Positions 1 through 32,883 of a stretch of DNA of 32,883 nucleotides are shown one piece after another. The stretch comes from an uncultured Clostridia bacterium (GTDB taxonomy: Bacteria; Bacillota; Clostridia; Christensenellales; UBA1242): positions 1 to 32,883 of the forward strand of contig CALWAB010000105.1 of NCBI GenBank assembly GCA_944372745.1, read 5' to 3'. The notes under the pieces were generated by a model that did not search any database, was not told where the DNA came from, and saw only the letters and a list, made by a program, of their open reading frames with translations. How positions within the stretch are numbered: the first letter of the stretch is position 1; every line of letters starts with the position of its first letter. Both the position numbers and the translations under genes were made by a program.

Positions 1-44
1 ATTATGCACTCATAAAATATTTTGACAAAAAAAGTAGGTTAAAA

Positions 45-335
45 ATGGATAATTTAAGTGAATTATACAATGTAATTAAGACATTTCTTCCATTTGCTAA
101 TCAATATCTCACTAATTCACCACTTGAGCCCTATTTACCCAAAATAGAAAATTTAGTGAATACAATTGATTCAATAGGAGGTATTGATACATTGTCTTCC
201 TTGATGAATTCTTTCAAAAAAAATAACAATCTCCCAACAAATAATATTCCTTCAATAAATAATTATAATGAAAAGCAAATTACTACTCACACAAATTATT
301 TAAAGCCAATAGATTCTTATAAAAGAATAAACTAA
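45..335 (+). CDS. hypothetical small protein (96 aa), N/P/S-rich C-terminal half
   Basis: ORF track only; weak purine-rich region before the ATG; no motif I recognise; stop overlaps the end of the convergent gene by 4 nt. Confidence 0.35.
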   Translation: MDNLSELYNVIKTFLPFANQYLTNSPLEPYLPKIENLVNTIDSIGGIDTLSSLMNSFKKNNNLPTNNIPSINNYNEKQITTHTNYLKPIDSYKRIN

Positions 336-889
336 AATTTGATTTCAAATCGTGTTCTGTATTTGTCTGTATTTTTGATAACCTTATCCGCATATATATT
401 AGTCACATTAAATGGCGTTGATTGCAATGTTTCATTGTTGTTTGAATAATTTGAATCATTTAGCCAAGAACGAACTTGTCCCTCTCCGGCATTATATGCA
501 CATAACACTGTATATTCATCCTTAAACCTATCCATTAAATATCTTAAATAAAATGTCCCCATATTGATATTAAATTGTGGTTCATATAATTTTATTATAG
601 AATAATCATTAATCCCCATTCTTACTGATAACCACTCAGCCGTACTAGGCATTATTTGCATTAATCCTATTGCTCCACTAGAGGACTCACATAAATTATT
701 AAAACTGCTTTCTTCATTAATGACGCTTGCAATCAAAGAAGGTTCAACATCATATACATATCCTGCTGTCATTATTTCATCTTTGTACTTTAGTGGATAC
801 ATTATATTTATATAAATAATAAAAACAAATAATGTTATTAATAATACCAAAACTGATAAAGCTATAGACAATCCTTTTATTTTATCCAT
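332..889 (-). CDS. membrane-anchored lytic transglycosylase (SLT domain)
   Basis: N-terminal TM helix, then SLT signature 'EESSF...SSGAIGLMQIMPSTAEW...YNAG'. Confidence 0.8.
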   Translation of the reverse strand: MDKIKGLSIALSVLVLLITLFVFIIYINIMYPLKYKDEIMTAGYVYDVEPSLIASVINEESSFNNLCESSSGAIGLMQIMPSTAEWLSVRMGINDYSIIKLYEPQFNINMGTFYLRYLMDRFKDEYTVLCAYNAGEGQVRSWLNDSNYSNNNETLQSTPFNVTNIYADKVIKNTDKYRTRFEIKF

Positions 890-961
890 ATTATTATTCT
901 ATGTTAAATTGGTTTTATTATACTATAGAATATTAACTCCAATACAATCATAAAATTAAAT

Positions 962-1969
962 ATGATAAACACCAAAACAAAAGGATTTAAAACAATGATA
1001 TTATGTTCTATCTTCCTTTTGATAGTCATAATTTTTTTAATTATAAACCCCAATAAATATATTAATTCCGCTTTCAATGGTATTCTAATCTGGGCAAAAG
1101 CTGTATTACCTGCCCTTTTCCCATTTTTCTTTATAACAAGGTTGCTAACAGAATTGGGCGGTATCAAAATTTTAGCAAATTCAATGCAAAAATTTATGCA
1201 AAAAGTTTTTAGAGTAAACGGAATGGGTAGTTATGTCTTTCTAACAAGCATAATGAGTGGATACCCTGTAGGCGCTAAAGTTACAAGTGAATTATATGAA
1301 AAGCAACTTATATCATCTAGCGAAGCAAAACGACTTGTCACATTTACTTCTACTTCTGGCCCACTTTTTGTTATTGGTACTGTAGGCGTTGGAATGTTTG
1401 CAAGTGCGGAAATGGGATTTATAATTTTAATATCGCATTTTATAGGAGCTATACTAAACGGTTTACTTTACAGAAATACAAATTATAATAAAAATGATAA
1501 AACAACAATTAACCAAAAATTTCAATACACTGGATTTAGTGATAACATTCTTGAGAAATCAATGTTAAGTGCCATTAATTCCGTTTTAGTTGTTGGTGGT
1601 TATATAGCGGTATTTTTTATACTTATAGACATTTTTAATGATATAGGGCTAATCGGTTTACTGTCAAAATTTTTTGGTGGAATTTTAAGCACATTCGGCA
1701 TTTCAAATGAATATGCAATAGGTTTATCAACAGGGCTATTTGAAATGACCAGAGGCTGTTATGAAAATTCGTTGATATTTACTGATGTAAAAATAGCAAC
1801 TATAATTAATACATTTATTATTTCATTCGGTGGCTTATCTACACACTTGCAAGCTATGACATTTCTTCAGAAATGTAATATAAAAATATCTTTCTTTTTG
1901 AAACAAAAAATGACACATGCACTCTTAGCTTGTGCTGTGTCAATAGTCCTTACTTCAATATTTATGTAA
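962..1969 (+). CDS. ylbJ: sporulation integral membrane protein YlbJ (nucleoside-recognition/Gate-type membrane protein)
   Basis: Polytopic membrane protein with 'IWAKAVLPALFPFFF', 'MSGYPVGAKV' and 'TSTSGPLFVIG', typical of YlbJ; the internal ATG at 995 has a better SD (AAAGGA) and may be the true start. Confidence 0.7.
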   Translation: MINTKTKGFKTMILCSIFLLIVIIFLIINPNKYINSAFNGILIWAKAVLPALFPFFFITRLLTELGGIKILANSMQKFMQKVFRVNGMGSYVFLTSIMSGYPVGAKVTSELYEKQLISSSEAKRLVTFTSTSGPLFVIGTVGVGMFASAEMGFIILISHFIGAILNGLLYRNTNYNKNDKTTINQKFQYTGFSDNILEKSMLSAINSVLVVGGYIAVFFILIDIFNDIGLIGLLSKFFGGILSTFGISNEYAIGLSTGLFEMTRGCYENSLIFTDVKIATIINTFIISFGGLSTHLQAMTFLQKCNIKISFFLKQKMTHALLACAVSIVLTSIFM

Positions 1970-2677
1970 TCAAAAATTTATTAGTTCGTCGTATAAACGA
2001 TTATAAACACCCCTTAATGATTTGATTTTCTCAGTATCTTTTAATAATGTTCGCCCCACTGCTTTTATTAAAATTTTATTATTTATCTTAATAGCTTCTT
2101 TGAATGCTTTAAGATAAAATTTCAATTCATCTTCTTTATCTTCTTTTATTTTATAATCAGATTCTATAACTCTTTCCATGTCTAGAGCAATATCTTTTAA
2201 ACTTTGATATTCTTCTTCATTATTTACTTCTTCTTCGTCATCAGTTACTAATTCTATATTTTTAGCATTTTCCAAATATAACATAGCATTTCTAAAAGGC
2301 AAAATGAAATAATGCCCGAAATTTGTATAAACATCGTTTATTGTTCCATCATATATAAAATGCTTACTAATAAATGCTTCATAATCAATTTTATTTAAAA
2401 CAATTTGCTGTAAAATTAAGTAACACAGTGCCACTATTTTTTCATTTTCCTTTGGCATTACAAAGTCTTTCGGTGTATTTTCATTGGCAGAAATTGCAAG
2501 CCCCAATTCAGTGGTAAAATCAAAGTTATTAATACATTTTTTTACTATTTCTCTAAATTTTTCATCATTATTAATACTTTCTATCAATTTTACAATATTA
2601 TTCCCCATCATTATGTATTTAGCATCAATGAAGTTATTACATAAAGCAACAAAAGGACGCTGTTCATTTGTTTCCAT
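1970..2677 (-). CDS. hypothetical protein (235 aa) with acidic central segment
   Basis: Long stop-free frame in AT-rich DNA; ends with TGA directly abutting the ylbJ stop; no recognisable domain. Confidence 0.5.
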   Translation of the reverse strand: METNEQRPFVALCNNFIDAKYIMMGNNIVKLIESINNDEKFREIVKKCINNFDFTTELGLAISANENTPKDFVMPKENEKIVALCYLILQQIVLNKIDYEAFISKHFIYDGTINDVYTNFGHYFILPFRNAMLYLENAKNIELVTDDEEEVNNEEEYQSLKDIALDMERVIESDYKIKEDKEDELKFYLKAFKEAIKINNKILIKAVGRTLLKDTEKIKSLRGVYNRLYDELINF

Positions 2678-2754
2678 TTCTCACCTCGAATGTTAATATT
2701 ATAACATATTCAACTTTATAAAACAAATATTTTAATATGTATATTATAAAACAG

Positions 2755-2783
2755 TTGGCAAATTACAAAATTTGTGATAAAAT
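2755..2783 (+). promoter_or_regulatory. sigma-A-type promoter (TTGGCA-17 nt-TGaTAAAAT)
   Basis: -35 TTGGCA at 2755-2760, 17-nt spacer ending in an extended -10 TG, -10 TAAAAT at 2778-2783, about 30 nt upstream of the AAGGAGG SD of the next gene. Confidence 0.4.
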
Positions 2784-2813
2784 ACTTTTATCAAATCTAC
2801 AAGGAGGCAAATC

Positions 2814-3359
2814 TTGAGTACACAGTTCGTAGCGGATGAAACAGAAAATAAATTAATTTTGTTATTTATACTCGATAAAATGGAAATACCTCTGACTGAG
2901 AATTCTATTATGGATATAGCCACAAGTAGAAATACTTGGCTGTCATATATGGATTGTAAAGATATTTTATGGCAACTTGTGAAGGCTAAATTTGTTTATT
3001 TTGACCAAAATCCAAACAACAAAGATGAAGGTTTATATTCAATTACTGCTGAAGGCAGAGACTGTTTATCACATTTTTTTGCTAAAATACCTCAGTCAAT
3101 CCGAGAAGATATTTCTACATTCTGCAAACAAAATAGAATAACATTTAAAAGAGTTCAAGAGTATGTATCCGTTTACCATAAAAATAATGATGGCTCTCAT
3201 ACGATAGTGTTAAGGATTAATAATCCAAAAGGATTTCAGCCTATTTTAAAAATTCAAGTCAAAGTAGATTCGAGACGCAGTGCTATAAATGCTTGTAAAA
3301 AATGGCAAGATAAAGCACCTATTATATATGAAAAAATTTTGGAAGATTTGCTTGATTAG
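2814..3359 (+). CDS. DUF4364-family protein
   Basis: TTG start 6 nt after AAGGAGG; the N-terminus 'ETENKLILLFILDKMEIPLTENSIMDI' resembles the Clostridial DUF4364 family as I recall it. Confidence 0.55.
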   Translation: MSTQFVADETENKLILLFILDKMEIPLTENSIMDIATSRNTWLSYMDCKDILWQLVKAKFVYFDQNPNNKDEGLYSITAEGRDCLSHFFAKIPQSIREDISTFCKQNRITFKRVQEYVSVYHKNNDGSHTIVLRINNPKGFQPILKIQVKVDSRRSAINACKKWQDKAPIIYEKILEDLLD

Positions 3360-3368
3360 GAGGAACGA

Positions 3369-3734
3369 ATGACAACAAAAAGTAAACCGCAATCTTATAA
3401 ACCACAAGGAATATGTTATACACAGTTTGTTATTAATTTTGATGTAGATGAAGATAATGAATTAATTTGCAAAGATGTTAGAACTTTAGGTGATGGCTGT
3501 AAAGGAATGATTTCCACACTTAATTGTTTGATAAAAGACCGCAAAGCCAAAGAAATAGTTCAGGAACTAGATAAATTGGGTATTTGCAAGAACAATACTT
3601 CTTGTGCCTTGGAGTTGTCTAAAGCAATAAACGAGGCTATTCTTGTTCATAATGGTGTAGATATTTCACAACTTCATAGCAAGAGAAAGCCCCCTATTAC
3701 AAGCCTTGGATTATCAATTCAAAGTAAAAAATAA
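3369..3734 (+). CDS. TIGR03905-like 4-Cys TSCPD-domain protein (divergent motif, C-terminal extension)
   Basis: 'YKPQGICYTQ...GDGCKGM...ICKNNTSCALELSKAI' matches the four-Cys layout of the small TSCPD family (canonical ...GGCxGN...C..TSCPDQL). Confidence 0.6.
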   Translation: MTTKSKPQSYKPQGICYTQFVINFDVDEDNELICKDVRTLGDGCKGMISTLNCLIKDRKAKEIVQELDKLGICKNNTSCALELSKAINEAILVHNGVDISQLHSKRKPPITSLGLSIQSKK

Positions 3735-3767
3735 CACGATTCACCAATATGGTGATATCGTGTTTTT
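3734..3767. terminator. bidirectional rho-independent terminator between convergent genes
   Basis: Hairpin ACACGAT-TCACCA-ata-TGGTGA-t-ATCGTGT followed by a T-run on the plus strand; A/T-rich on the other side. Confidence 0.6.
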
Positions 3768-3778
3768 ATATATATTAA

Positions 3779-4768
3779 CTATGCAACAAATTTTTGTGCT
3801 ACCTTATCTGCTATAGTATTATCTACTACGGTACTAAATGGCACTCTTTCTGTTAATTCTCCTGCACTACTAATTATATCTAATAGATTTTCATAAGCAC
3901 TTTCTTTCATAGCCGGACTATCTACCCAAGCATCAATAGATTTATAACTTTCTATAGCATTTTGAATAGATGTTCTCGTACTACCAGTGAATGAAGGCAT
4001 AAGAGAGTCTACTACATCATTTATATCTGCAGTCATCAAATACTCATAACCTTTCATAACGGCAGTAAGGAAACTTTCTGCTTTATCAGGATTTTCTTCA
4101 AGCCATGTCGGTGTAGCCATAAATGCAGTATATGGAACTTCTCCGCTTTCTTGCCCAATTGATGCTACTACATAACCTTTACCAGCAGCTACATAATCAC
4201 TAGCTGTAGGTTCAAACATAGTACAATAATCTCCTGTACCATTTTCAAATGCACTAACCATTAAATCAAATGCTACATCTAGATTTATTTCAGCAGTATT
4301 ACCAACTCCATTTTGTTCCAAAACATATGCAAGAGTCATAGCTGGCATTCCACCACGGCGTCCGCCTAAAATTTCTTTACCAGCTAAATTTGACCATTCG
4401 AAATTAGGTTCTGCTTCTCTTCCAATTAATAATGTCCCATCTCTTTTCGTAAGTTGGCCGAATATAAGTGGTTGTTCAGTAGAACCCTGTGCAGCTACAT
4501 AGACAGCTGTTTCAGGGCCTAATAAAGCTACTTGTGCCTGCCCTGAAATTAAAGCAGTCATAGATTTATCTGAACCCCCACCATTAATTAATTCAATCTC
4601 TATACCTTCATCTTCAAAATATCCATTATTAATAGCGATATATAATGGTGCATAGAAGATACTGTGAGTGACTTCATTCAATTTTATAGTATTACTAGAA
4701 CTTCCGCATCCACTAAATGCTAATACCACTGCCAACGCTATAGCAATAAGTATGTTAGTCGTTTTCAT
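3779..4768 (-). CDS. ABC-transporter substrate-binding lipoprotein (NMT1/THI5-like, NitT/TauA family)
   Basis: Start refined to ATG 4768 (AGGAGGAATT SD); signal peptide plus lipobox 'LAFSGCGSS'; 'FYAPLYIA...GYF...EL' is typical of NMT1-like binding proteins; no permease or ATPase gene adjacent. Confidence 0.7.
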   Translation of the reverse strand: MKTTNILIAIALAVVLAFSGCGSSSNTIKLNEVTHSIFYAPLYIAINNGYFEDEGIEIELINGGGSDKSMTALISGQAQVALLGPETAVYVAAQGSTEQPLIFGQLTKRDGTLLIGREAEPNFEWSNLAGKEILGGRRGGMPAMTLAYVLEQNGVGNTAEINLDVAFDLMVSAFENGTGDYCTMFEPTASDYVAAGKGYVVASIGQESGEVPYTAFMATPTWLEENPDKAESFLTAVMKGYEYLMTADINDVVDSLMPSFTGSTRTSIQNAIESYKSIDAWVDSPAMKESAYENLLDIISSAGELTERVPFSTVVDNTIADKVAQKFVA

Positions 4769-4929
4769 AATTCCTCCTAAATTTTGTATAAAACGTATGA
4801 TTATACATTCCATTATATTCAAACTTATACTTTAGTGTTCACTATCTTATTCGACATTTTTTTACAATGTGTTTTATTTGATTGTTTTAGGAATATTTTT
4901 ATGTTATAATAATTACATTAAGGTGAATT

Positions 4930-5580
4930 ATGACAATAAAAAATGTACCAAATATATTGAGTTTTATAAGATTATTATTAGTTCCTGTCTATTTAATCGC
5001 ATTCTTTTTGATTAATCAATATGTTGCTTTAGGAATCTTCATTGTTGCTTCAATAACGGATTTGGTAGATGGTTATATAGCTAGGCGTTATGATGCCATA
5101 ACCGAATTTGGGAAAGTTCTTGACCCATTTGCTGATAAACTAATGAAAACTTCTGCATTAATTACATTAATTTTTATCAACCTTCCAATTTGGGTAGCAG
5201 TTGTTATGATAGCGTGTGATTTAGCAATGATTATTAGCGGAATGTGCTTATACAAAAAACAAATAACAATACAAAGCAATTGGATAGGAAAACTTGGCAC
5301 ATTTGTTATTAGTGTGGGCATTGTCTTAAGTTTCTTTGTAGAATGGCTAGGAAATGTTAACCTTTATGTAATTTATTCAGGTATTCTCATAGCTATTATT
5401 GCTGGTTTAGATTATGTGTATTATTTTTTTACAAAAAAATTTAAAAAAAATAAAAACTCAAATGATGAACTTACTCAAAATTCAACCATTGAAAATTTAA
5501 ATAAAACAGCCAATAATGATATTGTGCATAATGATAAACAAGAAACTATAATAGAATCTAATAACACTCAAAACAATTAA
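4930..5580 (+). CDS. pgsA: CDP-diacylglycerol--glycerol-3-phosphate 3-phosphatidyltransferase with N-rich C-terminal tail
   Basis: CDP-alcohol phosphatidyltransferase motif 'DLVDGYIARRYDAITEFGKVLDPFADKL'; multiple TM helices. Confidence 0.85.
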   Translation: MTIKNVPNILSFIRLLLVPVYLIAFFLINQYVALGIFIVASITDLVDGYIARRYDAITEFGKVLDPFADKLMKTSALITLIFINLPIWVAVVMIACDLAMIISGMCLYKKQITIQSNWIGKLGTFVISVGIVLSFFVEWLGNVNLYVIYSGILIAIIAGLDYVYYFFTKKFKKNKNSNDELTQNSTIENLNKTANNDIVHNDKQETIIESNNTQNN

Positions 5581-5601
5581 AAAACAAATTTTCATAAGTT
5601 A

Positions 5602-5630
5602 TTGACAATTGTATGTGCTTATGATATAAT
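5602..5630 (+). promoter_or_regulatory. consensus sigma-A promoter (TTGACA-17 nt-TGaTATAAT)
   Basis: Perfect -35 at 5602-5607, 17-nt spacer with extended -10 TG, perfect -10 at 5625-5630, 17 nt upstream of the ATG at 5648. Confidence 0.6.
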
Positions 5631-5647
5631 TGTAACCGAGGTAAATT

Positions 5648-5899
5648 ATGATAAATTCAATGATTATGGCAGTTACTTTTGGAGAATGGATTTCTACATG
5701 GTATCATATCGTAGCAATGGTTTTAATAGTTATTGGCATTGCTATGTATATCTTAGCTAAAAGATTAGCAATAGTAATAAAAAAGAATGATAAATTAGAG
5801 TCAAACGATAAATTAATTACTACTTTTAGAGTTATAGCTTTGGTAATATTTGTTATCGGTATAATTCTATTTTGCCTTCCACCAAAAGGATTCGAATGA
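5648..5899 (+). CDS. small two-TM membrane protein (83 aa), unknown function
   Basis: GAGGT SD 5 nt upstream; two hydrophobic helices separated by 'KKNDKLESNDK'; TGA stop. Confidence 0.5.
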   Translation: MINSMIMAVTFGEWISTWYHIVAMVLIVIGIAMYILAKRLAIVIKKNDKLESNDKLITTFRVIALVIFVIGIILFCLPPKGFE

Positions 5900-5927
5900 T
5901 TAGTATTGTACTTTTAGTACAATATTT

Positions 5928-6003
5928 GCTCCCATCGTCTAGTGGCCTAGGACGCTAGCCTCTCACGCTGGTAACACGGGTTCGACCCCCGTTGGGAGTA
6001 CCA
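5928..6003 (+). tRNA. tRNA-Glu (anticodon CUC), encoded CCA
   Basis: Manual cloverleaf: acceptor GCTCCCA/TGGGAGT (G1-U72 wobble), 3-bp D stem GTC/GAC as in tRNA-Glu, anticodon stem CTAGC/GCTGG with loop CT-CTC-AC, T arm ACGGG-TTCGACC-CCCGT, discriminator A plus CCA. Confidence 0.9.
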
Positions 6004-6007
6004 AATA

Positions 6008-6033
6008 AACACCGCATAGGTGTTTTTTATTTT
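6008..6033 (+). terminator. rho-independent terminator after tRNA-Glu
   Basis: AACACC-gcata-GGTGTT followed by TTTTTTATTTT. Confidence 0.7.
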
Positions 6034-6093
6034 AAATAATATCATTTATACTTATTTTTTTTATATAACAGCCTATATAAATTTTTACCCTTA

Positions 6094-6128
6094 CAAAAAA
6101 CAAGGATATTTAAAACGAATATCCTTGT
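6094..6128 (-). terminator. rho-independent terminator after the GNAT gene
   Basis: 10-bp stem ACAAGGATAT/ATATCCTTGT with 9-nt loop, followed on the minus strand by a T-run. Confidence 0.6.
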
Positions 6129-6135
6129 AAATCAT

Positions 6136-6600
6136 TTAATCAAATCTTTTTGCCCAATTATATCCAAATACATATTTTCTCTCTGTATATAATGGAGCAT
6201 TAATATCGTAAATTATTGATTGCGACATTACATATTTTTGTTTATTGGCCATATTTATTGCTTCTACTGTGTTCTTCCCACTCCAAGCACGAAGTTGAAA
6301 TAAATGCTTTTCTTTTGTCCAATCTTCTGCTAATTTGAGTAAATTAGTTCCTATTCCATTTCTTCTGTAATCTTCTACAACTTCAATATGATTTATAAAT
6401 GCTTCTTCCCCTTCCAAAGGCTCTAATAAAGGTAATATAACAATGGATATTATGCCTACTAAACGATCATTATCAAATGCTCCATAAGTCGTAGCTTTAT
6501 CTTTAAAATTTGATACATTATATTTATTCAATATATCACCAAATGTAATTTCTATATTTTTATAATCATCTTCATTTAATTCTCTGTAAGTAATATTCAT
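6136..6600 (-). CDS. GNAT-family N-acetyltransferase
   Basis: Acetyl-CoA motif A 'VEDYRRNGIGTNLL'; start refined to ATG 6600 (GGAAGG SD 9 nt upstream) rather than the track's TTG at 6609. Confidence 0.8.
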   Translation of the reverse strand: MNITYRELNEDDYKNIEITFGDILNKYNVSNFKDKATTYGAFDNDRLVGIISIVILPLLEPLEGEEAFINHIEVVEDYRRNGIGTNLLKLAEDWTKEKHLFQLRAWSGKNTVEAINMANKQKYVMSQSIIYDINAPLYTERKYVFGYNWAKRFD

Positions 6601-6633
6601 TTCTAGCAACCTTCCTTTGTATTTGAATAAATC

Positions 6634-6662
6634 ATTATACCCAAAATTTTATATTAAGTCAA
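6634..6662 (-). promoter_or_regulatory. sigma-A-type promoter for the GNAT gene (TTGACT-17 nt-TATAAT)
   Basis: Minus strand: TTGACT (6657-6662), 17-nt spacer, TATAAT (6634-6639), immediately downstream of the spoIIIAE stop. Confidence 0.5.
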
Positions 6663-6677
6663 GGATTTGTAAATTCA

Positions 6678-7931
6678 TTATGTATAAAAGGCGTTACCAG
6701 AAATAATAATTAATCCAACAGAAATTAAGTACATAAATGCAATACTTAAAATAGTCGCAACTAAATATCCCATATTTTTGGAAATTGTATAAACAAAATT
6801 GCTTGTCCTAGAATCAGACAATGGTTCTATTACTGCTGCAGTTAATTTTAGCCCTAAACTAAATATAACTATTTTTATTACAGGAATTAAAATTGTCGCA
6901 AATAACAATAATAATCCAGCCACCCCTAAGGCATTCTTAATCAAAATAGAACTTGACATTATTAAATTAAAACCATCGGATAAATAACCACCGACAATAG
7001 GTACATAACTTTTAATTGCATACTTTGCAGTTTGTACTGAAATACCATCAAAACTACCAGCAGTAATACCTTGAATAGTTATAAAAGTAAAAAATAAAGT
7101 CATAACTGAACCAGTTACCCATTTAAAAGCACTTTTGAAGAAAGAAATAAACTTGTCCAACTTAATACTATTGCTTAAATTTCCCACTATAGTAAATATA
7201 AACGCACAGATAAATAATGGAAATATAACATAATTAAAAATTTGCATTACACCTGAAACTAAGACGGCTACTAATGGTTGGAAAACACTTACAGAAACTA
7301 GCCCACCTAAACTAGTTAGCAAAGTTAATAAAATAGGAAAAATAATTTGCATTTGTGCTTGTATTGATGTTAACAAATCTCTTGTCATTGAAACCAAAGA
7401 TAGAACCGCTCCCGATAGTACTACAATGATTACTCCAAAACAAACAAAATGAACAATATCTGCTATAGAATGGTCATTAACCTTGACACGCAAATTTGAA
7501 ATAAAACTTGATAAAATGGCAATAGCACAAATTGTTGCTAAAAGCGGAATAAAATTCAATAATTCATCAAGCAAAATAGTTAGTATTTGCGAAAAAAGTG
7601 ATTGGTCTGTTGATAAATCGCTTGTTAATAATTGAGCTACTTTGTCATAAAAGCTTGAAGTTCCAAATATAGATATTTCATTTTCACTCAACCCATTTAA
7701 GATATCTTGAAACCCACTTAAGTCAAGTCCACTTAATTGTTCATCTACAGTCTCTGTCAACGCTTCTTCAATCTCATCTAAATCAGTTGTTGTATCGGTA
7801 CTAATTGATAACGACATAGCAAAATTTGATAATATGATAACCAAAAATGCTAACAAACACAAAAACAAATCTCTTTTCTTAAATTTATATTTAAATTGAA
7901 AATTTATTTTTTGATAAATACTATTAATCAT
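6678..7931 (-). CDS. spoIIIAE: stage III sporulation protein AE
   Basis: ~400-aa polytopic membrane protein with N-terminal signal/TM and an acidic soluble segment; position after AA-AD in the operon; start overlaps the spoIIIAD stop (ATGA). Confidence 0.85.
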   Translation of the reverse strand: MINSIYQKINFQFKYKFKKRDLFLCLLAFLVIILSNFAMSLSISTDTTTDLDEIEEALTETVDEQLSGLDLSGFQDILNGLSENEISIFGTSSFYDKVAQLLTSDLSTDQSLFSQILTILLDELLNFIPLLATICAIAILSSFISNLRVKVNDHSIADIVHFVCFGVIIVVLSGAVLSLVSMTRDLLTSIQAQMQIIFPILLTLLTSLGGLVSVSVFQPLVAVLVSGVMQIFNYVIFPLFICAFIFTIVGNLSNSIKLDKFISFFKSAFKWVTGSVMTLFFTFITIQGITAGSFDGISVQTAKYAIKSYVPIVGGYLSDGFNLIMSSSILIKNALGVAGLLLLFATILIPVIKIVIFSLGLKLTAAVIEPLSDSRTSNFVYTISKNMGYLVATILSIAFMYLISVGLIIISGNAFYT

Positions 7932-8311
7932 ATTAGCCCCAAAATTATGTTTAAAATTGATGTAAATATAGGAAGAGCAAGCACTAATATTACAACTTTT
8001 CCCCCTAACATTATTTTATCGGCTATTGAAGAATTGCCACTATCTGCACAAAGACTTGCACTAAATTCTGTTAAATACCCTACCCCTATAATCTTTATTA
8101 AAACTCCAAATAATTCACTAGACACACCCGTTTGTTCTACTATATTATTGAATACAGCAAAAACGCCACTAAGCATATCAACCAATTCAAAAAATATTAA
8201 TAAAGAACCTGCTAAACCAAGTAATACTGCTATTTCCGGTTTTGTTTGTTTGACAATTAAAACTGCAATAGTAGTTATTATACCTATAGCAATTATTTTA
8301 AATATTTCCAT
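7928..8311 (-). CDS. spoIIIAD: stage III sporulation protein AD
   Basis: 127-aa four-TM protein; order and size match SpoIIIAD. Confidence 0.8.
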   Translation of the reverse strand: MEIFKIIAIGIITTIAVLIVKQTKPEIAVLLGLAGSLLIFFELVDMLSGVFAVFNNIVEQTGVSSELFGVLIKIIGVGYLTEFSASLCADSGNSSIADKIMLGGKVVILVLALPIFTSILNIILGLI

Positions 8312-8317
8312 ATTCCC

Positions 8318-8512
8318 CTACAATTGAAATAGAACTTTTACACTTTCAAACAATTCTCCTATCATATTAATTAACATAAGCAGAACAATAATAACTCCAG
8401 CTAAAGTAGCTAAAGTAGCTATTTCATCTTTGCCCGCATATTTTAATACTTGATTCACTACTGCTGTCAATATGCCTATTGCCGCTATTTTAAAAATAAT
8501 TTCTATTCCCAT
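8318..8512 (-). CDS. spoIIIAC: stage III sporulation protein AC
   Basis: 64-aa two-TM protein 'IFKIAAIGILTAV...LAGV'; order and size match SpoIIIAC. Confidence 0.8.
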   Translation of the reverse strand: MGIEIIFKIAAIGILTAVVNQVLKYAGKDEIATLATLAGVIIVLLMLINMIGELFESVKVLFQL

Positions 8513-8519
8513 AAAATCC

Positions 8520-8990
8520 TCATATAAAAAATATTGCTAATGTGATGCCAAACAAAAACCCTAATTTAGTAGATATTCTACCTATTTTGTTATAATCTGC
8601 TTCACATTTTTCTATCACATTATTTATTTGAAATGTAAAATTTTTTAATCCAGCTATTTGATTCTCACTATCACTTTTACCTAGATGATTAAAAATATTG
8701 TTGATTATATATACTTCTTCTTTTTTTAATAAAATATAATATTGTTTTTTGTTGCTAATATAATCATTTATAATCTCAATTAATGCTACACTCGGTTGCT
8801 GTTGTTTAACAAAATTTAACAAAATGACATTAATACTATCTTTAAGAAAATTAATATTATTAATTAAAAAATTAAGTAAATCATTTACATCTTTAAAAAA
8901 TATTACCCTCTTCTTATAATAATTACTTATTCCCCAGCCAATATATGTTGAACAAGCCACAATCAATATAGATAAAAGAATACTTATCAT
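8520..8990 (-). CDS. spoIIIAB: stage III sporulation protein AB
   Basis: 156 aa with N- and C-terminal TM helices flanking a soluble domain; position between AA and AC. Confidence 0.7.
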   Translation of the reverse strand: MISILLSILIVACSTYIGWGISNYYKKRVIFFKDVNDLLNFLINNINFLKDSINVILLNFVKQQQPSVALIEIINDYISNKKQYYILLKKEEVYIINNIFNHLGKSDSENQIAGLKNFTFQINNVIEKCEADYNKIGRISTKLGFLFGITLAIFFI

Positions 8991-9896
8991 TTACATACAT
9001 AGACACTTAAAATTTTTGTCATAAACCCCCTCTATAGTTCCAGCACCATCTCTGGTAGATAATAGGACATATCTTTCAAATGTTTGTTTATCAATTAACT
9101 CATTAAAATCTTTTTTATTTCTTAAAGCATTAATATTATCACAATGTGTTGTTGCTATTACTTTTACCCCACAGCCCAATGCATAATGTATAGCTCTTAC
9201 ATCATCTTCATTTGCTATTTCATCTGTCATTACTACATCTGGACGCATACTTCTAATTCCATTCTCTAATCCAAATTTCTTAGTGCAATTTGTCATTACA
9301 TCACAAAAAATTCCCATATTGTATTGTGAAACTCCATTTACTGTATTAGCAATTTCATTTCTTTCATCAATAATCAATATATTTCGTAAATAACGCTGAG
9401 ATATTTGAAATGCTAAATCTCTTAGTAGAGTAGTTTTGCCTGCACCTGGGGATGATAAAATTAAAGTATTATGAATTAATGGTTCAGTTATAAATTCTAA
9501 AATTTTTAAACTGCAATTTTTTATCTCATGAGGTATTCTTATATTTAAAGATGACATATTTTTAATTGTTTTTATGATAGTTCCATCTCTAACACATGTC
9601 CCCGCTAATCCAATTCTAATACCACCTGAAATAGTTAAAAATCCTTGTTTAATATCTTCATTATAAGCATAAAGGGAATTTTCACAAGCCTGAGTAATGA
9701 CATAATCTATCATTTCTTTCTTACATATTATAGCCTTACTAATAACATCTGTAATTCCAGTCCTTGATAGATAATATAAACCACCATAATCTACTAATAT
9801 TGGACGCCCTAATCTCATTCTTATTTCATTCAACTTACTTTTATTTAAATTATCAAGTGCAATCGCAATAACATCAGGTAAATATTCATTTAACAT
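8991..9896 (-). CDS. spoIIIAA: stage III sporulation protein AA (secretion-type ATPase)
   Basis: Walker A 'SSPGAGKTTLLRDL', Walker B 'DVVMTDE'; start refined to ATG 9896 (GAGAGG SD) rather than the track's TTG at 9926. Confidence 0.85.
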   Translation of the reverse strand: MLNEYLPDVIAIALDNLNKSKLNEIRMRLGRPILVDYGGLYYLSRTGITDVISKAIICKKEMIDYVITQACENSLYAYNEDIKQGFLTISGGIRIGLAGTCVRDGTIIKTIKNMSSLNIRIPHEIKNCSLKILEFITEPLIHNTLILSSPGAGKTTLLRDLAFQISQRYLRNILIIDERNEIANTVNGVSQYNMGIFCDVMTNCTKKFGLENGIRSMRPDVVMTDEIANEDDVRAIHYALGCGVKVIATTHCDNINALRNKKDFNELIDKQTFERYVLLSTRDGAGTIEGVYDKNFKCLCM

Positions 9897-9912
9897 TTCA
9901 ACCTCTCTAATC

Positions 9913-9941
9913 ATTATATTAGACAAGCTTTAAAGATATGA
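9913..9941 (-). promoter_or_regulatory. sigma-E-type sporulation promoter upstream of spoIIIAA (TCATATC-14 nt-AATATAAT)
   Basis: Minus strand: TCATATC (9935-9941), 14-nt spacer, AATATAAT (9913-9920); resembles the B. subtilis sigma-E consensus (ATA core at -35, CATACA-T at -10); same architecture upstream of spoIVA. Confidence 0.45.
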
Positions 9942-9942
9942 T

Positions 9943-9970
9943 AAAAAAAGACAACCGCATAGCGATTGTC
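9943..9970 (-). terminator. rho-independent terminator after the TIM-barrel gene
   Basis: Minus strand GACAATCGC-tat-GCGGTTGTC (9 bp including one G-U) followed by TTTTTTTAT. Confidence 0.65.
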
Positions 9971-9986
9971 GTAAAAACATTAGACC

Positions 9987-10856
9987 TTATTTAACAAGAG
10001 ATTGAAACATGTTTTTCAATTTTAAAGCATCTTGAGCCATAATATTTTTAGATTCTGATATAACCGTTACATTATCCATTTTGTACTCTATTAGCAATTC
10101 CGCTAAAGGTTCAAATTCAGGACCATATTTTATATCATCTAAAGTGAGATGTTTTACCTCTCCTCTATCCGAAAATTCAATTTTTGAAAAATGGATATGT
10201 AATTTATTAGCTTTTTCATCACCCAATTTATCAAATAAATAGTCTAAACTCTTTCGATAATAGTTTTTATCCAATTTACCTTGTAAAATACAATTTATGT
10301 GTCCAAAATCAAATGTTGGTATTAATGCGTCATGAATTGTACATAAATCTGTTATTTCCTTATATGTACCTATTTGCTGAAATTTTCCCATTGTTTCTGG
10401 GCAAATAAATAATTTGTCATCTTTAAAAATTGAATCATATATTTCCATATATCTAATCAAATTCTTTTTAGTAATTTGAAGTGCTTCTTCTCGGTTCATT
10501 TTCATACAACTGCCTAAATGAACAACACACATATTCCCATTCATTAATTTCAACTTTTTTAAGGATGCAGTTATATAATCAAAAGATTTTTTTATCTGTT
10601 CTTCATTCGGATTAGCTAAATTAATAAAATAAGGAGCATGCACACTTATTTCTATATTATTTAATTTCGCTAAATTTGCAAATTCTAAAGCTGTTTCGTC
10701 TTTTAACAATATCCCTCTGCCAAATGAATACTCATATAAATCTAATCCAATCTGCTTTAGCCATTCAAAAACATCTTTACTAGATTTATGCCCCTGAGCA
10801 TAAAATTTCTCGTCATTTCCTGACGGCCCGAACCTTACCATATTATACCTCGTCAA
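9987..10856 (-). CDS. endonuclease IV-like / xylose-isomerase-fold TIM-barrel protein
   Basis: 'RFGPSGN...FY..G.KSS.....WL...GL..YEY.FGRG' N-terminus and 'VHAPYFINLA', 'VVHLGS', 'FDFGH' metal-site-like motifs. Confidence 0.55.
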   Translation of the reverse strand: MTRYNMVRFGPSGNDEKFYAQGHKSSKDVFEWLKQIGLDLYEYSFGRGILLKDETALEFANLAKLNNIEISVHAPYFINLANPNEEQIKKSFDYITASLKKLKLMNGNMCVVHLGSCMKMNREEALQITKKNLIRYMEIYDSIFKDDKLFICPETMGKFQQIGTYKEITDLCTIHDALIPTFDFGHINCILQGKLDKNYYRKSLDYLFDKLGDEKANKLHIHFSKIEFSDRGEVKHLTLDDIKYGPEFEPLAELLIEYKMDNVTVISESKNIMAQDALKLKNMFQSLVK

Positions 10857-10867
10857 ATTTCATTATA

Positions 10868-11719
10868 CTATATAAAGCGTATTTTATTAATAAAATACCC
10901 ATTATCTAGTATACCAAATGAAATTATTTTTTCATTATATCGTAAAATAGCCTTATCTCCATTACTAGATAAATCTAAAACTTTGAATCTCCCACTATTA
11001 TAAAATAATTCTAAATCATGTTGATTACATAAATTAATACTTTTGACATTCTTAAATATTTCATCTAGAGAAATAACATTGTCTATCCCAACATCATCAA
11101 TTTTGATAGCATTTTCTATTGAAAACTCTCCACATTTTGTTCTTTGCAAATAACTCATAAATGCAAATGTATTTAATTTATAGGCTATATCCCTAGCAAT
11201 ACTTCTTATATATGTTCCAGAAGAACATTCTATTTTAAAACTAAATGTATCTATACTAACTTGATTAATTAACTCTATATTATAAATTGTTATACACTTT
11301 GGTGTTAAATCAAATTCTATATTTAATCGTGCCAAGTCATAGGCACGCACACCATTAATTTTTTTTGCAGAATATTTTGGCGGTAACTGTTCTTGCTCTC
11401 CTTTAAAAGAAGGAAGTATTTTCAACAAATCATCATAACTAGGAATAATATTACTCTCTTCCAAAATTTCACCTTCGGAATCTAAAGTACTTGTTTCTTT
11501 ACCAAAGGTAAAATTCGCAATATATGTTTTATTTTTTTTTAAATAGTAGTCAAATAACTTCGTACATTTACCTAATGTGATAGGCAAGACCCCTTCCGCT
11601 AATGGATCCAATGTACCTAAATGCCCAACTTTCTTTTCTCCTATCTTTTTGCCTACTAGTCTACAAGCATAATTGCTCGACATGCCTTTAGACTTGTCCA
11701 ATATAATAATGCCGTTCAT
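10868..11719 (-). CDS. truB: tRNA pseudouridine(55) synthase
   Basis: 'KVGHLGTLDPLAEGVLPI' catalytic Asp motif; position after rbfA-nrnA. Confidence 0.9.
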   Translation of the reverse strand: MNGIIILDKSKGMSSNYACRLVGKKIGEKKVGHLGTLDPLAEGVLPITLGKCTKLFDYYLKKNKTYIANFTFGKETSTLDSEGEILEESNIIPSYDDLLKILPSFKGEQEQLPPKYSAKKINGVRAYDLARLNIEFDLTPKCITIYNIELINQVSIDTFSFKIECSSGTYIRSIARDIAYKLNTFAFMSYLQRTKCGEFSIENAIKIDDVGIDNVISLDEIFKNVKSINLCNQHDLELFYNSGRFKVLDLSSNGDKAILRYNEKIISFGILDNGYFINKIRFI

Positions 11720-11722
11720 TTT

Positions 11723-12682
11723 CTAAATCCTTTTTTGAATTGCTTTTACTAAAGCGTTTATAATCTTAAAAATTTGACCATACATTTGACATCCAGAAGC
11801 TTTTGCATGACCACCACCGCCAAAATCTTTTGCAACTTCACTAGCATCAATATTATTTTTACTACGAATACTTACTTTGTGCACATTAGGACTAGCTTCA
11901 GTTATTAAAACTGCTACTTCTACTGTATCTATGGATAAAATATGACTAATTACACCACCAGTATCTTCTACTACAGCATTATACTTTTTTAAGTCATCTT
12001 GCGAAATAAATGAAACAGCTATCTTACCTAAATTATACATTTGTAAATTATTTAAAGCTGTTTTTAATAACATTGTTGTTTTGTATGAAGTTCGCATCAT
12101 AAAATGTCTATTAATGTTTTCAGCATCAATTTTATGTTCTAACAAATCTGCCACAACTCTCAAGGTGTGAGAAGTCGTACAATCATGCATAAACCCACCA
12201 GTATCCCTCAATATACCAAGATATATAAACTCTGCAATCCTTTTATCAATAATAAAATCTTGATTCATTAAAATATCATAAATAAATTCACTTGCACTTG
12301 AACTTCCTATGGATACAAAGTTGTGTTTTGCAAAAGGCATAAAAGTTTTGTGATGATCAATGGCTAAAGTATTATCACATTTTTTAATTAAATTACTATA
12401 ATCTCCAACTCGGTCAATCCCTGCACAATCTGTAATAATTATTAAATCAACATTCTCTGGCTTTTTATATTCAATTAAATCACTTACAAAAAAATAATGA
12501 TATTCTTCTGGTAATTGAGCTTGAAGATAAACTTTAGATTCTTTACCAAGCTCTTGTAATAGAGTAGCTAAGGCACACGATGATCCTATAGCATCTCCAT
12601 CCGGCAAAATGTGAGTTAATATAGCCACATTATTAGCATTATTTATTAAATCTTTAATTATGCTAAAATCTTCATTCATCAT
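11723..12682 (-). CDS. nrnA: DHH-family phosphoesterase (NrnA-like oligoribonuclease/pAp phosphatase)
   Basis: Motifs 'HILPDGDAIGS', 'ITDCAG', 'AIDHH', 'GGGHAKASG'. Confidence 0.8.
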   Translation of the reverse strand: MMNEDFSIIKDLINNANNVAILTHILPDGDAIGSSCALATLLQELGKESKVYLQAQLPEEYHYFFVSDLIEYKKPENVDLIIITDCAGIDRVGDYSNLIKKCDNTLAIDHHKTFMPFAKHNFVSIGSSSASEFIYDILMNQDFIIDKRIAEFIYLGILRDTGGFMHDCTTSHTLRVVADLLEHKIDAENINRHFMMRTSYKTTMLLKTALNNLQMYNLGKIAVSFISQDDLKKYNAVVEDTGGVISHILSIDTVEVAVLITEASPNVHKVSIRSKNNIDASEVAKDFGGGGHAKASGCQMYGQIFKIINALVKAIQKRI

Positions 12683-12704
12683 TTACTAAATCCTTTTAAT
12701 TAAT

Positions 12705-12744
12705 ATTTAAGAAAAGGGCTTACCATTTGATTGATAAGCCCTTT
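12705..12744 (-). terminator. hairpin/partial terminator directly after rbfA
   Basis: 10-bp stem AAAGGGCTTA/TAAGCCCTTT with 12-nt loop starting 3 nt after the rbfA stop; followed by a short interrupted U-tract (TTTCTT), so possibly an attenuator or processing site. Confidence 0.45.
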
Positions 12745-12747
12745 AAT

Positions 12748-13080
12748 TTAAATAGTTTTAAATATAGCGTTCATCTTATCTACATAATCAAGTGTTTCAT
12801 CCAAATGAAAATGTAGTTCAGGCATCATTCTAATATCTACCATTTCAGCCAATTTTTTTCTTATAAATCCAGCACACGATATAATAGTTTTAAAGCACTC
12901 ATCTTTATTTTTTGAATTATAAATGCTAAGATAAATATTACAATGCGATAAATCTTTTGTAATATTGACTTCACTAATTGTAATCATACCATCTATTCGT
13001 GGGTCTTTAATTTCATTTTTAAAAATGGTAGATAATGCCTTTAAAAATTCTTCGTTTAATTTATTTATCTTATTATTCAT
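12748..13080 (-). CDS. rbfA: ribosome-binding factor A
   Basis: 110 aa; 'KDPRI.GMITISEV.ITKDLSHCNIY' is typical of RbfA; start abuts the infB stop. Confidence 0.85.
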   Translation of the reverse strand: MNNKINKLNEEFLKALSTIFKNEIKDPRIDGMITISEVNITKDLSHCNIYLSIYNSKNKDECFKTIISCAGFIRKKLAEMVDIRMMPELHFHLDETLDYVDKMNAIFKTI

Positions 13081-15468
13081 TTATCTTTCTATTTGCTCCA
13101 TAATATATGCTTCAAAAATATCTAATTCTTTTATATCATTAAAATTGTCTAGTTTAATACCACACTCGTAACCCTGCATAACTTCTTTAACTTCTTGTTT
13201 CTCTTTTTGGAATGTTGTTATTGTAGTATCAACTACACATTCCCCATTTCTCATTACTCTTATGTGTGAATTTCTTGTTATTTTCCCATCTAATACATAA
13301 CAACCAGCTACTGTTCCAATTCTACTAATTTTAAATAGAACGCGAACTTCACAATGTCCTATTACCTTTTCAACAAATATAGGTTTTAACATAGATTTAA
13401 TTTTAGCATTAGCATCCTCAAGAACTTGATAAATAATTTTATATTTGTTTATCTCTACATTATGTTGTTCAGCCAATTCTTGTGCATTATTCTCCACTTT
13501 GACATTAAAGGCAACTATAGTAGCATTTGATGCAATGGCTAATTCTACATCATTTTCTGTAACTGCACCTACCCCACCATGAATACAATGCACCTTAACT
13601 TCTTCATTTTCTACGGCTGACAACATTTGCTCTAATGCCTCTAAAGAGCCCTGGACATCAGTTTTAACAATATAGTTACATGGTGTTTTATCATCCATAT
13701 GTCGTAAAAATTCATCTGCAGATATGCTTGTAATATTCTTTTGTTTAGCCAATTGTACTTTATTCTTGCGGTCATCTATGACTTGTTTTGCCATTTTCTC
13801 ATCTACAGCAATTAAAGTATCACCTGCGTTAGGCACTCTATCCAAGCCAAGAACTGAAACAGGAGTTGATGGAGTAGCACTCGTTATTCTCTGCCCCTTA
13901 TCGTTAGTCATAGCACGAACTCTTCCAACAGCAAGACCAGAAACTATAGTATCACCAACATGCAAAGTCCCATTAGTAATAAGTACATTCGCTACAGGAC
14001 CTTTACCCTTGTCAAGTTTAGCCTCTATAATACTACCTACAGCATTTTTATTAGGATTAGCACGCAAATCACTGACTTCACTAACTAGTAATACTACTTC
14101 CAACAACTTATCAAGATTTATTTTATTACGGGCAGAAATCTCAACCATCATTGTATCTCCACCCCATTCCTCAGGCAAGACATTGCACTCTGCTAATTGT
14201 TGTTTGATTCTATCAACATTTGCTTCAGGTTTATCAATTTTATTAATGGCTACAACCATAGGAACACCAGCTTTTCTTATATGTTCAATAGCTTCCTTGG
14301 TTTGAGGCATTACACCATCGTCAGCCGCTACAACAAGAATCGCAACATCTGTTACACTTGCCCCGCGAGCTCTCATAGCTGTAAAAGCTTCATGTCCCGG
14401 TGTATCAATAAATGTTATCTTATTCCCATTATAATCTATAGTGTAAGCTCCAATATGTTGCGTTATACCACCTGCCTCACTAGATGTCACATTTGTCTTT
14501 CTAATGGCGTCAAGCAGTGAAGTTTTCCCGTGGTCAACATGCCCCATAACTGTAACAACTGGTGGACGATTTACAGTATTTTGAATGTCATCAGCCTCTT
14601 TAATTTTTTCTAATAATTGTTCATCAGCACTTTTTTCTAACTTGAGTTCTAGTTTTACCCCAAATTCATCCGCTATAAGTTCTGCAGTAGGGAAATCAAT
14701 ATTAGTATTGATGTTAGCCATTATTCCCAGTATTATAAGCTTTTTAATAATATCAGAAGCTGTTTGCCCTATTTTTTCTGACAAAGTCTTCACGGACACT
14801 TCTTGAGTCGTGATAATAGCATGGTCTATTTTTATATAATTTGGATTTTCTGCAGTCTTACCTTTTTTCTTCTTTTTGCCAAAAAATTCTTCATCGTTTA
14901 TAGCAGAATCGTACTTAGTGACACGACCTTTCTTAACTTCATACTGTTTATGTTCGTTCTTCTTTTTGTTGGCTTGGCTATTTTGGAATTTATTTTTACC
15001 CTTTTCAATAACAACATCTGCAAAAGCAATTTTTTTCTCAACCTTTGGTTTTGGGTATTTATTAGTACTTTGTGTTGTATTGATTGTGTTATCGCGTTTT
15101 GGTTTCTGCTTATCATTAACTGAAGTCTTTTTATTTGAATAATGCGAATCACTTTTCTCGACAGGTTTATCAAAAACTCTTTTTTGAATATTACTTTTCG
15201 TTTCTTCTTGATTAATTATTTCGTCTTTCGGTGCATTATCTTGCTTCTTTTGACTTTCAGCTTTTTCATTTTCTATTTTAGCCTTAACCTCAATCAAATC
15301 TTTTTCTTTTGCTTTAGTACGCTTTAATATATTTTCAAGATCTGATTTCGCCTTTTTCAAATCATTTGAAAGATTAAAAATATCTCCATTACTTTGATGT
15401 AATTTTGCTATTAATTTCAAATTATCCAAAACAACTGTATTCTTTGTTGGTTTTTTATCAATTTCCAA
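13081..15468 (-). CDS. infB: translation initiation factor IF-2
   Basis: K/E-rich N-terminal region, then GTPase motifs '[14 protein letters not shown]', 'DTPGHEAF', 'NKIDK'; TTG start with GAGGT SD. Confidence 0.95.
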
Positions 15469-15499
15469 TGCTATTACCTCTTTTAGCTATTTTAACATA

Positions 15500-15757
15500 T
15501 TATATAAACTTTGTCAATTCTTCATAAGTTTGCTTATCTATTTCTTTATGAAATGCTCTATTCAAACTATGTTTTTTAATTGCTGTATTAACGCATTCTT
15601 CATTCTTACAAATATAAGCACTTCGTCCAAAATACTTTTGTTTGTCATTATTTATATGCGTTTCGCCTTTACAAAGGGTCACCCTAATCAGTGCTTCCTT
15701 AGGTTTCATTTGTCTACAGACTATACACATTCTCAATGGCTCATTCAAATTGTTCAC
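15500..15757 (-). CDS. rnpM: YlxR/RnpM (DUF448) RNA-binding protein
   Basis: 'RMCIVCRQ...K.ELIR' and 'GRSAYIC' motifs; GTG start directly after the nusA TAG. Confidence 0.8.
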   Translation of the reverse strand: MNNLNEPLRMCIVCRQMKPKEALIRVTLCKGETHINNDKQKYFGRSAYICKNEECVNTAIKKHSLNRAFHKEIDKQTYEELTKFI

Positions 15758-17014
15758 CTATTTGTCTTCTTCAAAATCAAATTCAAAGTCAGAATTATCA
15801 AATTCATCATCACTTATAACTTCCGTTGAATCGCTATCCATATTTATAGTATTTGTATTATTTTCTGTGTTTTCTTCATCCAAACTAAAATCTTCTTCAT
15901 CGGATAATACAAAATCATTTTCGTCTAGATTGTCTGCTATTCCTGAGTTAAATATAGTTTCCTTTGAATCTTGTTCTTCAGTTTTAACATCGATTTTAAA
16001 CCCGGTTAATTTAGCTGCCAATCTTACATTATGTCCATTCATACCTATGGCTAATGATAATTTATCTTTGTCTACTATAACTTTAGCACTGTGGTTTAAT
16101 TCATCAATTTCTACACTTTTTACAGTAGCAGGTTGTAATGCTCTTGCAATATATACAAACGGGTCTTCGCTATATTCAATGACATCTATTTTTTCACCAT
16201 TTAATTCAGCAGTTATTGTATTAATTCGAGCCCCTTTATTTCCTATACATGCACCAACTGGGTCTATAGTACCGTTAACTGAAGCAACTGCAATTTTTGT
16301 TCTTAAACCAGCTTCGCGAGCAATACTTTTAATTTCTACTTCTCCACTTTCTATTTCTGGAACTTCAATTTCAAGTAAACGACGAACATATCCAGCAGCT
16401 TTTCTTGACAAACAAATTTGAGGTCCAAAAGGTGTATCTTTTATTTGTTTAACAAAAACTTTAATCTTGTCTCCAATATTATACTTTTCGTTTGGAATTT
16501 GCTCATAATTATTCAAAACGCCATATATATTTGAACCAGCTATTTCTACATAAACATTTTTTTCATCTTTTCTATTTATAATGCCAGTTATTATTTCATT
16601 CTCTTTTCCATTCATTTCTTGCAATAGTTTATCTTTTTCTGCTTCGTGAATTTTTTGCATTATAATATGTTTAGCAGTTTGTGCGGCTATTCTTCCAAAT
16701 TCTTCTTTAGGTACTACCTCTTCAGTAATTAAATCTCCTACTTTATACTTAGCACGAGTCAATCCCGCATTAGCATCCTGAACACTAATTTGTTTCTCTG
16801 GGTCTTCTACTTCATCCACTACACTTTTATAGGCATATAATTTAATCGTGTTTTTTTCTGGTATGAGCTTAACAAAAGCAGATCTAGCTTCACCAAAATT
16901 CTTCTTATAAGCAGATGTCAAAGCTGTCTCAAGAATCTGAATAAACTCTTCCTTATTAATATTTTTTTGTTCTTCTAAATCATTAAGTGCATTAAAAAAA
17001 TCTTTGCTTACCAT
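15758..17014 (-). CDS. nusA: transcription termination/antitermination factor NusA with acidic C-terminal tail
   Basis: N-terminal domain, S1 and two KH regions ('GACIGNKGARI', 'AIGMNGHNVRLAAKLTG'); ~70-aa D/E/N-rich tail. Confidence 0.95.
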   Translation of the reverse strand: MVSKDFFNALNDLEEQKNINKEEFIQILETALTSAYKKNFGEARSAFVKLIPEKNTIKLYAYKSVVDEVEDPEKQISVQDANAGLTRAKYKVGDLITEEVVPKEEFGRIAAQTAKHIIMQKIHEAEKDKLLQEMNGKENEIITGIINRKDEKNVYVEIAGSNIYGVLNNYEQIPNEKYNIGDKIKVFVKQIKDTPFGPQICLSRKAAGYVRRLLEIEVPEIESGEVEIKSIAREAGLRTKIAVASVNGTIDPVGACIGNKGARINTITAELNGEKIDVIEYSEDPFVYIARALQPATVKSVEIDELNHSAKVIVDKDKLSLAIGMNGHNVRLAAKLTGFKIDVKTEEQDSKETIFNSGIADNLDENDFVLSDEEDFSLDEENTENNTNTINMDSDSTEVISDDEFDNSDFEFDFEEDK

Positions 17015-17023
17015 TTTATTCTC

Positions 17024-17482
17024 CTAAAAATCTATGCTCAATTTTGCATTTGCAATATCTTTTCTATCAAATTCTTTATTTTCACCATCTATCTGTAATA
17101 TTATACTATTATCATTGACTTCAATTAATTTTCCTGTAAATTCTTTTTTACCATATTGATTATTAAATAACTTAATATCAATATCTTGGTTTAAACGATA
17201 TAAAAATTCTTTAGTTGTCTTTAATTGTCTTGTAAGACCGAATGAAGATACACTTAAATTGTATGATTCACCATTAGAAATATCTATATCTTCTATCTTT
17301 GAATCTATAGCATTGTGTACTTTCTCTCAATCATCTATTGTAACACCACCATCTTTATCAATAAAAATAGTCAAGGTCATATCATCGCCTTCTTTAGCGT
17401 ATTCAACTTCAATAAGTTTACATCCACAACTTTCAATAATTGGAGTAATTTCTTTTTCAATTTCTTCTAATTTATTAGACAT
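17024..17482 (-). pseudogene. rimP: ribosome maturation factor RimP, single frame interrupted by one in-frame TGA (codon 52, 17327-17329)
   Basis: Manual translation from ATG 17482 (AAGAGG SD) to TAG 17024: 'MSNKLEEIEKEITPIIESCGCKLIEVEYAKEGDDMTLTIFIDKDGGVTIDD*EKVHNAIDS...YNLSVSSFGLTRQLK...DIANAKLSIDF'; RimP-like on both sides of the stop; absent from the ORF track because of the stop. Confidence 0.75.
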
Positions 17483-17501
17483 AATTTCCTCTTATAAAAT
17501 T

Positions 17502-17522
17502 GAGAGTGGCAAAGCCACTCTC
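17502..17522 (-). promoter_or_regulatory. leader hairpin (possible attenuator) in the rimP-nusA 5' UTR
   Basis: Perfect 9-bp stem GAGAGTGGC-ttt-GCCACTCTC followed by AATTTTAT (interrupted U-tract), located between the predicted promoter and the rimP SD. Confidence 0.45.
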
Positions 17523-17534
17523 ATTTACAACATT

Positions 17535-17563
17535 AGTATATCACACTTATATGATTTAGTCAA
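17535..17563 (-). promoter_or_regulatory. sigma-A-type promoter of the rimP-nusA-infB operon (TTGACT-17 nt-TGaTATACT)
   Basis: Minus strand: TTGACT (17558-17563), 17-nt spacer with TG, TATACT (17535-17540). Confidence 0.5.
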
Positions 17564-17568
17564 GTAAT

Positions 17569-17880
17569 TTATTCGTTATTTTCGCCTTCTTCATCCAATA
17601 ACTTATAATAAGCATCAAAAACAGCATCAATAATCTTTTCATCTTCAACAACAGATAATACTTCATCTGATTCTTCATCTGCATCAAGTAAGAAAACAAT
17701 TGCTTCGTCATCAGCAACGCCTTCCATCTCTTCTACAGGCTTTAAAATTGCATAAACTTCATTTTCATAAGGTATAATAGCAATTTGTTCAAACTCTACT
17801 TCCTTATCATTTTCATCATAAAGAACAATAGTCCCAAGATCATTCTCATCTAACAATCTTTCAATAGCATTTTTTTCCAT
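17569..17880 (-). CDS. DUF1292 (YrzB-like) acidic protein
   Basis: 103 aa; 'IVLYDENDKEVEFEQIAIIPYENEVYAIL' plus an acidic tail; classic position downstream of ruvX. Confidence 0.75.
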   Translation of the reverse strand: MEKNAIERLLDENDLGTIVLYDENDKEVEFEQIAIIPYENEVYAILKPVEEMEGVADDEAIVFLLDADEESDEVLSVVEDEKIIDAVFDAYYKLLDEEGENNE

Positions 17881-17889
17881 AATAAACTC

Positions 17890-18303
17890 CTAATCTCTTT
17901 TTTTATCTAAATAACTTTGTAGGATAAAAGTGGCTGCAACTTTATCAATGACTTGCTTTCTATCTTTTCTAGACACATTGGCATCTATAAGCATTCTCTC
18001 TGCGCTAACAGTTGTCAATCGCTCATCTTGAAATACAATTTCTTGTTTACAATACTTTTTTAAATTGTCTACAAATTCATAAGTTTCTTGACACTTGACG
18101 CCCTGCGTTCCATCCATATTTATAGGCAATCCAAACACTATGACATCTACATCGTTTTCGTTTGCAATTTTTGCTATGTGCTGTAAATCTTCATCTAAAC
18201 TTTTTCTTTTATAAGTTTCTAAAGCCGAAGCAAAAATATTCAATGCATCCGACATAGCAAGCCCAATTCGTACCTGCCCTAAATCAACACCAAGTTTTCT
18301 CAT
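17890..18303 (-). CDS. ruvX: YqgF/RuvX putative pre-16S rRNA nuclease (Holliday-junction-resolvase-like)
   Basis: 'LGVDLGQVRIGLAMSD', 'VFGLPINMDGT', 'DERLTTV' motifs. Confidence 0.85.
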   Translation of the reverse strand: MRKLGVDLGQVRIGLAMSDALNIFASALETYKRKSLDEDLQHIAKIANENDVDVIVFGLPINMDGTQGVKCQETYEFVDNLKKYCKQEIVFQDERLTTVSAERMLIDANVSRKDRKQVIDKVAATFILQSYLDKKRD

Positions 18304-18430
18304 CCTTTGCCTGCCACTAAATTAATTGTAACACATTTTTCTTTAAAAACAAAGCAATTTGATACCATAAATACTAAGCTTATTGCATCTTCCTATATTT
18401 TTTACTAATTTTCAATTTATATACTAACAT

Positions 18431-18964
18431 TTATGCTGTTACTTCTTTAATTATATCATCTACTATTTTATCTAAAGTTTCAGGCAATGAATCTGCAAAT
18501 TCATAATCAATTCCATACCTATTTAATAATTCCAATATTGTTTCCCCTACTTCATTGGCTTGTTGTTCAGATTGATGCCTACCATTTGTATCATATTCTA
18601 CTACACGCTTTAAATAATAATTTCTATTATTAAATGTATTATTTACTTGTGCAATGAACATATTAAATTCTTCTTTAGCACATTCTAAATTGTTATAGTA
18701 AATGCTAATAAACGCTGGCGCATCTGTAATCACTACATCAACCTTATCCATAAGGCGTGCTATTCGATAAAATTGATTGCCAAAAATGAATACCTGATTC
18801 TCAAAAGCAGTAAAATTTTCTTCATAAAATAGTTCTTTTGCATATTCAGGAGCCATTTCACAATTAATTCCTCTCATTTTTAAAGAAGCAAAAATATAAG
18901 CCATAGCAGTAGACTTTCCCGAACCCGGTGCACCAAATAAATTAACAACAATATTTTTTTTCAT
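18431..18964 (-). CDS. small P-loop NTPase/kinase-like protein (AAA_28/dNK-like), function unknown
   Basis: Walker A 'GAPGSGKST', Walker B-like 'VDVVITDAP'; 177 aa. Confidence 0.6.
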   Translation of the reverse strand: MKKNIVVNLFGAPGSGKSTAMAYIFASLKMRGINCEMAPEYAKELFYEENFTAFENQVFIFGNQFYRIARLMDKVDVVITDAPAFISIYYNNLECAKEEFNMFIAQVNNTFNNRNYYLKRVVEYDTNGRHQSEQQANEVGETILELLNRYGIDYEFADSLPETLDKIVDDIIKEVTA

Positions 18965-19010
18965 ATAAAATCCTTTTAATTATAATATATTGACAAAATT
19001 TGCAAATACT

Positions 19011-19036
19011 ATCTTGAAACCCACAGGTTTCAAGAT
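19011..19036. promoter_or_regulatory. perfect 11-bp inverted repeat (ATCTTGAAACC-caca-GGTTTCAAGAT) between divergent genes
   Basis: Read directly; ends immediately before the AGGAGG SD of the 44-aa ORF; GC-richer than its surroundings. Confidence 0.5.
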
Positions 19037-19048
19037 AGGAGGCATAAG

Positions 19049-19183
19049 ATGAAAGAAGGTTTAATACTTGGTTTGATGGCTGGGCTTGTAGTAGGTGCTT
19101 TTTTAGCACATACTTGTGAGCCAGTACAAAAAGCCGTCGAAAAAGGAAAAGCTGAACTTAAAAAACAAGTAGAAAAATTATAA
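19049..19183 (+). CDS. unlisted 44-aa small membrane protein (one TM helix plus amphipathic K/E tail)
   Basis: AGGAGG SD 6 nt upstream of the ATG; 'MKEGLILGLMAGLVVGAFLAHTCEPVQKAVEKGKAELKKQVEKL'; followed by a strong terminator; below the ORF-track size cutoff. Confidence 0.55.
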   Translation: MKEGLILGLMAGLVVGAFLAHTCEPVQKAVEKGKAELKKQVEKL

Positions 19184-19213
19184 ATAATTCATCATTAGTT
19201 CGCAACCTAAATT

Positions 19214-19241
19214 AAAGGGTCTTAAGACCCTTTTTATTTTT
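19214..19241. terminator. bidirectional rho-independent terminator
   Basis: AAAGGGTC-ttaa-GACCCTTT followed by TTTATTTTTT; overlaps the stop of the convergent 235-aa gene. Confidence 0.65.
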
Positions 19242-19941
19242 TATCGACCAATTTGCTTAAAACATACTCATCTAAATATTCTTGCAAGAAAGGATATCTA
19301 TTGACCGGATTTTTATCATTATAAGCCAAATCAAATCTCAATAAATATCTATCAAAATCTCCATTAAAACCACTTTCAAATAAATTTAACAATTTTTCTT
19401 TGTCGTTTTCTTTTTCTACAATATGAAGTAAAATCACATCACCGCGTTTTACATGTTCAAGAAAAGCCATCATTGCACTATTGTTGTTTAACCAATCTTT
19501 TTGCTTAAATATAATATCAGTCAAATCTTTTGAAAAAATATCTTTTTTAGCCACTGCTATAATGTTGGCATCAGTATTAATCAGCTGCAAACCAAAGACA
19601 CCTTTTTGTCTTTTTTTGTAAGTAAAAGCAATAGCAAGTATTTCCCATTCAAAGTTGGTTTTTCTCGACATTAATGAAGATACATCGTTTGCAAATTTTT
19701 GAATATCAATAAATCCACCTATCAGTAAATCATCTTGATATTGTATCATTGATGAATTAATATTGCTAATATCTTCATTAATTCTATCATAATACTCTTT
19801 ATATTTTGCTTTTGTTATTTCACTAAAATTTCTTATTTCTTCATATTCTCGTTGTTGTAAATCTTTCTTTTCTTTTAGTTTGGCAAACAAGTCTTTTCGC
19901 TCTTTGGATATAATATCGAAGACTTCCGCATAATCCTTCAT
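19234..19941 (-). CDS. hypothetical protein (235 aa), coiled-coil N-terminus, apparently co-transcribed with hpf
   Basis: GGGGAGG SD; start 18 nt after the hpf stop; K/E-rich heptad-like N-terminal 60 aa; no known motif recognised. Confidence 0.5.
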   Translation of the reverse strand: MKDYAEVFDIISKERKDLFAKLKEKKDLQQREYEEIRNFSEITKAKYKEYYDRINEDISNINSSMIQYQDDLLIGGFIDIQKFANDVSSLMSRKTNFEWEILAIAFTYKKRQKGVFGLQLINTDANIIAVAKKDIFSKDLTDIIFKQKDWLNNNSAMMAFLEHVKRGDVILLHIVEKENDKEKLLNLFESGFNGDFDRYLLRFDLAYNDKNPVNRYPFLQEYLDEYVLSKLVDKK

Positions 19942-19959
19942 TGTTTACCTCCCCAATTA

Positions 19960-20490
19960 TTAATATTCAAGCTCAATATGCCCAAAGTCATTATCATGAC
20001 GACGATATACAACATTGACTTTACCAGTCTCTGCGTTAAGGAATACATAGAAATCGTGGTCAGTCATTTCTAGACTTGCGATAGCATCTTCTACATCTGT
20101 AGGGTCAAGTTCAAATTTCTTTGTTCTTGTAACTTTATTATGAACGACTTTAGGTTCATCTGATAAAAATTCAAGTTCAGGAATATCAAATGAAGTTTTC
20201 TTGAATTTATCTTTCAACTTATCTTTATTTTTATATACTTGTCTTTCAATCTTTGACAAAGCAGTATCTATATTGACATACATATTGTCACTAGCTACTT
20301 CACTTCTAAAGAATGTATACCTATCTTTGATAGTAATTTCCATTTTATATAGACCATTTTCATATTTACAATAGACTTGTGCCTTTGCTTCGTCATTGAA
20401 ATATCTATCCAATCTATTTATCTTTTTTGTTATAATGTCTTTAAGTTTTTCACTTATATTATAATTTTTTGATAATATTTCTAATTGCAT
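19960..20490 (-). CDS. hpf: ribosome hibernation-promoting factor (long HPF)
   Basis: 176 aa; N-terminal 'ISEKLKDIITKKINRLDRYF' RaiA/HPF fold signature and C-terminal dimerisation domain 'FYVFLNAETGKVNVVYRRHDNDFGHIE'. Confidence 0.9.
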   Translation of the reverse strand: MQLEILSKNYNISEKLKDIITKKINRLDRYFNDEAKAQVYCKYENGLYKMEITIKDRYTFFRSEVASDNMYVNIDTALSKIERQVYKNKDKLKDKFKKTSFDIPELEFLSDEPKVVHNKVTRTKKFELDPTDVEDAIASLEMTDHDFYVFLNAETGKVNVVYRRHDNDFGHIELEY

Positions 20491-20582
20491 AATTCACCTC
20501 TTAATTAATCTTTTTTATTTTATTTAAATAAAATCATTTTTGCAAACAAAATGATTGTTAATATTAATTCTTTTCAAAAAAA

Positions 20583-21878
20583 CTACATTTTACTCATTTT
20601 TTTTAGCCTACTTATAGAGTTATTGCATTCAGCTATAATTTTCTCGACATCTATAAAATTAGCAAATCCCCCATTTTCGTATAATATTTCACCATTTACC
20701 ATTGTCATAACAACATTATCAGGACGGGCTGAATAAACCATATTTGATATATAATTATTATTAGGTTGAAAGTTTATATCCTTTATAGATATTCTAATTA
20801 AATCAGCTTTATATCCAGTTTCTATTTTACCGACTTTATTATTAAGCATTAATGGATAAGTAGCATTTATCGTTGCCATTTTAAGCATTAATTCTGCTGG
20901 CATAATGTTTGTTTCATATAAATTAACTTTTTGAAGTAATGTAGCTAAATACATTTCTTTAAACATATCAATAGAATTATTGCTAGCTGGTCCATCTGTT
21001 CCTAAACAAACATTTATTCCTGCTTGCATCATTGAATATATAGGAGCAATTCCACTCCCCAATTTCATATTACTTGCTGGACAATGAGCAATTGATACAT
21101 TATGATTAAGTAAAATATCATAATCATCCTTATCAATATGAACACCATGAGCAAGCAAACAGCGATGCTCAAAGAAACCAATGTCTTCCAATAATTGAAC
21201 TGGCGTTTTATTAAATTTTTGCACACATTCCCCAACTTCCGTCAATGTTTCCGCTAAATGAATGTGCATAGGCAATTTAAAATCTCTTGCCATTAAAACA
21301 GTATCTTCTAGCCCTTTTGTATCAACTGTGTAAATTGAATGTGCATAAGCAATATAAGATATTAATTCGCTATCGTGTGGTAAACTTTCAAATTCTCTCT
21401 TAAGTGCAGAATATCTATCATCATAAATATTTGCACCCAATGCACAAACTAAGCGCATTTTCATATCTAAATTGGCTTTCACAATACTTTCTGGTTCAAA
21501 ATACGCATCCAATTGAGTAGTTATACCACTTTTTATACTTTCTAACAAACCTAATTGTGTACCATAATAAATATCATTTGGGGTTAAAAATTTTTCTATG
21601 ACAAACATATTATCGTACAGCCACTCTTGTAAAGGAACATCATCTTTTAATCCCCTAAACAAAGACATAGCATTATGAGCATGAGCATTTATAAACCCTG
21701 CACTTAAAATGTCACCCTCAAAATCTATTACTCTATCTGCATTAAATGCGAAACTAAATAAATTATCATTTTCTCCCACAAAGGCAAAGTTCGAGCCATC
21801 AATACATACAGTCATATTGGACAATATATTCGCATTTTCTAAATCCAATATTTTGGCATTAATTATCTTAATTTTCAT
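20583..21878 (-). CDS. amidohydrolase-family deaminase (MtaD-like 5-methylthioadenosine/S-adenosylhomocysteine deaminase)
   Basis: 'GFINAHAHNAMSLFRG' HxH metal site, 'MHIHLAET', 'LAHGVH', 'GTDG'. Confidence 0.7.
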   Translation of the reverse strand: MKIKIINAKILDLENANILSNMTVCIDGSNFAFVGENDNLFSFAFNADRVIDFEGDILSAGFINAHAHNAMSLFRGLKDDVPLQEWLYDNMFVIEKFLTPNDIYYGTQLGLLESIKSGITTQLDAYFEPESIVKANLDMKMRLVCALGANIYDDRYSALKREFESLPHDSELISYIAYAHSIYTVDTKGLEDTVLMARDFKLPMHIHLAETLTEVGECVQKFNKTPVQLLEDIGFFEHRCLLAHGVHIDKDDYDILLNHNVSIAHCPASNMKLGSGIAPIYSMMQAGINVCLGTDGPASNNSIDMFKEMYLATLLQKVNLYETNIMPAELMLKMATINATYPLMLNNKVGKIETGYKADLIRISIKDINFQPNNNYISNMVYSARPDNVVMTMVNGEILYENGGFANFIDVEKIIAECNNSISRLKKMSKM

Positions 21879-21888
21879 AAAAATCCTA

Positions 21889-23292
21889 TTAGCTATTTAA
21901 TATTTTATCTGCGATATAAAGACCATGAGCCGCTGCGTGGCTTAAACTTCTTGTAAAGCCACCGCCATCGCCTATGGCATATATATTTTTGCAACCATTA
22001 ATTTCAAAATCAGTAGTTTCTGGTCTTGTAGCATAATATTTACATTCAATTCCATAAAGTAATGTATCCATATTAGCTGTCCCAGGAGCTATTCTGTCTA
22101 ATGCGTATATAGTTTCTACAATATTATCTAGTTGACGCTTCGGCATACACAAAGCTAAATCACCCGGTACCGCTTCAAGCGTAGGAATTGTAGTTGATTG
22201 AGCCAATCTTTCTGGAGTTGTCCTTCGTCCTTTTACTAAATCTCCAAATCTTTGGACAAGAACACTTCCACCGCTAATTTTATTCGCTAAAGATGCTACA
22301 TATCTTGCATATTCTATAGGTTCTTTAAATGGCTGAGTGAATGTACTAGTAGAAAGCAATGCAAAATTACTATTTTTAGTCTTTTTGTCTTCTTGAGCAT
22401 AGCTATGACCATTAATTGTCAATACATTGTCAGTATTTTCCATAACTACTTGTCCTCGCTCGTTAAAACAAAACATTCTAACTACATCGCCATAACCTTT
22501 TGTTCTATACCAAACTTTAGGTTCATAAATTTGTTTGCTAAATTTATCCCAAACAATAGATGGTAATTCTACTCTTACTCCTAAATCCACTTGGTTATTA
22601 TTGCACTCAATTCCGTTTTTATCACACCAAGTTCTAAAATCTTGACTCCCTGCTCGTCCAACTGCAAAAACAATATGTTCTCCATGTACTGATACTTCAG
22701 TATTTTGATAACTAAATAATACTGTATTAGTATTTTTGTCTACATCTAGTGCTCTTGCACGCGTTAAAATTGTCACCTTATCCTTTAAATATTCAATTAA
22801 TTTCAACATTGTGAAGTAATTTTCGTCTGTCCCTAAATGCTTCAAGTCTGTTTGTCTAAGATGCAAATCATATTTCAAACATTCGCGTTTAAGCTCATCA
22901 TTAGGATGAAATACCTTTGTAGTAGCGCCAAAGTTAACTAAAACTTCATCAGCCTGTTTGATATATGATAATACTGTATCAGCTGGTAAATAATCAGTTA
23001 ACCACCCACCATATTCTGTGCCTATTATATATTTTCCATCACTAAATGCCCCAGCACCAGCCATACCACTCATTATGGCACAATTAGCACATTTCAAACA
23101 TCCCCCTTTCCCTTTGTTTTTTGTAATTAAGGGGCATTTTCTTTCAGATAAATCATTGCCTTTTTCAAGCAACAATATTTTTAATTTATCATTTTGTTTA
23201 CTCAATCTATAGGCAGTCATAATGCCACCTATTCCACCGCCAATTATGACTACATCATATTTATTTAAAATTTCGCTCATATTATTCTCCAT
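21889..23292 (-). CDS. FAD-dependent oxidoreductase (COG2509-like uncharacterised dehydrogenase)
   Basis: Rossmann motif 'YDVVIIGGGIGGIMTAY', C-terminal 'IYAIGDGGG'. Confidence 0.7.
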   Translation of the reverse strand: MENNMSEILNKYDVVIIGGGIGGIMTAYRLSKQNDKLKILLLEKGNDLSERKCPLITKNKGKGGCLKCANCAIMSGMAGAGAFSDGKYIIGTEYGGWLTDYLPADTVLSYIKQADEVLVNFGATTKVFHPNDELKRECLKYDLHLRQTDLKHLGTDENYFTMLKLIEYLKDKVTILTRARALDVDKNTNTVLFSYQNTEVSVHGEHIVFAVGRAGSQDFRTWCDKNGIECNNNQVDLGVRVELPSIVWDKFSKQIYEPKVWYRTKGYGDVVRMFCFNERGQVVMENTDNVLTINGHSYAQEDKKTKNSNFALLSTSTFTQPFKEPIEYARYVASLANKISGGSVLVQRFGDLVKGRRTTPERLAQSTTIPTLEAVPGDLALCMPKRQLDNIVETIYALDRIAPGTANMDTLLYGIECKYYATRPETTDFEINGCKNIYAIGDGGGFTRSLSHAAAHGLYIADKILNS

Positions 23293-23306
23293 TTCATCCT
23301 ATGTTA

Positions 23307-26300
23307 TTATTCCAAATTGTATTTATAAATTGCAGTAATTCTCAAGCCATTTTTATTTGAAGACAAACTTTTCCCTTTACCCTGCTTTTTATCTGGGAAA
23401 AATTCTTTAATATTTTTCTTTACATAATTGTCAGTGCCGTAAAATCTAACTACATAATCAGCATCATTTTTTTCTATATCCACAAAAATAATTTCATCAT
23501 TATCTAATAAAGCAAAAACCTTTGTGCCTTTTCTAGCCCTTTGGGACAATTCAATATTGCCAGTATTAAATCGCTTGCCAAAGCCTTTCTTTGTAGCTAA
23601 TACAATTTCAGCACTAAGTGGCATTAAACCGACAAAAACGAACCTATCATCATCTGCCAAATTCATTCCCTTAACACCTTGACTAACACGACCACTTGTA
23701 GGAACATTATTTATTTCACAATTAAGTGCCATTCCCTTTTCTGTGACCATCAATAATGTTTGTTTTGAATCAGCTTTAATTATAGAAAGAACTTCATCAT
23801 CTTCTTTTAGTTTCATAGCAGCAAATTTTTGTTTAGAAATATCATATTCGCTCAATGCCGTACGCTTCAACATACCACATTTTGTAGCGAATATCAATTC
23901 TGTTTTGTCATTTTTATTCATTTCAAAGAATGCCAAAATTTTTTCATCCACATCTAATTCTTTGCAGATAGACCTAAATGGCATTCCTTTATCACGCCAT
24001 TTCACTTCTTTAATATCTTCCACAGCTATTCTACAAGCATTTCCTTTATTTGTAAATGCCATTAAAAATTTATCTGTAGTTGTCTTAACAATATTGTAAT
24101 GCAATTCATTTTCGGTCAACTGTGACGTGTATTCTTTTACGGTCGTTTCATAATGTTTAGGTTGCATTCTCTTGATAGTACCGCTTTGTGTTAATGCTAC
24201 AATAGTGTCTTCCACCACCTTATTGGCTTCCAGTATACTCTCGACATCTATTTCACCAAAACTTTTTACTATCTTAGTCATTCTTGGCATAGAATACTTT
24301 CTTCGAATCTCTAAAAGTTCATTTTTGATAACATCAAGTTGCAAACGCTTAGAATTAAGTATTGCGGTTAATTTCTCTATTAATATTTTTAATTCGGCTA
24401 TTTCTTGTTCAATTTTGTACACTTCTAGACTTGTTAAGCGTGCCAATCTCATATCCAAAATAGCTTGTGCCTGCTTTTCTGATAACAAAAATCTTTGTTT
24501 TAAACGAATTTTAGCTTCTGTAGTATTAGGGCTATTCTTTATTATTGCTACTACTTCATCAATGTTAACAATGGCTATGTGCAAGCCTTCTAATATGTGC
24601 ATTCTTTCTTTTGCATTGTTTAAATCAAAACGAGTTCTGCGAACAATAATATCAATTTGATAATTAAGATAATACTTCAATATAGACATTAATCCAAGTT
24701 GTTTAGGTTTTCCATCAGCAATAGCAACCATATTAATGCCATAACTTGATTGTAAATCACTGTATTTGTAAAGCAAATTAAGAATATCATTAGGATTATA
24801 CCCTACCTTCACTGTGATAACAGCACGGATTCCATTTCTATCTGACTCATCTTTGATATCTTGGATACCCAATAGTACGCCTTTTTTGTCTTCTCTAATA
24901 TCAACAATTTTAGCAAGCAAACTGGCTTTATTTTTTTGAAAAGGAATTTCAGTTATGACTATATTTGTTTTACCATTTCCAGCGTCTTCTAAATGAGTCT
25001 TAGCTCTCATTGTAATCTTGCCACGCCCTGTTTCATAAGCTTGATAAAGTTCGTCAGTAGATATGATTGCGCCAGTTGGAAAATCTGGCCCTTTTATGAT
25101 TTTCATCATATCTTTTAACTGAATAGTTGGATGGTCAATAAGTGCTATGACACCATCAATAACTTCATTAAGATTGTGTGGTGGTATATTGGTCGCTAAG
25201 CCAACTGCTATACCCAAAGCTCCATTAACTAAAAGATTTGGAAAGCGCCCCGGCAATGTATCTGGTTCTTTTAATGTGTCATCAAAATTAAAACTCCATT
25301 TAACAGTGTCTTTCTCTAAATCTCTTAATAATTCCATAGCAAGTGGTGCAAGTTTCGCCTCTGTATATCTCATTGCAGCAGCACTATCACCATCAATAGA
25401 GCCAAAGTTACCATGCCCTTGAACAAGTATACCACGCATATTAAATGGTTGTGCCATACGCACCAATGCATCGTATACAGATGTATCACCGTGTGGATGA
25501 TATTTACCTAAACAATCACCTACAATTCTGGCACATTTTCTATATGCTTTGTCTGGAGTCATCCCTAATTCAAGCATAGTATATAGAATTCTTCTTTGTA
25601 CAGGCTTAAGTCCATCTTCTACTCTAGGCAAAGCACGGTCAAGCAATACAAACTCACTATAAGGTATCATTGAATTATGTAAAACTTCATCAATGGATTG
25701 CACAAGCAAACCACCATCTAGTTTACCACCATTCCCACCTTTGTTTTTTACTTTAGGCTCATCATTATTAGCCATTTCTCTTACCCCTTTTTGATGTTTC
25801 TTAGGTTTTGAATATTCAATGCTTGTTACATTATTTTCGTAAACTGTGTTATTTTGTTCATCTAAAAATTGTCCGTCAATTTCTTCTTTTTCTATTTCAT
25901 TATAATTATCTAATTTATTTTCTGCTTCATCATTTTCTTGTTCGCCATTATAAAATTCGGCTTCATCATTATCAAATTCAGATTCTTCAAAATGATTGTC
26001 ATCTATATCTTTATCATCTTGTAAATCGCTTTCATTGTAATTGCCATTCACACTAATATTTTGCAAAGTTTCATTGTTTTCTAAGTTTACAATATCGTCT
26101 TCTAAAATGTCATTTTGTTTTTCACTAAATTTATTTTGATAATTATCTTCTTCATTATCTTGCTCTACATCATTTTCTACTTCATTGAAGTTATATTGGT
26201 CTTCATTGTCTTGTTGATAATCATCATAATGATTTATTTCTTCTATATCTAATTTATCATCATCGGCATCAAAATTATCATTGTTTGTATCATTGTCTGT

Positions 26301-26531
26301 TTTATTAAAATTATCGCTTGTTGCATTTAAAACATCATCACTTGTTTTTTGTGACTTAATTCTATCATAATAACTAAACAAATCTAATTGCCCTTCTACA
26401 GGTTGATTTGTAAAAACTTCTTCTTCCTCTGGCGGAGAGTTCAAAGGCAATTCAAAAATAGACATCTGCCCTTCTACAGGCTCATTTGTAAATTCCTCGT
26501 CCTCTGGCCCTTGATTATCTTCAAATGACAC
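23307..26531 (-). CDS. parC: DNA topoisomerase IV subunit A (ParC-type) with ~250-aa acidic N-terminal extension
   Basis: Core 'DRALPRVEDGLKPVQRRILY', 'HPHGD', catalytic 'AAMRYTEAKL'; no GyrA-box (QRRGGKG) in the C-terminal domain; parE immediately upstream; not in a dnaA-gyrB context; GTG 26531 has an AGGAG SD; the alternative ATG at 25775 would give a canonical 822 aa. Confidence 0.8.
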   Translation of the reverse strand: MSFEDNQGPEDEEFTNEPVEGQMSIFELPLNSPPEEEEVFTNQPVEGQLDLFSYYDRIKSQKTSDDVLNATSDNFNKTDNDTNNDNFDADDDKLDIEEINHYDDYQQDNEDQYNFNEVENDVEQDNEEDNYQNKFSEKQNDILEDDIVNLENNETLQNISVNGNYNESDLQDDKDIDDNHFEESEFDNDEAEFYNGEQENDEAENKLDNYNEIEKEEIDGQFLDEQNNTVYENNVTSIEYSKPKKHQKGVREMANNDEPKVKNKGGNGGKLDGGLLVQSIDEVLHNSMIPYSEFVLLDRALPRVEDGLKPVQRRILYTMLELGMTPDKAYRKCARIVGDCLGKYHPHGDTSVYDALVRMAQPFNMRGILVQGHGNFGSIDGDSAAAMRYTEAKLAPLAMELLRDLEKDTVKWSFNFDDTLKEPDTLPGRFPNLLVNGALGIAVGLATNIPPHNLNEVIDGVIALIDHPTIQLKDMMKIIKGPDFPTGAIISTDELYQAYETGRGKITMRAKTHLEDAGNGKTNIVITEIPFQKNKASLLAKIVDIREDKKGVLLGIQDIKDESDRNGIRAVITVKVGYNPNDILNLLYKYSDLQSSYGINMVAIADGKPKQLGLMSILKYYLNYQIDIIVRRTRFDLNNAKERMHILEGLHIAIVNIDEVVAIIKNSPNTTEAKIRLKQRFLLSEKQAQAILDMRLARLTSLEVYKIEQEIAELKILIEKLTAILNSKRLQLDVIKNELLEIRRKYSMPRMTKIVKSFGEIDVESILEANKVVEDTIVALTQSGTIKRMQPKHYETTVKEYTSQLTENELHYNIVKTTTDKFLMAFTNKGNACRIAVEDIKEVKWRDKGMPFRSICKELDVDEKILAFFEMNKNDKTELIFATKCGMLKRTALSEYDISKQKFAAMKLKEDDEVLSIIKADSKQTLLMVTEKGMALNCEINNVPTSGRVSQGVKGMNLADDDRFVFVGLMPLSAEIVLATKKGFGKRFNTGNIELSQRARKGTKVFALLDNDEIIFVDIEKNDADYVVRFYGTDNYVKKNIKEFFPDKKQGKGKSLSSNKNGLRITAIYKYNLE
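26370..26507 (-). repeat. tandem coding duplication at the 5' end of parC (two ~60-bp units)
   Basis: Units 26448-26507 and 26370-26432 encode PEDEEFTNEPVEGQMSIFEL and PEEEEVFTNQPVEGQLDLFSY; the DNA shares 'cccttctacagg..catttgtaaa..tc.tc.tcctctgg'. Confidence 0.7.
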
Positions 26532-26600
26532 AAATAACTCCTATTATTTTTGCAACAATAATGATAATTTTATATAATGATAACAATGTCAAGACAAATA

Positions 26601-28568
26601 TTATTTAACTTTCTTTAATTTATCAAATTCGTCTGGTTCTTTATTGAAATTAGCATATTCAGAAATATAAATTTTTCTTGATTCAATATCGTCACCCATC
26701 AAAGTAGTAATCAATTTTTCTGCTTCCGCTGCATCATCAATAGTTACTCTTATCATAGTACGATTTTTAGGGTCCATAGTGGTTTCCCAAAGTTGTTCGG
26801 GGTTCATTTCTCCCAAACCTTTATAACGCTGTATATCATAGCCCTTTCCAAACTCATCAGCATATTCTCGAAGCTGTTCGTCCGAATAAGCATATTTTAC
26901 TTCATTTTTCTTTGAAATTTTATAAAGTGGTGGTACACCTATATAAACATGCCCATCCAAAATAAGTGGTTTCATATATCTATAGAAGAATGTCAATAAT
27001 ATTGCTCTAATATGAGCACCATCTTGGTCGGCATCAGCTAAAATAATGACTTTATCGAATTTCAAATCATCCGTATCAAAATCATCTCCAATGCCTGCTC
27101 CCAAGGCAGTTATGATTGAACGAAACTCATCATTTTGTAAAACCTGTTCCAAACGCTTCTTTTCTACATTCAAAGGCTTTCCTCTAAGTGGTAATATTGC
27201 TTGGAAAGACCTATCTCTACCCATTTTCGCACTTCCGCCTGCACTATCGCCCTCAACAATGTAAAGTTCATTTTTCTTAGCATCTCTACCACTGCAAGAA
27301 GCCAATTTCCCAACCAAGGCTGTTGCTTCCAAACTATTTTTAGCACGCGTAAGTTCTTTTGCTTTCTTGGATGCAATTCTAGCGTGTGCTGCCAATTTAC
27401 CTTTATTAATTATAGCTTCAAGAGTCTTCTTACTATCAGCCTTTTCCATAATAGCCAATAAGTGAGTATAAACAAGGTTTTCAACTTCAGATTTTGCTTC
27501 AGGGTTGCCCAATTTTGTCTTTGTTTGTCCTTCAAATTGAACATTCTTCATCTTTACAGACAAAACTGCCGTAATACCTTCTCTATAGTCTTCCCCCATA
27601 AGATTAGCATCTTTGTCCTTCAAAAAGCCAGCCTCTCGTCCTGCATCATTAAAAACTTTAGTTAACGCAGTCCTGAACCCAGTTTCGTGAGTACCACCCT
27701 CTGAGGTCGATATATTATTTACATAACTAAAGACATTTTCAACATAAGCATCCGTATATTGAATAGCACATTCCAATTTAACTTTATCAGACTTTGCTTC
27801 AAAGTAAATAGGTGGATTAAATAATGTATTCTTTCCTTCATTTAGATAAGTGACAAAATCTTTAATACCACCGTCAAATTTATAAACACGCTTTAAATAA
27901 GAGCCATCTTCATTGACGACATTTTCATCAATTAGTTCAATAGTAGCACCTTTATTTAAAAAAGCATATTCTTTCAAGCGTTTTGCAATAACCTCACCGC
28001 TAAAATTTATTGTTTCAAAAATTCTAGCATCTGGCATAAAGCGAACAAAAGTACCTGTTTCATTTGTAGGTCCTAAACAACGCAAAGGCGACTTAACCGT
28101 TCCGCCTAAAATCTTACCTTTAGAATTAGGCACGGACGCAAATTCAATTTTGTACTTTTTTCCATTTTTATTGGTAATGACTTCAAGCCATTCACTTAAG
28201 GCATTAGTAACGGAAGCACCTACCCCATGCAAACCACCAGAATAATTGTAATTGTCATTATTAAATTTTCCCCCAGCGTGCAACTGAGTAAATACTACTT
28301 CAACACCAGAAATACCTAATTGTGGATGCTTATCGACAGGAATACCACGCCCATTATCTTGAACAGACACACTTCCGTCTTTATAAAGTGTCACTGTAAT
28401 TTTATCACCAAAACCATTTGCGATTTCGTCAATAGAGTTATCAACTATCTCCCACAAAAGATGGTGTAAGCCTTTAGAACTTGTCGTCCCAATATACATA
28501 CCTGGACGCAAACGAACTGCTTCCAACCCTTCAAGAACAACTATATCTTTAGAATTATACTCTTTCAA
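26601..28568 (-). CDS. parE: DNA topoisomerase IV subunit B (ParE-type)
   Basis: GHKL ATPase 'LEGLEAVRLRPGMYIG', 'GGLHGVGASV', Toprim 'EGDSAGGSAK', 'DADQDGAHI'; paired with the parC-type A subunit. Confidence 0.8.
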   Translation of the reverse strand: MKEYNSKDIVVLEGLEAVRLRPGMYIGTTSSKGLHHLLWEIVDNSIDEIANGFGDKITVTLYKDGSVSVQDNGRGIPVDKHPQLGISGVEVVFTQLHAGGKFNNDNYNYSGGLHGVGASVTNALSEWLEVITNKNGKKYKIEFASVPNSKGKILGGTVKSPLRCLGPTNETGTFVRFMPDARIFETINFSGEVIAKRLKEYAFLNKGATIELIDENVVNEDGSYLKRVYKFDGGIKDFVTYLNEGKNTLFNPPIYFEAKSDKVKLECAIQYTDAYVENVFSYVNNISTSEGGTHETGFRTALTKVFNDAGREAGFLKDKDANLMGEDYREGITAVLSVKMKNVQFEGQTKTKLGNPEAKSEVENLVYTHLLAIMEKADSKKTLEAIINKGKLAAHARIASKKAKELTRAKNSLEATALVGKLASCSGRDAKKNELYIVEGDSAGGSAKMGRDRSFQAILPLRGKPLNVEKKRLEQVLQNDEFRSIITALGAGIGDDFDTDDLKFDKVIILADADQDGAHIRAILLTFFYRYMKPLILDGHVYIGVPPLYKISKKNEVKYAYSDEQLREYADEFGKGYDIQRYKGLGEMNPEQLWETTMDPKNRTMIRVTIDDAAEAEKLITTLMGDDIESRKIYISEYANFNKEPDEFDKLKKVK

Positions 28569-28599
28569 AGTCTAACCTCCAAATTCACATAACATTGAG

Positions 28600-28627
28600 A
28601 TTATAACACATTTTTGCTCATTTTCAA
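28600..28627 (-). promoter_or_regulatory. sigma-A-type promoter for parE-parC (TTGAAA-16 nt-TGtTATAAT)
   Basis: Minus strand: TTGAAA (28622-28627), 16-nt spacer with extended -10 TG, TATAAT (28600-28605), about 30 nt upstream of the parE start. Confidence 0.45.
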
Positions 28628-28872
28628 AAAGATTTAACGCACTTTTTTATGTAATTTTTATACAATAAAACGGCAAAATTCCCCTATATTCGCTATTTAT
28701 ATTAAATAATGATAAATCAAATTTACAATCAAATATATAGATAAATAAATTTAAAAAACATAAAAATAATGGGCTATCTATTGTCAATATACTTATAACA
28801 TTTAAAAATTAGATTACTCATCTACTACCGACATTCTAATTATATTTATATCATATTTTTTTAAATTAAAAT

Positions 28873-28950
28873 AAAAAAAAGAATGCTTACTGGACATCCA
28901 GCAATTAAGAAAATCTGCTACAATATGCAGAATCTTCCTAACATTCTAAA
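28873..28950 (-). ncRNA. candidate ~75-nt small RNA ending in a U8 terminator (family unknown)
   Basis: Minus strand: 5'-UUUAGAAUGUUAGGAAGAUUCUGCAUAUUGUAGCAGAUUUUCUUAAUUGCUGGAUGUCCAGUAAGCAUUCUUUUUUUU. Closing stem AGAAUG-UUA/UAA-g-CAUUCU, internal hairpins AAGA..UCUGC/GCAGA..UCUU and GCUGG-augu-CCAGU, then U8. A promoter lies directly upstream. Confidence 0.4.
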
Positions 28951-28954
28951 ATAT

Positions 28955-28983
28955 ATTATATCATAATTTTGTACCTATTTCAA
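28955..28983 (-). promoter_or_regulatory. near-consensus sigma-A promoter (TTGAAA-17 nt-TGaTATAAT) in front of the candidate sRNA
   Basis: Minus strand: TTGAAA (28978-28983), 17-nt spacer with TG, TATAAT (28955-28960); the predicted transcription start (TSS) near 28948 coincides with the base of the closing stem. Confidence 0.45.
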
Positions 28984-29059
28984 CTAAAATCTATAGATTT
29001 ATAGTTTCTTACATTAAAAATTAATAAATACTACAAAATTTACAATCATATGTAGAATT

Positions 29060-31036
29060 TTATATATCTAGCAAGGTCTTATTATATTTCTTGTATGTTT
29101 TTATCACTTTCTCGACTTGTGGCAAAAGTTTAGCACAAGACATACCTAAATCATCCAACACATCTTTAGCCTTGCCACTTTCTCCAAAGCGTGCCAAATT
29201 AAATACCGCATCATATTCACGCAAGTATTTTTGATAAATATCATCATTTGACAATTCAATAAATACACGCAGTCCATCCCCTAAAACTTGTCTTTGATAT
29301 TTCTTAGATTGTTCGCTAAATATTTTTTCACAAGGCATAGATACAACTCTAGCAGTATAGCCCTTTTTAAATAATTCATCCCTTAGCTCTATACAAGTGG
29401 CGACTTCCCCACCGCAAGCAATAAGCGTAATATCGCACTTGTCTAGCGGACTATTTTCAATGACATAACCACCCAATAAAGCCTTCTCTATATCAGAATT
29501 CTGCATATTTAAATCTTGCCTTGACAAAATCAAAGCAGTTGGCATTTTATCATTTTTCAAATAAGTGATGTAGCCGGCGACTGTTTCTCTAGTATCGCAA
29601 GGTCGATAAACCATAACATTAGGAATAGCTCGTATGCTAGTTAATTGTTCTATAGGTTGGTGTGTGATGCCATCTTCCCCCACCATAATACTATCATGGG
29701 TAAGCAAATACAACACATTTAAACCCATTATAGCCGACATTCTCATACTTGGCTTTAAATAATCAAAGAAAACGAAAAATGTGGAACAAAAAGCTCTAAA
29801 TGCCCCATAAAGTTGAATTCCATTGCAAATAGCCGCCATAGCGTGTTCACGAATACCAAAATGGATATTACGCCCTAAAATTTCATCATTTGAAAAGAAT
29901 GGCTCGTTTTCAAAAAATGCTTTTGTAGATGGTGCTAAATCTGCACTTCCACCTATTAAATTAGGAATTTTATCTTTTAAAAAGTTTAGAACTTTGCCAC
30001 TGCTTGACCTTGTCGCCACATCATAAAACCAATTTTGATTGAACAACTGCTCTTGCACTGAATCAATATCAATAGGTTTAAAGAAATCATCTTGTAAAAA
30101 TTTCTTTAATTTTGGTGCGACTTGCGTATAATAAGCCTTTCTGCGTTTAGCACTTTCTGCTACAATGGCTTTAGTAGATTTTGAAAATTTCCAGTCACGC
30201 ATTTGGACGCCCAATTTGTCACGCAAATAGTCTAAACCTTTTTCGTCTAAAGCACTTCCGTGAATTTTAGGATTATCTTCAAGTTCACAACCATAACCCA
30301 ACTTTGTGCGACAAATAATAAGGCTTGGCTTTTCATCCTGTGCTTTAGCATCCGTGATGGCTTGTGAAATTGCTACACTGTCGTTTCCGTCTTCAACAAT
30401 TTGCACAAAAAAGCCTTGTGCTTCAAAGCGTTTGACAAGGTCATCCCCTAATGCTAAATCAGCTTTTCCTTCTATGGTCATATTGTTACTGTCCAATAAA
30501 ACAATAAGGTGGTTTAATTTCCATAACCCAGCAAGTGAACAAGCCTCGTAGCTTATTCCCTCGCTTAAATCTCCCTCGCCAACCAGTACATAGGTATAAT
30601 GATTATAAAATCCGTCTGCCTTGTCTTGTGACAACTTATTTAATTTTTTTTCACAAAGTGCCATTCCTACAGCATTAGCAATGCCTTGTCCTAAAGGTCC
30701 AGTTGTAACTTCCACCCCCGGAGCCCCATAATCTGGATGCCCAGCACATTTAGAATGTAATTGCCTAAAAGATTTCAAATCATTTATTGAATAGTCATAG
30801 CCATACAAATGCAAAATGGCATACAATAAAGCACTGCCGTGACCAGCACTCAAAATAAATCTATCGCGCATTAGCCAATTTGTGTCTTTAGGGTTAAAAT
30901 TTAAATGGTCATTAAATAAAGCAAATAAAATAGGTGCACTGCTCAATACTATACCAGTATGCCCAGACTTTGCATTGCTAATTTCCATAGCCCCCAATAC
31001 TCGCAATTCATTAATTGCTATTTCTCTATCTGTCAT
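29060..31036 (-). CDS. tkt: transketolase
   Basis: 'SGHTG', 'SAGHGS.LLY', ThDP motif 'GEGDLSEGISYEA...LDSN', 'HDSI.VGEDGITHQPIE'. Confidence 0.9.
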   Translation of the reverse strand: MTDREIAINELRVLGAMEISNAKSGHTGIVLSSAPILFALFNDHLNFNPKDTNWLMRDRFILSAGHGSALLYAILHLYGYDYSINDLKSFRQLHSKCAGHPDYGAPGVEVTTGPLGQGIANAVGMALCEKKLNKLSQDKADGFYNHYTYVLVGEGDLSEGISYEACSLAGLWKLNHLIVLLDSNNMTIEGKADLALGDDLVKRFEAQGFFVQIVEDGNDSVAISQAITDAKAQDEKPSLIICRTKLGYGCELEDNPKIHGSALDEKGLDYLRDKLGVQMRDWKFSKSTKAIVAESAKRRKAYYTQVAPKLKKFLQDDFFKPIDIDSVQEQLFNQNWFYDVATRSSSGKVLNFLKDKIPNLIGGSADLAPSTKAFFENEPFFSNDEILGRNIHFGIREHAMAAICNGIQLYGAFRAFCSTFFVFFDYLKPSMRMSAIMGLNVLYLLTHDSIMVGEDGITHQPIEQLTSIRAIPNVMVYRPCDTRETVAGYITYLKNDKMPTALILSRQDLNMQNSDIEKALLGGYVIENSPLDKCDITLIACGGEVATCIELRDELFKKGYTARVVSMPCEKIFSEQSKKYQRQVLGDGLRVFIELSNDDIYQKYLREYDAVFNLARFGESGKAKDVLDDLGMSCAKLLPQVEKVIKTYKKYNKTLLDI

Positions 31037-31058
31037 ATATTGCTCCTTAATTATTTTT

Positions 31059-31087
31059 AGTATAACATAATTGTAAAATTAAAACAA
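31059..31087 (-). promoter_or_regulatory. possible sigma-A promoter for tkt (TTGTTT-17 nt-TGtTATACT)
   Basis: Minus strand spacing and extended -10; about 20 nt upstream of the AAGGAG SD. Confidence 0.35.
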
Positions 31088-31131
31088 ATAAAAACCCTTA
31101 AAAAATGTAATAACTTATATTGTCCCAAAAT

Positions 31132-31163
31132 GAAAAAATAAATTCGACTTAATAGCCGAATTT
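31132..31163 (-). terminator. rho-independent terminator after spoIVA
   Basis: Minus strand AAATTCGGC-tattaa-GTCGAATTT (9 bp including one G-U) followed by ATTTTTT. Confidence 0.6.
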
Positions 31164-31194
31164 AAAAAATTTATAATAAAGTATAGGAAATCCA

Positions 31195-32664
31195 CTATAG
31201 TAAAATACAAATAATACCGCCTTTGCCTTCATTGACAATCTTAGTGAGAGTGCGACGCATCTTGCGTTGAGCATCCACAGGCATACCATTAAGTTTAGAT
31301 TTCATTCCATCTTCTATAAGGTCACTGAGAGAGCGTCCAAAAACATTTGTTTCCCAAAGTGATTGCGGATTATTTTCAAATTCCCCTTGCAAATATTTCA
31401 CAAAGTCATTAGTCTGGTCTTCTGTCCCCACTAAAGGCGACAAATCCGTTTCAATATCTACCTTCATTAAATGCAAACTCGGTGCACTAGCGTGAATTTT
31501 GACTCCATAACGATTGCCTTGTTTAACTACTACAGGCTCATCAAGCACCATATCTGTAAGTTTTGGATTGACAACGCCATAACCTGTTTCTTCAACTGAC
31601 TGCAAAGCATCCTTTAATTTATCATATTCGCGTTTAGCGTGTGCAAGCCCTTTGATTTGACTCATAAGGTGGAAATCATCCTCAATATCCATATCACATT
31701 CTTGACTCAATACTTTGTAGAAAAGTTGTGGTTTTGTCTTTATTTCAAACTCAATTTTCCCTTCCCCAAGTTTTACAAGCGAAGCACTAATAGGTTCAAA
31801 ATCGGCTGATTCCACGAAGAGTTGTCCTTGATTTAAGTCGCCAATTTTATATAAAATTTCAGCGTGCTCTTTAAATTCTTCCACTACATTTTCTATCAAT
31901 GGGTGTTCGAAAGGTAGTGCCTGCATCCATTTAGGCATATTAACTTCAATAGCAATGATAGGAAATTCTTGAAGCAAGTTTGCGAACATTTCATTAATGT
32001 TATCTTGACTTAAATTAGCCACATCCATAGCCATTACCTTCACTCCATACTTACTTGTTAAATCATTTGCAAGTTCTATAGTATCAGGCGCTTTAGGATG
32101 AGCAGAATTTAAGATAACAACAAAAGGTTTTTGTATCTCCTTAAGTTCATTAATTACCCTTTCTTCACCTTCTATAAAAGCATCGCGTGGCAATTCCCCA
32201 AAACTTCCGTCACTCGTCATCACAATACCCACAGTAGAGTGTTCTTTAATGACTTTTTCCGTGCCAATCTCAGCAGCGCGTTCAAGTGGCATATCTTCAT
32301 CGCTCCAAGGCGTCTTAACCAAGCGTGGCTTCTCACCTTCGCTACTGCCAAGAGCCCCTTTCACAAAATACCCCACACAATCAATAAGGCGTACATTCAT
32401 AGCAATATTGTCTATATTGATGCTCACAGCCTCGGACGGAACGAATTTCGGTTGTGTAGTCATAATAGTCTTACCGTCTGCAGATTGTGGCAATTCGTCC
32501 ACTGCTCTAATTTTAACATTGCTATCTTCAATGTTAGGAATAACTAATTTTTCCATAAAATTAGTAATAAAAGTAGATTTACCTACTCTAACTGGTCCAA
32601 CAACACCTAAATAAATGTCCCCATTGGTGCGTTTAGCTATATCTTGGTAAATGCTGTTTTCCAT
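31195..32664 (-). CDS. spoIVA: stage IV sporulation protein A (spore-coat basement-layer ATPase)
   Basis: N-terminus 'IYQDIAKRTNGDIYLGVVGPVRVGKSTFI' (Walker A), ~490 aa, conserved C-terminus '...GGIICIL'. Confidence 0.9.
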   Translation of the reverse strand: MENSIYQDIAKRTNGDIYLGVVGPVRVGKSTFITNFMEKLVIPNIEDSNVKIRAVDELPQSADGKTIMTTQPKFVPSEAVSINIDNIAMNVRLIDCVGYFVKGALGSSEGEKPRLVKTPWSDEDMPLERAAEIGTEKVIKEHSTVGIVMTSDGSFGELPRDAFIEGEERVINELKEIQKPFVVILNSAHPKAPDTIELANDLTSKYGVKVMAMDVANLSQDNINEMFANLLQEFPIIAIEVNMPKWMQALPFEHPLIENVVEEFKEHAEILYKIGDLNQGQLFVESADFEPISASLVKLGEGKIEFEIKTKPQLFYKVLSQECDMDIEDDFHLMSQIKGLAHAKREYDKLKDALQSVEETGYGVVNPKLTDMVLDEPVVVKQGNRYGVKIHASAPSLHLMKVDIETDLSPLVGTEDQTNDFVKYLQGEFENNPQSLWETNVFGRSLSDLIEDGMKSKLNGMPVDAQRKMRRTLTKIVNEGKGGIICILL

Positions 32665-32686
32665 TAAACCCTCCTAGATTTATAAC

Positions 32687-32715
32687 ATTATATTCTAGGC
32701 AAACAAACTTTATGA
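32687..32715 (-). promoter_or_regulatory. sigma-E-type sporulation promoter upstream of spoIVA (TCATAAA-14 nt-AATATAAT)
   Basis: Minus strand: TCATAAA (32709-32715), 14-nt spacer, AATATAAT (32687-32694); same -10 octamer and spacing as upstream of spoIIIAA. Confidence 0.45.
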
Positions 32716-32720
32716 TAAAA

Positions 32721-32751
32721 ATAAAAAAATCCCCTAGAGAAATCTCTAAGG
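32721..32751 (-). terminator. terminator-like hairpin upstream of the spoIVA promoter
   Basis: Minus strand CCTTAGAGA-tt-TCTCTAGG followed by GGATTTTTTTATTTTT; would stop transcription entering from beyond the window end. Confidence 0.4.
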
Positions 32752-32883
32752 TATTAAATTAGTTACAATATTAGCCATAACTTAACCCATGGTCAAGTAG
32801 GCACTCTTATTTATAATTATTAGGCGTTTACATAGGCAATATTAATTTTGAAAAAGCGACAGGATGCCTATTTATCTATAAAA

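Follow-up and report, generated by a model that had tools for sequence, protein, structure and literature searches.

Locus and enzyme identity

The window, by which we mean the whole 32,883-nucleotide stretch of DNA from an uncultured Clostridia bacterium that was analysed, carries a parE-like gene followed by a parC-like gene, the latter opening with an arm of 252 residues ahead of a ParC core of canonical length. The features at the locus, listed in the direction of transcription, are:

26601-28568, reverse strand: parE-like B subunit of 655 residues, directly upstream of parC and in the same orientation
26538-26542, reverse strand: Shine-Dalgarno sequence AGGAG, with a 6-nt spacer to the GTG at 26531-26529
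23307-26531, reverse strand: long-form parC open reading frame, a ParC-like subunit of 1074 residues with a GTG start
26448-26507, reverse strand: motif unit 1, PEDEEFTNEPVEGQMSIFEL, residues 9-28, with the core QMSIF at residues 22-26 (26454-26468)
26367-26432, reverse strand: motif unit 2, PEEEEVFTNQPVEGQLDLFSYY, residues 34-55, with the core QLDLF at residues 48-52 (26376-26390)
25776-26366, reverse strand: acidic, D/E/N-rich linker predicted to be disordered, residues 56-252, pLDDT 26-35
25773-25790, reverse strand: relic internal start, AAAGGGG (GGGG at 25787-25784), an 8-nt spacer and the ATG at 25775-25773
23307-25775, reverse strand: canonical ParC core (short form) of 822 residues, starting at the internal ATG

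An earlier note on this DNA had placed the reading frame, the AGGAG-6 nt-GTG start, the internal ATG at 25775 and the two cores, and every one of these elements is present.

The parE-like protein matches the Pfam families HATPase_c, DNA_gyraseB, Toprim and DNA_gyraseB_C as well as the NCBIfam GyrB/ParE models. In the 1074-residue protein, Pfam DNA_topoisoIV covers residues 299-739 and is accompanied by GyrA_C blades, with E-values of 2.7e-157 for the breakage-reunion domain (PF00521) and 3.4e-32 for the C-terminal β-pinwheel (PF03989). The catalytic tyrosine, Y389 in AAMRYTE, is invariant across 58 homologues, and the best PDB matches of the core are the breakage-reunion domains of GyrA and ParC (E ~1e-150 to 1e-163). 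Its domains and catalytic tyrosine thus mark the protein as a type IIA topoisomerase A subunit (GyrA/ParC). As to the choice between the two, the GyrA box (QRRGGKG), searched as [QE][RKT][RK]G[GS][KR]G, has no match in the query or in 121 relatives, while the same expression detects the box in the more distant GyrA loci L044, L051 and L064. The scores against both equivalog models fall below their cutoffs (737.7 against 813 for parC_Gpos, 854.9 against 902 for GyrA), and the only curated NCBIfam model that the protein passes is the generic subfamily model NF004044. A mobile or phage origin of the parC locus was considered and rejected, the neighbours being infB, nusA, the spoIIIA operon, spoIVA and a transketolase gene.

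Coding status of the arm and its two starts

The claim of the earlier note that the 252-codon extension is coding is borne out. It contains no in-frame stop where 24.6 would be expected from base composition (P~6e-12), none of 20,000 shuffles is free of stops, and the other five frames carry between 10 and 58. The Shine-Dalgarno sequence and the long-form start are kept in 8 genomes, with (A/G)GGAG found 6-10 nt before a GTG or TTG start also in L001-L005, L007 and L039, and in complete loci this start lies 2-18 codons past the preceding stop. The arm itself recurs across dozens of independent assemblies and is encoded by 9 species-level genomes. On these grounds of frame and conservation, we conclude that the arm is coding and begins at the upstream GTG. 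A motif-less relative of 973 residues (P0023) is truncated by the end of its contig, and two further candidates for an arm-less form, P0123 on a contig of 549 bp and P0125 on one of 741 bp, are uninformative.

The internal ATG opens a product of 822 residues (MANNDEPKV...), with LPRVEDGLKPVQRR about 50 residues downstream. The methionine is conserved in most close relatives, and an ATG preceded at 7-9 nt by GAGG or GGGG is kept in the window and in L001-L003. In two metagenome contigs (L078 and L079), frameshifting deletions of 16 and 28 nt separate the arm from ParC, and the internal ATG is there the only ParC start. While the earlier note had taken ATG 25775 as an alternative start, which is indeed present, its own Shine-Dalgarno sequence indicates that it is probably a functional second start, yielding an arm-less isoform, and not a mere alternative annotation; the cell would then hold both tethered and free topo IV. 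If the two assemblies are correct, covalent tethering of the arm is dispensable in some strains.

Two conserved motifs at the tip of an unconserved acidic linker

The two motif units arose from one duplicated stretch, as the earlier note had proposed from the DNA: positions 26389-26426 and 26467-26504 are repeats of 38 nt with 82% identity at a spacing of 78 nt. The two copies therefore count as one event, not two, when the rarity of the motif is considered, the strict pattern Q[LM][SD][LI]F having 0 occurrences in 244,467 residues from 738 other open reading frames of the window and related loci. In the protein of the window, the motif spans 11-12 residues, P-[IV]-[DE]-G-Q-h-[SD]-h-F-x-h (h, hydrophobic), and its two copies lie 26 residues apart. 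The extension and both motifs, QMSIF-like and QLDLF-like, are kept in relatives down to ~63% identity, and the spacing between motifs is 25-29 residues in all 42 of the 42 proteins with two units. Throughout the window clade, both units have phenylalanine at position 5 without exception, and this residue recurs in a separate lineage as IVDGQTSLFD (L025 and L031). Peptides taken from the arm motifs as candidate clamp binders are EFTNEPVEGQMSIFELP, FTNQPVEGQLDLFSYY and FTNQPVEGQLDLFSYYD.

Over 8 genomes, 10 of 16 residues in unit 1 are invariant, and 9 of these 10 are encoded by more than one synonymous codon, so that selection acts on the protein. Identity to relatives amounts to 0.55-0.77 for the motifs, ~0.1 for the linker and 0.78 for the core, and with 0.77 unit 1 is as conserved as the catalytic core. 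The alignment of relatives thus shows the motifs and their spacing to be under purifying selection and the linker not. The extension comprises two short conserved motifs carried on the end of an acidic linker that is itself not conserved.

The arm as a whole contains 42 E, 38 N and 37 D among its 252 residues and has a net charge of -64. Its linker cannot be aligned with those of relatives (~10% identity, many gaps), and the homologous linkers range from 16 to 479 residues; 60 of 61 are nonetheless net negative, with a median of -0.19 charge per residue, where the core is slightly basic. In the AlphaFold2 model of the window protein, pLDDT is below 50 at residues 1-41 and 62-275 and 51-66 at residues 42-61, with a short helix at residues 51-61; a counterpart at residues 38-51 is found in the short-arm homologue P0108, and the helices predicted in both models are amphipathic and begin at h4. 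Composition and models together show an arm that is acidic and, by prediction, disordered. No segment of it is confidently placed on the core in either AlphaFold2 monomer (motif pLDDT 36-66), which, the monomers having been modelled without ParE or DNA, is a weak test of intramolecular docking.

Outside ParC, a 19-position profile of a single unit searched against 1.84 billion representatives returned 10 matches at E<=0.001, made up of ParC arms or arm fragments and one junk repeat; a lone motif on another protein would miss significance in such a search, which therefore shows only that the extended motif is ParC-specific. When all open reading frames of the related loci (1.26 Mb) were scanned for [DE]GQh[GSDNT]h and a terminal Q[LMIV]x[LIM]F, one irrelevant match and no recognisable clamp partner came up; dnaN is not among the genes of these loci.

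Relation to clamp-binding motifs and the PIP box

The clamp-binding motif is defined as Q-phi-x-[L/M]-[F/L] or Q-phi-x-[L/M]-x-[F/L] (PMC12594201). QLDLF fits this definition exactly and QMSIF deviates only by isoleucine, in place of L or M, at position 4, so that their description as an exact and a near match, respectively, stands. The functionally tested clamp motif of B. subtilis Pol Y1 is identical to QLDLF (PMC11381352). Further points of likeness are position 3, where arm motifs and known clamp motifs alike have S, D or G, the location of both cores (residues 22-26 and 48-52) near the N-terminus in a segment of low pLDDT, as is typical of clamp motifs, and the acidic flanks of the motifs, given that the clamp cleft is ringed by positive charge. 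Among units with F or L at position 5 (the window clade and L025/L031), all 33 fit a relaxed clamp pattern and 13 the strict one.

The sister clades, at 46-57% identity, differ. Their homologous motif is Q-h-[GS]-h-[DE]-[DE]-h (for example PIDGQLGLEDLYYE), in which positions 5 and 6 are acidic (D or E), and none of their 55 units, which lack a hydrophobic residue at either position, fits either published clamp definition. The family as a whole, with 88 distinct units that include these 55, has the consensus P-h-[DE]-G-Q-h-[GSD]-h-x-[DE]-h. Its invariant elements are G-Q, h2, h4 and h7 and not L4-F5, the pair described as most important for clamp binding. A recognition surface longer than that of the classical clamp motif is indicated by the hydrophobic residue at +7 and by the P-h-[DE]-G flank, which is conserved on the N-terminal side.

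The homologous units also recall the eukaryotic PIP box. QLDLFSYY fits its canonical form, Qxx[LIM]xx[FY][FY], as do 10 of the 33 units with F or L at position 5, and a relaxed form is found in 35 of the 55 units with D or E at that position, so that the sister-clade motif looks more like a PIP box than like a clamp motif; strict membership does not apply, however, as PCNA is not bacterial. The proposal of the earlier note, that topo IV is tethered to the clamp, is thus favoured by the motif match in the window clade and disfavoured by the sister clades. Two options follow: a new, PIP-like variant of 7 residues is accepted by the clamp, or the arm binds a different partner. In view of this mismatch the identity of the partner is something that we infer.

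A proposed recruitment arm on topo IV

The reading that we prefer, with a probability of roughly 45%, is that the long isoform of this topo IV carries a partner-recruitment arm, that DnaN is its most likely partner and that the internal ATG probably gives an arm-less form. The two motifs at the extreme N-terminus, followed by ~200 disordered and strongly acidic residues and then by the catalytic core, would insert into the hydrophobic clefts of DnaN clamp dimers that remain on newly replicated DNA, so that topo IV would accumulate directly in the wake of the fork, at the site of precatenane formation. A single clamp dimer could have its two clefts filled by the pair of motifs. The acidic tether would hold the arm away from DNA and extend its range; it could also restrain the basic C-terminal domain from binding DNA as long as the arm is not engaged. 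Initiation at ATG 25775 would supply a free pool of enzyme beside the tethered one. Partner identity, bivalent binding and the use of both isoforms are the elements that we infer here. More tentatively still, this could be the first bacterial type IIA topoisomerase physically connected to the sliding clamp, by way of an acidic tether that bears tandem clamp motifs at its N-terminus, with the sister-clade motif, Q-h-[GS]-h-[DE]-[DE]-h-h, representing a new PIP-box-like class of DnaN-binding peptide and the relic internal start setting the ratio of tethered to free enzyme.

The motifs may instead dock another partner, such as SMC-ScpAB, a SpoIIIE/FtsK translocase, the clamp loader or ParE, in which case their likeness to QL[SD]LF would be convergent or coincidental and the arm would retain its role in localising or regulating topo IV, through a different hub. 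This would suit a family consensus longer than the clamp motif, and the majority of units (55 of 88) without a hydrophobic residue at position 5 or 6. It would also suit the amphipathic helix predicted from h4 in both AlphaFold2 models, as known clamp peptides bind in extended form. We know of no bacterial docking motif except the clamp motif, however, in which an invariant Q is followed by h-x-h, and both the strict retention of F5 in the window clade and its reappearance in L025 and L031 argue against a different hub. The absence of the extended motif from other protein families among the 1.84 billion representatives, moreover, leaves no shared-partner family that would point to one. A precedent for a hub other than the clamp exists in E. 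coli, whose topo IV is reported to be recruited by the SMC-type complex MukBEF (PMC5061553). On balance, we consider a partner other than the clamp somewhat less likely than the clamp.

A less probable alternative, although one that can coexist with partner binding, is that the arm is an acidic, DNA-mimicking autoinhibitory element, the motifs serving as an intramolecular latch. Either the basic C-terminal domain or the DNA gate would be the site at which it competes with DNA, much as the wrapping of DNA is tuned by the acidic C-terminal tail of E. coli GyrA. The earlier note had raised the DNA-mimic idea, and conserved acidity fits it: linkers are negatively charged in all but one of the 61 homologues without conservation of sequence, opposite a slightly basic core. 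In the type IIA architecture the N-terminus of ParC adjoins the DNA gate and the junction with ParE, and it is there that the arm exits. On the other hand, neither of the two structure predictions lends support, weak as monomers without ParE or DNA are as a test, charge alone leaves two sharp motifs, their 25-29-residue spacing and the invariant G-Q unexplained, and a linker range of 16-479 residues is hard to square with a defined latch geometry.

That the extension is non-functional, the true product starting at ATG 25775 and the upstream frame being an annotation, assembly or strain-specific artefact, is very improbable: the SD-like element before that ATG, the canonical length of the resulting ParC and the two contigs in which ParC is expressed from it alone would agree with such a reading, but the open frame (zero stops where 24.6 are expected), the conserved Shine-Dalgarno sequence and start 2-18 codons after the preceding stop, the recurrence of the arm in dozens of independent assemblies and 9 species-level genomes and the protein-level purifying selection on the motifs effectively refute it.

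Comparison with known systems

The recruitment arm proposed here places a short Q-h-x-[LM]-F peptide within a terminal, disordered part of an enzyme of DNA metabolism, a feature that it shares with Pol II, IV and V, B. subtilis Pol Y1, Hda, MutS/MutL and RecB, among which Hda is a precedent for an N-terminal clamp motif. The ParC motif differs from these in being duplicated at a fixed spacing, in its P-h-[DE]-G flank and its very long acidic tether, and in having sister-clade homologues that miss the clamp definition. Type IIA topoisomerases are absent from the published lists of clamp partners that we examined, and our literature search returned neither a clamp motif on a bacterial gyrase or topo IV nor an N-terminal ParC arm, in line with the statement of the earlier note that no such motif is known on a type IIA topoisomerase; none from bacteria is described as a clamp partner in the literature searched.

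In E. coli, MukB contacts the folded C-terminal domain of ParC, and Clostridia have SMC-ScpAB, not MukBEF. The candidate contact described here is, by contrast, a linear motif on a disordered N-terminal arm. What the two would have in common is a dedicated contact for targeting topo IV, the MukB-ParC contact being reported to place the enzyme where decatenation is required (PMC5061553, PMC4738335).

The arm is also reminiscent of the tail of E. coli GyrA, likewise an acidic, disordered appendage on a type IIA A subunit. Tretter and Berger are said to have assigned a regulatory role to this acidic C-terminal tail in 2012. The GyrA tail is C-terminal, comprises ~35 residues and lacks a docking motif, whereas the arm here, which is also acidic and, by prediction, disordered, is N-terminal and not on the C-terminal domain, comprises 60-590 residues and is tipped with motifs.

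To our knowledge, PIP-type binding to DnaN has not been described, and the bacterial clamp is DnaN, not PCNA. In eukaryotes, a pairing of a type IIA topoisomerase with the sliding clamp, as proposed here, is suggested by the listing of Topo II-alpha among PCNA partners in a table of one article (PMC9690074), and it is to PIP-box proteins that the fit of QLDLFSYY to Qxx[LIM]xx[FY][FY], and of the sister-clade motifs to a relaxed Q-x-x-h-x-x-h-h pattern, would link the arm.

Significance

What is new here, and confirmed at the level of sequence, is that a known enzyme, topo IV, bears a long, motif-tipped, acidic N-terminal arm in a group of uncultured gut Clostridia. So far it is only for E. coli, with its MukBEF, that the delivery of topo IV to newly replicated DNA is understood; bacteria with SMC-ScpAB lack such an account. 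If the clamp-tethered reading is true, ParC would provide a direct physical link between the passage of the fork and the removal of precatenanes, and a new class of enzyme would join the list of bacterial clamp partners, a list that continues to expand, with RecB as an addition of 2026. If the sister-clade motif binds DnaN as well, the grammar of clamp-binding peptides would widen towards the eukaryotic PIP box. The natural split variants offer a comparison for the function of the arm, and even if the clamp is not the partner, the family clearly exemplifies, in bacteria, how an essential enzyme can bear a conserved docking motif on a fast-evolving, disordered acidic tether.

Gene identity and neighbourhood

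The 1074-aa long-form protein contains a full-length DNA_topoisoIV domain at residues 299-739 together with GyrA_C blades, and the catalytic tyrosine of its AAMRYTE motif is invariant in 58 homologues, which places it among the A subunits of type IIA topoisomerases. GyrA and ParC equivalog models both score it below cutoff, and GyrA and ParC cores from the PDB match it about equally well. In a pattern search, the GyrA box was absent from the window protein and from 121 of 121 relatives, and was detected in more distant true GyrA loci. Because the box is missing and the gene is paired with a 655-aa GyrB/ParE-type gene directly upstream, it is taken to encode a topo IV-like A subunit.

The surrounding genes (infB, nusA, ruvX, truB, the spoIIIA operon, spoIVA and transketolase) rule out a mobile-element origin, and the locus is part of the chromosome of a spore-forming Firmicute; the genomes of its relatives are all uncultured gut metagenome-assembled genomes (Clostridia, Eubacteriales or Christensenella-like). 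A few kb downstream of parC lies a conserved 177-aa AAA_28/KTI12-like ORF (18431-18964, minus strand), also found in three related loci (L001-L003). The window further holds two 235-aa ORFs with no Pfam match (1970-2677 and 19234-19941, both minus strand) and a tRNA-Glu (anticodon CTC; 5928-6003, plus strand), its sole Rfam or ARAGORN match.

A translated, motif-tipped acidic arm

Features of the parC region
23307..26531, minus strand: long-form parC ORF, 1074 aa, GTG start
26542-26538, minus strand: Shine-Dalgarno AGGAG, 6 nt upstream of the long-form GTG
25775, minus strand: internal ATG, opening 'MANNDEPKV...', with LPRVEDGLKPVQRR about 50 aa further on
Residues 22-26 and 48-52 of the long form: QMSIF and QLDLF, respectively
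26389-26426 and 26467-26504: DNA-level duplication, 38 nt, 82% identity, 78 nt apart

The earlier note had read the ORF, its Shine-Dalgarno sequence, both starts, the motifs and the DNA repeat from the sequence alone, and each was found in place. Its argument that so long an open frame is unlikely to be non-coding also holds: the 252 upstream codons contain no in-frame stop, against 10-58 in the other five frames and 24.6 predicted from base composition, while a stop-free frame arose in 0 of 20000 shuffles (P~6e-12). Where the 5' end is complete, in the window and in seven species-level genomes (L001-L005, L007 and L039), the long frame opens 2-18 codons past a stop, with a GTG or TTG start preceded by (A/G)GGAG 6-10 nt upstream. 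The arm is translated and conserved.

At least one motif copy on an N-terminal extension, which reaches up to about 400 aa, was found in 71 of the best 120 database homologues. The longest tether seen, about 590 aa, belongs to a related 1361-aa protein (P0128) with the same two N-terminal motifs. Among 15 relatives of 59-76% overall identity, residues 11-50 are 0.55-0.77 identical to the window protein, residues 61-250 about 0.1, and the core 0.78. Ten of the 16 residues of motif unit 1 are invariant across eight genomes, and nine of these ten use more than one synonymous codon; selection therefore acts on the peptide, not on the DNA. The family-wide consensus drawn from 88 distinct units reads P(-4), [IVL](-3), [DE](-2), G(-1), Q1, [ILMV]2, [GSD]3, [LIF]4, [F or D/E]5, [EDS]6, [LYFI]7, and the spacing is 25-29 residues in all 42 two-unit proteins.

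E, N and D abound in the window arm, whose net charge is -64. Across the family, the linker between motifs and core spans 16-479 aa (median 180) and is net negative in 60 of 61 homologues (median -0.19 charge per residue), next to a slightly basic core. AlphaFold2 assigns pLDDT <50 to residues 1-41 and 62-275 of the full window protein and predicts a single short helix in its arm (51-61), directly after QLD; the model of a short-arm relative (P0108) is alike, with a helix from motif position 4. Such an architecture, a conserved docking peptide carried by a disordered and rapidly evolving tether, is a classic one and agrees with the motif-tipped acidic arm that the earlier note had proposed.

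In its extended form the motif is specific to ParC. Searched against 1.84 billion representative proteins, a single-unit profile matched only ParC arms or arm fragments and one junk repeat; other ORFs in 1.26 Mb of related loci yielded no motif except one match in an unrelated repeat context, and strict Q[LM][SD][LI]F has no occurrence in 244,467 aa of neighbouring ORFs. In two loci of a separate Eubacteriales lineage (L025 and L031), the arm is only about 35 aa long and has one motif copy, IVDGQTSLFD (IVDGQTSLFDNE), which suggests that the motif can function on a very short tether.

Candidate partners of the arm

Recruitment of a partner is the best-supported reading of the arm, and its sequence makes the sliding clamp (DnaN) the most likely candidate, tentatively, at a probability of roughly 0.45. 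Within the window clade, whose members are as little as ~63% identical, the arm and the Q-x-x-[LI]-F repeats pointed out previously are conserved, and both units have F at position 5 (QMSIF with QLDLF, QYS[LMI]F, QMDIF or QIDLF). Measured against the published clamp-motif definition Q-phi-x-[L/M]-[F/L] (PMC12594201), QLDLF fits exactly and QMSIF deviates only by I at position 4, as anticipated in the earlier note. QLDLF is also the motif of B. subtilis Pol Y1, where its mutation abolishes replisome co-localisation (PMC11381352). Further points for the clamp are S, D or G at position 3, as in known clamp motifs, the terminal and disordered location of the motif, and its acidic flanks, given that positive charge rings the clamp cleft (PMC12594201). 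The motifs of this clade have both the sequence and the context of the clamp-motif class, and two of them about 20 residues apart could span both clefts of one clamp dimer.

Against the clamp stand the sister clades (46-57% identity), which carry one or two units of GQ[ILVM][GS][LIF][DE][DE][LFY], such as PIDGQLGLEDLYY and IDGQVGFDDF, in which positions 5 and 6 are acidic (D or E) and position 7 is hydrophobic (h). All 55 of these D/E units fail both clamp-motif definitions, the one above and its longer form Q-phi-x-[L/M]-x-[F/L] (PMC12594201), and all 55 fit Q-x-x-h-x-x-h. The family-wide invariants are G-Q, h2, h4 and h7 and leave out the L4-F5 pair, the residues most important for clamp binding. 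This grammar, with the helix predicted from h4, appears to resemble the eukaryotic PCNA-binding motif (PIP box) more closely than the bacterial clamp motif, and QLDLFSYY fits the canonical PIP-box pattern. Therefore, either DnaN of these bacteria takes a PIP-like variant, or the arm docks another protein, a possible but less likely alternative. The clamp hypothesis is plausible and unproven, qualified by the sister-clade motifs. That the arm acts mainly within the molecule, as an acidic DNA mimic, is consistent with the conserved negative charge of the linker beside a slightly basic core and can coexist with the other readings, but is improbable as its main role. No arm segment docks confidently onto the core in the monomer AlphaFold2 models of the window protein and P0108, a weak test of this reading.

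Internal start and split variants

ATG 25775 lies where arm-less ParC proteins begin and, in the window and L001-L003, is still preceded, at a distance of 7-9 nt, by an SD-like GGGG or GAGG. In all eight window-clade loci, which are phylogenetically non-independent cases, the long form begins with GTG or TTG and the internal start is ATG. Two independent metagenome contigs (L078 and L079) of about 97% DNA identity to L003 carry, in one shared A-rich junction, deletions of 16 and 28 nt, respectively, that differ in their boundaries and each shift the frame by one.

Split-variant region (relatives of window 25773-26531)
L078, 2061-2737; L079, 1926-2590

Here the arm becomes a separate ORF of 219 or 215 aa that stops 17 nt short of the internal ATG, and an 823-aa ParC has its start at that ATG. 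The split may reflect true strain variation, or it may be an assembly error at low coverage (L078 is covered only 2.3x); if the assemblies are correct, the internal start would be functional and the arm dispensable in cis. The intact gene probably gives both long and short isoforms, at a ratio that the weak long-form start codon could set. A promoter-like TTGATA-17-TATAAT (11/12 match; 25947-25975, minus strand) in the arm coding region, ~170 nt upstream of ATG 25775, could drive a short-form transcript; AT-rich DNA yields many such matches (14 found versus 7.4 expected). An untranslated artefact, to which the internal ATG with its SD-like element and its use as sole ParC start in L078 and L079 would lend themselves, is very hard to reconcile with the stop-free frame (P~6e-12), the conserved start signals and the peptide-level selection on the motifs.

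Relation to known systems

E. coli GyrA has an acidic C-terminal tail and Hda a clamp motif at its N-terminus, close functional analogies to the acidic arm and to its motifs, respectively, as is the MukB-directed targeting of E. coli topo IV to arm recruitment. Likewise, Topo II-alpha, which appears among PCNA partners (PMC9690074), is a close functional analogy to a putative clamp-tethered topo IV. The table of bacterial clamp partners in the same review lists no topoisomerase (PMC9690074); according to a paper of 2026, the partners of the bacterial clamp are incompletely defined. Full-text literature searches returned no description of such a ParC arm, nor of any bacterial type IIA topoisomerase subunit with a clamp motif, in keeping with the earlier note; the arm-bearing ParC is a variant of a known enzyme not described before in the searched literature. 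Its arm suggests how bacteria without MukBEF may position topo IV, an explanation that is simple and testable.
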